In this document: positions 1 to 64,000 of the stretch, piece by piece
Layout: each line of letters begins with the position of its first letter
How positions within the stretch are numbered: the first letter of the stretch is position 1
Source: a virus
Taxonomy: Duplodnaviria; Heunggongvirae; Uroviricota; Caudoviricetes
Length of the DNA stretch: 64,000 bases
Virus record (IMG/VR): IMGVR_UViG_3300021963_000024
Strand: one strand, 5' to 3'
Position numbers and translations under genes: made by a program
The notes under the pieces: model-generated
Seen by the model: the letters and a program-made list of their open reading frames with translations, nothing else
Database searches by the model: none
What the model was told of the DNA's origin: nothing

Positions 1-306
1 ATATATGGAATCCAAGTATTAACCGCACGAATTATAGATGCTTCTATTTTATCATCTATCTCACCCGTTATTATTGGTTCAAATAGTAGAGACCATACAT
101 CACAACCAAAATCAGGATACATAACTCTTTCTCCTTTTTTGGTCATAATTAAATTTTTCAAATTATCTTTAGCTTGTGTAATTGTTGAAAAATTGACAGA
201 AAAGATTCCATTGGTGTTGGAACTTCTATCTATACCAATACCAATTACTTTGTAATCATTTACTTTTAAGTCATTTACATTTACTTTACCAAGCTCTATA
301 GCCATT
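1..306 (-). CDS. baseplate wedge protein gp25 (lysozyme-like), partial; C-terminus lies beyond the window start
   Basis: The ATG is at 304-306 (minus). The translation KGERVMYPDFGCDVWSLLFEPI...ASIIRAVNTWIP matches the conserved T4 gp25 core (KGSRPFDPEFGCDL...AVRNYEP). Confidence 0.7.
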
Positions 307-858
307 TTATCTTAATCCTTTTTCTTTTTCTTGTTTTGAAAACACTTTTGCCAAATCACTATAATCTCTACTTAATGCTTTGGTTAATGCATCCAACCCA
401 GCGTTACCAGTTGATGGTATTTGTTGCTGAATACTTTGTTGTGCTCTGTAATCCATCGTATCCCAACCATCTTCTTCATATTGTTGTGGTTGCATCATGT
501 CTAATACACTACTACCACCAACCATTCCCGGTGCACCACCTTCTGCTCTTTGTGCAGCTGTAAATGGTGTTGTCATATTCAATACCTCATTCAATGCCGC
601 ATTAGATGTATATTCTTTCATTGGTTGTTGAATGGGTTTTTGATTAATCTGTCTGCTTTTATTAAGAGCATCTGTAGCTGCCGTAAACGGGTCAACCGAT
701 TTGATGGCTTCCTTTAATGTAGGAGCCGTTTGTTTCTTTTGTGAGTTCAATGTAACCGCACCGGATTTAATCAACTTAGCTAATTCTTCTTTAACTTGCT
801 GTTTAACTTCGTTTTTTACAACTTCTTTGATTAATCCGACTAATAATTTCGAATCCAT
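307..858 (-). CDS. hypothetical protein (baseplate-module neighbour)
   Basis: Minus-strand ORF immediately upstream of gp25, Gln/Ala-rich. No motif recognised. Confidence 0.4.
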   Translation of the reverse strand: MDSKLLVGLIKEVVKNEVKQQVKEELAKLIKSGAVTLNSQKKQTAPTLKEAIKSVDPFTAATDALNKSRQINQKPIQQPMKEYTSNAALNEVLNMTTPFTAAQRAEGGAPGMVGGSSVLDMMQPQQYEEDGWDTMDYRAQQSIQQQIPSTGNAGLDALTKALSRDYSDLAKVFSKQEKEKGLR

Positions 859-893
859 AATAATTGTTTTTAATAAATATTGAAAGTTTTAAT

Positions 894-1442
894 TTAATCT
901 GGTATAATATATCCACTCCAAGGTAAAACTCCTGGTGCAGGCGGTGAAGGTGGTGGATATTGTGCCAAAACAACATATAATCCACTTACTGTCATTAAAT
1001 GTATCTTAGCAGATGTAACAAATGCATCTAAAAATGTAGATGGGTTATTATTTGGTGGAACAGGTATTGGTGTCCATACTCCTGGATTTAAAACTATACC
1101 CTGTGTTAATGCTATACTTTTTATTGCTCCGGCCGGCGGTAATATTGGTGGGATTGGCATCATTAAACCACCCGTCCAATAACTTATCACAGCGGGGCCT
1201 ATAACATCCAATAGCGTTAATGAATTTGACATTTGTGTCTGAGATAAAAATGCAACTATCTGTGCTTCCATTGCCGTTGGGTTTCCTTGCATCAATGGAA
1301 TTGGACTAATTGTTTCCCTACCAGCTTTTACTGCGGTATCATATGCCAATGTAAATGCTTTTGCAAATCCGGCCATATTGTTGCCAAATGAATTGGATTG
1401 CATTGCAGGTAATAAAGTTGATTTAAATATACTCCAAGACAT
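894..1442 (-). CDS. hypothetical Pro-rich structural protein
   Basis: ORF whose start overlaps the upstream stop at 1442. Pro-rich (PIPPILPP, PIPVPP). Confidence 0.4.
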   Translation of the reverse strand: MSWSIFKSTLLPAMQSNSFGNNMAGFAKAFTLAYDTAVKAGRETISPIPLMQGNPTAMEAQIVAFLSQTQMSNSLTLLDVIGPAVISYWTGGLMMPIPPILPPAGAIKSIALTQGIVLNPGVWTPIPVPPNNNPSTFLDAFVTSAKIHLMTVSGLYVVLAQYPPPSPPAPGVLPWSGYIIPD

Positions 1443-2659
1443 TAGTTCTTACTTAAATAGTTTTTAGCTGATAATAATGTTTTTAGTTTTGATTTTATAG
1501 AATTGAATTGCGCAACATTAGTCGGTCCGGTTGCAGATGGACCAGCTGGTGTTAAATAAACTTGTTTAGTTATTGCATCTATCAATTCTTCTAATATCTT
1601 TACTAATTCACCACCTAATACCATTTTTTGAACGGATGCTCCCGCATCTCCTTCTCCTTTATCTTTTCCTAAATATATTTTACCACTATCGGAATTTAAG
1701 AATATGTTATTAGAACCTTCGGAATGAATTGTTATATTTTTCTTATTATGAAAATATATTTCCTTTTCAGCATCAATAGAAAAATTACCATCCGTAATTA
1801 TACCCGCATTACCTTTACCAAAGATAATAAATTCTTTTGATTTTGCAGATAAAACTATTCTATCGGAGTTTACCCACAACTGGTCTCCTTTCAAATCATC
1901 TGATGTTGGATATTCTTTAAATCCAACTTTTGTTTTTTCAACCGTTTCTTTAAATGGAACTTTAATTTTATTAGATGTTATATAAATGGATGTTCCATCT
2001 TTATTTATATCTTCTTCAATTAACTCACCAATTTTTTTATCATCTAATTCCGGATTTTGTTTATTTCTTATAAAAATACCAGGTGATGAAGTTTTATCAT
2101 CTTCTGTAAGAAAAAACTCAGAAAATCTAATTGTATTTCCTACTCTACCTTGTATAATAGTATCGCCCTCTTTAGGTTTTAAAAATTTGATTTTTTCGTT
2201 TACCTTATATTTTTTGCTTTCTGATTTCTTAACCGGTGCTGGTGTGTTTGTTGTTCCTGTTTGTTTTGTTTCTTTATAATCCTTTGCCGTAGATTTTGTA
2301 TTGGATGTTTCAGGCTTTCTTTCTTTTGCTGTCTCTGAAGTTTTATAATCTTCTCTATAATTTGGATATAATGTAGTTGAATATGGTAACCAAAAATGTT
2401 CATTTTCGATTTCTAAAATAATAACAGTTTCACCAACGATTGGATAGGTGAAATTATTTTTATCAAAAGGAAACGCATACGCTTCTATTAAAATCGGAGT
2501 TTCTCTAGCATAAGATAATGCTCCTAAAAATCTCGAATCTTTATCTGCAAAATTTTTATTATCATTGTATTTTAAAAGAAAATCATTTTTTTTATCCGTA
2601 TTAAAAAAATCATCTTCCTTATAAAAAACTTTTGTTACAGTTGCTAAAAATGAATTCAT
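1442..2659 (-). CDS. gp5-like baseplate hub protein (no lysozyme domain)
   Basis: OB-fold-like motif PIVGETVIILEIENEHFWLP resembles the gp5/VgrG N-terminus. The C-terminal segment has beta-helix-like repeats. Adjacent to gp25. Confidence 0.45.
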   Translation of the reverse strand: MNSFLATVTKVFYKEDDFFNTDKKNDFLLKYNDNKNFADKDSRFLGALSYARETPILIEAYAFPFDKNNFTYPIVGETVIILEIENEHFWLPYSTTLYPNYREDYKTSETAKERKPETSNTKSTAKDYKETKQTGTTNTPAPVKKSESKKYKVNEKIKFLKPKEGDTIIQGRVGNTIRFSEFFLTEDDKTSSPGIFIRNKQNPELDDKKIGELIEEDINKDGTSIYITSNKIKVPFKETVEKTKVGFKEYPTSDDLKGDQLWVNSDRIVLSAKSKEFIIFGKGNAGIITDGNFSIDAEKEIYFHNKKNITIHSEGSNNIFLNSDSGKIYLGKDKGEGDAGASVQKMVLGGELVKILEELIDAITKQVYLTPAGPSATGPTNVAQFNSIKSKLKTLLSAKNYLSKN

Positions 2660-3066
2660 TATTTTACTTTAGTTTTTATTTCTTCGATTTCAATTTCAAT
2701 ATCTTGTAACTTTTCTTTATTTTTTTCTTCTACGGCATTTATAGTATCCTCCATATCAGCTAACAATTGAGCTTTTTCATTTTCACTCAACCAACCATCT
2801 TCACCAATACCCTTTGCTTCTGCAGCTGCTAATCTTTGTGCAATTGTTGCAAGTTTAATTAAGTGGTCATCGTTCTTAACGGATACCTCAATAAGGTCTT
2901 TTATGATTGGAGCAATAACAGTTGCTTCACCAACATTCTTAATTAATTTTCTTAATGATTCAATCAATTCCGAAATGTTTTTCTTTTTGTTTTGTTGGTT
3001 TTCGTATATATCTTTAAATAATGATGATAAGTTTTTACCATCAAATAATTGAAATTCTGTTGCCAT
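2659..3066 (-). CDS. hypothetical coiled-coil protein
   Basis: Coupled ORF (stop/start overlap at 2659 and 3066). Acidic C-terminus with EIEIEIEE. Confidence 0.4.
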   Translation of the reverse strand: MATEFQLFDGKNLSSLFKDIYENQQNKKKNISELIESLRKLIKNVGEATVIAPIIKDLIEVSVKNDDHLIKLATIAQRLAAAEAKGIGEDGWLSENEKAQLLADMEDTINAVEEKNKEKLQDIEIEIEEIKTKVK

Positions 3067-3827
3067 TATATTACTTTGTTCTTTACTATATAATTATAAA
3101 ATTCCTGACTTATTAGATTATACCCCAATGCATTAGGATGTTTACCAGGTTCATTAGTATCTTCAAAACAATCTGTGTTGGTTTCTTCTAAAAAATCTCT
3201 AAATGTTTTTTCACTAAATTTCCAATATAAATTTTTATTAATCAAATCTAAATAATTATCATCTAAATTTAAATTTTCAACATCTACCATTTTATCAAAA
3301 GCATCAGACATGATGTATTTAATTTCATAAAATTCTAATAATTTTTGTAAAAAAATAATATAATTTTGATTAACAATGTTGTAATAATTTTGATTAAAAA
3401 GATTTTCTAAAAAGAATGATTTATATTCTTTTAAAAATGAATCATATACATTATCATTACTTTTATAAGATTCTATAAATTTTTCAGGCTTATTTAATAA
3501 GTGTTTTACAGACCAACTAACCCATTGTTGTCTTGGTAAAAATGCGGCATAATCTCTTAAAGATGAACTCCACATTATAATAACCAAATCATTCTTTTTT
3601 ATTCTGCCTGTAACAACATCATCTATTATGGAGTTGAATATTACCGCATTTGGATTACCACTTTTACCATTATTAATCCAATTAACATTAAGCGATTCCG
3701 CCAATGTTTTTACCCAAGAATGGTTATTTCGGTATATTATTAAATCTTGGTTTTTTAAACTTTTTTCTTTTTTAATATTACAACCTTCACCCTCTGTCCA
3801 ACTATCTCCATATGCATGTAATATCAT
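3066..3827 (-). CDS. SGNH/GDSL-family hydrolase
   Basis: N-terminal block I GDSWTEGEG and C-terminal block V GKHPNALGY. Paralog of 13303-14124. Confidence 0.55.
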   Translation of the reverse strand: MILHAYGDSWTEGEGCNIKKEKSLKNQDLIIYRNNHSWVKTLAESLNVNWINNGKSGNPNAVIFNSIIDDVVTGRIKKNDLVIIMWSSSLRDYAAFLPRQQWVSWSVKHLLNKPEKFIESYKSNDNVYDSFLKEYKSFFLENLFNQNYYNIVNQNYIIFLQKLLEFYEIKYIMSDAFDKMVDVENLNLDDNYLDLINKNLYWKFSEKTFRDFLEETNTDCFEDTNEPGKHPNALGYNLISQEFYNYIVKNKVI

Positions 3828-5521
3828 TACTTATAAATTATAAAATTATTAATAACTAATATATCCATATCACAATTTAAAAATGTCCAAATTGCTTTAT
3901 TTGGGTCATTTGTCATTGTGTGGTCTTTTAAATTGAATGATGTGTTTAATAGAATTGGTGTTCCTGTTAGTTTCTCAAACTCCTTTAATAATTTGTAATA
4001 AAGTGGATTTTGTTCCTTTGTTACCGTTTGTATTCTTGCACTATTATCCACATGTGTTACTGAAGGGATTGGTGTTTCGGAAATAACTTGAACAACTTGA
4101 TTCATATACGGAACATCTTCTTCTGATTTAAAATACTTTTGATAATCTTCGATTGTAACCGAAGGAGCAAATGGTCTAAACATTTCTCTCTTTTTGACAA
4201 CCTTATTAATTCTATCTCTAATATCAGATAGATGTGGATTACCCAATATGGAACGATTACCTAATGCTCTTGCACCAAATTCAGTCCTACCTTGAAACCA
4301 ACCTACTATTTTTCCCTTCTTAATATATTTTGCAACAATTTCACACAATCTTTCATCATCTTGTGCAACTTCAACGCATAATTTTTTGTTTTGTTTAACT
4401 ATATCTCCAACCGATAGTTCCCACTTAGGACCTAAATATGGTGATTGATTATCACCACCTTTTACTTTAGGATGACCCAATGTTTGATGCCAATGATATA
4501 AACATGCACCAATAGCAGAACCACTATCTGATGGTGCAAATGGAATCCAAATATTTTTTATTGATGTATGTTTTTTAATCTTACCATTAGCAGTTCCATT
4601 ATATGCACATCCACCACCTAATACTAAATTTTCACTATTCCAATTATTAGTTACATTATTGATAATATAATATAACATACTTTCATACCATCTTTGTAAT
4701 GATGCAGCTAAATCTTTATGATGTTGTTCTATTGGTTCATCTCTAAAACGAGGAGGAAATCCAATTAAATTAATTAATTTATGATTAAACATATCAGTTT
4801 CGGATGTCACATATGTAAAGTATTTTTGGTCAATTGTAACGATATCACCCAATCTATCCCATCCAGTTATTTTATCAAATAATTGTTGATATTTTGAAGC
4901 ATCACCATATGGTGCCAATCCCATTACTTTATACTCACCTTCGTTTGGTTTGAATCCTAAATATGCAGTGAACGCTGAATAAACCAATCCTAATGAGTTT
5001 GGAAATTGTAGGGTTTGTATTGTATGAAATTTATCAGGATAACACATTACAGCATGCATTGTATTAAATTCACCAACACCATCAATTGATACCCCAATTG
5101 CTTTATCAAATGGTGATGTATAATATGAAAATGCTAAATGTGAAAAATGATGTGGTGTATATTCTATAATACCCGTATATCCAATTGATTCCAATAGTCC
5201 TTTCAAATTACCCTCACCCATTTTCCATCTTTTTAAGAAAGCCTTCCATTGCTTTGGATATCTAAATCCATTTAATTTACCAACTGTCTTTTTAACTCTA
5301 TCAAACTTTGATTGAGGGTCCTCATACCAACAAACCATATCAACTTCATCAATTGTTATATGTGCATATTGTAAAACCCATTGTATTGCCTTAAACGGAA
5401 AAGAACTATCGTGCTTAATGCCAGATAGTTTCTCTTCTTCAATTGCCGCTATTACTTTACCATCAATTACTAAGGCTGCAGCTGAATCGTGGTAGAATCC
5501 TGATAAACCTAATTGTATCAT
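3827..5521 (-). CDS. carbamoyltransferase (NodU/CmcH family)
   Basis: N-terminus LGLSGFYHDSAAALVIDGKVIAAIEEEKLSGIKHD is typical of NodU/CmcH O-carbamoyltransferases. 564 aa. Confidence 0.8.
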   Translation of the reverse strand: MIQLGLSGFYHDSAAALVIDGKVIAAIEEEKLSGIKHDSSFPFKAIQWVLQYAHITIDEVDMVCWYEDPQSKFDRVKKTVGKLNGFRYPKQWKAFLKRWKMGEGNLKGLLESIGYTGIIEYTPHHFSHLAFSYYTSPFDKAIGVSIDGVGEFNTMHAVMCYPDKFHTIQTLQFPNSLGLVYSAFTAYLGFKPNEGEYKVMGLAPYGDASKYQQLFDKITGWDRLGDIVTIDQKYFTYVTSETDMFNHKLINLIGFPPRFRDEPIEQHHKDLAASLQRWYESMLYYIINNVTNNWNSENLVLGGGCAYNGTANGKIKKHTSIKNIWIPFAPSDSGSAIGACLYHWHQTLGHPKVKGGDNQSPYLGPKWELSVGDIVKQNKKLCVEVAQDDERLCEIVAKYIKKGKIVGWFQGRTEFGARALGNRSILGNPHLSDIRDRINKVVKKREMFRPFAPSVTIEDYQKYFKSEEDVPYMNQVVQVISETPIPSVTHVDNSARIQTVTKEQNPLYYKLLKEFEKLTGTPILLNTSFNLKDHTMTNDPNKAIWTFLNCDMDILVINNFIIYK

Positions 5522-5524
5522 AGT

Positions 5525-6217
5525 TTATATTTTTATATCACCTTCTTTATCAAATTCATTATATAATTCCATTTGTCTTTCTTTCATTTTATTGACAACT
5601 TTCGTTATATAATGAGTAGGGTGACCGGTCATTTCTCTAATAAGTAGATAAAGTGATTTTTTATTGAAATTTTCTATATACTCTGCTCTTCTAAATAATT
5701 CTAATACAGCATCTGCAATTTGCATATCTCTTTTCTTTGGAAAATAGTTTTCTAAATGCTTATCCCAATATTCCAACATTCTTTGATTAAATGTTCTATG
5801 TTCATCATTTCTAACTTCTTGTCTAAAATTATTTTCAGTATCCCAATTTTCAGGCATTGATGACATTACATCCGTATCTTTGTATCGTTTGTAGTTTGCA
5901 TTGTTATTTAAAATAAGATAGTTTCTTGCAACAATCGTAAAATATGAGAATGCTTTACCTTTACCATTTTTATACATATGAATTTTCTCAATCATAAATG
6001 CAACTACTTCTGCCATTACATCCTGAGGGTCATCATCAAAGTAAGTGAATTTCCATTTATTGTAAACTATCTCTGCTAATTTTTTAAATGCAGAATCAAT
6101 TCTTTCTCTATATAATTTGTCTTTTACAAATTGATCTTGAGTTGAATTATATTCTATGATAGCATCTTCGGTATCTTTGGTAAAATATTGTCTATTTGGA
6201 CCTCTTTTTCTGGGCAT
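5525..6217 (-). CDS. gp55-like late-transcription sigma factor (putative)
   Basis: Loose similarity to the T4 gp55 core (EDAIIEY..., KWKFTYF...QDVMAEVVAFMIEKI...AFSYFTIVARNYL). No BLAST run. Confidence 0.4.
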   Translation of the reverse strand: MPRKRGPNRQYFTKDTEDAIIEYNSTQDQFVKDKLYRERIDSAFKKLAEIVYNKWKFTYFDDDPQDVMAEVVAFMIEKIHMYKNGKGKAFSYFTIVARNYLILNNNANYKRYKDTDVMSSMPENWDTENNFRQEVRNDEHRTFNQRMLEYWDKHLENYFPKKRDMQIADAVLELFRRAEYIENFNKKSLYLLIREMTGHPTHYITKVVNKMKERQMELYNEFDKEGDIKI

Positions 6218-6218
6218 A

Positions 6219-6482
6219 TTATTTTATTTGTTTGAATTTTTCAATAGTTTCTTTTATTTGGTAAAATATAGAACCTACTTCATCATCCTTCTCAAACATC
6301 TGACGTTGGTCAATTTGTCTTAATGCTTCCAGCAATGCTTCGTTTCTTTGAATCTCTTTATCTATGAATTGATTATTTTCGTCAATTAAATCTTCGTATT
6401 TTTCTAATTTTCTAAATAAATTAAAATTAATATACAATGATATAAAAAATAAAACTGATGTTATAAATGTTACTAATTCCAT
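6219..6482 (-). CDS. small membrane/coiled-coil protein
   Basis: N-terminal hydrophobic helix followed by a charged coiled-coil. Confidence 0.35.
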   Translation of the reverse strand: MELVTFITSVLFFISLYINFNLFRKLEKYEDLIDENNQFIDKEIQRNEALLEALRQIDQRQMFEKDDEVGSIFYQIKETIEKFKQIK

Positions 6483-6483
6483 A

Positions 6484-7119
6484 TTATACTATTTCATATC
6501 CTTTTAAAAAATAATCGTTTGCTTTTTTATATTTCACTTCAACTAAATCCCCTTCAGGTGATTTCATTACAATCTTATCGTTTCTACCATAAGTTTGTCG
6601 TTTAACAACCGTAGTAGTGTAAACTCTATCCTTAATAGTGAATCCATCTAAATGGTCAATTTCGTGTTGAACTATAACGGTCATCATTGTTTCTTTTGAA
6701 ACCTGTTCGTTTTGCTTATCTCCTTCTGGATTGATTTCAAATGTTAATTCACCCAAATTATCCGTATCAACTACAACTTTACAAGCTCTAATTGTTCTAA
6801 TAGGCCTTTCAACCGTTCTGGGTATTGATAGGCAACCTTCATAAAAAAGAAATCCATCTTTAGATTTTTCTTTAATAACAGGATTAACTAAAAATAGTTC
6901 TTCATCACCAAATTTAATTAAACATGCTCTTTTTTTAATACCTAATTGAGTAGCTGATATTCCTAAACCCGGGTATTGTTTCATACCTTCTTCTAATTGA
7001 GTTCTTAACTCATCAGCTTCTTTTTGCGTAATTTCTGTTTTCGGACATGGTGTTTTTAGATACTCTCTAAATTCCTTTGTTTCAAATCCTCTACTGTCTT
7101 TGTCAATAATCAATTTCAT
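6484..7119 (-). CDS. def: peptide deformylase
   Basis: All three PDF motifs are present: GLGISATQLG (motif 1), EGCLSIP (motif 2) and QHEIDHLDG (motif 3). Confidence 0.8.
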   Translation of the reverse strand: MKLIIDKDSRGFETKEFREYLKTPCPKTEITQKEADELRTQLEEGMKQYPGLGISATQLGIKKRACLIKFGDEELFLVNPVIKEKSKDGFLFYEGCLSIPRTVERPIRTIRACKVVVDTDNLGELTFEINPEGDKQNEQVSKETMMTVIVQHEIDHLDGFTIKDRVYTTTVVKRQTYGRNDKIVMKSPEGDLVEVKYKKANDYFLKGYEIV

Positions 7120-7328
7120 TTTTCTTTTTTTAATCCGTATTTTATAAATTTATACCAAAATCTTTCATGTAGAAAGTAAATTATTGGTTTTATTATTAAT
7201 TCTCCTAAACCAACCATACCCGCCCACTTTATAGGTAGACCTGCGGAAACTGTAAGAATTATAGTAGTTATAGTTCCTATAAAACGATAACTAACACTTT
7301 TTACTATATGTCTTTTAATCAACGGCAT
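7116..7328 (-). CDS. small membrane protein
   Basis: 70 aa, hydrophobic core. Overlaps its neighbours by 4/14 nt. Confidence 0.3.
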   Translation of the reverse strand: MPLIKRHIVKSVSYRFIGTITTIILTVSAGLPIKWAGMVGLGELIIKPIIYFLHERFWYKFIKYGLKKEK

Positions 7329-7689
7329 ACTCTATAATATCTCCATCGGTATCCATATACCCTTTTCTAATTTTAGTTCCACTAATTAATTCTATATCAA
7401 CCGGTGGGTGATGATGTATAACATCATATCCAACACCTCTACCGTAATTCACACTTTCAATATCTGGAATAATTGAAATCATAATTTTATCAGAATTATC
7501 AATAAAGAATTTTTCTTTAGATAAATCTATTAAAACTTGTTGTGCTGATTTTGGATTGTTTTCATCAACTTGAACATCTCTAATTGCTACCCATACATTT
7601 TTTCCTTTATCTAATTGCTGACTAATCAACCATTCATGTCCTGCGTGCCACGTTTGCCATCTTCCGATGTATAATGCGTATTTTTTCAT
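7315..7689 (-). CDS. NadM-like nucleotidyltransferase (NMN adenylyltransferase-type HxGH fold)
   Basis: IGRWQTWHAGHEWLI parallels the archaeal NadM GRFQPFHKGH motif. The ISGTKIRKG motif is also present. Confidence 0.5.
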   Translation of the reverse strand: MKKYALYIGRWQTWHAGHEWLISQQLDKGKNVWVAIRDVQVDENNPKSAQQVLIDLSKEKFFIDNSDKIMISIIPDIESVNYGRGVGYDVIHHHPPVDIELISGTKIRKGYMDTDGDIIEYAVD

Positions 7690-8577
7690 TTATATAAAGT
7701 TTATAATTGCTAAATCTTTTGCTTTTGCCTCAATCTCAACATCAATATCAACACCATATGAATTTGGTAATTCATTGATATAATCGGAGTGAGCTTGGGG
7801 TTTTAATTTTGTATTATTTTCGTGTAATGATTTTGATTCCGAATAATGTGTCAATTGTTTGATATTTGCCGGCCATGTTGTAGCTGCTAATTGAAGTGCC
7901 TGTTCTTCGGATAAATCACCTGTGCAAAATTTGTGGTGGTGATAATCAAATACAATCGGAATACCCGTATTTTTGTGAATATACATCAAATCTTTAACTG
8001 AATACATTGATGCTTTATCATCATTCTCAATTGTAAGCCTATTTTTAACCGAATTAGAACATCTTTGGAAGTTTTTGATAAATCTATCCATCGCAGAGTT
8101 TTTATCTCCGTAAACACCATTACAATGAATATTAATTGCGTTATATTGAGTTTGAGATAATCCCATAGCATCCATAATTCTACCATGCACCTCTAAATCC
8201 TTAATTGTATTCAAAACTACACTTTCTTTTGGGGAAGTCAATACATTAAACGGACCTGGATGGAATGTTAGGCGTTGTCCATACAACCATGCTTTATCAC
8301 CACATCTTTTTAGTATGTTTGATATTGCTTTCCAATCTTTTAGTTGTGTAAATTCGTATTCGGTAGCCCATGGGAACATTTCTGAACTCATTCGGTATAA
8401 TTTAATACCCATTTCTTCATTCCAATCAATGATTCGTTCTAAATCGGCAACATTTTGTAATACCAAATCAGAAACATAATCCAAACCTTTTTCCGTAAAG
8501 GTTTTTTTAATCATTGTTCGATTTGTAGTTATTTTTTTACCTAATGAAAGGTTTATACAAGCATATCCTATATTCAT
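7690..8577 (-). CDS. uvdE: UV-damage endonuclease UvdE
   Basis: N-terminus IGYACINLSL...LYRMSSEMFP is characteristic of UVDE TIM-barrel endonucleases. 295 aa. Confidence 0.7.
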   Translation of the reverse strand: MNIGYACINLSLGKKITTNRTMIKKTFTEKGLDYVSDLVLQNVADLERIIDWNEEMGIKLYRMSSEMFPWATEYEFTQLKDWKAISNILKRCGDKAWLYGQRLTFHPGPFNVLTSPKESVVLNTIKDLEVHGRIMDAMGLSQTQYNAINIHCNGVYGDKNSAMDRFIKNFQRCSNSVKNRLTIENDDKASMYSVKDLMYIHKNTGIPIVFDYHHHKFCTGDLSEEQALQLAATTWPANIKQLTHYSESKSLHENNTKLKPQAHSDYINELPNSYGVDIDVEIEAKAKDLAIINFI

Positions 8578-8613
8578 AGAATGTAATATAAGAAAAATAA
8601 ATTAAAATACCAA

Positions 8614-9741
8614 TTATTTCTTTGATTTTTTGTATGCTAACCAATAATTAACTGCGTTTTGGTCATTTATCCAACTGGCTTTATTTGCCCAATTAAAATC
8701 TTCTTTTGCGTAGTATGGTATAGAGTTTCTTAAACCTCTTTGTCTTTCTTCATCACCACTTTCTTCCCACTCATCTATCATCCCATCTCCATCCGTATCA
8801 TACCCATCAATCGTTCCATCACCATCCAAATCAATTGGTATTCTTACTGGTCCAGATGGAATTTTTTCCATTATAACCTCATTTTCTTCTACATTTGTAG
8901 AATTTTTTCTACTATCTCCGTAAATTTGGTAATTTTTTTCCACTAATTCGGAATTTTGTAGAATTGATTGATTTAATTTTACATTTTCTGTTAAATTTTC
9001 TTCTTCTTTTCGATTTTTTTTACCAACTAATCCATTAAATGCGATGATAAGTGCTACTGCCAGAGGGTCAAACACAATTACAATCAAAAATATGAAGAAT
9101 TTTACAACATTTTTCAATTCCATACCAAATGCTTCTGCAACAAAACGAAATCCACCAACTTCTTTTTCTAAATCTAAGTTAGCAAGTTTAATTTCATTAA
9201 TTTTTTCGGTATTTTTTGCATTTTCGGTTTGTAAACCCTCAATTTTTTTGTTAATTTGAGAAGTCTGACGGTCTTTACTGTCAATACTACGCAGTAAACG
9301 AGAATTTACTTTACCTTTTTCTAAAATCGTTGATTGCGTTTGGGATAATCCGTTCAATTGTTCGTTTAATTGAGTAATTTGAGCGGTATTTTGGTCGATT
9401 TTTGTTTGATAAACTAAAATTTCTCTATCAACTACTTGCAATTTAAGTGATTGTGCCTGAAATGCATTTGAAAGATATCCAAATATGCCGGCGGAAGTAA
9501 TTAACATAAGAACTCCAACCGAAATAGTTAGATACCATTTGTTAAAACCACTTATTTCATCCCATTTTTGTTTTAAATAAGTTGCCGCTACCAATTTAGC
9601 AAGTTCCAACGAAGATGCCATTATCATTACCGATAAAGAAGCACCTGCAAATAAAACACCTAATCCGGTAACAGAAAAATAAGCCGCACATCCTGCAATA
9701 ATTAGTGCGGAAAATCCCACTAAATATTTAAGCCAATTCAT
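8614..9741 (-). CDS. membrane protein with coiled-coil and EF-hand-like Ca-binding loops
   Basis: N-terminal TM helices and a Q-rich coiled coil. Tandem DxDGDG loops (DLDGDGTIDGYDTDGDGMIDEWEE). Confidence 0.4.
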   Translation of the reverse strand: MNWLKYLVGFSALIIAGCAAYFSVTGLGVLFAGASLSVMIMASSLELAKLVAATYLKQKWDEISGFNKWYLTISVGVLMLITSAGIFGYLSNAFQAQSLKLQVVDREILVYQTKIDQNTAQITQLNEQLNGLSQTQSTILEKGKVNSRLLRSIDSKDRQTSQINKKIEGLQTENAKNTEKINEIKLANLDLEKEVGGFRFVAEAFGMELKNVVKFFIFLIVIVFDPLAVALIIAFNGLVGKKNRKEEENLTENVKLNQSILQNSELVEKNYQIYGDSRKNSTNVEENEVIMEKIPSGPVRIPIDLDGDGTIDGYDTDGDGMIDEWEESGDEERQRGLRNSIPYYAKEDFNWANKASWINDQNAVNYWLAYKKSKK

Positions 9742-9938
9742 TATCTATTGATTGATACTAATTCAGAAGCACGCTCTACTATTTTCCTAGCATCTTCAAT
9801 TACCGTATTAATTTCTGATGGTGAAAGTTGTTGTGCACCATTTGCAACATTCTGGATAATTCTCAACTTACCATTCAACGCTTCTAATAAGTTTTGTATT
9901 TTTTCGTTATATATCATACTAATAAATATTTTATTAAA

Positions 9939-9972
9939 TAAAAAAAGGTAGAAGTTATAAAACTCCTACCTT
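9939..9972 (-). terminator. rho-independent terminator downstream of hsp20
   Basis: Hairpin aggtagaag/cttctacct-like, 9946-9971. On the minus strand it is followed by a T-run (A-run 9940-9946 on plus). Confidence 0.5.
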
Positions 9973-9996
9973 CGTAATATACAAAAAATAACTGAA

Positions 9997-10434
9997 TTAA
10001 CCAACTTTTAAGGTTAATTTTTTTGGTTTGGATTCTTCTTTTCTTTCTACTAAGATTGATAAGATACCATTTTTAATTTCCGCTTTTGCATTTCTACCAT
10101 CTAAGTCTTTACCCAATGTGATTGTTTCTTTAATGTTTCCAATCAACTGGTCAACTGCGTTTTGTGAATCTTTTTTCTCTTTTGTTGCAGTAACTTCAAT
10201 TTTATCTTCATAACAATTGATTTCAATGTTTTTAGGGTCATGTCCTATCACTGCTAAAGCAATGTGTGCTTTATCATCTTTTACATCAACTGCAAATTTA
10301 GAAGGAACAAATGTTGTTGATTTGTTTTCCCAAACTGGAGAGTTACTTTCAAAAATAGATTCTAATACTTTGTCAAAATTTGTGTAATACATAGTTTTAA
10401 TTTTTTTGTTAAACAATATACTATTATTATTCAA
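9997..10434 (-). CDS. small heat-shock protein Hsp20/alpha-crystallin
   Basis: Alpha-crystallin domain signature: ...FAVDVKDDKAHIALAVIGHDPKNIEINCYEDKIEVTATKE...AEIKNGILSILVERKEE. Confidence 0.7.
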   Translation of the reverse strand: MNNNSILFNKKIKTMYYTNFDKVLESIFESNSPVWENKSTTFVPSKFAVDVKDDKAHIALAVIGHDPKNIEINCYEDKIEVTATKEKKDSQNAVDQLIGNIKETITLGKDLDGRNAKAEIKNGILSILVERKEESKPKKLTLKVG

Positions 10435-10469
10435 CTATCATACCAAACTTTTTTTAGGAAATAATGTCA

Positions 10470-11111
10470 TTAAATTTTGACATCTTGTCTTTCAATCACA
10501 GTAGACATGTGGTCTGCCCAATGCATAATAAATTGTAATTTACCTTTCAATTGTTTTTTAATATCGTGACCGGCTAAATACTTTTGGTTATCTTCATCAT
10601 ACATACCATCTGTAAGTTTGATAGCAAAATACTCATTCTCATTATAAGAAATACCATAATGGTTTAGAGTAAAAAATGTTCTATCGGTAAGTGTCATATA
10701 AGAAATCTTATCGTTTCTCTTAAACACATGTCCGTTATTTTTAATCTGCCAATCATTATCGTTTGGAATATAGTGTAATTCACCTTTAATACCCAATTTA
10801 CCCAAATCGTGATGTAAACAACTGAATACTAATTCTTCATCAGTAAAATCAATTTTACCACCTGCTTCTTCAAATAACTTCTTCATACGAAGCGCATTCT
10901 TAGTTACATTAAATATATGGTCAATATAACCACCTATGTATGCATTGTGATAAAATGTTGAGCCGGATGCCGGTGATACCGCTAGATTACTTCCCAATTC
11001 ATCTTCGGAATACATGTGGAGTAATTTCTCTAACCTTTCGCCTGTGAAATATTTTTTTAGAATTTGAATGAACTTTTCGTAATTTGCTTCTAGTTCTTGT
11101 TGCGTTTTCAT
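10470..11111 (-). CDS. HD-domain phosphohydrolase
   Basis: Conserved H...HD arrangement (HIFNVTKNAL ... LHHDLGKLG). Confidence 0.5.
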   Translation of the reverse strand: MKTQQELEANYEKFIQILKKYFTGERLEKLLHMYSEDELGSNLAVSPASGSTFYHNAYIGGYIDHIFNVTKNALRMKKLFEEAGGKIDFTDEELVFSCLHHDLGKLGIKGELHYIPNDNDWQIKNNGHVFKRNDKISYMTLTDRTFFTLNHYGISYNENEYFAIKLTDGMYDEDNQKYLAGHDIKKQLKGKLQFIMHWADHMSTVIERQDVKI

Positions 11112-11175
11112 ACTTTTAGAGTTTAATTATTTATTAATACATCTAATATATGAAAAAAATTTAAAATTACCAAAT

Positions 11176-12240
11176 TTAAATTATAGATTTTTTTATTTCT
11201 ATTAAATCATACATATTATGAAATACATATGGATTGGTGGCTACCTTTTTGAACTCATCTAAAAACAAAGAATGTTCTGGATGTAGCACATTACCCACAT
11301 CAATCATTTTAAAGGTTTCATCGGAAAATGTTCCCCAATTAGTTATTCTTCCAAAAAATACTTTTGTTTTATTACCAAATATGAAAGTAATTAATCTTAA
11401 AAATTCAGACATTTCTGTATAATTAGATTGTTGAACTACAAATGAACATTTTACAGTTTGTATACTTTTTATGGTTGAAATAAAATTAAGATTGGATATT
11501 AAATTATCCCAATTACCACCCAATCTTGTTACATTTTCGTATGTAAATTTTGAACCAGCATCAATACTTATTTCACAACTCTTTACATAATCATGTATTT
11601 CCGGCATACTATCCCACATTTCCTTATTCCATAAACTGGCATTTGTATGTAAGTGTATTGATTTTAAATTTGGATATTTTTTAGGATTAAATTTTCTTAA
11701 AAAATTTCTATATGAAACGGAAGCAAACGGGTCTGCAGTGCCTGAACAATATATCATTTCTATATCGTTTGCATATAGAGATTCCATTTCTTCTATTGTT
11801 ATATTTATTTTTTGTATTTTATCACTATTTGCAACAATCATTTCTATTCTACAAGATGGGCATTTATAATTACACGTCCTATCAAAACTCATATGTATGG
11901 TTTTTGGTCCCTGATACATTTTTCCTGTTTCAAAATTGTAATTATTAAAAAAAGATGGGTCTATTTGAGAATAATGTTTTATAGGACCTAAATTATTGGT
12001 TTTTAAATTTATTAATTGAGATAGATACGGACATTGTTTTTTATCACAATAAAGATATGAACCATTCAATACCGATTTTCTAATATCCTTTGCCTCATCA
12101 CTATTCCACACATCTTTCATAGGTTGATTCTTTGGTAAGTGTTTTTTTAACCAACTTGCACAGCATAAAAAATAAGATTCATCATGTATTTCCAATATTT
12201 CAAATGGAACTTTGCATATATAATCTTTTAAATCAATCAT
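11176..12240 (-). CDS. radical SAM enzyme with N-terminal Cys-rich domain
   Basis: CxxxCxxC cluster FDRTCNYKCPSC and a glycine-rich CSGTADPF. N-terminal C-x15-CC ... C-x4-CPYLSQ cluster. Paralog of 39091-40290. Confidence 0.6.
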   Translation of the reverse strand: MIDLKDYICKVPFEILEIHDESYFLCCASWLKKHLPKNQPMKDVWNSDEAKDIRKSVLNGSYLYCDKKQCPYLSQLINLKTNNLGPIKHYSQIDPSFFNNYNFETGKMYQGPKTIHMSFDRTCNYKCPSCRIEMIVANSDKIQKINITIEEMESLYANDIEMIYCSGTADPFASVSYRNFLRKFNPKKYPNLKSIHLHTNASLWNKEMWDSMPEIHDYVKSCEISIDAGSKFTYENVTRLGGNWDNLISNLNFISTIKSIQTVKCSFVVQQSNYTEMSEFLRLITFIFGNKTKVFFGRITNWGTFSDETFKMIDVGNVLHPEHSLFLDEFKKVATNPYVFHNMYDLIEIKKSII

Positions 12241-12764
12241 TATATTAAATTGTAATTATAATCATCTTTATTTCCTTTTCTCAATCTATTTTTATCATTT
12301 AAATCATAGATATCTTCATAATAAGTTATTGGTATATTTGTTTTTTGCGATATATAGTTTAATTCATCATTCCACAACTTTATGTTATAAAATGCTTCAT
12401 CATAGTTTGGTGTTTTTTCCCAAAGATATTGTGATATAGATGAAAAATTCGATGTTTTCATTTTATAGTTTAGATAAGACCAACTTTCCGCACATGCCTT
12501 TAAATCTCTTCTACTTAATAAAATTGTTTTTTCAAATTTTGATATCAAACTTATTAACCAGTCTACTCTATTGGATTCTTTTATAGAATTTGGTTTATGA
12601 AATATAATTGTTTTTATAACTACATTATGAATATTATTTTGAGTATTTATTTTATTAAATGGATTAAATGGTTCAAAATTATAAACCAATTTATTATCAA
12701 TTGCTAATTTTTTACCTAATTCGGTGGAACCTGTTCTTGGTAAGGAAATTATTAAAATATTCAT
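12240..12764 (-). CDS. sulfotransferase (NodH-like PAPS-binding motif)
   Basis: N-terminal ISLPRTGSTELGKKL matches the 5'-PSB loop of NodH/Stf-type sulfotransferases. 174 aa. Confidence 0.4.
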   Translation of the reverse strand: MNILIISLPRTGSTELGKKLAIDNKLVYNFEPFNPFNKINTQNNIHNVVIKTIIFHKPNSIKESNRVDWLISLISKFEKTILLSRRDLKACAESWSYLNYKMKTSNFSSISQYLWEKTPNYDEAFYNIKLWNDELNYISQKTNIPITYYEDIYDLNDKNRLRKGNKDDYNYNLI

Positions 12765-13306
12765 ATCAATTTTTTTGATTTATCTAATTGATAATATTTA
12801 AAATCTGTATTTGTCATCCATATATTTAATGCATATCTAATACCTGAATAGACTGGCATTACACCGTGATATGTTTTACTACCATCAAATGAAATAGATT
12901 CACCAATATTTAGTATGTATTTATTTCCATTTTTTATATCATCCATTTTTTCGGATAATACGAAGCTACCATCACTAAATCCGGCCGATAAAACTATAAC
13001 TGTTGTAAATTGTGATGTAGTATCTAAATGCAAATCCAACCATCTATTATCATAATACTTTGTCAAACTAATATTTACATCCTTTATATTAAATTTATTC
13101 AAATCAAACCATAATTTAAATTCATTTTTATTATATTTTTCTTTGATTTTTTGAATTATATTTGATTTAAATTCATCATCATAAATTCTTTTACAATCCC
13201 ATACTTCATTTGGATTATATGAAAATTGTATGCCATTATTTTCTGCAAATTCTATTATAGATTGGCATTCTTTTTTATCAAACAAATTGTTTATATAATA
13301 ATTCAT
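12761..13306 (-). CDS. 2OG-Fe(II) oxygenase
   Basis: HxD (HLDTT), distal His (TYHGV) and Arg (RYALNIW) at canonical spacing. Confidence 0.55.
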   Translation of the reverse strand: MNYYINNLFDKKECQSIIEFAENNGIQFSYNPNEVWDCKRIYDDEFKSNIIQKIKEKYNKNEFKLWFDLNKFNIKDVNISLTKYYDNRWLDLHLDTTSQFTTVIVLSAGFSDGSFVLSEKMDDIKNGNKYILNIGESISFDGSKTYHGVMPVYSGIRYALNIWMTNTDFKYYQLDKSKKLI

Positions 13307-14124
13307 ATAATAATATTTTCGATATTGTTCGTCTTATATGTTAATATGTTTTTATTTAATATAAAATCATATAGTTCATTCGCAATTAATTTATATCCAT
13401 TTTTGTTAGGATGTTTACCCTCTGTTAAATCTTTCCAATGTTGTCCATCTCCCCACACATCCTTTCTATTTGTATTTATTAATAAATCTTTTAAAGTTTT
13501 ATTTGAAATACCCCAATAATGGTTTTTATCAATTAGATTAGTTTTATCTATGTTTTTTGAAATATCATCTTTTATCATTAAATCAAATGCATCACAAAAA
13601 ATATATCTTATACCAATTTTTTTAAACATCCATTGTAAATATAAAATATAATTTTGGTTTACGATTTGATAATATTCATCCGTAAATAAATTTGCTAAAA
13701 AATATTCTTGATATTCTTTTTTTATTCTATCGTATTTTGTAGTTATATTTGTATTTTTAAATACTTTTTTATACAAATATTCTTTTCGTTTATATCTCTC
13801 ACCCCAATAGTGCCAGGAATTATTATCAGGAAAAAATGGAACAGAATCTCTTAAAGATGAACTCCACATTATAACAACCAAATCATCTTTTTTAATTAAA
13901 TCGGTATCTACTGAATTACAAACTGCATCAAATATACTTTTATTAGAACAACCACCTATTCCAAAATTATCAAAAGGAATATTTAAATGTTTTGATAACA
14001 ATGTAGGCCATGCGTATTTATGACGTATTTTTGTTCTTTCTTCTAAATCTTCGGTTTTTAATTCTTCCTGCCAATCGGAACCAACTCCTTCGGTCCAACT
14101 ATCACCGAATGTAAATAATTTCAT
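13303..14124 (-). CDS. SGNH/GDSL-family hydrolase
   Basis: FGDSWTEGVG block I and GKHPNKNGY block V. Paralog of 3066-3827. Confidence 0.55.
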   Translation of the reverse strand: MKLFTFGDSWTEGVGSDWQEELKTEDLEERTKIRHKYAWPTLLSKHLNIPFDNFGIGGCSNKSIFDAVCNSVDTDLIKKDDLVVIMWSSSLRDSVPFFPDNNSWHYWGERYKRKEYLYKKVFKNTNITTKYDRIKKEYQEYFLANLFTDEYYQIVNQNYILYLQWMFKKIGIRYIFCDAFDLMIKDDISKNIDKTNLIDKNHYWGISNKTLKDLLINTNRKDVWGDGQHWKDLTEGKHPNKNGYKLIANELYDFILNKNILTYKTNNIENIII

Positions 14125-14858
14125 TAAATAATAGATTTAACTCTTTTGTATGAACCATCAATATATGTATCGACAAATTTTATTAATTCATCGGTTTTCA
14201 ATATTGCAGAATAATCTAATTGCGTTTTATTTTTATGAATTAACTTAAAATCTATATTAAGTTTTTTTGATATATAATCTTCAAATTCATATAATCTATC
14301 AAAATGAAATTCTTTTACTTTTACTTTTGATGATGATATCCATTGATATTGCGATACGAATGACATAATGTGTATTGCGTATCTTTTTTTAAATTCATCG
14401 GATATATTATAATATTGAATTACACCCGCCGTTTCTAATAATTTTATTAGGAGATTTACTCTAGTTTCATAAGATATATACGCATTTTTGAATTCGTATA
14501 TGTTGTCTTTAAAAAAAGAAATTATAAAATTATTATCTAAATTTTTAAGGATATTTGAACCCTCTTCGGATATACTTTGAATTATTTCTTGTATAAAAAA
14601 TTTCCAAGCTGATATAAATCTATCCGTAGAATTTCTTATTATACATACAAATTCAAAATCCATACCAAGCGAATCAATTAAATAATTTATATCCGAATGA
14701 ATATGTTTTTCTGGATTTTTTACTCCAAATTTAATAGAATTTTCCCATAAAATATTCGGATATGTTAAATCCAACCCGTATTCAATACAAGTATCTTCTA
14801 CCGACCAAGATGCATTTTTTGGTATTGGTATAAAAACAATACAATTATTTATAACCAT
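14124..14858 (-). CDS. hypothetical protein, possible carbohydrate-sulfotransferase-like
   Basis: IPIPKNASWSV weakly resembles the Sulfotransfer_2 5'-PSB (IPKTGST). Weak evidence. Confidence 0.3.
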   Translation of the reverse strand: MVINNCIVFIPIPKNASWSVEDTCIEYGLDLTYPNILWENSIKFGVKNPEKHIHSDINYLIDSLGMDFEFVCIIRNSTDRFISAWKFFIQEIIQSISEEGSNILKNLDNNFIISFFKDNIYEFKNAYISYETRVNLLIKLLETAGVIQYYNISDEFKKRYAIHIMSFVSQYQWISSSKVKVKEFHFDRLYEFEDYISKKLNIDFKLIHKNKTQLDYSAILKTDELIKFVDTYIDGSYKRVKSII

Positions 14859-15001
14859 TTTAATAAAATTTATGAACCAGTTACATCCGTATAAATTAAG
14901 TTTGCGACCTGCTGCATAATAGTTGCAATGGCCTGATTTGTGGTGTTATTGGTTAATACTATTTCCGAAGAAATTATTTTATCTTTCATTTTTAATTATT
15001 T

Positions 15002-16537
15002 TTAAAGTTTTGAAGGAGGTTGGCCACCACAGAAACCACATGCACTACAACACCAAACTGCACACATCCAAGCACCACACCAACCATAACATGTACCGTT
15101 GTGTTGTACAAAAGTAAGTCCCAATGTTTCATCTGCTAATGGTAAAAACAAATCATTTGTTTCAACATTTATATCATATATTTTTTTATTAACATATACG
15201 ATTTCCAAATTTGTTATTTTTGATTTTACTAAAGTATTATTCACATAATCAAAAAATACAATTGAATCATTTATTCTAAATCTATTTGTAAATACAAATG
15301 TAGTTTGTAATGTATCGTATTCCTCTACCAACATAGAACTAGCCGGCAAATCTTCATAAACTATACCATTTTCCAATGTTACCCTAATCATTAGGGATTC
15401 TTTAGTTTGTGTTCCTAAATCAATTACGGTTGTATTTGATTGAGTAAATGATTCTAAGTCAGAGCTGAAACTTCCTGAATTCAAATCTGGCATATATAAT
15501 ACTTCTCCTGTTTCGGATGTTTCATTTAGTGGAACCCAAGGAAGAGTTATCGTTTTTAATGAATCATTAACTAAAATTTGATTTGGATATTTAAAACTTC
15601 CATCTGAATATAATATTGGTGTATCATCATCCAAAATATAAGTTGTACCAAATTTACTTATTAGGGATTTACTCATCCATAATACTCTGGAATTTTGTTC
15701 CATTTTACCATTTGTATCATATTCGGTTACCCACGCATCATTTTCAACACCGGCCGTCATAATATACGAACCCAAATGTAATATACTTAATGTTCCACCA
15801 TATATTATATCCAAACTTCTTATTACGCCTATTTTATTATCAATAAAATTATCCGGGTGTGTGTGGTATTCTTCTATATATTCCAATTCTGTTAATGAAT
15901 CTTTTAAAGATTGTAAAGATTCCAATGATTGTATTTTGTAAAACTTTGGATAAGTTAAATAATTTGTATTTGGATATCTTGTTTTTACAATATAATTCGG
16001 TGCATCGCCGGCTGTAGTATGTAAATTTACTAATTGGTCTATATTAAGATTTGTATCAGTTTCTGAATGATAATACACGTTTGGTGCAAATGTTTCATTT
16101 GAAATTACTCTATGAAAATTTACCTTATCTTTTGCATAATTTTCATCTACTAATGCAGTAGTATCATATGATGTTCTCAGTATTAATACATCATCCGCAT
16201 CTTCTATATATGGAACTGTTATTGAATTTTTAGGAACTTCATAGTGGTTGAATGTGCCTGATAATTCAACCATTATTTCACTCATTTTATCTTTTAAAGA
16301 TATATTTTCTGTTGTTGTATCAAATACATTTTCTTTTTCCGTATTTATAAAATTACCATCCGTATATATAAAATGCAATTTTGTAATAGAATTATCTATT
16401 AAAAATTGCTTAAATGTATTCCAATCCAATTGTGGAACAATTTTGTTATGAACATCCACATTTGTGTTTGTTTCTATTATTCTTAAATTACCGGATGCAT
16501 CCTTTAAAAAATCCGTTCCAATTATTAATGCTTTCAT
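15002..16537 (-). CDS. hypothetical 511-aa protein with C-terminal 8-Cys tail
   Basis: Large ORF whose C-terminal 30 aa are CYGWCGAWMCAVWCCSACGFCGGQPPSKL. No other motif recognised. Confidence 0.45.
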   Translation of the reverse strand: MKALIIGTDFLKDASGNLRIIETNTNVDVHNKIVPQLDWNTFKQFLIDNSITKLHFIYTDGNFINTEKENVFDTTTENISLKDKMSEIMVELSGTFNHYEVPKNSITVPYIEDADDVLILRTSYDTTALVDENYAKDKVNFHRVISNETFAPNVYYHSETDTNLNIDQLVNLHTTAGDAPNYIVKTRYPNTNYLTYPKFYKIQSLESLQSLKDSLTELEYIEEYHTHPDNFIDNKIGVIRSLDIIYGGTLSILHLGSYIMTAGVENDAWVTEYDTNGKMEQNSRVLWMSKSLISKFGTTYILDDDTPILYSDGSFKYPNQILVNDSLKTITLPWVPLNETSETGEVLYMPDLNSGSFSSDLESFTQSNTTVIDLGTQTKESLMIRVTLENGIVYEDLPASSMLVEEYDTLQTTFVFTNRFRINDSIVFFDYVNNTLVKSKITNLEIVYVNKKIYDINVETNDLFLPLADETLGLTFVQHNGTCYGWCGAWMCAVWCCSACGFCGGQPPSKL

Positions 16538-16574
16538 TTTTTTATTGTCTTATTTATATAAATATATTGGTTTT

Positions 16575-17216
16575 TTAAATTAAACTACTAATTTTTTTCG
16601 CAGATTCAAATCCTACATTACCCGCTATAACAATTCTATTTTTTGTTGAATTGGGTGAATTATTTGGTGAATGTTCTAAATTAGATTTCATAATAACCAC
16701 TTCACCTTCTTCTGGTAAATAATAATATCTTTTTTTGTTTTTACCTTCTACTATTAAAGTGCCTTCCGTATCTGATAGATTATTTGGCATTTGGGCATAA
16801 TATACAAAAGTATATTCCGGATAAAAAGAATTTATAATTTTTTGCAAATCTATGTGGTTATGTAATTTAACATCACCACCATATTTAAAATTATTTTGTT
16901 TTGGTTTTCCAGTTTTTACAACATTTATCCAAGCATTAATATTAACTTTATTAAAATTCAGTTCATCTTTTATACCTAACTCAACACATTCATTCAAACA
17001 AATTTTAATAATTTCTTCAATATAATTCGATGGTATCATTTCTTTTTTAAAATCAAAACTACCCCAATCGTTTAAATATGGATAATTATCTTGGGGAACA
17101 TAATTGGCGGTAGATAAAAATGATATACAATTTCCTAAAACATCAGATTGTAACTTTGTATTTTCTAATTTTACTATATACAAATCTACACCATCTTCAA
17201 ACGTAATTTTTTTCAT
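16575..17216 (-). CDS. 2OG-Fe(II) oxygenase-like protein
   Basis: HID (LHNHIDLQ), distal His (NLEHSP) and Arg (NRIVIAGNV). The C-terminus resembles that of 17506-18159. Confidence 0.4.
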   Translation of the reverse strand: MKKITFEDGVDLYIVKLENTKLQSDVLGNCISFLSTANYVPQDNYPYLNDWGSFDFKKEMIPSNYIEEIIKICLNECVELGIKDELNFNKVNINAWINVVKTGKPKQNNFKYGGDVKLHNHIDLQKIINSFYPEYTFVYYAQMPNNLSDTEGTLIVEGKNKKRYYYLPEEGEVVIMKSNLEHSPNNSPNSTKNRIVIAGNVGFESAKKISSLI

Positions 17217-17218
17217 AA

Positions 17219-17506
17219 TTAAATAATTGTTTTAGTTTTAACTTTTAGAGTTTTTATATATTTTTCTTCAACACTATTCCACTTTGATTTTGGACATGTT
17301 CCGGCCTGGTCTGTAAATATTTTCTTTTCTAAAGGACATCCACATCCACCACATATTGCAGACCATTTTTTATTGTGTATAATTTCTTTTCTAAACTCAC
17401 ACTTCATACAAATGCTCATACGTTCTTCTGCTAAACTCTTTTGTGTTGAATTAGGGTTGAATGATGTAATCCAAGCATTAATAATTTCTTTAGGATTAAA
17501 ACTCAT
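17219..17506 (-). CDS. zinc-ribbon protein
   Basis: CMKC...CGGCGC...C; 95 aa. Confidence 0.4.
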   Translation of the reverse strand: MSFNPKEIINAWITSFNPNSTQKSLAEERMSICMKCEFRKEIIHNKKWSAICGGCGCPLEKKIFTDQAGTCPKSKWNSVEEKYIKTLKVKTKTII

Positions 17507-18159
17507 TATATTATACTTTTTTTATTATCTATTAAACTGACATTACCCGCAACTGATATCCGTTCTACATCTTTTGTAAAAAATGGACTAACATAATGCA
17601 TTAAATACGCTGGAAATATAAACATTTCCCCTGTAATCGGTGAATGATTTATCTGTGTTATCGGTGACATATAACTATTTACCGTATTTGAAAATTCTTG
17701 TGCATTTGAATCAAATTTTTTTACATTTTGTCCATATAAAAATGATATACTTCCATTTTGAAATCCTCTTTTAATAGTTTTTTCATTTTTAATTTCATCC
17801 GGCATATCCACATATATTACAAAGGATATATCATATGCATGAAAATGTGGAGAATTAAAATCTCTACTTTTTTGAAAATTAATCCATAAATCTTCAATAT
17901 TAATTCCAAATCGAAATGGCTTTAAATTTCTAATTTTGGCAATTTCTTTTATATAATTTTCTATATAAACGGAAATTTTATTTTTAAAATAACTTACATT
18001 TTCAAAACTATATTTGTAAGATGTATCAAATGTTATGGAATCGAGCTTATTATCTATTAAAATTTCATTTCTCCCAACGGATAGAAGTTCTTTACATAAA
18101 TCCAAATCAATATTGGTTTTCATTAATTCGGGCCCGAAATTATATTTTGTAAATTCCAT
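17506..18159 (-). CDS. 2OG-Fe(II)/PhyH-like oxygenase (tentative)
   Basis: PHFHAYD, LMHYVSP and ERISVAGNV at cupin-like spacing. Weaker than the neighbouring oxygenases. Confidence 0.35.
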   Translation of the reverse strand: MEFTKYNFGPELMKTNIDLDLCKELLSVGRNEILIDNKLDSITFDTSYKYSFENVSYFKNKISVYIENYIKEIAKIRNLKPFRFGINIEDLWINFQKSRDFNSPHFHAYDISFVIYVDMPDEIKNEKTIKRGFQNGSISFLYGQNVKKFDSNAQEFSNTVNSYMSPITQINHSPITGEMFIFPAYLMHYVSPFFTKDVERISVAGNVSLIDNKKSII

Positions 18160-18722
18160 TATATCAATTCTGTTTTATTATTTTCTATTTTTTTTAATTT
18201 CAACCAACTAACTAATGAATATCTTTTTCCTGATTCTACGGGTTTTACTCTATGTAATATTGCCGATGGAAATATAAACATATTACCTTTTCCTGGTTTT
18301 AATGTTATAGAATTTTCTAACATTAATTGAAAATCACCAGAAGTATACTCATCATTTAATTGTATCACAACTGTATATATTCTATCTTTAAAGATATTAT
18401 CATTTGAATCAGAATGCCAATCAAAGTAATCGCCTACATTATATTCTGTAAATTGAAAACTTTCAACATATAATTCATAACCTCTTTGTTTCGGTGTTCT
18501 TTTTAATATTTCATTTGTAATTTTTGTATTGATGTTATTTAAATCACCCACAAATGCAACTTTTGATTTTCTTGTCTTTTTCTGACTTTCTTTTTTATAT
18601 GTATTGTATACTTCCGCATCTTTTAAATCCAAATCAGAAAGACATTTATCTATAATCCATTCACATTCTTCATTTGATAGAAACTTTGGAATTACCGATA
18701 TACCTTTATCTTCTAATATCAT
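18159..18722 (-). CDS. 2OG-Fe(II) oxygenase (prolyl-hydroxylase-like)
   Basis: HxD (WHSDSND), distal His (AILHRVKPV) and Arg (KRYSLVSW). Confidence 0.6.
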   Translation of the reverse strand: MILEDKGISVIPKFLSNEECEWIIDKCLSDLDLKDAEVYNTYKKESQKKTRKSKVAFVGDLNNINTKITNEILKRTPKQRGYELYVESFQFTEYNVGDYFDWHSDSNDNIFKDRIYTVVIQLNDEYTSGDFQLMLENSITLKPGKGNMFIFPSAILHRVKPVESGKRYSLVSWLKLKKIENNKTELI

Positions 18723-18740
18723 AGTTTAGTTTTATGAACA

Positions 18741-18769
18741 AATATACGAATAATTTTTGAATTTACCAA
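18741..18769 (-). promoter_or_regulatory. sigma70-like promoter TTGGTA-N17-TATATT upstream of the tailoring operon
   Basis: Minus-strand read TTGGTAAATTCAAAAATTATTCGTATATT. The -10 lies about 20 nt upstream of the ATG at 18722. Member of a 4-copy family. Confidence 0.5.
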
Positions 18770-18771
18770 AA

Positions 18772-18791
18772 GGGGTGGGGGTTGGGGGAGG
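18772..18791 (+). other. G-tract (GGGGTGGGGGTTGGGGGAGG), possible G4-forming element
   Basis: Three G4-5 runs plus GG/AGG in an otherwise AT-rich intergenic region. Confidence 0.3.
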
Positions 18792-18834
18792 TCGTTTTTT
18801 AAAAGAAAATTTTTGGTATCTCTATTGATAGACC

Positions 18835-19413
18835 CTATATTATTTTAATTAAACTCTTATCCTTATTCAATAAAGCATTATAATACTTCATATCACTTTG
18901 GGTATATCTAATCAATTTATCCATCAATTCAGGATATAAATCAACGCACTTATCCCAAACTTCTTTTTTTGATTTATAATTTGGTTCAGTATGAAAATCG
19001 TATTCATTTTGATTGTATGGTATGGTTTTCAATATTTCTTCCATAAATCCGGAAAGATTGGATAAATCCACTATTCTCAATTCACTATTATACCAAATAT
19101 AATATATTTTTTCACAAAAATGTGGATGATAGTGTGTTCCACCAAATTGTATATCGGAAAATTTTAATAATATCTTTAGAATTTTATCCGAATCATCCCA
19201 ACACTCCATCACTTCCGTTTGTAAAGCAGATTCTAAATGTGAAAGTGGATTTCGTATTATAATCACTTCTAATCCCAGTTTGTTTAATTTTTCAAACGGA
19301 ACTCTATAATTTATATTAATGTGTGAATTAAGTAATAATACGGTTTTAGAAAAATATCGAGAACCACATTTCGCGGGAACTCCCCATTTTCCGTTATATA
19401 CATCTATAACCAT
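18835..19413 (-). CDS. hypothetical protein
   Basis: Minus-strand ORF. No motif recognised. Confidence 0.4.
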   Translation of the reverse strand: MVIDVYNGKWGVPAKCGSRYFSKTVLLLNSHININYRVPFEKLNKLGLEVIIIRNPLSHLESALQTEVMECWDDSDKILKILLKFSDIQFGGTHYHPHFCEKIYYIWYNSELRIVDLSNLSGFMEEILKTIPYNQNEYDFHTEPNYKSKKEVWDKCVDLYPELMDKLIRYTQSDMKYYNALLNKDKSLIKII

Positions 19414-19540
19414 TTATCTCTTCATTTTTCGTGCAACATACCAAAAAGGTAACTTTATACCCCAATACAAAATGGCGCAAGCCAGGCTAATTAAAACAAC
19501 GGGTAGGAGGATTATAACCGTAAACCAATCGGAAAGTTTA

Positions 19541-19816
19541 TTAATGATTGATACCATTTCCGTAAATTGATGTGTAAATACCTACCAATCCAACAATACA
19601 CCAAAAAGTGTTTAAGATAACGTATGCTTTATTATCTCTTTCCCATGCGGCATATGTAAGAATGATTGCATCAATAGTATTCCATATCCACATAGCGAGA
19701 AAGGGTGTATCAGGTCCCATAATAGAAAGAGTGCCAAATGCTATTATTCGCATGACCACTCCGATATGTTCCATCCACTTTATTACACTTTCGTTTAATA
19801 ACTTTAATTTATTCAT
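19541..19816 (-). CDS. small membrane protein (3 predicted TM helices)
   Basis: Hydrophobic segments with Trp/Asn-rich loops. A weak PnuC-like flavour only. Confidence 0.35.
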   Translation of the reverse strand: MNKLKLLNESVIKWMEHIGVVMRIIAFGTLSIMGPDTPFLAMWIWNTIDAIILTYAAWERDNKAYVILNTFWCIVGLVGIYTSIYGNGINH

Positions 19817-19836
19817 AATATAACAGTTTAAAATAA

Positions 19837-21000
19837 TTATACAGGATCGACAAAATCGTTTCTATCAGCAACACCCCATCCAACAATGGTAGTTTTATCC
19901 GATTCATATACAACCCATACCTTTTGCCCATGTTCCCAATCTTTAAAGAAGTATCCCCAAAATGTATCACCTTCTTTGATTAACCTTTTTCTCCCACCCT
20001 TATCACCAACGGTCGGGTCATTTCTCCACACCGGTATAGTATTAGAACGCAAATCTCTTTTCTTTCTCATCTTTAATTGGATGATTGGTGGAGTTGGGTT
20101 TGTAGCCGGTTGACCAGGTTGTAATGGTGTAGGCTCGGTAGTAGTGGTATTATTGGTTGTATTATCCGCAGACCCGGAGGAAGTAGAAGTAAGTGGTGTT
20201 TCTACCACTTGAGCAAGTTGAGTATACTTGAATACTACCGGTGGTTCTTCTTTAGCAGTATCACTTAGACCAGTAGTTGCGACCTTTTCGAAATCAATAG
20301 TAACTTGAGAATCAGGGAATGTTCCATTATAGAATACATCCTTAATCATATTAAAATCACTACGGAGTATGATAAGCCTATTTTGTAAGTTTTGAAGAAA
20401 GTTTTCTAATTTACTCTTATCTAATGTCCCATCGGACTGTTTTGTTTCTGTATTTAATTTATCAATAGAGTATATAGTATCATCATCCCCTAACTGAAAG
20501 GAATGTAATCCATACTTATCTACGGGTCTATCAATAGTAGGGTTAAGTGTATAATTGATTTGTCGAATGAGGTTTACCGGAACACCGTCCTGCGTATCAC
20601 CTTCAAATATATAATCTACATAAGAAACGGCAGCTTTACGGTTTTGGAAATCTAACCCTTCTGCTTCTTTCTTTAACTTATCTACATCTATCTCTATTAT
20701 CTTAATACTCTTACCCATCAAAACCTCTTTATCTTTCACTTTGATAGGACCGTTAGATTCTATTGCGTAGTGTGGATTGTTAGAAGTTTGTAAAGCATCT
20801 ATTGTCTTTTGCGAACACAAATACCAATCATCTGCTTTCACTATAATACCATCCACTTCTAATACGGGTTTAAGGTTTCCGATAGAAATTCCTTTTTCAA
20901 TAGTGATTGGCGAGATATTGGGAGAAGCCGATATTACCCAACTATTCGTTTGTTGTGTGTATCTTTGTGGATTTTGCGTTATTGGTATTATCTTTGCCAT
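19837..21000 (-). CDS. hypothetical protein with Thr/Asn/Pro-rich linker and C-terminal domain
   Basis: 387 aa with the low-complexity linker TSTSSGSADNTTNNTTTTEPTPLQPGQPATNPTPP. Possibly a structural or adhesin protein. Confidence 0.45.
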   Translation of the reverse strand: MAKIIPITQNPQRYTQQTNSWVISASPNISPITIEKGISIGNLKPVLEVDGIIVKADDWYLCSQKTIDALQTSNNPHYAIESNGPIKVKDKEVLMGKSIKIIEIDVDKLKKEAEGLDFQNRKAAVSYVDYIFEGDTQDGVPVNLIRQINYTLNPTIDRPVDKYGLHSFQLGDDDTIYSIDKLNTETKQSDGTLDKSKLENFLQNLQNRLIILRSDFNMIKDVFYNGTFPDSQVTIDFEKVATTGLSDTAKEEPPVVFKYTQLAQVVETPLTSTSSGSADNTTNNTTTTEPTPLQPGQPATNPTPPIIQLKMRKKRDLRSNTIPVWRNDPTVGDKGGRKRLIKEGDTFWGYFFKDWEHGQKVWVVYESDKTTIVGWGVADRNDFVDPV

Positions 21001-21283
21001 TTATTATATCGAATGCTCTTTTATATATACTTAATTCCGATTTTAATCTTTTGTTTGTTTTCCTTAATCTATATATCTCTCTTTGTAATTCTTTGTAATT
21101 ACCATCCAAAACGGTTTCTGCTATAATCCAATTAATATCTAATTGTTTTGATAGGTCTTTATAGTTCTCTTGTGAAATTTCTTCAATATGTTCTGATTTC
21201 TTTTTATAACCTAATATCTTTGCTACACCAACTGGCGTTCCAAAATCATCTGATGCTTTCTGATATACTCTTTCACTTAACAC
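20942..21283 (-). CDS. hypothetical protein
   Basis: 113 aa, overlaps the downstream gene by 59 nt. Charged and coiled-coil. Confidence 0.3.
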   Translation of the reverse strand: MLSERVYQKASDDFGTPVGVAKILGYKKKSEHIEEISQENYKDLSKQLDINWIIAETVLDGNYKELQREIYRLRKTNKRLKSELSIYKRAFDIINGKDNTNNAKSTKIHTTNE

Positions 21284-21284
21284 A

Positions 21285-21653
21285 TTATACGGTTTTCTGT
21301 TTTACTTCTAATGTCTTTGATACTTTTAGTAATTCATGGTCGAAATTACAATTCTTCATACTAATTGCCCCCATTGGTTTGTTTGTAGGTAAGAATACAT
21401 GCTTTGGATAATTACCAATTAACTTATCGGTTGCTTCATAGTATTTAAATCCATTCATTACATCATTTATGTTTAATCCTTTGAATCCTGATTTCTTAAC
21501 CATTAGATTTCTTTCCAATACTCTTAGTATCTCATTTACTTTCTTTGGGTCTTTCAATCCGTTCTTTTCATCCCAAAATACTAACTTAACCATAACAGGT
21601 ACAGTTCCTGCTTTAAATACAGTCGTTGCTTCTAATATTGATTTTAATTTCAT
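21285..21653 (-). CDS. hypothetical protein
   Basis: 122 aa ORF. Confidence 0.4.
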   Translation of the reverse strand: MKLKSILEATTVFKAGTVPVMVKLVFWDEKNGLKDPKKVNEILRVLERNLMVKKSGFKGLNINDVMNGFKYYEATDKLIGNYPKHVFLPTNKPMGAISMKNCNFDHELLKVSKTLEVKQKTV

Positions 21654-21671
21654 AATAATAAATATCTGAAA

Positions 21672-21706
21672 AAGAAAAACCCCACTTTTGGTGGGGTCTC
21701 TTTTTT
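21672..21706. terminator. bidirectional rho-independent terminator
   Basis: Stem CCCCAC (21680-21685)/GTGGGG (21691-21696), flanked by an A-run and a T-run. Confidence 0.55.
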
Positions 21707-22051
21707 ATTTCTTTAAAAACTTCTTTCCGAAATCAATTAGGTAAGGAAGAACTTTCCAACCTACTACTAAACCAACAACGAATTGAAGGTTTAATACGAA
21801 ATCTAATACTGCCATTTTGTTTCAGTTTAGGGTTAAAAAATAAATAACCATCAGTCAACTGATATTCGAATTCGTATTAATAAGTATAAAGGAAAATAGA
21901 TTAAAGCGTTATACTGTCTACTGTCTTGCTTTATTTGCTATCTTTGCTGTTTTGCTGCTGCTGTCTTTTATAACTATCGAGGTTTTTTTCTTTTTCCTTC
22001 GTATTTAGGTAAATATATTTTTCCACATGAGTGTCAACTCATATATCAAAA

Positions 22052-22210
22052 TTGCGCTCTATAGCGAAAAAATTGCCCCCGGTATTCGCACGTATCCGAC
22101 CCGCTTTTACAATGCGCTCTCTTTTTGAGCTACACGAAATTCAGTGCGCAGTGGGGTAGAAACGGGAGGGCACAAAGAACCCGCTAGCAAGTTACTGCTA
22201 GCGGGGGCGT
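22052..22210 (+). ncRNA. GC-rich structured non-coding island (candidate sRNA), copy 1
   Basis: GC-rich patch in an AT-rich genome. Contains TGCGCA hexamers and the 10-bp hairpin CCCGCTAGCA-agttac-TGCTAGCGGG (22180-22206). Shares blocks with 26479-26710. Confidence 0.3.
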
Positions 22211-22255
22211 GAATACATTTTGTTATTCACTTTGTATATGAGTAAGCCTTTTATC

Positions 22256-22477
22256 TTAAAACCACCTTCGTATAAATTCAGGTAGTCCAGATTGAACTTC
22301 GTTGTTCCATTGTTGCATTAGTGCGTTAGCATTATCTATGCCTTCTCTCTTTTGGACCATATAACCTATCTTCATATCCTTACACCATTGTTGAAAGTTA
22401 GTGTCTGCCATTGTAGTTTCTCTTTCTTTCTCTATGGTAGTAAGTCTATCTATTGTTATGTTCTCTATTGTATTCAT
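22256..22477 (-). CDS. hypothetical protein
   Basis: 73 aa ORF. Confidence 0.35.
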   Translation of the reverse strand: MNTIENITIDRLTTIEKERETTMADTNFQQWCKDMKIGYMVQKREGIDNANALMQQWNNEVQSGLPEFIRRWF

Positions 22478-22528
22478 ACTATATGTTATCTTTGCTGAAT
22501 TTATTTTATCTCGGGTGTCCGGCAGGGT

Positions 22529-22759
22529 TTATGCTTTTGCCTGCGGGGGATGTTGTGTAAATTGTTCTGCAAGAATAGCATCTTCATTCTCTGCCATCAT
22601 TTCATCCAATGCGTCGTGTGTTTTAAGTATATGAATTGCCATGCGTAATTCACTCAACCTTTCACTTGCTGCATACTTAGGTTTACCGTCCTTCATTGCT
22701 TTAATCTTTTTCATAAGGACCACTTCACTATGTTCTAATATCTTTATTGCTTCTTGCAT
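22529..22759 (-). CDS. hypothetical protein
   Basis: 76 aa ORF. Confidence 0.35.
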   Translation of the reverse strand: MQEAIKILEHSEVVLMKKIKAMKDGKPKYAASERLSELRMAIHILKTHDALDEMMAENEDAILAEQFTQHPPQAKA

Positions 22760-23160
22760 TGTTTGTTTATTTTATGTTTGTATTCATCCCAAAATATCGG
22801 GGTGTATTTCTTTTCTCTATATCGAGCTTGCCTCTCGTACGGGTTCCTGCTATATGAGCCAGGGTATTTATAATATTTTGTTGTTATAGGTTGTAATTGA
22901 TGTGTCCATTCATGTATACAGGTTGCTATGAGCTCTCGCACATCGTCGCAACCATCCCAATAAATAATCACTTCGTTTTCACTATCGTCATACTCACCAC
23001 ACAGGTCAGGCACCGGTGCTTTTTGTATGGTCCAGATTGGTGCATATTTTTTACGATTGTTTACTCCAAACTTTCGTTTGCACCACCTCAATGCCATATT
23101 TGCAATACGCACAGTTGGCTCTCTACCCAACCGCTGTATTGGTGTATCTAATTCAATCAT
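22744..23160 (-). CDS. hypothetical protein with HExxH (possible SprT-like zinc metallopeptidase)
   Basis: TCIHEWTHQ (an HExxH). 138 aa, Cys-rich. Confidence 0.3.
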   Translation of the reverse strand: MIELDTPIQRLGREPTVRIANMALRWCKRKFGVNNRKKYAPIWTIQKAPVPDLCGEYDDSENEVIIYWDGCDDVRELIATCIHEWTHQLQPITTKYYKYPGSYSRNPYERQARYREKKYTPIFWDEYKHKINKQCKKQ

Positions 23161-23186
23161 AATTTAATACATTAGTTAATAAAAAA

Positions 23187-23213
23187 GACCAGCGCTCTCG
23201 TGCACTGGTCTTA
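23187..23213 (-). terminator. rho-independent terminator
   Basis: Stem GACCAG/CTGGTC. T-run on the minus strand (A-run 23181-23186 on plus). Confidence 0.5.
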
Positions 23214-23290
23214 TTGTTAGAATGCTTTGTTTGTAAAGTAAAATCGGAGAATAACCATTTGAGTAAGAATCGAGATGCAATCCTAACATA

Positions 23291-23324
23291 GAGCGTAGGT
23301 AGGGAGTCGAACCCATCCTACGCT
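23291..23324 (-). other. tRNA-like acceptor/T-arm minihelix
   Basis: Minus-strand read AGCGTAGG-AT-GGG-TTCGACT-CCC-TA-CCTACGCT. The T-loop is TTCGACT and the helix stacks 8+3 bp. There is no D or anticodon arm. Confidence 0.4.
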
Positions 23325-23402
23325 ATAATAACATGGCGGTAGTCAGTAACTCTGTGAAGTTTTTGAGAATAACCACTTATGAAACGGCTAGCCGCCAATA
23401 AA

Positions 23403-23723
23403 TTACTTCACGATAGAAGTGTCAGCCTTAGCTGTTGTATCTACTGCTGCTGCAGTTGAATCAACGCTAACTGCTGTAGAGTCAGCTACATTGATAGCTG
23501 CTGTGTTATTTGAACCACACGCAACCATACCCATAGTCAACACTAACGCCATTGCACCAATCTTAGCTTTGTTCACAATAGTGCTCAAACGCTTAGCATT
23601 ATACAATGCTCTTGTTGTGAAGAAATCTCTCTTTTGTTCAGATGTAGCAGTAGCTGCTTCATTTAAATTGCTTACTAACTCTGTTACCTGATACTCAACT
23701 TTTGACTTAATTGTCTTAGCCAT
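23403..23723 (-). CDS. hypothetical Ala/Thr/Val-rich protein with internal lipobox-like segment
   Basis: GC-richer codon usage than its neighbours. Contains MALVLTMGMVACGS. Confidence 0.35.
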   Translation of the reverse strand: MAKTIKSKVEYQVTELVSNLNEAATATSEQKRDFFTTRALYNAKRLSTIVNKAKIGAMALVLTMGMVACGSNNTAAINVADSTAVSVDSTAAAVDTTAKADTSIVK

Positions 23724-23814
23724 AAAAAACTGTTTTTTGGTCCTCTAAATTATTACTAATTTGAACTCCGCACCAGCGGGACCTTTACTGGCGTTTCATT
23801 CACTATTGTTTTAC

Positions 23815-23843
23815 AATATACGAAACATTTTCGATATTGCCAA
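23815..23843 (-). promoter_or_regulatory. sigma70-like promoter TTGGCA-N17-TATATT
   Basis: Minus-strand read TTGGCAATATCGAAAATGTTTCGTATATT. Confidence 0.45.
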
Positions 23844-23850
23844 ATTTATT

Positions 23851-24204
23851 TTAGAATACATTGTGGTCGAACCATTGACGGATTGACTCTTCAATTTCAT
23901 CTTCAATGTGGTCAGTGTCGATATCAATGTCCTTTAATTCAACTACATTGCCATCGCCGATTTCAAATCTTGCTGAATCATAATCCACTACTTCGGATGA
24001 GTCTACATATGCTAGTCCACCACGAACATGGTCGATTAACTCTTGCATTTCATCTTCGGTGAACTCTGGCTCTGTAACATTCACTTCAATGCGCATCAAT
24101 AAACGCAAGACATCTTCTTTGCTAAAGATATTACTAATTGAATTACTAACGCCATCAATTGCTTGACTCAGCGTGATGGGCGCTGCTACTGTTTGTTTAC
24201 TCAT
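23851..24204 (-). CDS. hypothetical acidic protein
   Basis: 117 aa ORF. Confidence 0.4.
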   Translation of the reverse strand: MSKQTVAAPITLSQAIDGVSNSISNIFSKEDVLRLLMRIEVNVTEPEFTEDEMQELIDHVRGGLAYVDSSEVVDYDSARFEIGDGNVVELKDIDIDTDHIEDEIEESIRQWFDHNVF

Positions 24205-24222
24205 ATTATTTGTTTTAATTAA

Positions 24223-24594
24223 TTACTTATCGGTATCTTCAGGTCTAGTTGCTTGTGAGTCGCGGATTGCCGCCGGCACAATTGCTTCCAAATCCGGCAT
24301 CAATTCACCTAACTCCTTTGCAGCCTGCATTTCCTTTCTTTCACTCTTTGATGTAGCACGCTTAACTGCTGACTCAAATGATTTAGTCAATGCAGTTTCA
24401 GTTTCATTTGCATTCACAAACATACGCACTGAATCTTCATCAACAAAGAAACGAGGTTTGTCCATTTTAGGACCAGTTAATTCAAACACTTCGTATTTGT
24501 GCCTACCTTCACCAAAGTTGAATATCTTTGTTTTAATAGTTGCAACATAACCACGTTTCAACCCTTTCAATGTTTTTGTTTTACTCTTACTCAT
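24223..24594 (-). CDS. hypothetical protein (MSKSK-family paralog)
   Basis: Shares the N-terminal MSKSK and the YEVFELTGPK block with 25403-25648. Confidence 0.4.
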   Translation of the reverse strand: MSKSKTKTLKGLKRGYVATIKTKIFNFGEGRHKYEVFELTGPKMDKPRFFVDEDSVRMFVNANETETALTKSFESAVKRATSKSERKEMQAAKELGELMPDLEAIVPAAIRDSQATRPEDTDK

Positions 24595-24595
24595 A

Positions 24596-24913
24596 TTAAT
24601 GTGTACTATTTAGTTCGTAATTAAATTCTTTTAACAATTCCGTTTCGATTTGGTGAGCTAATGCTTTACCCCTTACTACGTCAACGATAAACAATTCGTA
24701 AACTTCAGGATCATTCTCACGCATATCAATATACAATGCCCATTGCTTTTTCTCTTTACGGGCTCTGCTCTGGTGTTTTAAGAAACGCAAGTGAGCAGAA
24801 TAATGAAACCTACGTCCAATTGCGGCAGTTATACCGATATACGATTTGCCGTTTGATGTATTCACAATTTCGTATATAACGTGGTTTCTATCTGACCTTT
24901 TCTTTCTACTCAT
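24596..24913 (-). CDS. GIY-YIG domain protein
   Basis: VIYEIVNTSNGKSYIGIT...R spacing matches a GIY-YIG nuclease motif. 105 aa. Confidence 0.5.
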   Translation of the reverse strand: MSRKKRSDRNHVIYEIVNTSNGKSYIGITAAIGRRFHYSAHLRFLKHQSRARKEKKQWALYIDMRENDPEVYELFIVDVVRGKALAHQIETELLKEFNYELNSTH

Positions 24914-24924
24914 ATAAAATATTT

Positions 24925-25284
24925 TTACTTAATAATTTCACCATAACCGCCGCAGTTGGTATTTGTTTTAAACCACGACCAATCTTCATCACTATAAAAA
25001 CGGTCCCAATTAGAACCTTTGATAATAGCACCTTTGTAGTATTCAATTACTTTGATATCCTTTAAGATACGGCGGATAGTTGAATAGTATCCGTTTACAT
25101 TGATACGATTGATGTTATCATTATGCATAATAAACATATGCTTAATAACACTAGTCCATGTTGGTTTGCCAACCGAATATTCAACGATATACTTTAGGGA
25201 GTCGTATACCTTTACTAACATTTTTTTGTTAGCCCAATCATAACCAATTTTTTCCCAAACTAAATCTTGTCTAATCTTACTCAT
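24925..25284 (-). CDS. hypothetical protein
   Basis: 119 aa ORF. Confidence 0.4.
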   Translation of the reverse strand: MSKIRQDLVWEKIGYDWANKKMLVKVYDSLKYIVEYSVGKPTWTSVIKHMFIMHNDNINRINVNGYYSTIRRILKDIKVIEYYKGAIIKGSNWDRFYSDEDWSWFKTNTNCGGYGEIIK

Positions 25285-25402
25285 AATATACTATTTACTT
25301 TTTTTAATGTAGGTTTCATAAAACGCCTTACCTGCGGCATATCCAATAATACTAACAACTGAAATAACAATCAATTCAAAAATGGTAATGTGTGTACCCA
25401 TA

Positions 25403-25648
25403 TTATTTATATTTAATTTCGTTCATAATGTTTTTTACTATACTCATAGTCATTTTTGTATCCGTCATTTTATCAATATACGCTTTCGCATCCTTTCTAC
25501 TACAAAAATACTTTTTAAACTTATTAGGACCAGTTACCTTAAACACTTCATAGGTAGCGGACTCAAAGTTATTATCTTTCATTCTCATAACTTTACGAAC
25601 TTTCTTAATTTCGTAATTCTTTTTAATATTTACTTTACTCTTACTCAT
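25403..25648 (-). CDS. hypothetical protein (MSKSK-family paralog)
   Basis: YEVFKVTGPNK block shared with 24223-24594. Confidence 0.4.
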   Translation of the reverse strand: MSKSKVNIKKNYEIKKVRKVMRMKDNNFESATYEVFKVTGPNKFKKYFCSRKDAKAYIDKMTDTKMTMSIVKNIMNEIKYK

Positions 25649-25696
25649 ATACTATAATTTAAAGGTGAAACAATTTTGAAATACAAAAGGCTGATA

Positions 25697-26071
25697 TTAA
25701 TAACCAGCCAATTTGTTAATGAATTTGTAAGTTAAACCAAATTCAACCAATTCACTACGCAATTCACTCATAAACTTTTTAGGGATACGACCATAAGAAA
25801 TTGGATATTCCGCAATAATATTTTTAATAGTAGCGGCTTCCTTTTTAAACATAGAAAGGAATAACTGAGCTTCAGTCATTTGTTTTCGGTTATTACATTT
25901 AATGCGGTGAACATTACCCAACAAATCGGTATATTCAACGATACACATAGTTTTTTTACCTAAACTCATTTTACTCGCGGCAAAATTCTTAAAAGGGTTT
26001 TCAATCAATTGACCCAAACGATTACCGCCGGTTTTGATACTTTCTTTAAATTCAATGTTAAACTTACTCAT
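25697..26071 (-). CDS. hypothetical protein
   Basis: 124 aa ORF preceded by a ~120-bp repeated upstream element. Confidence 0.4.
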   Translation of the reverse strand: MSKFNIEFKESIKTGGNRLGQLIENPFKNFAASKMSLGKKTMCIVEYTDLLGNVHRIKCNNRKQMTEAQLFLSMFKKEAATIKNIIAEYPISYGRIPKKFMSELRSELVEFGLTYKFINKLAGY

Positions 26072-26195
26072 ATATTACAAATTTTTTATATACCTTGTCC
26101 GATATTGGAACTTTACCCTGTAAAGATACGGCAAATTTTAGGGACCACCAAATAATTTGAAAAAAAAGTTTATTGACAATCAACGAGTTATAAAA
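26072..26195 (-). repeat. ~120-bp upstream element, copy 1 (late-promoter-like TATATAAAA plus palindrome CTTTACcctGTAAAG plus operator)
   Basis: About 85% identical to 51518-51640 by eye. Both copies sit immediately upstream of the ATG of a minus-strand gene. Confidence 0.5.
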
Positions 26196-26445
26196 CCGAT
26201 ATATTTCCGCCGGCATAACTGATTGATTGTCAATAAAGAATTTTTGAAAACATAACTCGTTGACAATCAATTAGTTACGAAATTTCTATTTAACATAATA
26301 TCAATTATTAGTTTTTTTCGGGTTTTTCTTGCGTAAAGCACTGACAATCAATTACTTCCCTATTTAACATAATATATTATATAGGACACTGGCAACTAAC
26401 TGATAATCAACAAGTTATGCAACTCATTGAAAATCAATCAATTAT
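26173..26445. promoter_or_regulatory. cluster of six palindromic operator repeats (consensus ATAACT-nn-TTGA-nnn-TCAA-nn-AGTTAT)
   Basis: Copies at 26173-26191, 26215-26233 (inverted), 26252-26278 (full 27-bp palindrome), 26341-26357, 26397-26418 and 26427-26445. Confidence 0.6.
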
Positions 26446-26478
26446 ATAAAGGTTTTGTTAGATATTATTTAAAAGAGA

Positions 26479-26710
26479 CACGGTGCGAAATAAAAATTAT
26501 CTAATGAAACGCAGACCAGGCTTATATTTGGCAATGTGGAATATTTTTCGTATCTTCAGGAAACCCGTTACAGGTCTGCGTTTCATCGCACGGACCACAA
26601 TAGCTAAATTAATTTCACTTTGCGCAACTCACCTAACTAATCGGGACTAACTCTGCGCATCCCCTTTCACCATTTTTGTATTGCCGGGAAAAACATTGCG
26701 CAGTGTGAAC
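26479..26710 (+). ncRNA. GC-rich structured non-coding island (candidate sRNA), copy 2, with embedded plus-strand promoter-like motif
   Basis: 14-bp inverted repeat ATGAAACGCAGACC (26504-26517)/GGTCTGCGTTTCAT (26573-26586) encloses TTGGCA-N17-TATCTT (26528-26556). Downstream hairpin GCGCA...TGCGC and TGCGCAGTG block. Confidence 0.3.
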
Positions 26711-26715
26711 GCAGG

Positions 26716-26880
26716 TGGGATATTTCAGTTTATAGTGATACACTTTTATAGTAATTTGTTTTCTTTGTAGTGTGTAAGTATGTAAGTAAATTATTTTGAC
26801 ACATTAAATTTTTACCACTCTTTAACACAATTTACCACTTTTACCCACAAATTAACACTACATTATTTATTTTGACACTG
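26716..26880. repeat. iteron-like short direct repeats (TTTACCAC x3, TTTTGACAC x2) in AT-rich spacer
   Basis: Visible direct repeats within the 600-bp non-coding stretch 26270-26866. Confidence 0.35.
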
Positions 26881-27103
26881 TATTGTTTAATATACACAAC
26901 TTATGGACTCTATTTCGTTTTATATGTTTTGTTAATTCAGGTTCAGCAATATATGTTCTACTCCAACCAACTAAACTAACTCTATTTTTATATCCTCTTG
27001 TTTTATATCCTGTTATCCTTCTCCAACCTTTTGTTATCCACATTGGCATAGTTTTCATTATACCTTCTTTATCATTCCATTCGTTATATTTTCTTATATT
27101 CAT
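26867..27103 (-). CDS. hypothetical protein
   Basis: 78 aa ORF. Confidence 0.3.
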   Translation of the reverse strand: MNIRKYNEWNDKEGIMKTMPMWITKGWRRITGYKTRGYKNRVSLVGWSRTYIAEPELTKHIKRNRVHKLCILNNTVSK

Positions 27104-27106
27104 ACC

Positions 27107-27301
27107 TTATTTATTTTTTATTACTTTATAATTCAAATACATACTAAATCCAATTAGGATAATACCAATACCACCCAAACCAGGCGCATCATCTATTTCA
27201 CCAAACACTATTGCCATTCCACCTACTGCCGATGCTATATTGGTTGCCCATCCATTTAAATACTTTAACATACTATTTCTTTTTATATTGTTCGCATACA
27301 A
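27107..27301 (-). CDS. small membrane protein
   Basis: 64 aa, Gly-rich hydrophobic. Confidence 0.3.
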   Translation of the reverse strand: MYANNIKRNSMLKYLNGWATNIASAVGGMAIVFGEIDDAPGLGGIGIILIGFSMYLNYKVIKNK

Positions 27302-27555
27302 ATTATAATTTTATCCATTGTATCAAATTCGTTTTTATTTAACCAAAGTGTTTTATTCTTATATTCCATTATCCACATTCCGTTTTGGGTTTGTTTTCTA
27401 TGTAGCAATATAGTTTCGTTTTGTCTACTCATTGTATTCTTTGCTCCCAATGTAAACTCATAAACATTTTCATATTCTTTTACCCCTACTACATCTAATC
27501 TACTATCGTATTCCTTGCCTATTATCTTATGGGGATTTTTTATTTTTAATCGCAT
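27283..27555 (-). CDS. hypothetical protein
   Basis: 90 aa ORF. Confidence 0.3.
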   Translation of the reverse strand: MRLKIKNPHKIIGKEYDSRLDVVGVKEYENVYEFTLGAKNTMSRQNETILLHRKQTQNGMWIMEYKNKTLWLNKNEFDTMDKIIICMRTI

Positions 27556-27561
27556 ATAGTA

Positions 27562-27777
27562 TTATTTATTTAATTCTTTTAATACTCTTATTGTTTCGTG
27601 TTTAGTTATTAGTATTCGGACTAATTCATTCCAGCTTTCCCCTTTATCCATTACTTCCTTATTGTATTCACTTAGTATATTTTGTTCCTGTTCTTTATTC
27701 AGTATTATATTCATATCCTTACTTATACTCTGTATATCTTGTATAGTTACATTTTCTTTTGTTATACTCTTATTCAT
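27562..27777 (-). CDS. hypothetical protein
   Basis: 71 aa ORF. Confidence 0.3.
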   Translation of the reverse strand: MNKSITKENVTIQDIQSISKDMNIILNKEQEQNILSEYNKEVMDKGESWNELVRILITKHETIRVLKELNK

Positions 27778-27831
27778 ATATCCTTGCTGAATTTATTTTA
27801 TTAAGGTTTTCCGGCGTATTATCTTTTTATT

Positions 27832-28281
27832 TTACATCAATACTAAATTTATAACTCTCAATGCTTCATCCATTGTTTCTAAATGTTTTCGTTCTATCAT
27901 TAACCTTTCGGGTTTTGCATTATTCATATTACCCGTTTTAAAATCCACTCCCTTCCAACACCACAATTCATATTTAACACCTATCGGCATCCTTTCTAAA
28001 TTTACTTGATGCCTTTCCCCGTTTGGTTTGCGTAAATGAATAATGTATGTACTAGGTAAGGTTTCAACTCCACTAATTCGCCAACCGCATATATCTTTAC
28101 GAAATAATTTTTCTATATTTTGTATTGTGAGCATAACAGGTTTAGTTTCGGTAGTTTCTAATTCATTTAAAGCTTGGATAACTTTTTGATACATCGCATT
28201 CGGGTTCCAAAGGGTTTGTGCTTGTTTGATTGCAGCGTGCGCATTCTTTACACTCATTGCTCTTAATTGTTTGCTATCCAT
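27832..28281 (-). CDS. hypothetical protein
   Basis: 149 aa ORF. Confidence 0.4.
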   Translation of the reverse strand: MDSKQLRAMSVKNAHAAIKQAQTLWNPNAMYQKVIQALNELETTETKPVMLTIQNIEKLFRKDICGWRISGVETLPSTYIIHLRKPNGERHQVNLERMPIGVKYELWCWKGVDFKTGNMNNAKPERLMIERKHLETMDEALRVINLVLM

Positions 28282-28371
28282 TTAACCATTTTAAAATTAA
28301 CCATACCCAAATACCAATGATTGCTCCTGTTATTATTTCTTTTTTCCTTTCTTTAAATGTCCCCATTGTTA

Positions 28372-28701
28372 TTAATAGTTTACGAATTTATTTAATGCTA
28401 CTAATCTTAATTTATTTATAAACTTATCAATATTACTTATGTCCTCTTTGTTTATATAAATTTTATGTCCTGTGCTACTTTGTAATGTATAATCCCAATT
28501 GCCTTCTCGTCCAATTGCTTCTCTATGTAATGTAATTTGTATTGCGTATACTCTATTCGTTATACCAATCACGTATCTATGATTTGATTGTGTTAATAAT
28601 TTGCCATCCAAATCAAACCTTTCATTTATACTTTCTACATAAAAGTTTCGTTTGTTCAAAGGTCTATTCCTTAACTTATAAAAATTTTCTATTACTAACA
28701 T
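28372..28701 (-). CDS. hypothetical protein
   Basis: 109 aa ORF. Confidence 0.35.
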   Translation of the reverse strand: MLVIENFYKLRNRPLNKRNFYVESINERFDLDGKLLTQSNHRYVIGITNRVYAIQITLHREAIGREGNWDYTLQSSTGHKIYINKEDISNIDKFINKLRLVALNKFVNY

Positions 28702-29044
28702 TATGTATCTTTTTATTTCGTTTATGGTTTATGTTTTTTATTTTACCTTTGTTATTTGATTTGTCGAATTTATATATTCCGAGCTGTAATACCAAAACTA
28801 CTATGTATAAGATAAAAAATAAAATAATATCATTCATAATACTATCAAAAAAATTGGGCGAAACGACGGGTTTGTTCCCCCCGGCCCCCCTCGTTATTTA
28901 CTTAATACTTTCCAAATAGATTTTGCGGACTCCCACAAAAAACGAAATCCCCAAGTCAATACCAATAAAGATACTGCGGTGATAAATACATAACCGATAT
29001 ATTCTAATGCTTTTTCTAATTTTTGTTTCATATTGTTTTATTTA

Positions 29045-29251
29045 TTATGGTTTAATTTTAAATTCCCTATTGTAAATATTTCGTTCCTTTAAAAACTTTA
29101 CTACATCCATTATTGCGGCTGCTTTGTGATAATTTGAAATATCATTATCTGCTTTTTCAAATAATTCTCTTGCCATATCTTTTAATTCATGCAAATCCGT
29201 CCGTTCAATGATTATATATTCTTTGTAACTTCCTAAGATTTCATTTTTCAT
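29045..29251 (-). CDS. hypothetical protein
   Basis: 68 aa ORF. Confidence 0.35.
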   Translation of the reverse strand: MKNEILGSYKEYIIIERTDLHELKDMARELFEKADNDISNYHKAAAIMDVVKFLKERNIYNREFKIKP

Positions 29252-29252
29252 A

Positions 29253-29624
29253 TTAGTATCTTTTTATTTCCTCAATAAAATAGTTTATCAATGCATCCCT
29301 ATCTTTTACCGTGTCGACATATACACTACCAAATGTCATTCCGCCGTTTTGATGTATATTCATTTGAACTTTGTTATCGATTATATCAGTATGTAATTCA
29401 AATTTTACCATTTTACTGAAAGTTCTATTTTGATATCCTTCAAATTTGTAAATAGTATATGGTATTTTATCCGATGCATTTATTCGTTCTTCTAATCCAA
29501 TATAAGATATTTCAACAATGGACCCATCAAGACACATATTCTTTGTATTAATGTGATGTGGATTTTCTATTTTTATTTTCACTTCGTTTATTTTTTTGTT
29601 TTGGCGTTTCAATGACTTCTTCAA
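29253..29624 (-). CDS. hypothetical protein
   Basis: 123 aa ORF. The N-terminal 25 aa overlap the upstream gene, so the true start may be an internal Met. Confidence 0.35.
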   Translation of the reverse strand: MKKSLKRQNKKINEVKIKIENPHHINTKNMCLDGSIVEISYIGLEERINASDKIPYTIYKFEGYQNRTFSKMVKFELHTDIIDNKVQMNIHQNGGMTFGSVYVDTVKDRDALINYFIEEIKRY

Positions 29625-30261
29625 TTTCAGGAGTATTTTTTTCGATTTCTTTTATTTTGTTTTCCAAATCCTGCTTTACTATTTCGGTTATTTGTTTTCT
29701 AGCTTCATTGGATATTCTACTAAAGTTCAATGCATCAAAGTCAATTTTAATTCGTTCTTGCCTTTCCCTTTCATATTCTTTTCTTGCAGCTGCTGCTTTC
29801 AATTTAACTCTTTGAACCTCATCAATATCATCTGTCGTTACAATTGATTGTATTTTTTTAGTTAAATCATCCACTCCTTTATTTCTATCATATTGTTTGA
29901 TACCTGCTTTAACTAATATTTCCTCATTCTTTGCTTCAATGTATTCCATTAATTGTTTATCACTAAGTGCAGATTTTTCTTCAACCTTTACTTTTCTTTC
30001 AGCTTCCCACTCTTTTTGTTTTTCCCAACTTGCTTCTTTAATTCCGGCTATATGTAGTGCTCTTTCTTTATCACCACTTGCCAACCATTCTACTGGTACT
30101 TCACTATTAAATGAACTTGTTGGTGGTGACCAATTAACTTCACCAGGTGTGTATGAACCAAGCGACCCTTCATATTGTTCTTTACTCATTTGTTTTGCAC
30201 CCACAATGTATCCAATAAAGAATACTACTACTACTGCTACAATTGCTAATACTAATTCCAT
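29548..30261 (-). CDS. membrane-anchored coiled-coil protein
   Basis: N-terminal TM helix (LVLAIVAVVVVFFIGYIVG) followed by a charged coiled coil. Confidence 0.4.
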   Translation of the reverse strand: MELVLAIVAVVVVFFIGYIVGAKQMSKEQYEGSLGSYTPGEVNWSPPTSSFNSEVPVEWLASGDKERALHIAGIKEASWEKQKEWEAERKVKVEEKSALSDKQLMEYIEAKNEEILVKAGIKQYDRNKGVDDLTKKIQSIVTTDDIDEVQRVKLKAAAARKEYERERQERIKIDFDALNFSRISNEARKQITEIVKQDLENKIKEIEKNTPEIEEVIETPKQKNKRSENKNRKSTSH

Positions 30262-30283
30262 AACTTATTTTGTTTTATTTTAT

Positions 30284-30490
30284 TTATATAATTTTAATAA
30301 CTCCATTATTTGTTGGCGGTATGTAATAATCAAAATCGTAAAATTCCAAAACACCTTTAATTATTCTTTGCATATGTTCTGAATTTCCTGTAACTACTTC
30401 AAGTGGTAATTTGGATTGATTAACCAATAACCAATTTTCAAAATCCTCTTTTACAAAAGAATGTGATTTACCGTGACAATCGTAAGTCAT
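30284..30490 (-). CDS. hypothetical protein
   Basis: 68 aa ORF. Confidence 0.3.
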   Translation of the reverse strand: MTYDCHGKSHSFVKEDFENWLLVNQSKLPLEVVTGNSEHMQRIIKGVLEFYDFDYYIPPTNNGVIKII

Positions 30491-30593
30491 AAATTAATTT
30501 TTATCTTCCAATTTGTTTATTTGCCTTAACATATCAATCGTTCCAAATATTGCTACAAAACTTAGAATAGTAATCAAGCCAATAATTAAAATA

Positions 30594-30791
30594 TCATTCA
30601 CCATTATTTTTATTTTTTAGTTTTTGAATTTTCCTTTCTATAATTGAATACCTTTTGTGCAACCTTTCTAATCTAACACTACGAGCCCACTTACCCAACC
30701 AGTTTACTCCCTGATATTTTTCCCAGTAAAGTATTTGTTCTCTGATTTCTTTTAGTTCTTTAAATAATGCCACTTTATTTTTATTTTTCAT
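30594..30791 (-). CDS. hypothetical protein
   Basis: 65 aa, basic. Confidence 0.3.
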   Translation of the reverse strand: MKNKNKVALFKELKEIREQILYWEKYQGVNWLGKWARSVRLERLHKRYSIIERKIQKLKNKNNGE

Positions 30792-31345
30792 TATTTGTTT
30801 TTTAACTCATCAATTTGTTTTTGTAAATCTTTTATTGCAATTAACATTGAACTTGGTAAATTAGTATTCGGGTCCCATACAACATTGTTTCCATTTGATT
30901 GTATCGTGCTAAATAATCCACCGGTATTTGTAACTTTAACAGGTCCATATAATTTAGGATTGATTGTTTTGGTGGCATATGCATTCATATTTATTGAATG
31001 ACTACTTGCAGTTACACCGGCAGATGTCAACCTCATACTCAATAATTTATCAATCATTTCCTCAAATGTGTTTCTGAAAATTGAAATTGATGCCATCCTT
31101 TTTTTATCTACTGAATTTATTGTAGAACGATTTTCGTCATCCCTCACAATAATACTAAAATTGGTATCATGTTTAAATTTATGTGCGGGTGTCAATACAG
31201 TCAATTCCCATTTTGGTTTTTGCGGTAAGTTTAAGTTTAATATAGTTGCTTCATATCTAGTTTCGTCCGCATTATGTATTGGATTAACTATTGAATAACC
31301 TTTGTATGTATATCCACTTATTTTTTCCCAACCTTTGATTTTCAT
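30791..31345 (-). CDS. hypothetical protein
   Basis: 184 aa ORF. Confidence 0.4.
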   Translation of the reverse strand: MKIKGWEKISGYTYKGYSIVNPIHNADETRYEATILNLNLPQKPKWELTVLTPAHKFKHDTNFSIIVRDDENRSTINSVDKKRMASISIFRNTFEEMIDKLLSMRLTSAGVTASSHSINMNAYATKTINPKLYGPVKVTNTGGLFSTIQSNGNNVVWDPNTNLPSSMLIAIKDLQKQIDELKNK

Positions 31346-31346
31346 A

Positions 31347-31541
31347 CTAATATCCTTTTTGCATAGTAAAATAGTAATTCCATTTTAACCAACTAATTGC
31401 TATTCCAAATGCGGGTGTTAATACTCCTGTTTCTAAAAAGTAATTTTCACTATACCATAATTTAATAAATGGTAAAATGTTTACAATGTCTTTGTTTTTT
31501 TGTGTTCGGTTATTTGCTATAAACCATTTTGTTTTTTTCAT
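31347..31541 (-). CDS. hypothetical protein
   Basis: 64 aa ORF. Confidence 0.3.
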   Translation of the reverse strand: MKKTKWFIANNRTQKNKDIVNILPFIKLWYSENYFLETGVLTPAFGIAISWLKWNYYFTMQKGY

Positions 31542-31729
31542 TTTGTTTCTTTTTTACACCTTTCAATTAACTCATCATTTTCTTTTTCATGCTTCCAATA
31601 CATTTGTCTTATTTTATTCCCCAATTCCAAATCGTTTGGCGTTTCGTTAATTACTGATGCTGATATTTTTAAATATTGTTTTGCTTCCTCAGCCCATGCT
31701 ATCATTTGTTTTGAATATTGTTTATCCAT
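31538..31729 (-). CDS. hypothetical protein
   Basis: 63 aa ORF. Confidence 0.3.
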   Translation of the reverse strand: MDKQYSKQMIAWAEEAKQYLKISASVINETPNDLELGNKIRQMYWKHEKENDELIERCKKETK

Positions 31730-32264
31730 TGTTAAATTCGTTTAATGGTAAAGGTTTTATGTCATCACCTAATATACGAAAAGTTTTTACAATTGCCAAA
31801 TCGGTTATTGTTATTTTTTCAATTTCAATTCCCCATTTTTCTACAAATTCTTTCACTTCGGCAGTTATTTGTTCATTTACATCAATCAAATCGGCCCAAG
31901 TTGTTAATTCAACAATGTCTCTAATCATTCCCATAGTAGTATCTACCAATACATCATTTGCGTGCATCACATTCAAAAGATAATTTTTTACATTCACCAC
32001 CCTATATCTAATCAAAGCTTTCAATACAATTCCCTGCTCGTCTAATGTAGTTAGTGTTTGCGCCGGCAAATTTACAGTTTGTGTAATTACCGCTGTTTCA
32101 ATAATCGAATCAAAGAATGGTATTTTAATCCAAATACCTGCCTTCAATGTTCTATGATATTTACCCAATCTTAAATGTATAGCTTCATTCCATTGTTCAA
32201 CTATAATGAAAGGTAAAATATCATTCCAAAATCTAGTTATTATTTCAATTAGTTTATCAAACAT
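31722..32264 (-). CDS. hypothetical protein
   Basis: 180 aa ORF. Confidence 0.4.
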   Translation of the reverse strand: MFDKLIEIITRFWNDILPFIIVEQWNEAIHLRLGKYHRTLKAGIWIKIPFFDSIIETAVITQTVNLPAQTLTTLDEQGIVLKALIRYRVVNVKNYLLNVMHANDVLVDTTMGMIRDIVELTTWADLIDVNEQITAEVKEFVEKWGIEIEKITITDLAIVKTFRILGDDIKPLPLNEFNNG

Positions 32265-32269
32265 AATTT

Positions 32270-32746
32270 TTATTTTTTAATTCGTCCTGCTCCTTTATAT
32301 GCTCTTTTGTAATTTGGCTCTAATAGTGAACTAATCTTTACACCTTCATATCGGTTTGCTGCATGTATAAACATTGTTTCGCCAATGTATGTTCCACAAT
32401 GCCAACCCGAAGGCGATTGTTTGCTCCTGAAAAATACCAAATCCCCTATTTGTAAACTATCTTGCTTTATCCTTTCAGTCTGGTCCCACTGTCTATAACA
32501 AACATTTTCTAATTGTATTTTGTACACGTCCATTGCCAACCTCTTATTGAATTGTGAACAATCAATACCTCGTTCGGTTTTGCCACCTAACTTATATGGT
32601 TTACCCAACCAATGATAAACGAAATTATTGAATGTAGTATCAGGTGTCAAAACAGGAATACTATCCACTGCACCTAAAGGTTTTTTTGTTTGTGAGTATA
32701 AATTAACACTCACAAATAATAAAATTATTGTTATTAGTTTTTTCAT
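32270..32746 (-). CDS. secreted NlpC/P60-family cell-wall peptidase
   Basis: Signal peptide MKKLITIILLFVSVNLYS. Catalytic Cys in RGIDCSQF and His in WHCGTYIGETMFIHA. Confidence 0.6.
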   Translation of the reverse strand: MKKLITIILLFVSVNLYSQTKKPLGAVDSIPVLTPDTTFNNFVYHWLGKPYKLGGKTERGIDCSQFNKRLAMDVYKIQLENVCYRQWDQTERIKQDSLQIGDLVFFRSKQSPSGWHCGTYIGETMFIHAANRYEGVKISSLLEPNYKRAYKGAGRIKK

Positions 32747-32749
32747 TAT

Positions 32750-33289
32750 TTACCATTTTATTGATTGTGAAACAGGCATATTAAAGTTTGTGTTTCCTGA
32801 TATTGTTTTTGCTTTTCTTTTACTTCTAATTTCATCTTGCATCATACCGAGCAAAGAACAATATGTTTTAATAACTTGATTTTTGTTAATCGAATCACAA
32901 GCGATATGAATAAAGTTTTGTAAAGATTTTATTTCGTTTGGTCTTATTATTCTTCTAATTTTTGAACTTAAAATATTCTTTGTATCTTCTATTTCCAAAT
33001 TAAATTCACCAACCATTTTAGTTAGTTTGACACGAAATACAATATCGTTATCAGCGGTTTCGATTATTTCAGTGAAGTAGGCCTGACTATTTTCATAAAC
33101 TCTACCAAAACAAAACGATGCACCCATCAATTCAAATCGTTCACCTTGTATTTTTTTCCAATTTATTATTTGCATTTGTTCTGCTTTCTGTTCTGCTGCC
33201 AATGCACAACTCAAATGATTATATCCTACAAGGTATTCAATATCGACATGATAAGTATCTTGTCCACAATATGCGCATATTTTTTTCAT
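32750..33289 (-). CDS. hypothetical protein with N-terminal zinc-finger-like CxxC
   Basis: MKKICAYCGQDTYH...SCALAA. Confidence 0.4.
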   Translation of the reverse strand: MKKICAYCGQDTYHVDIEYLVGYNHLSCALAAEQKAEQMQIINWKKIQGERFELMGASFCFGRVYENSQAYFTEIIETADNDIVFRVKLTKMVGEFNLEIEDTKNILSSKIRRIIRPNEIKSLQNFIHIACDSINKNQVIKTYCSLLGMMQDEIRSKRKAKTISGNTNFNMPVSQSIKW

Positions 33290-33324
33290 TCATTAAATAT
33301 ACAAAAAATATTCGATATTACAAA

Positions 33325-33358
33325 ATAAAAGGGACACTTTTTAGGGTGTCCCTTTTGG
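33325..33358. terminator. bidirectional rho-independent terminator
   Basis: Stem GGGACAC/GTGTCCC (33331-33352) with a flanking A-run and T-run. Confidence 0.55.
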
Positions 33359-33510
33359 GTTACATGGCATGCAAGATTTTTATGTGTGCTTTTGATGAAT
33401 ACCTTTTTTGATATTAATCTTTCTACTTTGTTTTTGCATTTTCTTTCGGTTTTTGGATGCTCTTTCTCTGTTGGTCATAAATGTTATTTTAAAATATAAA
33501 TATACATCTA

Positions 33511-34191
33511 TTAAACAAATTTAATTTTTCTCAAAATACCTTCTGCTAATCTATTATGTCCTAACTGATTAAAATGAAAATCCAAAACTCCATTACTTTC
33601 TTTTTTTGAAATTGTATCCGCAATTCTTAATTTATTAGATGCTGCGTATGGATAAAATGCAAATTCTTTATTATCAAAAATAGCAAAATTGTTTCTTTCA
33701 AAAAAACTTTTATCCAATTTAGATAACATCCCATCCATTCCAATAAAAATAAATTGAATATTATTTGATTTTAACCAATTGGCCAGTAAATCTATTTCTT
33801 TTTCAAATTCTAAATACTGATTATTGTTTGAATAAAAATATTTTATCCAATCATTGTAAAAATTTATCTTTACACCATCAACTTGTGAATCCGGACTCTC
33901 TATTTTACACATTGAAATAAATTCATTTTCCAAATCACAATACATTCCTAATCTATCTAAAAATGTAGTTTGAATAACGAATATCGAATCACTTACATTT
34001 TCTGTTTTTGATAATTTATAAACTTTATCGAATATGTGCTGATTAGCCATTCCATTTTCCGAATGATTTGTTGAATTACAATTTATTTTTTCTTCAATTA
34101 ACTTTCTAAAATTTATAAATTCATATCCCGTTTTACTATGTTCGGAATTTGTAAAAGAACATCCAAAATAATGTATATGTATATTACTCAT
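33511..34191 (-). CDS. SGNH-like hydrolase (divergent third paralog)
   Basis: HYFGCSFTNSE (a GDS-like block I variant) and a C-terminal FHFNQLGHNRLAEGI block-V-like motif. Confidence 0.3.
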   Translation of the reverse strand: MSNIHIHYFGCSFTNSEHSKTGYEFINFRKLIEEKINCNSTNHSENGMANQHIFDKVYKLSKTENVSDSIFVIQTTFLDRLGMYCDLENEFISMCKIESPDSQVDGVKINFYNDWIKYFYSNNNQYLEFEKEIDLLANWLKSNNIQFIFIGMDGMLSKLDKSFFERNNFAIFDNKEFAFYPYAASNKLRIADTISKKESNGVLDFHFNQLGHNRLAEGILRKIKFV

Positions 34192-34435
34192 AATCCAATT
34201 CAGGTATTAAATTTACAAAAAGATATTCATTCGTTTGAGAATTTCTTAATATTTTTTCTGCACCAAACCATTGTTTAAGTATATCGGCTTTATCGCCTGT
34301 TATATCCGTTGAAAATTTAAATGCTGAAACTTTATATATGACCTCATATAAATCTTCACCCGCTCTAACTAATTCCGGCTTTCTCATTTCCAAAATATTT
34401 GAATTAATAATATACTTGCAGCAAGTAATAAACAA
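34184..34435 (-). CDS. hypothetical protein
   Basis: 83 aa ORF. Confidence 0.3.
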   Translation of the reverse strand: MFITCCKYIINSNILEMRKPELVRAGEDLYEVIYKVSAFKFSTDITGDKADILKQWFGAEKILRNSQTNEYLFVNLIPELDYE

Positions 34436-34725
34436 ATTATAGTCTTTAAACTAAATGGTTCTTTAAATAATAACCAACTCAATAATACGAATACAACAAT
34501 ACCAATACCAAATCCAATAAGACGAGATGGCCACAATTGTCCGTTTCCCCAACTTACTAAATTTTCTACCGATTTAATGTAAAACCATGCAGCTGGTATT
34601 GAACTTAATAAAACTATAATTGGATATTTTTGAAACCAACCATATTTTACACTGCCTTGCAATTGCATAAAGGACATAACTTGTCCGAATATTCCAAACA
34701 AAATACCCATCAATAACCTATTCAT
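34384..34725 (-). CDS. membrane protein (3-4 TM)
   Basis: Hydrophobic throughout. Confidence 0.35.
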   Translation of the reverse strand: MNRLLMGILFGIFGQVMSFMQLQGSVKYGWFQKYPIIVLLSSIPAAWFYIKSVENLVSWGNGQLWPSRLIGFGIGIVVFVLLSWLLFKEPFSLKTIICLLLAASILLIQIFWK

Positions 34726-34856
34726 ATAAATTTATTTAATAATCTTCATCCGTAAAATCAAATCCTTCTAAATCTTCATCGCTGTATATTTCATCTTCGA
34801 TTAAAGCTAGTTGGTCATAAATATCATCGTGGAGTGGGTGATAAACACCATCATCA

Positions 34857-35216
34857 TCAATTGATTTTAGATTGTCTTTTATTTGATTTACTATTTTTAA
34901 TATCTTTTGACTCATTTTTTAAGTTTTCAATAAGTATATTCAAATCACGAATTTCAGCACATTTTTCGTATTCCTCAATACCCATAAAAAAATTGAATGC
35001 TTTTTCTAAAACATTTTCTAAATTTTCTTTTTTTAATATGAATACTATATTGTCCTGATAATTTGATATCATTATTGCTTGTATCGTATCTAAATTTTGT
35101 TCGATTAATATTTTTGAAAATCGTAACAGCTCTGAAAAAATAACATACTTATTATTTCTTAACCAATTTGATATTGGATAACTACCTAAATCAATATGTA
35201 ATATTACAGGCTCCAT
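34857..35216 (-). CDS. hypothetical protein
   Basis: 119 aa ORF. Confidence 0.35.
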   Translation of the reverse strand: MEPVILHIDLGSYPISNWLRNNKYVIFSELLRFSKILIEQNLDTIQAIMISNYQDNIVFILKKENLENVLEKAFNFFMGIEEYEKCAEIRDLNILIENLKNESKDIKNSKSNKRQSKIN

Positions 35217-35218
35217 TA

Positions 35219-36013
35219 TTAATATTTATCAAAAAATTCTTGATTATATTCTAATTGATAATTTTTCAAATCAAAATGAACTCCATTTATTTCTTTTAAC
35301 AAAGAATAATCAACTAACAAATCTAATTCGTTACTATTAAATATGCCGGTTTCTTTAAACATTTCAAATATTTTTTTCTTTGAAAGGCAATAACTTCTAT
35401 GCCAACCAAATGTAGTTTCATAATATTTTGTATCTTCAAAAAAACAAAATTTATTCAAAACATTTTCTTCAGGCCATTTAAACTTAAAAGGTGTTGCATA
35501 TTCCTGTGTAAATTCGTTATCAAAAAAGGTAGAATAAAATGCATCTTCCGAACCTTTATTATAAGTTTCATTTATTTTGGATATATCTTGCATTACTTTC
35601 GTATTGCGTAAACTAAATCCACCATTTATCAAAGAATGACCTCCACCCAAATACGGATAATTAAAAAATTCATTATCAAAATAAAAATTATGAAATCTAG
35701 GAAACCCATCCCATTGAATTATTAAATACCAATCCGTTTTTATTAAATGTGGTAATTGTTTTATTAGAAAGTTGTTATACCAAGCTATTCCGCCAGAATT
35801 TTCCCAATCGAATGGCCAAAGTGTTTCAAACTTCTGTTCGATTAATTCTTTATTTTTATTAAAAGGATTGACCATTAAAACATCACCGAAATTAATGTGT
35901 TTACAAATTTCAGGAACCAATCTACTAACCGCCGCCAATCTAATATTGGATTTATTTGGATTATCTTTAACCGAATCTATTGAAACTAATGTAACATTTT
36001 CTAAATTAATCAT
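35219..36013 (-). CDS. hypothetical protein (possible nucleotide-sugar transferase-like)
   Basis: 264 aa with Trp/Phe-rich motifs. No firm motif. Confidence 0.4.
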   Translation of the reverse strand: MINLENVTLVSIDSVKDNPNKSNIRLAAVSRLVPEICKHINFGDVLMVNPFNKNKELIEQKFETLWPFDWENSGGIAWYNNFLIKQLPHLIKTDWYLIIQWDGFPRFHNFYFDNEFFNYPYLGGGHSLINGGFSLRNTKVMQDISKINETYNKGSEDAFYSTFFDNEFTQEYATPFKFKWPEENVLNKFCFFEDTKYYETTFGWHRSYCLSKKKIFEMFKETGIFNSNELDLLVDYSLLKEINGVHFDLKNYQLEYNQEFFDKY

Positions 36014-36245
36014 TCTTTTTATTTAATCGTTTGCCAAAGTAAATGTAGCATCCAAAAAAAGATACCGCAATACAATACATAACGAAGTTCGCTCTCCATA
36101 AACTTCCCGTTAGTAATATTAGGGAATATTGAACGGCATCGAATCCAAAGGGATTGAAAAATAGTGCTAGGAACAAACTCATGTCTTTGTATAGCATTAA
36201 CCTCTGGCTTTTTTCCGAGTATTTTTCTTTTATTCTGTTTATCAC
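36006..36245 (-). CDS. small membrane protein (alternative frame 36019-36255 also open)
   Basis: Two overlapping ORFs in different frames. This one is coupled to the downstream gene by an 8-nt overlap. Confidence 0.25.
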   Translation of the reverse strand: MINRIKEKYSEKSQRLMLYKDMSLFLALFFNPFGFDAVQYSLILLTGSLWRANFVMYCIAVSFFGCYIYFGKRLNKKND

Positions 36246-36287
36246 CGTCGTCCATGTGTTGTTTATTTAGTGAACAATCAGTAACCT

Positions 36288-36779
36288 TTAGAATAAGTAT
36301 TCCAATCCTTTAGTATTTGCTCTTTTTAATTGAATATCTTGAATTGATTGTGGGTTTTTCACTTTAGAATTTTTACGATACCACTCATACAAATCCTCAA
36401 GCGTTCCTTTACCTCTTTGTCTTTCCATTGCTTTATCCCAAAGGTCTTTACCAAATTCTTTTTCTAACTCTTTACGAAGTTTCCATAGAATTTGATTTTC
36501 ATCTTTATCTGCTTCTAATTCCAGTTTGAGAGCTTTCACTCTTTTCATCCTACTAGCCTCCAATGCTGCTTCCTTTCTATTCTTTTCATCAGTTCCGCCG
36601 TAGTTAGTATAAGTTTGTTCATAAACCGTTTGAGCCGATTGTCGCATCTCTAATGCTTCACCAAACATATATGAATAATCGAAATCACCATTGCGTATCT
36701 TTAATAACAAAGGTGCATCTGCTTTAAGTGGTTTGTTTGTTCTCCCCTTTGTCCACCACCTGTATTTGTTGTAACTCAT
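36288..36779 (-). CDS. hypothetical basic protein
   Basis: 163 aa ORF. Confidence 0.4.
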   Translation of the reverse strand: MSYNKYRWWTKGRTNKPLKADAPLLLKIRNGDFDYSYMFGEALEMRQSAQTVYEQTYTNYGGTDEKNRKEAALEASRMKRVKALKLELEADKDENQILWKLRKELEKEFGKDLWDKAMERQRGKGTLEDLYEWYRKNSKVKNPQSIQDIQLKRANTKGLEYLF

Positions 36780-36963
36780 AATATTCTTTTACTTTGTTTT
36801 CTAAAAAATTCATAGATTCACTACTACCCGTCCAACAATCATATTTTCTAAATCGTTTGACAAATACTTCTAATGTTACTGAATTGTAATATTTAATCAG
36901 TTCATCATATTCCGGTAGGTAGCAGTTATTAAATCCCATATTATTCGTGACCTCCCAAATCAA
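36724..36963 (-). CDS. hypothetical protein
   Basis: 79 aa, overlaps both neighbours. Confidence 0.3.
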   Translation of the reverse strand: MIWEVTNNMGFNNCYLPEYDELIKYYNSVTLEVFVKRFRKYDCWTGSSESMNFLENKVKEYYELQQIQVVDKGENKQTT

Positions 36964-37432
36964 TTTCGTTTTCCCAATCTTCCACCGTTTTCTTCTTTCT
37001 TTTTTTAGGTGCAGCTTTCATTGTTTTATTATATTGGTCAGCTGCTTTTTTTAATTCCTCATTTGGTGCGGGTGGATTTTCCAATGCATCTGAAAATATT
37101 TCTGCATCCATTTTACTTTTAATAAAACTTCTAACTGCTTCTTCTTCATCTCTTTTGAAATCATCTATTGTGTATGGTTTAACTCCAAAACCACCATCTT
37201 CATCCCATTTTTCATTTTCCTCTTCTTGGTATTCGTTTGCTCTATCCAATATCCACTCCTTCCAAGCATCGTTATGATAACCTAACCCAATTACCAATGT
37301 TTCAAATGCATCCATTAATTCATCCAAAGATGTATCACTATGGTCTAATTCGACTGATACCTTTGTGCCATATTGTTGTGCCGTAATGATAGTTGGTTTA
37401 TTAAAACCTGTTTTAAAATTTTCGTAGTTCAT
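36941..37432 (-). CDS. hypothetical acidic protein
   Basis: 163 aa ORF. Confidence 0.4.
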   Translation of the reverse strand: MNYENFKTGFNKPTIITAQQYGTKVSVELDHSDTSLDELMDAFETLVIGLGYHNDAWKEWILDRANEYQEEENEKWDEDGGFGVKPYTIDDFKRDEEEAVRSFIKSKMDAEIFSDALENPPAPNEELKKAADQYNKTMKAAPKKRKKKTVEDWENEIDLGGHE

Positions 37433-37434
37433 AA

Positions 37435-37683
37435 CTATTTGTTTTTATCATTTATAAATTTTTCAAATCCTAATTGCTCGTTTTCTTTTGCAATCTTTTT
37501 TACACTATCATAATCAAATTCCGTATTAGATATTGCAGAACTTATACTTGCAAATCTTTTGGTGTGATAACTACTTAGTGGCGATGTGTGTTGTTTTAAG
37601 TGTAATGCTTTTGCATCCAAGTATTCAAACAATTCATCATCTGTCATTTGTTTTAATTCTTCATCCGTTTTATTAAACTCCAT
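37435..37683 (-). CDS. hypothetical protein
   Basis: 82 aa ORF. Confidence 0.35.
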   Translation of the reverse strand: MEFNKTDEELKQMTDDELFEYLDAKALHLKQHTSPLSSYHTKRFASISSAISNTEFDYDSVKKIAKENEQLGFEKFINDKNK

Positions 37684-39089
37684 TATATTAAAGTTTGTTT
37701 TGCTAATGAATTTATTATATTTTTACAATCATCTTTATATGCTTCTTTGGAATAATCTAAAAATAATTGCTGATTGTGTTTAACAATATCTTTTACATTA
37801 AGTAAAAATTCATCCTTTTCTTCTTTTGATTTTTTAGTAAACTTTTCTATTTGTTCAAAAATCATTTCCAATCTTTTAAAATCATCGGTTTCTATATCAT
37901 AACTTTCATCAATGTATGGATGAAAGGTTTTATATCCTAAACTTTGTAAGTATTGTAAAGATTTAGCAGGACCGGCTAATATGAATGGTTGTGCGTGTCC
38001 TATTGGTTTCCAAATCTTTTCACTTAGATATCCTGTTGGAAATTCTACATATACATCTTCATCATCTCTAACTTGAAAAAATATAGATTCCGAAACTAAA
38101 CTGATATAAGAATTTAAATATATTGATTTATTTTCAAAACCATATCCTGCTATTTTAGTCAAATCCGATACATCTAAATTTTTAGAAACCGTTTTAACTA
38201 TTTCTGCCAATTCTAAATTTTCATCATGTTTTAAAAATTCAGTAATTACATCTTCGTGATAAAACTTTTTATCCCAAGATGTATTATTGTAAAATAGTTT
38301 TCCAAGTTTATGTAATTTTGAAAGTATAAGTAATCTATGCAACTTCCAATGTCTACATAAAAATAAAAAATCCTTTTTTTGATTTCCTATACTATTTTCA
38401 AATTCTTCAAATGTTAAAACACTATTTGCAGTATGTTCGGTTTGTCCAAATTGTGGTTCAAATGAATTATCACCCCAAAATTTAAAATCAGGATTATTAA
38501 TTATGTTATTAAACTCCTGTGATTTAGATAGTTGTGCTAAATTAAAATCAAATACATTGTAATTAACACCCATCTTTTTAAGATTTGATTGTAGTTTAAA
38601 ATCCTGAAATATCAGGTAAACCTTTTCATCGGGTATTTCGTTTTCTCTTGTAAAATCAACTAACTTTTTGAAATTCGATTTTGTAATTCCTAATCCACCA
38701 TCAATGATATAGTTAATTAATAAATTACCATTACCACTTTTGATTTCATTCAATGCTACTGATGAAATTTGTTTTAAACATAATTCATTAAAGGTAGGAT
38801 GGTTTCCAAAAAAACTTTCAATACTTCCAAACGGTTCTACCGGATAAAACCATTTTGTGTTTTTGTGATTATTTATAATTTCATATACTGATTTTTTATC
38901 AACATAGTTATTCCAAAAATTGGAATTATATAAATGCCAACCGATATTCCATCTATTTTGAAAATGCTCTCCTGAGAATGCATAATTAAAATCGGAAGCT
39001 TGATATATTGTATTCAAAAATTTTGGATGCAGACAATTTGGCATTTCACCATTGTAAGTCATAATATCATATCCAAATAATACTTTCAT
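37683..39089 (-). CDS. hypothetical 468-aa protein (partner of second radical SAM gene)
   Basis: Large ORF coupled (39089/39091) to the radical SAM paralog. No motif recognised. Confidence 0.45.
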   Translation of the reverse strand: MKVLFGYDIMTYNGEMPNCLHPKFLNTIYQASDFNYAFSGEHFQNRWNIGWHLYNSNFWNNYVDKKSVYEIINNHKNTKWFYPVEPFGSIESFFGNHPTFNELCLKQISSVALNEIKSGNGNLLINYIIDGGLGITKSNFKKLVDFTRENEIPDEKVYLIFQDFKLQSNLKKMGVNYNVFDFNLAQLSKSQEFNNIINNPDFKFWGDNSFEPQFGQTEHTANSVLTFEEFENSIGNQKKDFLFLCRHWKLHRLLILSKLHKLGKLFYNNTSWDKKFYHEDVITEFLKHDENLELAEIVKTVSKNLDVSDLTKIAGYGFENKSIYLNSYISLVSESIFFQVRDDEDVYVEFPTGYLSEKIWKPIGHAQPFILAGPAKSLQYLQSLGYKTFHPYIDESYDIETDDFKRLEMIFEQIEKFTKKSKEEKDEFLLNVKDIVKHNQQLFLDYSKEAYKDDCKNIINSLAKQTLI

Positions 39090-39090
39090 T

Positions 39091-40290
39091 TTAAATTAAA
39101 CTTTTTTGTATTTTAAATGGTTTTGTTTTTTCTTTTTCATCCTCAATAATCAAATCATTAAAATTATTATCAACATGTGGTAGTTGATGTATTCTTTTTA
39201 ACTCTTTCATAAAATCGGAAAACAATGGATGGTCTTTTTCAAATACACATAAATCTTTTAATTCTTCGGGTGTAAATGTTCCCCACTGCACCAATCTTCT
39301 ATAATTTATAACCAATACTTTTTTATGTTCGAACAAAGGTTTTAATAACTCCCAAAACATATACATTTCTTTGTAGTTATTTTTACTAACAGTCATAGAA
39401 AATACAACTCTTTCTACACTTTCTAATTTTGAAAGAAATAGTAAATTTTGTATAAGCGTTTCCCAAACTCCACCCAATCTAACTTTGGTTTCATATGTTA
39501 ATTTAGTTGCAGCATCTATACTTATTTCGATACACTTAACATATTGATGTATATTTGGCATGGTATCCCACATCTGCTTATTTAATAAAGAGCCATTCGT
39601 AACCAATTGTATTTCTCTTAACTTTGGATATTTTTTAGGGTCAAAATTTTGTAAATATTCTCTAAATATTTTTGAATAAAACGGGTCACCAGAACCTGTT
39701 ATTATAATTTTTCTTAAATTCCAAGAATATTGTTCATCTATTTTATCAATAATGATTTTTTTTCTTTTATATTCTATCGAATCAACATCATCATTTGGTA
39801 TTAAATGTGTTCTGCAAGATGGGCATTTGTAATTACAACTTCTATCAAATCCAAAAAGTATTTCCTCAGGTGTAATATCAAAGTTTTCAATATCTTCTAT
39901 CGAGCTGATATTTAATTCTTTCATCAGTTCTTCTTTCAATTGAAAGTTATATGGAATAACCTCTTTACCTTCAATTTGACTCTTACTTAATATTTGAGAT
40001 AAACACGGACAAACAACTTTATCACAAGACTCATATGAACCATCTAAAATATCCCTTCTAACTTTTTTGGCTTGTGGTGAAGTCCAATTTCTTAATAAAT
40101 CTTCATCTTCATCAACTGCAAACCAAGGATTTGGTTCACCTTCTTTATTAACTCTTAAATTAGTTTTATTCCAAAAAGGACAACAAACGAAATTACCAAG
40201 CGGTTGAACATCTATATATTTAAATGGAGAATTGCAGGCATACTTATTAAGTATTTCTTTTTCAAAATTGTTTTCCTTATTATCTATCAT
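39091..40290 (-). CDS. radical SAM enzyme with N-terminal Cys-rich domain (paralog 2)
   Basis: GFDRSCNYKCPSCR (CxxxCxxC) and ITGSGDPFYSK. N-terminal C-x14-CC...C-x4-CPCLSQ. Paralog of 11176-12240. Confidence 0.6.
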   Translation of the reverse strand: MIDNKENNFEKEILNKYACNSPFKYIDVQPLGNFVCCPFWNKTNLRVNKEGEPNPWFAVDEDEDLLRNWTSPQAKKVRRDILDGSYESCDKVVCPCLSQILSKSQIEGKEVIPYNFQLKEELMKELNISSIEDIENFDITPEEILFGFDRSCNYKCPSCRTHLIPNDDVDSIEYKRKKIIIDKIDEQYSWNLRKIIITGSGDPFYSKIFREYLQNFDPKKYPKLREIQLVTNGSLLNKQMWDTMPNIHQYVKCIEISIDAATKLTYETKVRLGGVWETLIQNLLFLSKLESVERVVFSMTVSKNNYKEMYMFWELLKPLFEHKKVLVINYRRLVQWGTFTPEELKDLCVFEKDHPLFSDFMKELKRIHQLPHVDNNFNDLIIEDEKEKTKPFKIQKSLI

Positions 40291-40613
40291 AAATCATCAA
40301 AGTTAAAATCTTTATTTGCCGAATAAACTATCTCACCATCCGACCCTATACTCATATTCAATGCACCTTTTTGCACTAAACTTTCAATTGTATCACCAAC
40401 CGAATCCGATAGAGTTTCTTGCATTATTTTTTCAACTTCTAAATCGGTCAAATGCATTTCAAATTCTTGTTCCCACTTTCTTTGCATTGCAATTTGCAAT
40501 TTTCTTTTAAGTGGTAATCGTTCAATAAAGGGATTACCTTCAAAGAACTGAGCTTCATCTAACAAATCAATCATCTCATTTGATAGTGTTATTATTTCAG
40601 GAAGTATATCCAT
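40287..40613 (-). CDS. hypothetical acidic protein
   Basis: 108 aa ORF. Confidence 0.35.
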   Translation of the reverse strand: MDILPEIITLSNEMIDLLDEAQFFEGNPFIERLPLKRKLQIAMQRKWEQEFEMHLTDLEVEKIMQETLSDSVGDTIESLVQKGALNMSIGSDGEIVYSANKDFNFDDL

Positions 40614-40878
40614 TTTCTCTTAGTGTTTGTTTAAAGTTTTCATCTTCCTCTTGTGGTGTTGGTAAATATGCTGATTTGTAATATTCATCATCATATTCCA
40701 TTCCATCAGGAAAGATTGAGCCACTATTGACTCCATTCCAATATTCCTCATTTAATTTTTCTTCTTTCAGATATTGTTCATAGATGTAATCTTCATCATG
40801 TTGAATATCATTTGGTAAGTTATTTTGTTGTTGCATATACCATTCTTTTGTTTTACTCATAACTATTCGTTTTGTCAA
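40597..40878 (-). CDS. hypothetical acidic protein
   Basis: 93 aa ORF. Confidence 0.35.
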   Translation of the reverse strand: MTKRIVMSKTKEWYMQQQNNLPNDIQHDEDYIYEQYLKEEKLNEEYWNGVNSGSIFPDGMEYDDEYYKSAYLPTPQEEDENFKQTLRENGYTS

Positions 40879-40896
40879 ATATACACAAAATATTCC

Positions 40897-41436
40897 TTAT
40901 TTCAAAATAATTTTTTCTACTTTCACTACACCATTTGAACGAGCAACTATTGTCATTGTATCACCTCTCATATTCCACATTGGTGCTATGACTGTATTGA
41001 TACTACCATCTGCGGAATTGTATGTTGCCGAATTGATTGTTGGTACCTGTGATTGTTTTAAGTTTACTACTTTGATACTATCTACAATTTGCCAACCTAA
41101 TCCTCTCCATGTCCTACGATAGATTGTTCCGATTGTATCACCAACTTTCAGTGTCCAATAATGTGAACTTTCCCATTCAACTTTCTCACGAGGTTCATTT
41201 GGTATTCGTCCGTTCACTCTAATAGATCCAGATATTGTATGTATGTTTTGTGTTTGTGTTGAATACAAATTGAATACTGAATATCCGTTTACATCCTTTG
41301 GTAATCGAGTATCAATATTCAATTCAATATTTTTACTAAATACATCTTTACTACAAGCTGAAAAGAATGTCATTATTATCAATCCCAATAAGTATAACAT
41401 CATTAAGATTGATTTTTCTGATATTTGTTTTTTCAT
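40897..41436 (-). CDS. lipoprotein
   Basis: Signal peptide with lipobox (LIIMTFFSAC). Confidence 0.45.
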   Translation of the reverse strand: MKKQISEKSILMMLYLLGLIIMTFFSACSKDVFSKNIELNIDTRLPKDVNGYSVFNLYSTQTQNIHTISGSIRVNGRIPNEPREKVEWESSHYWTLKVGDTIGTIYRRTWRGLGWQIVDSIKVVNLKQSQVPTINSATYNSADGSINTVIAPMWNMRGDTMTIVARSNGVVKVEKIILK

Positions 41437-41439
41437 AAA

Positions 41440-41781
41440 CTATGATGTTTGATAATATGTTTGTGTTTTTATTAAAACATTTCTAATTGCTACACAAAAG
41501 TCTGTTGGTAAATTAAAAGATTTCATATCGACTTCTATTTCGGTTGCCCTTTGTAATCCCATATTGAACATACGATATTTTCCATTTGGACCTTTTTCTT
41601 TGGTCAAAACTATATCATGCTCTTTATTGTAATCTACACCATTTCCTTGCTTTTCGATTTTGAAAAAATAATATACATGTCCAAGCTTTCGTAATGTATC
41701 ACTATAATCGCCGGCTTCTACTATTAATCTACCGTTAGCATACATATTAACAATTTTTCCTATGTTTTCTATTTTTAACAT
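41440..41781 (-). CDS. hypothetical protein
   Basis: 113 aa ORF. Confidence 0.4.
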   Translation of the reverse strand: MLKIENIGKIVNMYANGRLIVEAGDYSDTLRKLGHVYYFFKIEKQGNGVDYNKEHDIVLTKEKGPNGKYRMFNMGLQRATEIEVDMKSFNLPTDFCVAIRNVLIKTQTYYQTS

Positions 41782-41783
41782 AA

Positions 41784-42002
41784 CTAACGATATAAAGTTA
41801 CAAATTCTCCAAAATGTTTATCAAATACTTTGAGTAGGTTTTCATAATCACCACTCATCATTTCCTCTCTGATTTTCTTTTTATCCAAATCCAATTGCTT
41901 TGCTAAATTACCAGCAATTCCGATTAGATTAAATGCGTTACCATCCGGTCCGGTCAAATCTATTTCAACGGGACCTGTTTTCATTTTCTTATACTTTATC
42001 AT
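41784..42002 (-). CDS. hypothetical protein
   Basis: 72 aa ORF. Confidence 0.3.
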   Translation of the reverse strand: MIKYKKMKTGPVEIDLTGPDGNAFNLIGIAGNLAKQLDLDKKKIREEMMSGDYENLLKVFDKHFGEFVTLYR

Positions 42003-42589
42003 ACCTTTAATGATTTAATATGTTTACACTCTTTACCGCCTGTATATGTGAACGAAGGACAATCACACTCCCATGTTCCATTATCTTCAATTACATTATA
42101 CTTTACATTTGGGTCTTTTGATGAAACCACTTGATGTTTTTTCACTTTGGTTAATCCTTTCTCTTTTAATTTTCTTTCAATCAAAGAGTCAACTTGACTA
42201 TCCGATATCCAACCCGCTCTATTCTTTCTAAACTCCGAAAAGAAATATTGGTCATCAAATAATGCATCCAATACTTTTATGGATATATCCTCACCTTCAC
42301 TTACGGCTACATGATAAAGATTTTGGTCGGCATCCTTTACAAATTTACCGTCATCGGCGTAATCACCGGCAACAACAATGTTATCACCTGCCCAACTACC
42401 AACGATTTCGTTTTCACTATTAAGGTCACCACCACCTCTACCATTTCCGTCAGCAAGTAGAATTGCCAAACCTGCCAACACACCATTTGCTGACATACTA
42501 AATTCCATTAACTTTGCACCATCACCAAATGTATGTGGGGTGATATACTGCTTTTTCTTTACATTTACTATTTTGTAATACTGACCCAT
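41999..42589 (-). CDS. SWIM zinc-finger protein
   Basis: C-terminal WECDCPSFTYTGGKECKHIK (CxC...CxH). Confidence 0.45.
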   Translation of the reverse strand: MGQYYKIVNVKKKQYITPHTFGDGAKLMEFSMSANGVLAGLAILLADGNGRGGGDLNSENEIVGSWAGDNIVVAGDYADDGKFVKDADQNLYHVAVSEGEDISIKVLDALFDDQYFFSEFRKNRAGWISDSQVDSLIERKLKEKGLTKVKKHQVVSSKDPNVKYNVIEDNGTWECDCPSFTYTGGKECKHIKSLKV

Positions 42590-42591
42590 AA

Positions 42592-42951
42592 TTAAAATGT
42601 TTTAATTGTTCCCATAGCGATACCCAATGCTAATTCGTATCTACTATAAAATTTTACTTTATCTTTCACTTCGGCAAAACTGATTTTACAATCGTCACTT
42701 TCACCTTCATCATCACAACCCATAATCAATCCGTTACCTGCGAATGGTTGATGTGCTCCTTCAAATGTAAAGAATACATCCGTTCCATTCATTAACCCTT
42801 CATCATCTACAAAGATAGCATCTTCTTTATCTAAGTAAGATGCGACCGTAAAACATTCGCATTGAAGAAACTTATACATTTCATCAATACCTTTACCGAT
42901 TTCAACTTCTTTTACCTCTTTGTTGATAGAGTCAATTAAGATTGCTTTCAT
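42592..42951 (-). CDS. hypothetical protein
   Basis: 119 aa ORF. Confidence 0.4.
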   Translation of the reverse strand: MKAILIDSINKEVKEVEIGKGIDEMYKFLQCECFTVASYLDKEDAIFVDDEGLMNGTDVFFTFEGAHQPFAGNGLIMGCDDEGESDDCKISFAEVKDKVKFYSRYELALGIAMGTIKTF

Positions 42952-43095
42952 ATTACATTTGCTTTTGTGTAGTTACTAAAATTTTGTTTCCATTATCGGG
43001 AATGAGAATGGTGCCATCGACCTGAACGATTGAAGCACCATTTTTAATTTCATTCTCCAATAGTTCGATAAGTTCAACTATTGTAAATGTTTTCA

Positions 43096-43314
43096 TTATT
43101 TTTCTTTTTCGATTACTTGAATGTAATTTTTATTTTTATTACTCTTATCAATTGATATAGGATAATAACTTACATCTTCCAATTTAATTGAATGGACCAT
43201 AAATCCATTATCTAAGTTTTTTACTTTAATTGCTTTATCTGCTCGGTTATCCCAAATCAAACCATCAGCTGCAATTCGGTTTTCATCTAATCTTTTCATT
43301 GTGTTTTGTTCCAT
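43096..43314 (-). CDS. hypothetical protein
   Basis: 72 aa ORF. Confidence 0.3.
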   Translation of the reverse strand: MEQNTMKRLDENRIAADGLIWDNRADKAIKVKNLDNGFMVHSIKLEDVSYYPISIDKSNKNKNYIQVIEKEK

Positions 43315-43316
43315 AA

Positions 43317-43697
43317 TTAATCTATATTTGTTGTTAATAATTCACCTATTTCATAATACAATTCTGCGGTTGCTTCTCCACCATTTTCACCCGGTTCTAT
43401 ATATTCTTCTACATTCAATCCTTCCTGATAATCAAATGTTTCACCACACATATTGTCGTGGAAAGATTCAATCATTTCTTTCTTTGCATCTTCTAACGAG
43501 TCTGCTTCTACTTCGTGATACTCTCTTACCCAATCCGTTATCTTACGGTCAATATAAAACCGATAAGTTTTTTTGGGAACATGCTCCATATTTTCGTTAT
43601 GTTTCCCATCTCCATAAATTGCCATATAATTAATTTTTAAAAGTTCCGTATTCAATTTCTTTTTCAATGATTTGTTTGATATAATCCGAAAACTCAT
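43317..43697 (-). CDS. hypothetical protein
   Basis: 126 aa ORF. Confidence 0.35.
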   Translation of the reverse strand: MSFRIISNKSLKKKLNTELLKINYMAIYGDGKHNENMEHVPKKTYRFYIDRKITDWVREYHEVEADSLEDAKKEMIESFHDNMCGETFDYQEGLNVEEYIEPGENGGEATAELYYEIGELLTTNID

Positions 43698-43977
43698 CTT
43701 TTGTTTTTAGAAAATCTTTATTAAGATGTTTGTCTTGAAATATCCAATCACCAGCATCACCTGCACCCAATACACATTTTTTCATACTATAACAATTGTG
43801 TTCCCATTTTAATTCAAACAAAACACAATAATCACCCAAAATAGGTCCGTTACAAAATATCCAAATCCAATTTCTATCTTTATAGTTTTGCATATTGTCA
43901 AAATCAAAATAAAAAGAATGCCCTTCCATTTCGAAATCAGTTCTATCTATTTTTTCAAAGTTTATAGGTTTATTCAT
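43630..43977 (-). CDS. hypothetical protein
   Basis: 115 aa, overlaps the downstream ORF by 68 nt. Confidence 0.35.
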   Translation of the reverse strand: MNKPINFEKIDRTDFEMEGHSFYFDFDNMQNYKDRNWIWIFCNGPILGDYCVLFELKWEHNCYSMKKCVLGAGDAGDWIFQDKHLNKDFLKTKDEFSDYIKQIIEKEIEYGTFKN

Positions 43978-43982
43978 ATCAA

Positions 43983-44393
43983 TTAATTTTCATCTTCATC
44001 AAAAAAATCATCATCCACTTCACTATCATAAAAGAAACCCTGGTCTTCACAACTATCAGGTCCCATAGGTTCATATCGCCAACCATCGGCCATTTCGACT
44101 AGATTAGGATATAACACACCTTCCGTTCCTACACCCGACCCGTTACCTTTACTAAATGCTAAATCAATTCCCTTACCTCTTAATTCATCGGGATTGTCTG
44201 CCGTTAATCCATTCATTTCGGCAAGTAACTCATAGTAATCCTTACCACCAAAATCACCATAACCATCGTAACTATCTTCAGTCCAAACATTACCTTTATT
44301 ATCCATCATTTGAACTCTAAATGTATCTCTTGTTGACCATTTGTTAGCAATACTCTTATCAGTATCCTGCGTTCTCCAACTAAAAAATCCCAT
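43983..44393 (-). CDS. hypothetical acidic protein
   Basis: 136 aa ORF. Confidence 0.4.
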   Translation of the reverse strand: MGFFSWRTQDTDKSIANKWSTRDTFRVQMMDNKGNVWTEDSYDGYGDFGGKDYYELLAEMNGLTADNPDELRGKGIDLAFSKGNGSGVGTEGVLYPNLVEMADGWRYEPMGPDSCEDQGFFYDSEVDDDFFDEDEN

Positions 44394-44409
44394 AACTTTT
44401 GTTTTAATT

Positions 44410-44661
44410 TTATAAATGACAATTTGCGTTACACATTGTTAATATGAAAATGTTTTTACGGCAATCACTATCTGCTCTACTCAAAGCCAAATACAAATTG
44501 TTATCAACAACCGCTTGAACAAATCCACCACCTGCGTATGAACTTTTATCTCTGGTTGCCATAATAGAAACCATAATATCAATGATGTGTTCACTTACAT
44601 TTTCATTCCACTCTTTAACGAATTGAATAGCTCGTTCTCTATATTGTTCTCTTATATCCAT
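44410..44661 (-). CDS. hypothetical protein
   Basis: 83 aa ORF. Confidence 0.35.
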   Translation of the reverse strand: MDIREQYRERAIQFVKEWNENVSEHIIDIMVSIMATRDKSSYAGGGFVQAVVDNNLYLALSRADSDCRKNIFILTMCNANCHL

Positions 44662-44674
44662 AACTTATATTTTA

Positions 44675-44869
44675 TTATCTATTTTTTGTCGGTGTTCTAA
44701 TTCCTACCAAACTCTTTGGTGCATCTTTGAATAGATGTTTATTACTTAACATTTTGTTACATTCTGAACATTTGATTTTCTTTTTATCTAAATCACTATC
44801 CCAAACGAACTCTTTTGTTAATACACCACACTCACATTGATAAGTTCTTTGTTTAAATGTGTTTCCCAT
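44675..44869 (-). CDS. zinc-ribbon protein
   Basis: CECG...CSEC. Confidence 0.35.
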   Translation of the reverse strand: MGNTFKQRTYQCECGVLTKEFVWDSDLDKKKIKCSECNKMLSNKHLFKDAPKSLVGIRTPTKNR

Positions 44870-45200
44870 CCTTAATTTGTTTTATGTGTTTACAATCTTT
44901 ACCTCTACCAAAACCATGTGCTGGACAACTACAACTCCAAAATCCTTCATCATTTACTACTTTATACACATTGTCTTTACTTCCCTTAACTTTCCATTCT
45001 TTTTTCACTTTGACTTTTTGAAACTCTTTTGGTTTGTTGTATGTTATTTTATCCCACATACTTTCCAATTCATTCCAACTATACCATCTATTTACTTCAA
45101 TCCACCCACTACTTTCCTTACCACCAGTACATACGATATAAGTTTTGCCGGAAAGTGGTGATTCAAAACAAATTGGTGGATGTGTTGATTTAATTCTCAT
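44853..45200 (-). CDS. SWIM zinc-finger protein (paralog)
   Basis: FWSCSCPAHGFGRGKDCKHIK. Confidence 0.45.
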   Translation of the reverse strand: MRIKSTHPPICFESPLSGKTYIVCTGGKESSGWIEVNRWYSWNELESMWDKITYNKPKEFQKVKVKKEWKVKGSKDNVYKVVNDEGFWSCSCPAHGFGRGKDCKHIKQIKDGKHI

Positions 45201-45218
45201 AACTTATATTTTACATTA

Positions 45219-45530
45219 TTAATATTTACAGGCCTCCATTTGCATCTGTCTTATTCTTACTAATTGTTTACAAAACATTTGCAAATCTTTAATATAATCA
45301 ATTGGTAAATTCAATTCTACTTTTGAACAATGTAATGTATACCAATTTCGATCGTGGGGATTTTTATCTAATTCCATATGCCAATCACTACCATACATTC
45401 TAAATCCAAATCTATATTGTGAATCCTCTTCTCTTATAGATGCCGCCCAAACCTTTTCACCCAATGCATTGGTCATTGTATCCTGAAATTTATTTTTTAC
45501 TTCCGGTGAAAGATTAAATTTTAATTTCAT
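45219..45530 (-). CDS. hypothetical protein
   Basis: 103 aa ORF. Confidence 0.4.
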   Translation of the reverse strand: MKLKFNLSPEVKNKFQDTMTNALGEKVWAASIREEDSQYRFGFRMYGSDWHMELDKNPHDRNWYTLHCSKVELNLPIDYIKDLQMFCKQLVRIRQMQMEACKY

Positions 45531-45543
45531 AACTTATAATTTT

Positions 45544-46638
45544 TTATTCGTAACTATTTCTATCTATATTTGTTACAAAAGGAAAGCGAGGAATACCATC
45601 CGGCGTTAAATTGAAATACTTAACCGTTGCTTCCTTACCGATTAGTTTCTTTTTATTCTTTAACATCTCAGCTGTTTCTTCCCATGTTCCCTTTACATTT
45701 GATTTGAAAGGTTTTCCATCTGCGGTTTCAAATACCATATAACCGGCAGTTCCAGTTCTATTACCTTCACCCTCACAAATATCTTTAATGATATATTCTT
45801 CGTCCACAAATGATTTATGTTTCAATAAAGATTTGCTTCTCTTATTCTCATACTTGCTATCCAATCGTAACATCTGTCCTTCGTAACCTGCTTCTACATA
45901 CTCACCATATCGTTCCATCAGTATATCTTCACTTTTAACTATATGTGTTTTTACAACGATACATTGTTTTGGCAATCTTAATGAACATAATGTTGAATAT
46001 CTAACTCTAAATGTATCATCAACACTTGGTAAATCGTAAATGTGATAATCAATATTCTTTTTACTTTCTACTAAGTCCGTATCCGTTGGTTTTGTTTTCT
46101 TAACCAATGATACAATCTTATTGAAATCATTAGCGAACTTATCAGCGTACAACTCACCATCCAATATCAAATCAGGATTCTCATCAAATAGTGGTTTAAG
46201 TGAATCGTAAATATGTGGTGCTGAAATTATTGGTTTACCATTTCTACTCCACATACCATCTTTGTTTACGATACAACGAATACCATCCAATTTAGGTTGA
46301 CAGAAAATAGGATATTCAACTTTATCTTTGTAATCTTCCCACTTTGCCGCCAACATAGGTTCAAAGTATTGAGTTTTGTTGATGTGTTTGATATTCTCAA
46401 AGTAACCACGCTCTAACTTTAACTTTCGTTTAGCAATTGCTTCTAACATTGCTTGCTCCTTATCGGTAGTTTCATTCACTTTACCGATATTTTTACCATA
46501 CACTACCGTCCATTCGTTAGTCACTTTTTTACCATCCGTTTGACCCGATATAGTTCGGTATTTATTACCCATTACTTCAATTGTCCACTCTTGCACCTTA
46601 CCACCCTTTGTTGATTTGTATATCGTTTCTAATTTCAT
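45544..46638 (-). CDS. lig: ATP-dependent DNA ligase
   Basis: Motif I KLDGIRC, motif III LILDGELY, motif IV EGQMLR and motif V LLKHK. 364 aa. Confidence 0.85.
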   Translation of the reverse strand: MKLETIYKSTKGGKVQEWTIEVMGNKYRTISGQTDGKKVTNEWTVVYGKNIGKVNETTDKEQAMLEAIAKRKLKLERGYFENIKHINKTQYFEPMLAAKWEDYKDKVEYPIFCQPKLDGIRCIVNKDGMWSRNGKPIISAPHIYDSLKPLFDENPDLILDGELYADKFANDFNKIVSLVKKTKPTDTDLVESKKNIDYHIYDLPSVDDTFRVRYSTLCSLRLPKQCIVVKTHIVKSEDILMERYGEYVEAGYEGQMLRLDSKYENKRSKSLLKHKSFVDEEYIIKDICEGEGNRTGTAGYMVFETADGKPFKSNVKGTWEETAEMLKNKKKLIGKEATVKYFNLTPDGIPRFPFVTNIDRNSYE

Positions 46639-46655
46639 AACTTATTTTTTAATTA

Positions 46656-47045
46656 TTAAAATGGGCCTAAACCCGATGCTCTACCTCTAACTCTTACATG
46701 AATATCTTTATCAGCTTCACTCCAAATTTTAGATTGTAAGTCATCTAACTCACCCTCAACATACAACTCCTCACCATCAATGAATTTAGCAACACACCAT
46801 TTATCAGGTGTTAATCCATGAAGTTCTATATAACCACCTCTAATTTCTTTAATCATTGACACATTGATAAGTTGTGGTAGAAATTTACCACCATGCGATG
46901 ATACATTTAATTTTATAAACATAGGTTTTAATTTTAATAATTTGTAATATTGTTTTTTTGTTTTACTTTCTTCGGAGCTGTATGAGTTTGAACTTCTTAA
47001 TATTTGTTGTTGTATCAACCCTGCTCCCAATAATACTCCTATCAT
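46656..47045 (-). CDS. hypothetical protein
   Basis: 129 aa ORF. Confidence 0.4.
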   Translation of the reverse strand: MIGVLLGAGLIQQQILRSSNSYSSEESKTKKQYYKLLKLKPMFIKLNVSSHGGKFLPQLINVSMIKEIRGGYIELHGLTPDKWCVAKFIDGEELYVEGELDDLQSKIWSEADKDIHVRVRGRASGLGPF

Positions 47046-47057
47046 AGTGTTTTAATT

Positions 47058-47432
47058 TTACCACCAACTTGTGTAATAAACTTTGTAACCTTCACTTATT
47101 GCTTGCCTAGCATTTTTAATAAATTCCAAATCACCATCCACTTCATCACCATCGGATTGTCCAAAAAAGAAACCCGATGTTTGTGGTAGATTACCATTCT
47201 TAATATCTTCTTCTAACACATCTAAATCTTCATTATCTAATACCACACACGAACCATTGAACGAATCATCCTTGCCACCTTTCTCATAATAAAGACCTTC
47301 CATCCATCCGTGTAGGTTTGGGTGTTTACGCCAATAAGCTACTTCTTCTGTGTCTACATTCTTTGTTGAAAAATCAACTTCCATTTCTTGCAAATCTGCC
47401 TTCGTTTTAACGGCATACATATCTAATCCCAT
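47058..47432 (-). CDS. hypothetical protein
   Basis: 124 aa ORF. Confidence 0.4.
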   Translation of the reverse strand: MGLDMYAVKTKADLQEMEVDFSTKNVDTEEVAYWRKHPNLHGWMEGLYYEKGGKDDSFNGSCVVLDNEDLDVLEEDIKNGNLPQTSGFFFGQSDGDEVDGDLEFIKNARQAISEGYKVYYTSWW

Positions 47433-47438
47433 AGTTTA

Positions 47439-47801
47439 TTAATTTAAGTTAAAGTTAATGTTGTTTAATATATCATCCCCCTCTTTCACTCTACTTTCTC
47501 TTTCTTCAATCACTTTGTTTGCGTTTTGAATGATACCCTTTAATGTAGTTCTCAAATCATCAACACCATGCTCTTTAGCCTCATCAACTACATAATCAAT
47601 TCCCTCATTAATCAATCTAACCAATCCTTCATCTTCTTCAATCATATTCTTATCCAACATATCCATAAAGGATGCTGCGATAGATGTTCTTAAACTCAAT
47701 GAAGCTGATTCACTTTGTTTCATAATAGTAACTAACACCATAGCCATTGTAGCTCTTTGTGCATTTGTCTTTTCAATTCTCTTAAAAATTTCACTTAACA
47801 T
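47439..47801 (-). CDS. hypothetical protein
   Basis: 120 aa ORF. Confidence 0.4.
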   Translation of the reverse strand: MLSEIFKRIEKTNAQRATMAMVLVTIMKQSESASLSLRTSIAASFMDMLDKNMIEEDEGLVRLINEGIDYVVDEAKEHGVDDLRTTLKGIIQNANKVIEERESRVKEGDDILNNINFNLN

Positions 47802-47802
47802 A

Positions 47803-48009
47803 TTATCGTTTTTTAAATATTTTTGTAATAAATTCCATTGTTACTAAAAAGTAATAATAAGGAACATAAATCATTGATTGCCCTATTAGGATAATCTGAA
47901 AAAGAAATTCATTCCTTTCCGGTCTACCCTGTTCTTCCATATGTTTCAATGTTGCTCTAACCATAGGAAAGGTTGCCAACATCCATATTAATATTATTGT
48001 CCAAATCAT
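47803..48009 (-). CDS. small membrane protein
   Basis: 68 aa, 2 TM. Confidence 0.3.
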   Translation of the reverse strand: MIWTIILIWMLATFPMVRATLKHMEEQGRPERNEFLFQIILIGQSMIYVPYYYFLVTMEFITKIFKKR

Positions 48010-48011
48010 AA

Positions 48012-48755
48012 TTAAAATTTACTTACAAAATACTTTTTATCATTCATATCCTTAACTAACAATCGGTTACATCTTCTATTCTTTGCATTAGTAACCTTTC
48101 TCAATGCCTGTAAATGATGAATAAATGACCCACCATTTTCCATTTTAGGTTTACCTCTCAATATCACATCATAGTATTCTTTCAATTCACTAAACGTCAG
48201 TTTACCATGCCTTTCAGTATAATCCAAAAGAGATTGTGTTATATATCCCCAATCACCCGGCTGTAATTTACGAGCTTTGTTCATATATTTTTCTAATCTC
48301 AACTTTCGTTGTTTCTTTTCATTATGTTGTGCCTTTATCGTTAGTTTATTGATATGGGAATCATAAAATCCCAAACCAGCTTTACCCAACGCAATAACAC
48401 CTACACTAAAAGTTTGTAAGTTCTGACGGTGAATACCTTTACCTTTACCTACCGATTTGTAATTCGGATTTTCAGGGTGAAGATAAATGTCAATATATTC
48501 AGCTTTACGCCACGGTATATCGTTTTGTTTACCGACATACCAACTATCACCTAACGCTTTTTTCCTATCACTATGGCGACCTCTCAATACAACCCATCCA
48601 AAGATTTGTTCCAAAGTTTTTTTCACTTCGATGACTTGCTCAATATTTTTCATTGGAATAGTTGCAATGTAAGTTGATGTTCGTTTCATTATATTCATAT
48701 TGTTTGTATTAAAGATATTCGGGACCATATACTCCATAACGAGCCGTCCCATCAA
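48012..48755 (-). CDS. hypothetical protein
   Basis: 247 aa ORF. Confidence 0.4.
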   Translation of the reverse strand: MMGRLVMEYMVPNIFNTNNMNIMKRTSTYIATIPMKNIEQVIEVKKTLEQIFGWVVLRGRHSDRKKALGDSWYVGKQNDIPWRKAEYIDIYLHPENPNYKSVGKGKGIHRQNLQTFSVGVIALGKAGLGFYDSHINKLTIKAQHNEKKQRKLRLEKYMNKARKLQPGDWGYITQSLLDYTERHGKLTFSELKEYYDVILRGKPKMENGGSFIHHLQALRKVTNAKNRRCNRLLVKDMNDKKYFVSKF

Positions 48756-49056
48756 TTATATTTCCTCTTGCGTGTTTTGCTGGTGCTTTCCACGTTGCAC
48801 ATTTTAATAAATCACCTTTCTTAATTGGTGAACCTTTTAAGTCACCATCCACTCTACTAATAAAACCCCAACAACCGGTTCCTACCCATAAACGAATATA
48901 CTTTTGTCCAACCTCAACAACTATGTCTTGATATTGATTTCGCATATCTGCTTTTATATAATATGCCAATCGTTTTAGATTAACTTCATGTATAAAGTTG
49001 GCAACAATAGGATTGCCTTTAAGATACTCTATTGCTTTTTTATCAGTTACTCTCAT
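48709..49056 (-). CDS. hypothetical protein
   Basis: 115 aa ORF. Confidence 0.35.
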   Translation of the reverse strand: MRVTDKKAIEYLKGNPIVANFIHEVNLKRLAYYIKADMRNQYQDIVVEVGQKYIRLWVGTGCWGFISRVDGDLKGSPIKKGDLLKCATWKAPAKHARGNIIDGTARYGVYGPEYL

Positions 49057-49066
49057 ATTGTTTATA

Positions 49067-49369
49067 TTAAATGTTACCTAATCTTCTATCTTCACTTTGC
49101 GCGTCATTCATACTATCTACGCACTCTTTGAATGCAAAGTAATCGTCAATTACATCATCTATACGATTTGCTTCATTATATAAAGCAGTTTGTATTTTAT
49201 TCAACAACTGAATTGACTTATCTAATTCTTCATCAAAATACCCTCTTAATTCAGGCGTATCTTCTTTAGCCGTTTCAACTATTTCTCTATGTTTTTCTAC
49301 TCCTTTACTAACCACATAATAAAGGTTATTTAATTCCAACAATGTTAATTCTATATTCATATTATTCAA
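49067..49369 (-). CDS. hypothetical protein
   Basis: 100 aa ORF. Confidence 0.35.
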   Translation of the reverse strand: MNNMNIELTLLELNNLYYVVSKGVEKHREIVETAKEDTPELRGYFDEELDKSIQLLNKIQTALYNEANRIDDVIDDYFAFKECVDSMNDAQSEDRRLGNI

Positions 49370-49727
49370 AATTAGGTTTTACAAAAATGTTATCCACATT
49401 TTCTACATAAGGTTTAAACCAATTGCGGATAGTTTTATGTGTTAATCCGTTGGTATATTGTTCTTCTCTTTCATACAAACAATCTTCCAATAGACGTTCT
49501 GCATCTACTCTTGCTACACTTACCAACGCATGTATCAATTCTTGAATACGTTTTTCACTACTATCGCCTGATAGATACCAACGATTATCATCCGAATACA
49601 TATACGAATAATCGTGTCTAACTACACTATCCATTAATTCGTTAATCATACTATTTTCATTGTAAACATCCGTATCATTATTCGGGTCATTCATAAAATA
49701 CTTTTGATAAAATTCTTTGTTAAACAT
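49362..49727 (-). CDS. hypothetical protein
   Basis: 121 aa ORF. Confidence 0.35.
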   Translation of the reverse strand: MFNKEFYQKYFMNDPNNDTDVYNENSMINELMDSVVRHDYSYMYSDDNRWYLSGDSSEKRIQELIHALVSVARVDAERLLEDCLYEREEQYTNGLTHKTIRNWFKPYVENVDNIFVKPNFE

Positions 49728-49738
49728 ATACTTTTATT

Positions 49739-50023
49739 TTAATTGTGTTTCATCCCTTTACATACACCATAACCACTTCTTGCGGCCAATCGGTTAATAT
49801 TGTTAGCTACTTCCATTGGAACGATTTGTATTTCGTTACCTGTTTTGTGATTAGCGATAGCTACACCACCCATCTTTTCCGTAGTAGAACAATTTACACA
49901 AAAATTGTAACCATATTTCACTTTGCGTAAAACAGGCATATCATTACCACATTTGATACATGGCATCATTTCCAATTTAACTTTTACTTTACTCATATTA
50001 TTTACAAATTTTATTATTAACAA
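49739..50023 (-). CDS. C4 zinc-finger protein (DksA/TraR-like)
   Basis: CIKCGND-x16-CVNCS. Confidence 0.4.
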   Translation of the reverse strand: MLIIKFVNNMSKVKVKLEMMPCIKCGNDMPVLRKVKYGYNFCVNCSTTEKMGGVAIANHKTGNEIQIVPMEVANNINRLAARSGYGVCKGMKHN

Positions 50024-50579
50024 ACTCTTGCATAAAGTTAATGTAAGATATTTGACACTGTATTCTTCTTTGTTTTTTGTGGTCTCTTTTAAAGGTTGGT
50101 GTTACCAATCTATCACCCCACAATTCTTTGTAATAATTCATTTCTTCTTTCCATTGATTATCGTAACTATATGAATTTGATACTTTGTTTTTAATCCAAT
50201 CTTTCACTTCATCAAACTTATCCCATTGAAACAATTTATTCCATTTCTTATGGTTGATATCTAATACAACAACATCCACTATATTCGTTTTCTTACCTTC
50301 CCAAAATCCAACCACTAAGGTAAAATCTTCTTCTTTGTTTGAATTACGAAATATATCACCCAACTCAATTGCATTATTTAAACCAATACATTTTAACTGA
50401 ACTGGTTTACCTTTGTAATTTACTCCTTTCACATTTTCATTTATAGCATCCCACTTAGACGTGTAATTAGAACCTTTTTGTTTACCATACTTTTTTTCGT
50501 ATTGTTTCCAAGTAGTAATGTTATTTTCCTTACACCATTTGGTTTCAAACTTAAAACCATGCGATTGTCTTTCTGCCAT
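49998..50579 (-). CDS. hypothetical protein
   Basis: 193 aa, Lys/Trp-rich. Confidence 0.4.
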   Translation of the reverse strand: MAERQSHGFKFETKWCKENNITTWKQYEKKYGKQKGSNYTSKWDAINENVKGVNYKGKPVQLKCIGLNNAIELGDIFRNSNKEEDFTLVVGFWEGKKTNIVDVVVLDINHKKWNKLFQWDKFDEVKDWIKNKVSNSYSYDNQWKEEMNYYKELWGDRLVTPTFKRDHKKQRRIQCQISYINFMQEFVNNKICK

Positions 50580-50657
50580 ATTATTTATTTTTACGAGCCC
50601 AATTACGAGCGTTCTTTTTCTTTTTATCTACTACTACTCTTTGACGGTATCTACCAT

Positions 50658-50691
50658 CAAAAAGACCAGCATCTAGCTGGTCTTTTCTTTT
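50658..50691 (-). terminator. rho-independent terminator
   Basis: Stem GACCAGC/GCTGGTC (50664-50682) with a flanking A-run and T-run. Confidence 0.55.
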
Positions 50692-50695
50692 AGAA

Positions 50696-51517
50696 CTATT
50701 TGGACTTAACCTTTTCACTTTGTTTTTCATAAACACTAAATTTACTATCCATTGGAATAATGAATTTGTTATTAGCCGTATCAATTTTGTTACGAACTTT
50801 CTTAAACTTTAATCCTACAATTACACCTTGCGCATCATAGTATCTCATATCATACGCATCACCATCAATTACATCATATCCCATAAATGTTTTTGGTAAT
50901 ACTTTACCTTCAAACACCATAGCCACACGACCTTTTCTTTCGTTTAATAATTCTAAACATTGAAACATATTATGTCCGCTGAATGAATATGTTAAATCGT
51001 AGTTATCATACTTATCTAACATTTTGAAACGATTAGCAACTTTCGTATAATCATAGAAAGGAATAAGTGGGAAGAACTCTAATATATTCATACCTTTCAC
51101 TTTGAAACTTTCTAAACTAATATCGGATGTTCCGTTGATACGAACTGAAAATTGATAACCTTTGGTATCTGCATCAATCTTAGCTTTTTGTATTTCGGTA
51201 ATCAACCAAGCCATAAAGAAATCACGTTGTTCAAAGAATAACTTTGTTTTTTTGATACGAGCTTTATTGATTGCGTTCTTTTTAACATCAATACGATTGT
51301 GACCCGACTCTGTTAAACACGCCGTTCTACATTCTTCCGTTGACATTGGACACACATTGTAACCACTTTGTTCAGCAGGTGCAAGATATAATATATAAGT
51401 CATTTCGTTATATTTTAAACCTTTAGCAATTTTTGAACTACTCGCCACACTACCTAAATACGATAGGCCGGTTTGTTTTTTAGCACTAGAAATTGTTGTG
51501 AATTGTAACTTACTCAT
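50696..51517 (-). CDS. hypothetical protein
   Basis: 273 aa ORF preceded by the 120-bp repeated upstream element. Confidence 0.45.
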   Translation of the reverse strand: MSKLQFTTISSAKKQTGLSYLGSVASSSKIAKGLKYNEMTYILYLAPAEQSGYNVCPMSTEECRTACLTESGHNRIDVKKNAINKARIKKTKLFFEQRDFFMAWLITEIQKAKIDADTKGYQFSVRINGTSDISLESFKVKGMNILEFFPLIPFYDYTKVANRFKMLDKYDNYDLTYSFSGHNMFQCLELLNERKGRVAMVFEGKVLPKTFMGYDVIDGDAYDMRYYDAQGVIVGLKFKKVRNKIDTANNKFIIPMDSKFSVYEKQSEKVKSK

Positions 51518-51640
51518 ATTAATAAAATTTTATATATATCTCCAATATTGGAAACTTTACCCTGTAAAGATACGAAATTTTCCCGAACTGGCCAAATAAT
51601 TTGAAAAAATTGTTCATTGACAATCAACGAGTTATGAAAT
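51518..51640 (-). repeat. ~120-bp upstream element, copy 2
   Basis: Shares caatattggaaactttaccctgtaaagatacg...ccaaataatttgaaaaaa...ttgacaatcaacgagttat with 26072-26195. Confidence 0.5.
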
Positions 51641-51742
51641 ACCCTATAAAACCAAAAGCATAAGTCATTGATTGTCAATAAAGAATTTTCTCATTGATAA
51701 TCAACGACTTATGCGTAACCCATTGAGGGTCAATTAGTTATG
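51617..51742. promoter_or_regulatory. cluster of four palindromic operator repeats
   Basis: 51617-51635, 51668-51678 (inverted), 51694-51712 and 51730-51742. Confidence 0.55.
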
Positions 51743-51790
51743 AAATAGGGTATTTTTACCTTATATTAACAAAATTTATAATATATTCAC

Positions 51791-52510
51791 TTATATAAAC
51801 GGATTATGTTCTTGCGGATAAAAATCTTCATCATCTATCACTTCATTTGTATCAACATAACGATACCTTTCTAATTCACTATCGTATGTAACCAATCTAT
51901 CCGTATCTTCATCTTTCCATTCTAAATCACCTTCCATTAAATCTTCAAAATCTTCACCACCATTTATCACTTCGTAACAACCACAAAATCCCATACCCGG
52001 TTCTTCATAACTTAATTTGAAATGTAGATTAGGAAATTGTTTAGATGCGTAATGAATAAACATAGAATTAGGTCCCCAAGCAGTTGTGTAATTAATAGAA
52101 AGCGACTCGCCATCTCTTTCATCTACATAACTATCACTAACATCCCACTTCGTTCCCCAATTTGCAATTCTCCAATTATACCAATCTTCGTGTCCGAATT
52201 TTTCTTTTAAAGATTTGATATGTTCTTCAAACGCCTTTTGCCCTTCTTCATCATGCAACTCACCTCTCCACATTACTGGCGATGTTTGTTCTAACAATTC
52301 AGGCGGAGTAGGATATAACCCTTCCATTGTGAAATCCAAATCACCTTTTATGGTTTCACTTGGAACTAATACTTTCTTTTTGAAATCTACTAATTCGTTC
52401 AAGTCTCCTTCAACGATTAATGTGTTACTGCACCAATTTGGCATATACTTTGTTTTAAATGTTTTGAATGTATGTTTGTATTTTTGAAATAAATTTATGC
52501 ATATCTCCAA
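51791..52510 (-). CDS. hypothetical acidic protein
   Basis: 239 aa ORF. Confidence 0.4.
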   Translation of the reverse strand: MEICINLFQKYKHTFKTFKTKYMPNWCSNTLIVEGDLNELVDFKKKVLVPSETIKGDLDFTMEGLYPTPPELLEQTSPVMWRGELHDEEGQKAFEEHIKSLKEKFGHEDWYNWRIANWGTKWDVSDSYVDERDGESLSINYTTAWGPNSMFIHYASKQFPNLHFKLSYEEPGMGFCGCYEVINGGEDFEDLMEGDLEWKDEDTDRLVTYDSELERYRYVDTNEVIDDEDFYPQEHNPFI

Positions 52511-52793
52511 TTTCCGAACCTTTTAAATATGCATCTTTGAAAGGTTTTAATTCTTCATCCGATTTGATATTTAAAATGTATCCATCTGTATCTGAATTTT
52601 TAATCAGTTTCAATGTTAAATGTTTAGGAACTGCAAATGCCGATTTCTGGTCAAATTCAAAATTAATGTTACCAACCCAATGCCCGTTATCACCTTCCTC
52701 TGTCCAAACATTACGAACATTATAAGTTGCTTGCGACCTGTATATTGGTATCATTATTAAATACCCATCTATTTTATTAAAATTTTTTATCAT
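52455..52793 (-). CDS. hypothetical protein
   Basis: 112 aa, overlaps the downstream ORF. Confidence 0.3.
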   Translation of the reverse strand: MIKNFNKIDGYLIMIPIYRSQATYNVRNVWTEEGDNGHWVGNINFEFDQKSAFAVPKHLTLKLIKNSDTDGYILNIKSDEELKPFKDAYLKGSEIGDMHKFISKIQTYIQNI

Positions 52794-52800
52794 AATTAAT

Positions 52801-53211
52801 TTATTTAACTAATTCAATTCTTATACTACCATCTTCATTAAACCAACCCTTTAATTTAAAACGGGGGTCATTAGGATGTCCGCTCGATAAATACCCTTCC
52901 ATATGCGGTCTTACTCCATCTCTATCACTATGTTGGTATGCATTAAATTGTAAATTATGTTGTATAAGGGTGTTTTTATTCATATTCAAAGCTTGCCCCA
53001 ATGGACTAGTATCAACTACCGTTTTAATATCCAAATGATTAAATCCCATTATTGATAAATGACCGGCACCAATTAAATCACCCAAACAATATTGATATAG
53101 GTCATTAGTTACACCATCAACTTTAGCTTTTTTCATTTTTCTTTCACTACGCATTTTTCTTACTCTTTCGGAAGAATATTCATTTCGTTTTGTTCCATTA
53201 AATCTTGCCAT
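52801..53211 (-). CDS. hypothetical protein
   Basis: 136 aa ORF. Confidence 0.4.
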   Translation of the reverse strand: MARFNGTKRNEYSSERVRKMRSERKMKKAKVDGVTNDLYQYCLGDLIGAGHLSIMGFNHLDIKTVVDTSPLGQALNMNKNTLIQHNLQFNAYQHSDRDGVRPHMEGYLSSGHPNDPRFKLKGWFNEDGSIRIELVK

Positions 53212-53226
53212 AATTTACTTATTAAT

Positions 53227-53634
53227 TTATTTATTGTTTAATATATCCCAATCGTGACATGTATTGTTAAGAAAATCTAAAAAATTAAATGGACCCAATA
53301 CATCATCTCTATAAATTGGATAATCATAACTTTTGCTATGCGAATCATCCGGTCTTAAATGTAAAGACCAACCCATTTGAAATGGTTGTAATTTATCTCT
53401 TTTTAAAGTAGCTTCAAAAGAACCATAATCTTTATGCCAAAAAAATATAACATAACGATTTTGTTCTACTTCAACATCATTTATACTAATCCGTTCGTGG
53501 TTATCAATTTTCTTTATTGAACTGATGTTTTTAATTGTTAATCTCATATTAAAAGTATATTTTTCGTATTGTAAAGAAATCGTTGGGGTTATTTTTCCAA
53601 ATGTAATTTTGCACCAAATCACTTTCAGCTTCAC
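53227..53634 (-). CDS. hypothetical protein
   Basis: 135 aa ORF. Confidence 0.35.
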   Translation of the reverse strand: MKLKVIWCKITFGKITPTISLQYEKYTFNMRLTIKNISSIKKIDNHERISINDVEVEQNRYVIFFWHKDYGSFEATLKRDKLQPFQMGWSLHLRPDDSHSKSYDYPIYRDDVLGPFNFLDFLNNTCHDWDILNNK

Positions 53635-53758
53635 TTAGTGTTTGATAACATTTTATGTTTTGGTAATTTTTTGTAGTATCATTATCCTCTATCCACATAT
53701 TACTCCAATTCAACCAACAATTGTTTCTATGATTGTAGATTGTATAGTATCCTTTCAT
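53549..53758 (-). CDS. hypothetical protein
   Basis: 69 aa, overlaps by 86 nt. Confidence 0.25.
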   Translation of the reverse strand: MKGYYTIYNHRNNCWLNWSNMWIEDNDTTKNYQNIKCYQTLSEAESDLVQNYIWKNNPNDFFTIRKIYF

Positions 53759-53761
53759 ATC

Positions 53762-54028
53762 TTAAAAATTTCTAAATGCTTTTACTAAATTATCTGGTGA
53801 TTTAAAATCTTCTTTGGTTAAAAAGAACCACTCATTTCTATATCTTGCTAACCACTTACCACCATCATTCCGTCTCCTAACTATTTCAATAATTGTTTCA
53901 TCTTTTTGTTCACTTTCAAATAAAAAAATATAACGGTCAATTTCTTCTTTCACTTCTGAAATTTTCCATCTATTATTGTAAAATATTCCATTTAATTTTT
54001 GATAATTTTCTATTGTTAGCAATTTCAT
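53762..54028 (-). CDS. hypothetical protein
   Basis: 88 aa ORF. Confidence 0.35.
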   Translation of the reverse strand: MKLLTIENYQKLNGIFYNNRWKISEVKEEIDRYIFLFESEQKDETIIEIVRRRNDGGKWLARYRNEWFFLTKEDFKSPDNLVKAFRNF

Positions 54029-54040
54029 ATTATTCTATTT

Positions 54041-54087
54041 TGAAGATAGTAGGGGAATCGAACCCCTACCAAGTTCCAAACTATCTT
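54041..54087 (-). other. tRNA-like element: acceptor stem + T-arm with 12-nt insert replacing the D/anticodon arms
   Basis: Minus-strand read AGATAGT-TT-GGAACTTGGT-AGGGG-TTCGATT-CCCCT-ACTATCT-T(CA). It has a perfect 7-bp acceptor and 5-bp T-stem with a canonical T-loop. Confidence 0.45.
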
Positions 54088-55030
54088 ATTGAATATTCTT
54101 AAACAATGTAGGTATTTGACCATAAACTGGCAACTTACCATCCCACTTATTAACATATTCCATTTGAATAAGTAATGGTGTCAATGTTTGTTGTTTCATT
54201 CTATTTGCTTCAGCTTCTGCTTTAGCAGATGTAAGTAATGCTTGTGCGTTACCCTCTGCGGTTGCTACTTTAATCTTCGCTTGTGCTTCTGCCGTTTTAA
54301 CTTCGTTCTCTGCTCTTAATGCAGCTTGAACTGCGTTGTTCTTAGCGTTGATTGCTTCTTTGAATGAATCTGGATAAATCAAATTAGATGTAAACTGATT
54401 AACCATAAATCCTTCGTTTAACAATTGTCCTTCCAATAACTTACGAACTTCAATCTCAAATTGAGCACGATTACTAATCAATTCATCAGCCGTATATTTG
54501 TTAGTTGCTAAACGAAACGCATCATATACTGCGGTCTTTAAGAAACCTTCTTCAATTTGTTCTAAACTTCTACGATACTTAGCAAAGATGTAAGGAACTT
54601 TTTCTCTCTTTACTGAATAGTTTACGATAGGTGATACATGGAACTCACTACCATCTTTTGAGTTTACTACAAATGAATTATCACCTGTATATTCTTTGTG
54701 TTGAATAAAGGTAGGAAACTCATAAATACGATGCGTAATTGGGTTAAAGAATACAATACCCGTTACTTCCGTTACATCAGCTACACCTTTGTTATCACCA
54801 TAAAGGTTCACTTTAACACCTACGTGTCCTGCATCAATTCTTTCACATGCTGCAAATAATACCATTAATGTAATAAATCCAATAATGGATGCTCCGATTG
54901 TTTTAAACATTTTACTTTGTTTTTGTTTTTGTTCTAAATTAAATTGCGTTTCTAGTTCATCTATTTGTTCATCCGTTCTACGATTACCATAATCATCATA
55001 ACGATAATTATACCTTTGAAATGTTGCCAT
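54086..55030 (-). CDS. SPFH/band-7 (prohibitin/stomatin-like) protein
   Basis: N-terminal TM helix, an SPFH-like core and an Ala/Glu-rich coiled coil (AALRAENEVKTAEAQAKIKVATAEG). Confidence 0.55.
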   Translation of the reverse strand: MATFQRYNYRYDDYGNRRTDEQIDELETQFNLEQKQKQSKMFKTIGASIIGFITLMVLFAACERIDAGHVGVKVNLYGDNKGVADVTEVTGIVFFNPITHRIYEFPTFIQHKEYTGDNSFVVNSKDGSEFHVSPIVNYSVKREKVPYIFAKYRRSLEQIEEGFLKTAVYDAFRLATNKYTADELISNRAQFEIEVRKLLEGQLLNEGFMVNQFTSNLIYPDSFKEAINAKNNAVQAALRAENEVKTAEAQAKIKVATAEGNAQALLTSAKAEAEANRMKQQTLTPLLIQMEYVNKWDGKLPVYGQIPTLFKNIQ

Positions 55031-55031
55031 A

Positions 55032-55412
55032 TTATTTTGTTTTATTTGTTTTCTTTCTTGTTTTTACAAATGGGTTATCACTTTCAACACCATCAAATTG
55101 TTTTGGATTTTTTTTCTTTGTTGGAGTTTCATTTTGTTTCTGCATATTATCCATTTGTTTCTGAACATGCTCTTTCCATTGTCTTTCCGCTTCGGATAAT
55201 TCTTTTTTATCAATGAAGCCACCTTTATCGGATGTTACATAATTGTAAAGAGCCAATCCACCCCAAACAATCAATAACAACAAACCAATACCAGCCATTA
55301 TATTGGCAAATGTATTAGCGGCACTGAGACCTGGGAAAATTACAAATTCTAAAATCAAAAATATTGTTATCAAATTAATGATTTGAGTTTTATACTTTAA
55401 TAAGTTTTTCAT
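55032..55412 (-). CDS. membrane protein (2 TM) with basic tail
   Basis: Coupled to the SPFH gene. Possible NfeD-like partner. Confidence 0.4.
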   Translation of the reverse strand: MKNLLKYKTQIINLITIFLILEFVIFPGLSAANTFANIMAGIGLLLLIVWGGLALYNYVTSDKGGFIDKKELSEAERQWKEHVQKQMDNMQKQNETPTKKKNPKQFDGVESDNPFVKTRKKTNKTK

Positions 55413-55658
55413 TTAAATTAATTTATTTGTTATTCGTAAAATTGTTTCTTCATCTTCTTTGGATAGTTTCCAACTATTGCCAATTAACTTTTTGACTTGT
55501 TCATCAAATTCCGAACTCTTATTATCAGGATCAGCTAAAGTTCCTTGAATTTGTTTAGGAACATAACCCGCTTCATAAAGTTCATCCGCTAATTCTTGCT
55601 TTTCATATCCCATTAAACCATATATGATATCATCAATATCAATGTCTATACTTGCCAT
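55413..55658 (-). CDS. hypothetical acidic protein
   Basis: 81 aa ORF. Confidence 0.35.
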   Translation of the reverse strand: MASIDIDIDDIIYGLMGYEKQELADELYEAGYVPKQIQGTLADPDNKSSEFDEQVKKLIGNSWKLSKEDEETILRITNKLI

Positions 55659-55669
55659 AATTTTTATTT

Positions 55670-56380
55670 TTAGAAAGTTTGAAATACTTTTTTATATTGT
55701 TTGTTCCATTGTTTACATAATTCATCAGGAACTTTATCCGAAAAGTTTTTGTAATTATGTCCAAATGTTAAATACGCCTGAATTTCATCATCTACTACAC
55801 CATCGGTATAACCCATTCGGATTAAATTATTTCTGAAATTCAATTTGTGTTCTACCGAAATAGTATCGGTAATTTCATTCACTAATTGATTGTAAGTTTT
55901 ATCGGTATAATACAAACCATGACAAACTTCATGTTTAAATGTATCACCTTTGGTATCAGCTGCACCTATAACATAGGCTCTACCATTTGCTTTCATTGTT
56001 CGGATATGCCAATAAATTTTATACATCACCGCATCATACGGCGTTTCAAATTCTTTCATATTTCGGAAACACTTATCCATAACTTCAAACGGAATGTTAA
56101 ACCCACTCCAATCGTTTGGATAACTAAATCCACGATCATATTCTTTACTATACCACTTCATATAATCCCACATGCTAAAGTGTTTACCTCTAAATTGTGG
56201 ATTAGGTGACTCGTAGAATTCCTGAACTCTACAAAAAGTCATAGCTCTATCAAACCCATTCGGAATTATCACTGCGAATATGTTTGGTTTCACTTCGGTT
56301 ATTTTATATTCTATTTCCATATTATTGTTGTGTGCAATCTTCATAAGCAAAATGATAAGCATCAACAGGTGCGTGCCCAT
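55670..56380 (-). CDS. hypothetical protein with HExxH motif (possible zinc metallopeptidase)
   Basis: FKHEVCHGLYY. Confidence 0.35.
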   Translation of the reverse strand: MGTHLLMLIILLMKIAHNNNMEIEYKITEVKPNIFAVIIPNGFDRAMTFCRVQEFYESPNPQFRGKHFSMWDYMKWYSKEYDRGFSYPNDWSGFNIPFEVMDKCFRNMKEFETPYDAVMYKIYWHIRTMKANGRAYVIGAADTKGDTFKHEVCHGLYYTDKTYNQLVNEITDTISVEHKLNFRNNLIRMGYTDGVVDDEIQAYLTFGHNYKNFSDKVPDELCKQWNKQYKKVFQTF

Positions 56381-56523
56381 CCTTTATATATTTTTCAGCT
56401 TTTTGAATAACTTCTTTACGAACATTCCAAGCTGAAGCTTCTTCTAATACAAGTTCAATTTCCTGTTTTTCTTCGATTGTCAATTTTGTAGACATTTTTT
56501 AAAATTTAAATTACCATTAGTAT

Positions 56524-56560
56524 AAAAAGAAATAGGGTGACAAATGCCACCCTATTTTCT
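56524..56560 (-). terminator. rho-independent terminator
   Basis: Stem ATAGGGTG/CACCCTAT (56532-56554). T-run on the minus strand. Confidence 0.55.
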
Positions 56561-56578
56561 CAATCACCATTAAAACTA

Positions 56579-57895
56579 CTACCAAACGATAGTTTCTTCA
56601 TCACCTTGTTCATCTTTCACTTCATTGAAAAGTGCTTCATCTGTTGATTTAACATATTTTTGAACAAGTTGTTTAATAAATACTCTTTCACTATCCAACC
56701 CACCATCATTACTGAAATATGGTAAGATAGCGATTTCAGCCGCTTCCATTAAGGTAAACCCATCATAGATAAGACCGGCAGCTTCCACATTCACACGTGT
56801 CGAAATGATTGTTGAGATTTTACTCATATCAGTTTTGATTAACTGACGAGTTGTATCAGCAATCTCGGATAAAGCTTGTAATGCATATTCATCAGCTTCA
56901 GGGAATTTGAATTTCAACAATGCCAATTCACTATCCTTATCCAACAAATCCATTTCAATAGTTACGAAACGGTCCATAATCGCACGGTCCATAATACGTG
57001 TAGACGTATATTCGTTACCAATGTTTGCCGTTGCGATGAATGTAACACCATTTGCTACTTTAACAATTGGTGAACCTTCAGCCTCGTCCAATCGTAAATA
57101 ACGCTGTCCGGCATCCAACACAGTCATTAAGATATTCCAAGCTTCTGGGTGAGCACGGCTAATCTCGTCCAATAGGATGATTGCGTTTGGAGTGCTGATT
57201 GCTTTTACGAAAGCGGATTCAGCAAAGAATGTTCCGTTTTCTTTATTAAAGTGTGTGTTACCGATAAGAGTAGCACGTGGGTCTTGCGTTGCACCTAAGT
57301 TGAAATAAAAGTCAGGACGCTTCAATGAACGAACTAACGATTGAGATGCCAAAGTTTTACCACAACCAGTAGGACCAGTCATCATAATATTCTTACCACG
57401 AACTGCTGAACGAAGAAGATACTTCCACTTAAGCGGTTCAATGAATAATCCTTCAGGTTTCAATTCACCACCTTTCTCGTGGATAAATTGTTTCAAATGT
57501 TCGTGTGTTTCAAATGCTTCACTTACACTATCACATGCAGCATCTTCAATAACATTTGCTAATTTTTTAAATTCATCCATCTCAACAAGTTTGTAAGAAA
57601 GATTACCACTTTTGTTTACAAAACCACGGATTGCTTTATTCTCCGTATGTGCTTGTTTCATTTTTTGTTTCGAAATACCATCGACTTTTGTATCAATGAT
57701 ATCACTCTTTGTGGTCATAAGTGCGAAACTTCTACCCACTTGCACAATTTTGTAACATTCATTTGTGAAACCTACATTGGTATCCACTGTCTTTTGAGTT
57801 GTTTTGCGTCCACTCACACGCTTTGCCGTTTTACGAGCCATAGTTTTCGATTTAGTAGTTTTTGTAACATTTTTCTTACGCATAGAAATATCCAT
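56579..57895 (-). CDS. cobS: AAA+ ATPase, MoxR/CbbQ/CobS-like
   Basis: Walker A GPTGCGKT, Walker B ILLDEISRA, and IATANIGNEY...MDRF typical of AAA_5. N-terminal basic extension. Confidence 0.7.
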   Translation of the reverse strand: MDISMRKKNVTKTTKSKTMARKTAKRVSGRKTTQKTVDTNVGFTNECYKIVQVGRSFALMTTKSDIIDTKVDGISKQKMKQAHTENKAIRGFVNKSGNLSYKLVEMDEFKKLANVIEDAACDSVSEAFETHEHLKQFIHEKGGELKPEGLFIEPLKWKYLLRSAVRGKNIMMTGPTGCGKTLASQSLVRSLKRPDFYFNLGATQDPRATLIGNTHFNKENGTFFAESAFVKAISTPNAIILLDEISRAHPEAWNILMTVLDAGQRYLRLDEAEGSPIVKVANGVTFIATANIGNEYTSTRIMDRAIMDRFVTIEMDLLDKDSELALLKFKFPEADEYALQALSEIADTTRQLIKTDMSKISTIISTRVNVEAAGLIYDGFTLMEAAEIAILPYFSNDGGLDSERVFIKQLVQKYVKSTDEALFNEVKDEQGDEETIVW

Positions 57896-57917
57896 TTAAT
57901 TGGTGATTGATTTATCA

Positions 57918-57946
57918 AATATACGAAAAATTTCCCGTTTCACCAA
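57918..57946 (-). promoter_or_regulatory. sigma70-like promoter TTGGTG-N17-TATATT upstream of the AAA+ gene
   Basis: Minus-strand read TTGGTGAAACGGGAAATTTTTCGTATATT. Confidence 0.5.
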
Positions 57947-57962
57947 ATTTATTTTTAATTAA

Positions 57963-58031
57963 TTGATTATCAATGATTTATGTAATAAAAAAAGGGGTAA
58001 TATATACCCCTTTGATTATCAATGAGTTATG
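57963..58031. promoter_or_regulatory. operator-hairpin-operator cassette
   Basis: Operators at 57963-57982 and 58012-58031 flank the terminator hairpin AAAGGGGTA-atata-TACCCCTTT (57991-58013). Confidence 0.55.
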
Positions 58032-58054
58032 AAATAACCCTTTATTTTACTGCT

Positions 58055-60310
58055 TTACGATTTTTTCAAAAACAATTCATTCATTGTTTTCGCAACTTCA
58101 AACATATTTTCAACATTTACATATTTGGCATCATTACCATAACATTTTTTGAATATACTCCAATCGGATGAATGTTCAAATCTATCTTTACTATATTCAG
58201 TAATAAAGTAAGATAAAACATTTATGCCAGTTTGTTGCATTTTTTTCACTTGTCTACGAGTATGTTCTGCCGCATTTTCTCCGCCGTAATGTATTTCATC
58301 ACCACCACTATTGATACTATATGTTGGTTGACCATCGGAGAAATTTAAGAAATAACTATCCGTATCATTTGTTGATGGGATAAGTTGTTTCAATATTGCT
58401 TCAAAACACAAACCTTCAGGTGTTGTATTGGTTACATCTAGTTTACTCATATAATCGCAGAATTGTTTGAAACTATCTCTACGACTATCATATACCATTG
58501 CAACATATGGTAGAGAACGTCCACCACTTTCGGTAGAACGAATTGATACCTGTATGTTAATGTTTCTAGCCATTATACATGCTTTAACAATTGCAACGGT
58601 TGATGTAACCGCTTTCTTAATCTTTTCACCACTCATAGAGCCAGAGTAGTCGATTGAGATATGTAAGTTTGCTTTTTTGTATTGGTCTACTTCTTTTGAA
58701 TAGAATACATTTTCATTATCATATCCCAAAGATGCAACCAATCTACCATCAATTTTACCTTTCTTCAATCGGTTAAAGATAGTATCTCTACTTTCACTAC
58801 GAATTTGTAGCTTCTTACCTAACAAAGTTCCTAACATAACACCTCTTTTAACTTCATCTAAGTAAGGAGTAGATAATCCTTCACTTCTCCAACTTTTGCG
58901 TGTGAATGGAAAATCATCACTTTCCAATAATGATGTAGTAAGTTTCTTTACAACAATACAATCCACACCTTTACCAATTCTATCACCATGTTGGTTTTGA
59001 TAATCGTTACCAACACGAACCAATTCGGTGCCAGAATCCTGTATGTTTTCCAACTTATCAACTTCTTGCTTAGATATTTTTTTCTTCTTAATATCACCAT
59101 TCAAGAAATCTTTCTGCTTTTGGAATTTCTTCTTAAGCTGGTCCAATGCAGATTTGGATAATGAACTTGCATTAGCATTACCACTTTGGTCACTACTTTC
59201 TTTAGCGTTTGTAGGATTTACATCTGCTGAACCACTTGCACCACCCATATCGTTGTTCTCACCATCGCCGGTTTCATTCACATCAGCGGTTGGGTCATTA
59301 TTTGGTTGACCGGATTGTGAGTTACCATTACCCTTACCACCACTTTGTTGTTGCTGTGAAGCATCTACATAACCCAATATATCTGTCATAATATCAATGG
59401 ATAATTGCAGTGAGTCTTTGGATGATTTCAATCTACTGATATTTTTCAAATCCAATTTACGATAAATACCACGCAATCCTTTGAGTTTACTCAAGTCAGT
59501 ATTCTCATTCATAATGTTAATGATACGAAACATATAACTCTCAATTGTTTCATCCGTAAATTCATCGGACTTCACACCTTTCGTTACCGCTTTATCATTG
59601 AAATAATGGTCATACATAGTTACATAATAATCACGATAGCCAGGTGCTGAATTGTATATGTAATGGTCAATACGTCTATCTTCAATCCAATTTGTCAAAC
59701 CTTGTAGAGTGTCTAATACCATATCATTTGGAAAACCAAACTTACCAATTTTACCTGTATTAAGGTATATTTGTTTAAGTTGTTCTACATAGTTTTTACC
59801 ATTACTTTCAATGAGTGAGTTATTATTCTTCTCAATAGCCGCTTCATCAAACAAAATAGGTTGCCCATTATCCGTAGATAATTTATTTTGATATGCAGCG
59901 TGGTTTATATTTCTTACCAATGTATCACGCATATTTGAAAGCGTTTCTAACATTTCAAAATCGGATAAAATGATATGAGAACCTTCGTGCAATGCCAAAC
60001 CTACCGAAACGTCAAAGTTATCTTCTACATCTGCAGAAAGAATAACTTTTTTACCATCCGTCATACTCTCACTTTTAGTAGCGAAAGAAACAGGAATTGA
60101 TTTGTTAGTTACAATTTGAACGAAATTTGAAATCGCTCTACGCACTGATGCTAATTTGTAAAGGTTGTGCGTTTTCTTATATGCATCTAAATCTTTCTTT
60201 TGATAATTTCCATACGTCTCAAGATAGTCAAAAGACGTATCATAATCATCATACCAAAAGGATGAAGCATAATTTTTCACCTTTCCAATTGTGGATTTGT
60301 ACCAACTCAT
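58055..60310 (-). CDS. cobT: VWA-domain protein, CobT-like partner of the AAA+ ATPase
   Basis: C-terminal VWA with MIDAS DYSGSMSG. Start set at the ATG at 60308-60310 (MSWYK); the ORF-track start at 60367 is a TTG that lies inside the upstream promoter. Confidence 0.65.
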   Translation of the reverse strand: MSWYKSTIGKVKNYASSFWYDDYDTSFDYLETYGNYQKKDLDAYKKTHNLYKLASVRRAISNFVQIVTNKSIPVSFATKSESMTDGKKVILSADVEDNFDVSVGLALHEGSHIILSDFEMLETLSNMRDTLVRNINHAAYQNKLSTDNGQPILFDEAAIEKNNNSLIESNGKNYVEQLKQIYLNTGKIGKFGFPNDMVLDTLQGLTNWIEDRRIDHYIYNSAPGYRDYYVTMYDHYFNDKAVTKGVKSDEFTDETIESYMFRIINIMNENTDLSKLKGLRGIYRKLDLKNISRLKSSKDSLQLSIDIMTDILGYVDASQQQQSGGKGNGNSQSGQPNNDPTADVNETGDGENNDMGGASGSADVNPTNAKESSDQSGNANASSLSKSALDQLKKKFQKQKDFLNGDIKKKKISKQEVDKLENIQDSGTELVRVGNDYQNQHGDRIGKGVDCIVVKKLTTSLLESDDFPFTRKSWRSEGLSTPYLDEVKRGVMLGTLLGKKLQIRSESRDTIFNRLKKGKIDGRLVASLGYDNENVFYSKEVDQYKKANLHISIDYSGSMSGEKIKKAVTSTVAIVKACIMARNINIQVSIRSTESGGRSLPYVAMVYDSRRDSFKQFCDYMSKLDVTNTTPEGLCFEAILKQLIPSTNDTDSYFLNFSDGQPTYSINSGGDEIHYGGENAAEHTRRQVKKMQQTGINVLSYFITEYSKDRFEHSSDWSIFKKCYGNDAKYVNVENMFEVAKTMNELFLKKS

Positions 60311-60338
60311 AGTAATAAATTTTTGTGTGATTTCATTA

Positions 60339-60367
60339 AATATACGAAAAATTTTTGAATTTACCAA
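60339..60367 (-). promoter_or_regulatory. sigma70-like promoter TTGGTA-N17-TATATT upstream of the VWA gene
   Basis: Minus-strand read TTGGTAAATTCAAAAATTTTTCGTATATT. Confidence 0.5.
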
Positions 60368-60394
60368 ATATTTATGAAAGTTTTTTTTAATATG

Positions 60395-60462
60395 TTGAAA
60401 ATCAATCAGTTATGCAATAAAAAAAGGCTTAATATATAAGCCTTTGATTATCAATTAGTTAT
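60395..60462. promoter_or_regulatory. operator-hairpin-operator cassette
   Basis: Operators at 60395-60414 and 60444-60462 flank the hairpin AAGGCTTA-atatat-TAAGCCTT (60424-60444). Confidence 0.55.
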
Positions 60463-60474
60463 AAAATGCCCATT

Positions 60475-60660
60475 TTATAGGGTAAAATCTTCATTATTTT
60501 TTAAACCTTTCGCATTTTGTGTTTTATTTCCAACGACTGTTATTTTTGTTTGCGGTTGAATTGTTTGCTGTTTTTCTAATATTTCATTTTGCTTTTTTAG
60601 AAGGTCTCTAATTTCCTGTAAAACAACCAACATATCAAATTCATGTGCCATATTATTCAT
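60475..60660 (-). CDS. hypothetical protein
   Basis: 61 aa ORF. Confidence 0.3.
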   Translation of the reverse strand: MNNMAHEFDMLVVLQEIRDLLKKQNEILEKQQTIQPQTKITVVGNKTQNAKGLKNNEDFTL

Positions 60661-61735
60661 TTAATAGTTTTGTAAATATTTTTTCACTTTGAGAATAATC
60701 ATTCAAATATTCAAAAAGTATTTTTCTATTGTTTATAGATTTATTTAAAAATTCATTATATTTGTTTTCAATTTCATCTTCACTTGCAGATTGAATCCAA
60801 TCCGTAAAATTTTTAATGGATTGTTTTACATCTTGATATGATGTAATTGTATCTTTAAATTCAAAATTCAATAAATAATATCCTCTATTTTTCAAATAGT
60901 TTAATATAACTTCGGATGTTACCAATAAAAATGGTTTTCCAAAAAATAAACCTTTAAATGTTTTTTCTGTTATAAAACATTCGGTAGTATTAGCAGGATT
61001 TAGTGTTTCAAATATCAAATTAAAATTACAATACAAATAATCATTTATTGCTTCAAAATGTTTATACTTTGGATATAACAAATCATATGCATCATTTGCT
61101 GAATCCTTTTTTGATAATAATAATTCTAATCCATTTATTCCTTTTATAAAGTCCGTTCTCCAAGAACTATTTGCATGTGCTCTAACATATGAAAATAGTT
61201 TTGATACATTTTTATTATATTTTGGTATTTCCATATTTTTTAATAACCCTTCCAACCAAACATAACCAATGTAATACCTAAAATATCTAAATGGCAATTC
61301 CAAATCTAAAATAAAATTATCATTTATTTCCAATTCAGGTCTTTTTGATCCAGAATATATTAAATCATAATTTATATTTTCAATATCCTTTATAAATCCT
61401 TTTTCAAAAACTTCGGCATAATGCCAAATAAACATTTTTTTACAATTAATTAATTCATTTGTTCTTTTGATTGTATGAAATGCTTTTATATTTTCAATGA
61501 TAACAATTATCTTTTCAAACGCACTAAAAAAGGAATCAGATTCATTTAAGTAATCCGATTCCGTTCTATAAAATACAAACTTTGTATTTAAATTTTTGTG
61601 AAAATAAAATTGCTTTGAATTTGAATCAAAATCAGATGCATCAAACTTTGATTCATATATCAAATTTTCTTTTCCAAATAATCCTAAAAATATTGGTATT
61701 TGATTTGAATACCCTACAAATATACAAAGATTCAT
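60653..61735 (-). CDS. hypothetical protein
   Basis: 360 aa, Phe/Tyr/Asn-rich. Confidence 0.4.
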   Translation of the reverse strand: MNLCIFVGYSNQIPIFLGLFGKENLIYESKFDASDFDSNSKQFYFHKNLNTKFVFYRTESDYLNESDSFFSAFEKIIVIIENIKAFHTIKRTNELINCKKMFIWHYAEVFEKGFIKDIENINYDLIYSGSKRPELEINDNFILDLELPFRYFRYYIGYVWLEGLLKNMEIPKYNKNVSKLFSYVRAHANSSWRTDFIKGINGLELLLSKKDSANDAYDLLYPKYKHFEAINDYLYCNFNLIFETLNPANTTECFITEKTFKGLFFGKPFLLVTSEVILNYLKNRGYYLLNFEFKDTITSYQDVKQSIKNFTDWIQSASEDEIENKYNEFLNKSINNRKILFEYLNDYSQSEKIFTKLLNE

Positions 61736-62073
61736 TATTCTGTTTCTTGTGAAATAATCGTTCCGTATTGTTCCGCTGCTTTTTTATTCCTTTCTAAGAA
61801 TATTTGATATGCCATTTGATATCTACCCAATTCTATTTGACATGGATAGTTTTCAGTATACAAAGAATCATTTGCTTTTTCCAACGAGTCTATTCTATTT
61901 CTTAGTGAATCAATAATCATACCACGTTGAATATCTCCGCCTGTATAAACTTCTATTTTTGGTTCACTTCGCAATTTTGCTAATTCTTTTTGTTGTAAAT
62001 AACAAATCAACAATACTGCCACAGCGCCAGTTCCTACGATTGCTTTCTGATACTTTTGAATGAATTCTTTCAT
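61735..62073 (-). CDS. membrane-anchored protein
   Basis: N-terminal TM helix. 112 aa. Confidence 0.35.
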   Translation of the reverse strand: MKEFIQKYQKAIVGTGAVAVLLICYLQQKELAKLRSEPKIEVYTGGDIQRGMIIDSLRNRIDSLEKANDSLYTENYPCQIELGRYQMAYQIFLERNKKAAEQYGTIISQETE

Positions 62074-62091
62074 AACTTTTTATTTTAAAAT

Positions 62092-62286
62092 TTAAAAATC
62101 ACCTTCAGAGTTGATAAGGTTATCATCCCACCCATCTCTTCCGGCAGTATTTGGGACATCATCCCAGTTCAAAAAATCTTCACCTTTGTAATCGGGATGA
62201 TTTTCTTTCATATAATCAATTCCTTTTACCCATGACCAAGATAAAAGTGCGGTTCCTAAAACCATAAACAAAATAACAAACAACAT
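62092..62286 (-). CDS. small membrane protein
   Basis: 64 aa, N-terminal TM helix. Confidence 0.3.
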   Translation of the reverse strand: MLFVILFMVLGTALLSWSWVKGIDYMKENHPDYKGEDFLNWDDVPNTAGRDGWDDNLINSEGDF

Positions 62287-62317
62287 AAAATATATAATAA
62301 AGGGTTAATAAACTCTT

Positions 62318-62896
62318 TTAATCCCACCAAGCTCTCATATCCGTTCCATCATATGCCCATCCATACTTCTTTGAACGTTTAGTTCCTTTGAATATTTCCC
62401 AAAGTTCTTTCCATTCTTTTTCTTCCAACTCTCTAGCCGTTTCAAAGACCAATCTATTATGTGCTTTTTCTTCTTCCGTTTCCTTATCCACCAATCGCAT
62501 ATTACCATTCTCTACTGGTTCAAACTCCCAATCATGCATAATCAATTCACCCAATTCGGATTCAGCTCTATCTATATAATCATCATCCAATTTATGCTTT
62601 AGTAGTTCCAATGCCCTACGCATACTTTGAATTTTTGGTTCTCTGGTTTCCGATACTTCAATACCTTTAAGACTCAGTTCTTTTTCCATAATCTGGATCG
62701 AGCGATAAAGCATTTCAAGTGTGAATCTATAATCCCACCAACGATGCGACCATAATTCTTTTCTGAACTTCCAAATATTTCCAATAAATTGTGGAATATC
62801 GTAACGGAATAAAGCGTAAAATCTATATACCTTACTTTGATGCCACATTAACCTTTTTATAGATTTTGTGAAAGTATCTGTGATATGAACATCCAT
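62318..62896 (-). CDS. hypothetical protein
   Basis: 192 aa, Trp/Arg-rich. Confidence 0.4.
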   Translation of the reverse strand: MDVHITDTFTKSIKRLMWHQSKVYRFYALFRYDIPQFIGNIWKFRKELWSHRWWDYRFTLEMLYRSIQIMEKELSLKGIEVSETREPKIQSMRRALELLKHKLDDDYIDRAESELGELIMHDWEFEPVENGNMRLVDKETEEEKAHNRLVFETARELEEKEWKELWEIFKGTKRSKKYGWAYDGTDMRAWWD

Positions 62897-62938
62897 AACT
62901 ATTTGTTTTTTGTTTTTTTAAATAAGTTTTTTAATTAT

Positions 62939-63196
62939 TTATTGATTAACTTCCCAAACGTGCCAAACAAATGGGCCATCGAATAATGAATCAATGTAGG
63001 TATGCGTTAAATAATCGAATTCAAAATTATGACCCGTACCAATTATTTCAAAATTACGATAGGATGTTTGCTTTTGATTTGGGTCTACTAATACCCACAT
63101 TTGCATAATACCATTTTGAATTCCAACTTTTAAAACTTGCGAGTCAATTGGTAATGAAACTGTTCTCGCTAATTCGTATTTGTAAATCGTTCTCAT
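62939..63196 (-). CDS. hypothetical protein
   Basis: 85 aa ORF. Confidence 0.35.
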   Translation of the reverse strand: MRTIYKYELARTVSLPIDSQVLKVGIQNGIMQMWVLVDPNQKQTSYRNFEIIGTGHNFEFDYLTHTYIDSLFDGPFVWHVWEVNQ

Positions 63197-63336
63197 ATTA
63201 TTTTCTTTTAAATAAATCTTTTAAACTTTTTCCTTTTTTTATTATATTTCCGTTTTCATCCATCATTGGTGCAGTATATATCTCATATGCTAACCAAATT
63301 CCTGTGCCTATTAACCCGATTGCAATATATTCCATA

Positions 63337-63819
63337 TTATTTATTTTTCATTATATTATATCTACGATGTCTTTCTTCTTCAGAAAGTATTTGTTCAGGT
63401 GCGTAGGTATGTGCTATGTTTACTTTAACACATACTTCTGGTAATTTATTATTTCTAAAATAGTTGTTTACATAACCGATAATGTTAGCTGCTCCTATTG
63501 GATTAGCTGAGTGAACATATACGGTTGGCAATGGAATTTTCTTATTCATTGCTTCCGCAACTAAGTATCTTGCACAATCCATACCTGTTTTTTCAGGTAT
63601 ACGATTATAATCTAATTCGTAGTTTGGTTTAACATTAGTATAATATTCAACCATTGCACCTTCACCCAAATCGTGGTCTAAAGAAATAACTTCGTAATTT
63701 TCCAAACCATTCATTTTGATATGAGCAATGAATTCATCATAATTTCTAACCACTTGCCACTCACCTTCGGTTGGTATCCTCACATCATCCAAATACAACC
63801 ATATCTTATTCTTTTTCAT
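63337..63819 (-). CDS. hypothetical protein
   Basis: 160 aa ORF. Confidence 0.4.
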   Translation of the reverse strand: MKKNKIWLYLDDVRIPTEGEWQVVRNYDEFIAHIKMNGLENYEVISLDHDLGEGAMVEYYTNVKPNYELDYNRIPEKTGMDCARYLVAEAMNKKIPLPTVYVHSANPIGAANIIGYVNNYFRNNKLPEVCVKVNIAHTYAPEQILSEEERHRRYNIMKNK

Positions 63820-64000
63820 TTTCTAAATTTTTAATGTGTTTAATCAACATATCCGCAACTAATCTATGCCCTTCAATACATGCATGCTCTTCTTTGTAAT
63901 TATATTTGTAATTACCATTCCACGCCTTTGCTTTATTCCAAATTTGTAATTGTTTTGTTTGTAAAAACCCATTTATTGCACCGGGAGTAGGAACATCTAT
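63806..64000 (-). CDS. hypothetical protein, partial (N-terminus beyond the window end)
   Basis: Open minus-strand frame ending at the TAA at 63806-63808. Overlaps the start of the downstream gene by 14 nt. Confidence 0.3.
   Translation of the reverse strand: MDVPTPGAINGFLQTKQLQIWNKAKAWNGNYKYNYKEEHACIEGHRLVADMLIKHIKNLENEKE

Follow-up and report, generated by a model that had tools for sequence, protein, structure and literature searches.

I found that the window, a 64,000-nt stretch of DNA from an uncultured freshwater jumbo phage, carries a real family of predicted promoters with at least 11 to 13 members. Most probably these are host-type promoters in the -33/-7 style of Bacteroidota, which the host RNA polymerase with its primary sigma factor would read directly, and the host phylum is most likely Bacteroidota. 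The family members lie before start codons, point with the genes except for one conserved antisense copy, keep their positions in relatives of the phage, and recur in other Bacteroidota phages and in Bacteroidota chromosomes. Polymerase binding, start sites, promoter strength, and timing are given below as predictions from the sequence.

The window contains 119 predicted genes, all on the minus strand, and is 91% coding with a G+C content of about 30%. Its recognisable products are accessory or metabolic, namely an AAA+ CbbQ/MoxR-like ATPase, 2OG-Fe(II) oxygenases, a carbamoyltransferase, and a radical SAM protein; UvdE, DNA ligase, peptide deformylase, Hsp20, NlpC/P60, Band-7, and GP88 were also recognised. 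Most of the larger window proteins have no annotation in PHROGs and Pfam, and the large gene that the initial annotation called VWA has no Pfam match. Scanning for tRNAs and Rfam families gave no match in the window. A megablast search of 50-64 kb against isolated phages gave no match, and there is no isolate close at the DNA level. Orthologues of the AAA+ gene that are 74-87% identical were found on IMG/VR contigs of 176-251 kb. Thus, the phage is assigned to a jumbo phage lineage.

The initial annotation had listed four minus-strand sites reading TTGG(T/C)(A/G)-N17-TATATT and a weaker fifth copy on the plus strand. All five are present where they had been placed (Table 1), the plus-strand one reading TTGGCA-N17-TATCTT. 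The four were said to lie 15-110 nt upstream of a start codon, and the gaps between the -10 element and the ATG are indeed 18, 91, 22, and 28 nt, in ascending order of position. However, this was an undercount. About 13 members exist in 64 kb: ten clear copies on the gene strand, two weaker copies in which TTTG is displaced by one base, and the conserved antisense copy. The gap from the -10 element to the start codon ranges from 6 to 91 nt across the window copies. The exact pattern TTGGYR-N17-TATATT occurs eight times in the window as against 0.20 expected, and none of 100 dinucleotide shuffles reached eight. A weight matrix made from the clear sites gave 10 minus-strand matches and one plus-strand match, and shuffled sequences reach the cut-off score 0-1 times; with its fixed spacing, this matrix is blind to variants with a 16-bp spacer, such as that of the Flavobacterium phage filifjonk. 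The loose pattern TTG-N20-TAT[AC]TT has 10 matches on the gene strand (4.3 expected), all 10 of which read TTGG and lie 7-91 nt before an ATG. On the plus strand, it has four matches, which is the chance level, and the features of the family are found in the 26528 copy alone. The two copies with TATCTT as the -10 element on the gene strand (51567 and 26123) were found by direct reading of the intergenic regions, and so were the two weaker copies (33296 and 40878).

Table 1. Members of the promoter family, terminators, and palindromic elements in the window. The genes driven are predictions; "cited" marks the sites listed by the initial annotation.
Feature	Position	Strand	Sequence	Remarks
Promoter, clear, cited	60339..60367	-	TTGGTAAATTCAAAAATTTTTCGTATATT(ta)	predicted start near 60332; would drive the VWA-type gene, ATG 60310
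Promoter, clear, cited	57918..57946	-	TTGGTGAAACGGGAAATTTTTCGTATATT(tg)	full TATATTTG -7 box; predicted start near 57911; would drive the AAA+ (CbbQ/MoxR-like) gene, ATG 57895
Promoter, clear, variant	51567..51595	-	TTGGCCAGTTCGGGAAAATTTCGTATCTT	would drive the GP88-family gene, ATG 51517
Promoter, weak	40878..40906	-	TTTGAAATAAGGAATATTTTGTGTATATT(tg)	score 11.5; TTTG one base nearer the -10; before ATG 40860; membership uncertain
Promoter, weaker	33296..33324	-	TTTGTAATATCGAATATTTTTTGTATATT	score 26.6; hairpin and T-run immediately before
Promoter, clear	31771..31799	-	TTGGCAATTGTAAAAACTTTTCGTATATT	inside the 3' end of ORF 31722-32264; would drive a small ORF, ATG 31729
Promoter, antisense, cited	26528..26556	+	TTGGCAATGTGGAATATTTTTCGTATCTT	the sole copy facing against the genes
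Promoter, clear, variant	26123..26151	-	TTGGTGGTCCCTAAAATTTGCCGTATCTT	would drive the 124-aa gene, ATG 26071; divergent from the plus-strand copy
Promoter, clear, cited	23815..23843	-	TTGGCAATATCGAAAATGTTTCGTATATT	91-nt gap to ORF 23403-23723
Promoter, clear, cited	18741..18769	-	TTGGTAAATTCAAAAATTATTCGTATATT(tg)	would drive the operon led by a 2OG-Fe(II) oxygenase, ATG 18722
Promoter, clear	11145..11173	-	TTGGTAATTTTAAATTTTTTTCATATATT	would drive the gene with ATG 11111
Promoter, clear, weaker-scoring	9976..10004	-	TTGGTTAATTCAGTTATTTTTTGTATATT	score 23.6
Promoter, clear	8585..8613	-	TTGGTATTTTAATTTATTTTTCTTATATT	UvdE endonuclease gene ATG 8577, 7 nt past the -10
Intrinsic terminator	57991..58013	-	AAAGGGGTATATATTACCCCTTT + T-run	about 45 nt upstream of the 57946 promoter
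Intrinsic terminator	60423..60445	-	AAAGGCTTATATATTAAGCCTTT + T-run	upstream of the 60367 promoter
Six 24-nt palindromic elements	26167..26444		AACTnnTTGAYAATCAAnnAGTTA	between the divergent promoters 26151(-) and 26528(+)
Further palindromic-element copies	51617-51704, 57963-57973, 58012-58022, 60395-60405, 60444-60454			

With the first T of TATATT numbered -12, the extended motif can be written as aaTTTGGyAA-(A/T-rich)-TTTTCG-TATATT(tg). TTTG lies at -36 to -33, corresponding to the '-33' element of Bacteroidota, and is usually lengthened to TTTGG(T/C)AA, and an UP-like A-rich stretch lies at -41 to -37. The clear copies have TTTG-N20-TA and the two weak ones N19, within the 19-21 bp that separate the '-33' element from the -7 box in Bacteroidota. 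The positions from about -24 to -22 are A-rich, those from -21 to -17 are exclusively A or T, and -14/-13 are (T/C)G. TATATT at -12 to -7 is followed by TG in about half of the sites, resulting in a complete '-7' box TAnnTTTG; the full TATATTTG is present in only 3 of the 13 window sites. What is conserved throughout the family is TTTGG, the A-rich centre, the W-only block, and the (T/C)G abutting TATATT. A near-identical spacer, as claimed initially, was confirmed for the 60339 and 18741 copies, which differ by one base, but not for the rest of the family. Among the matches listed from IMG/VR (112 sites), T follows the hexamer at -6 in 58% and G at -5 in 51%, -10/-9 are never G, and TA..TT is invariant. 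Even the positions left free in the IMG/VR search are biased, with T and then C at -26/-25 and T almost never at -25.

The canonical sigma70 promoter is TTGACA-N17-TATAAT, with hexamers 16-18 bp apart, and its classical extended -10 element is a TG at -15/-14. The phage sites are likewise bipartite. The spacer is 17 bp in every clear copy and 9 of the 12 hexamer positions match the consensus (TTGGTA matches TTGACA at 4/6 and TATATT matches TATAAT at 5/6), and some relatives carry an exact TTGACA or TTGACT. In contrast to the canonical promoter, they have a conserved T before TTG and a frequent TG after the hexamer, both of which are Bacteroidota features. They have no TGn extended -10 element: the conserved (T/C)G is at -14/-13, directly abutting TATATT. 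The initial reading of the sites as sigma70-like promoters holds good, as far as their bipartite form, the 17-bp spacer, the strict gene orientation, and the location in intergenic DNA or in the 3' ends of genes before start codons are concerned.

Promoters of the Bacteroidota primary sigma factor start transcription 4-5 nt past the -7 box. In the phage, transcription would start about 7 nt past the hexamer, usually at a purine. The leaders would be short (about 16 nt, from the median -10-to-ATG gap of 23 nt), and some mRNAs would be leaderless. The 33296 copy, with an ATG 6 nt past the -10 element, would give a leaderless mRNA, and the 8585 copy would give a leaderless UvdE mRNA; the latter type of arrangement was also found in two IMG/VR loci (L022 and L030). 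Expression would probably be early or constitutive, since the host enzyme would do without modification. Some local peculiarities were seen. The 51567 and 26123 copies have the leader 'tacagggtaaagtt..ccaatat' in common, a poly-C tract lies directly upstream of the 18741 promoter, and the predicted start of the 9976 copy falls within the 5' arm of a downstream hairpin, which is followed by a T-run.

Is the family conserved in the relatives of this phage? In 24 loci with an orthologue of the AAA+ gene, the motif was found in the gene direction only, with no reverse-strand matches. Its two recurrent positions precede the orthologues of VWA and AAA+, and the former site lies at a distance of 2400-2700 nt from the AAA+ match, on its upstream side. 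In relatives of 55-87% identity, the promoter position ahead of the AAA+ and VWA orthologues is kept, and the spacer drifts. With relaxed matching, 19 of about 23 loci have TTGnnn-N17-TAT(A/C)TT at the equivalent position before the AAA+ gene, where the -35 element is TTGGCA, TTGGTA, TTGTGC, TTGACT, or TTGACA and the spacer varies freely. Such a footprint is what the promoter of a sigma70-family holoenzyme should leave. The site orthologous to the 23815 copy scores 30-39 in five relatives (L323, L325, L326, L327, and L330).

The distribution of the motif in other phages was examined with the pattern TTTGGYRA-N12-TTCGTATATT, which was found in at least 119 IMG/VR contigs, all with a G+C content of about 30%. 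Among the matches listed, 100 of the 106 distinct sites are followed by an ORF of at least 50 aa that starts within 150 nt downstream on the same strand, with a median gap of 23 nt. When a 46-nt consensus query was run against isolated phages, the long matches were mostly in phages of Bacteroidota hosts: Elizabethkingia phage TCUEAP1, 21 Flavobacterium phages, Cellulophaga phages, crAss-like phages, and Prevotella Lak phages. Huge phages of 634-642 kb have 17-18 such places each. The inspected phage sites are intergenic and point with the genes. The Flavobacterium phage filifjonk9-1 has TTTGGTAGTATCAAAATTAGTCGTATATTTG and the Elizabethkingia phage has TTTGGTAGATTAAAAAAGTTGCCGTACATTTG; the crAss-like cr108_1 carries the motif too, and LR756502 (642 kb) has six TTTG-N19/21-TAHHTTTG sites within 40 kb.

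The same pattern was then used for scanning 185,579 species genomes, where at least 120 stretches matched; the phylum was read from the record titles. Of the 120 matches listed, 63 belong to Bacteroidota and 11 represent one conserved locus in Latescibacterota. The Bacteroidota matches continue with TG in 51% and contain the all-A/T block in 52%, as against 9% and 7% in the other phyla. They sit before ruvB-, carA-, and fhs-like (formate-tetrahydrofolate ligase) genes and regulators. At the same Bacteroidota loci, independent TAHHTTTG sites have TTTG enriched at a distance of 19-20 bp, and the mode of 20 bp is that of the phage motif. In 24 independent chromosomal promoters, TTTGG is present in about 40% and G-13 in about 33%, and both are near-invariant in the phage sites; judging from these sequences, the phage family is narrower than the host consensus. 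Contig-end matches in Chryseobacterium Leaf404 were considered as rRNA promoters and rejected, as no rRNA lies downstream; the downstream ORF looked like a repeated transposase-type element.

The Bacteroidetes promoter consensus consists of a -33 TTTG and a -7 TAnnTTTG, the latter refined to TAHHTTTG in Flavobacterium johnsoniae (Baez et al. 2019, PMC6847099). The F. johnsoniae promoters also have AT-rich motifs centred near -18 and -28 and an almost invariant T-6 and G-5 (PMC6847099). Within the -7 box of Bacteroidota, T-12, A-11, T-8, and T-7 count as nearly invariant as well. The phage sites resemble such promoters of the primary sigma (sigma-ABfr type) in that TTTG ends 20 bp before TA, TAHHTT is invariant, and AT-rich blocks are found roughly one and two turns of the helix before the -7 box. 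They differ in three respects. Only about half of the phage sites retain the TG that closes the -7 box; the (T/C)G at -14/-13 is near-invariant in the phage family but not in the chromosomal promoters; and the -33 element, which is 'much less evident' in F. johnsoniae (PMC6847099), is far stronger in the phage as TTTGG(T/C)AA. Thus, what the initial annotation took as a conserved spacer would largely coincide with known Bacteroidota promoter features, and therefore a phage factor is unnecessary.

The translation signals of the window agree with those of the same phylum. Bacteroidetes start regions have no Shine-Dalgarno sequence and are A-rich at -11 to -14, -6, and -3 (PMC6847099). A Shine-Dalgarno-like 4-mer precedes 5 of the 119 window genes, which is below the 10% random rate, and A accounts for 77% of the bases at -11/-12 and 61% at -3. 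By base composition, therefore, the window signals match the Bacteroidetes pattern, including short predicted leaders without Shine-Dalgarno and A-rich positions at -11 to -13 and -3. The promoter layout and the translation signals together point a lake-abundant, uncultured jumbo lineage of >200 kb to Bacteroidota without an isolate or a CRISPR match. Freshwater jumbo phages of 31-34% G+C have also been predicted to infect Bacteroidetes (PMC9723584). The individual genes were less telling as host clues. The homologues of the window carbamoyltransferase comprise thousands of metagenomic matches without taxonomy, and one homologue is on a contig binned as Bacteroidota. DNA ligase was rejected as uninformative, since its matches point to alphaproteobacterial and huge phages. 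Two observations speak against a Bacteroidota host. A related contig falls into the bin of a Cyanobium MAG, and the nearest isolate by the AAA+ gene is annotated as a Microcystis phage. That phage, however, has Bacteroidota-type promoters too; its Bacteroidota-type expression signals may indicate a host mis-assignment.

The tight consensus raises the hypothesis of extra sigma contacts at G-13 and TTTGG. It is conceivable, though rather unlikely, that G-32, AA at -30/-29, the avoidance of T at -25, the T-run, and (T/C)G at -14/-13 form a module of their own, a super-consensus carried by phages and common to unrelated Bacteroidota phages. Such a module may be an unrecognised extended -7/-33 contact of the unusual Bacteroidota sigma, exploited to outcompete host promoters, or it may be a horizontally spreading terminator-promoter cassette or the target of a conserved accessory factor from phage or host. 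There is a fairly small chance that an unrecognised extra contact or accessory factor is behind the extra conserved bases. Strong Bacteroides phage promoters of the P_BfP1E6 family were reportedly presented by Whitaker et al. in Cell in 2017. They are constitutive promoters used as expression tools, which have UP elements and a -7 box, use the host polymerase, and are stronger than native rRNA or rpoD promoters (bioRxiv 10.1101/2025.03.18.644028). P_BfP1E6 comes from a gut Bacteroides phage and the present family from freshwater jumbo phages, and the two are likened by description only. The tight consensus of the present family provides candidate, probably strong promoters for Flavobacterium and Bacteroides genetics.

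The initial annotation had suggested that the spacer reflects recognition beyond -35/-10, for example by a phage factor or an UP-like element. A phage factor could be a sigma protein of the sigma70 family or an activator with its binding site in TTTGG(T/C)AA or in the partial palindrome TTTG-N7-CAAA, and it would account for the greater tightness of the phage family relative to the host consensus and for the relaxed TG of the -7 box. The near-invariance of TTTGG and G-13, set against their frequencies in the 24 chromosomal promoters, is consistent with this idea, as are the mere 55% or so conservation of T-6/G-5 (IMG/VR sites listed), the near absence of T at -25, and a CAAA complementary to TTTG in about half of the sites. 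Since the window is about a quarter of a >200-kb genome, a phage sigma gene could also be elsewhere. Nevertheless, the extended motif is shared by 38-kb siphoviruses, crAss-like phages, Lak phages, and 640-kb phages, which are unrelated lineages, and it precedes ordinary housekeeping genes of Bacteroidota chromosomes. Pfam detected no sigma factor or RNA polymerase family among the 99 window proteins of at least 70 aa, and no sigma or RNA polymerase gene is annotated in the motif-bearing 38-kb Flavobacterium siphovirus. Moreover, relatives carry TTGACA or TTGACT in place of TTGG. An aiding phage factor is thus improbable, and direct reading by the host polymerase with its primary sigma is the preferred explanation.

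A terminator adjoins several copies of the promoter. Two stretches, 57.9-58.04 kb and 60.34-60.46 kb, resemble each other over about 125 nt; in both, a palindromic element, a terminator hairpin with a T-run, a second palindromic element, an A-rich stretch, and the promoter follow one another. This cassette form is found at 57.9, 60.4, and 33.3 kb; most other window copies do not have it. In IMG/VR, a hairpin (dG <= -8) ends just before the T-run in 28 of the 117 sites listed, as against about 7.6 (at most 14) in shuffled sequences. In the clearest of these cases, the -35 element is within the hairpin and the T-run of the spacer is at the same time the U-tract of the terminator. Such compact terminator-promoter cassettes would isolate single genes or small operons as transcription units. 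Promoters and terminators together provide a transcription-unit map for 64 kb of mostly unannotated genes.

PeSL (promoter-early stem-loop) terminator/promoter cassettes are known in T4-like phages (PMC2839356, PMC4122927). The present family resembles the T4-type early promoters and PeSLs in that many near-identical host-type promoters precede small or accessory genes of a large phage, and in that several copies are fused to a terminator hairpin as repeated cassettes. It differs from them in the host phylum and the consensus, and some of the present cassettes carry a 24-nt palindromic operator-like element. Could the uniformity of the family have resulted from copying and homologous exchange of a mobile or recombinogenic cassette of the PeSL type, whose T-rich spacer is kept as a terminator U-tract? 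The two alike units of about 125 nt, the excess of overlapping hairpins in IMG/VR, and the precedent in T4-like phages speak for it. On the other hand, the 18741, 23815, 31771, 11145, and 8585 copies have no adjacent hairpin, and the synteny around the AAA+ and VWA genes and at 23-26 kb is kept in the relatives, with no cassette-bounded indels seen locally. Recombining cassettes are a very improbable source of the uniformity, and they would in any case complement the promoter function rather than replace it. That the sites are functionless sigma70-like strings arising by chance in an AT-rich genome has next to no probability: a generic consensus scan of 14 kb does give 87 promoter-like strings versus 80 in shuffled sequence, but the specific family is 40-fold over expectation, strand-specific, near start codons, and conserved at orthologous positions. 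Phages with many near-consensus host promoters are textbook examples. The host-type family described here is ordinary in kind and leaves the understanding of phage transcription unchanged.

The antisense copy had been listed as a weaker fifth copy, but 6 of 9 relatives have it as well, reversed and with TATCTT in every case. It lies in a gene-free region of 795 nt, and a perfect 14-nt inverted repeat has one arm on either side of it (26504-17 and 26573-86). No ORF of at least 30 aa follows the 26528 promoter. A structured noncoding RNA from this plus-strand promoter was considered and rejected; RNAalifold on five relatives gave -3.15 kcal/mol and no covariation. Downstream are conserved TGCGCA repeats, a GGTGGGATATTT box, and TTTACCAC-type repeats about 10 nt apart. 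The gene-free region near 26 kb may serve as a regulatory switch, as an origin-like region, or in both roles. The palindromic element is present in close relatives. The TTGATAATCAA palindrome was dismissed as a general promoter part, as it is beside only 6 of the 112 IMG/VR sites listed; by its distribution, the palindromic element is a putative lineage-specific, operator-like accessory. The 124-aa protein encoded beside the palindrome array (25697-26071) has a faint helix-turn-helix match (E = 0.06).

In the promoters of the UvdE gene (8577-8613) and of the gene for a 179-aa protein (33289-33324), only 6-7 nt separate the -10 hexamer from the start codon, which implies that the mRNAs are leaderless. 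The UvdE-type arrangement of promoter and start codon was seen again in two IMG/VR loci (L022 and L030), and it was found that the gap is 7 nt or less in about 10% of the IMG/VR promoter sites. Two other promoters of the window, at 51518-51595 and 26072-26151, have the TATCTT variant in common, and their transcribed leaders are alike (tacagggtaaagtt(t)ccaatat..gga..atatataaaa). The genes behind them are unrelated; the former precedes a gene for a GP88-family protein, the latter precedes one whose 124-aa product has a faint helix-turn-helix match. The two promoters with their leaders look like paralogous regulatory cassettes.

Among isolated phages, the AAA+ gene has its closest relative (57% identity) in Microcystis phage Mel-JY01 (L334; PP395634.1 127397-140260), which is annotated as a cyanophage and whose DNA is 36% G+C. 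It was revealed that Mel-JY01 has promoters of the form TTG-N19/20-(C/T)GTATATTTG and that its gene starts lack Shine-Dalgarno sequences. Such expression signals are of the Bacteroidota type, and thus the true host of Mel-JY01 is questioned. A poly-C tract (CCTCCCCCAACCCCCACCCC) adjoins the -35 element of the 18769 promoter of the oxygenase operon in the window; a near-identical tract and promoter were found in L232, a contig of 2.8 kb that was binned with a Cyanobium MAG.

Upstream of four promoters, I found clustered copies of a 24-nt palindrome, AACTnnTTGAYAATCAAnnAGTTA (long form, CATAAGTCATTGATAATCAATGACTTATG), and two terminators are flanked by the same element. The palindrome is kept in close relatives, yet it is rare among the other promoter carriers (6/112). 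The clusters look like a putative operator array bound by some dimeric DNA-binding protein. A stretch of 795 nt (26072-26866) is free of genes and contains divergent TATCTT promoters. The relatives keep these promoters together with the ACTyTGCGCA repeats, the GGTGGGATATTT box, and the repeats with 10-nt phasing. This region could be a genetic switch, an iteron-bearing origin, or the source of a noncoding transcript; a conserved RNA structure in it found no support with RNAalifold.

Locations of the repeated elements and of motif sites in the window and in the compared loci
Feature	Position or locus	Location
24-nt palindrome, cluster	26167-26444	window
24-nt palindrome, further copies	51617-51704, 57963-57973, 58012-58022, 60395-60405, 60444-60454	window
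ACTyTGCGCA repeats (n=3)	26617-26702	gene-free region
GGTGGGATATTT box, conserved		gene-free region 26072-26866
TTTACCAC/TTAACAC/TTGACAC repeats, 10-nt phasing	26791-26878	
Poly-C tract	18770-18796 (minus strand); L232, L029	window; compared loci
Latescibacterota locus	L143, L144, L176, L179, L188, L192, L195, L213, L218	
Leaf404 motif sites	L199 7100-8000; contig ends of L148, L152, L173	

Among bacterial genomes, one conserved G+C-rich locus that fits the search pattern, TTTGGTAAG(A/C)(C/T)CGCGCGATTTTCGTATATTCAGCC, recurs in Latescibacterota. It is probably the conserved promoter of a single gene in this sister phylum of the FCB group. In Chryseobacterium sp. Leaf404, the motif lies at the border of a repeat that interrupts the assembly, and the ORF downstream was read as putatively transposase-like. 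At this site the motif may serve as an insertion sequence promoter.

An intergenic hairpin on the minus strand (54043-54087; dG -17.4 kcal/mol, z = -3.0) has a sequence resembling a tRNA T-arm (GGTAGGGGTTCGATTCCCCTACT) and is flanked by complementary AGATAGT/ACTATCT. This hairpin, which neither ARAGORN nor Rfam called, may represent a tRNA-like minihelix or the remnant of a tRNA. At 9918-10004, also on the minus strand, a promoter-like site is directly followed by a hairpin and a T-run (aaggtaggagttttataacttctaccttttttt). Since the predicted transcription start lies inside the 5′ arm of the hairpin, the transcripts of this site might evade a terminator that halts those arriving from upstream.
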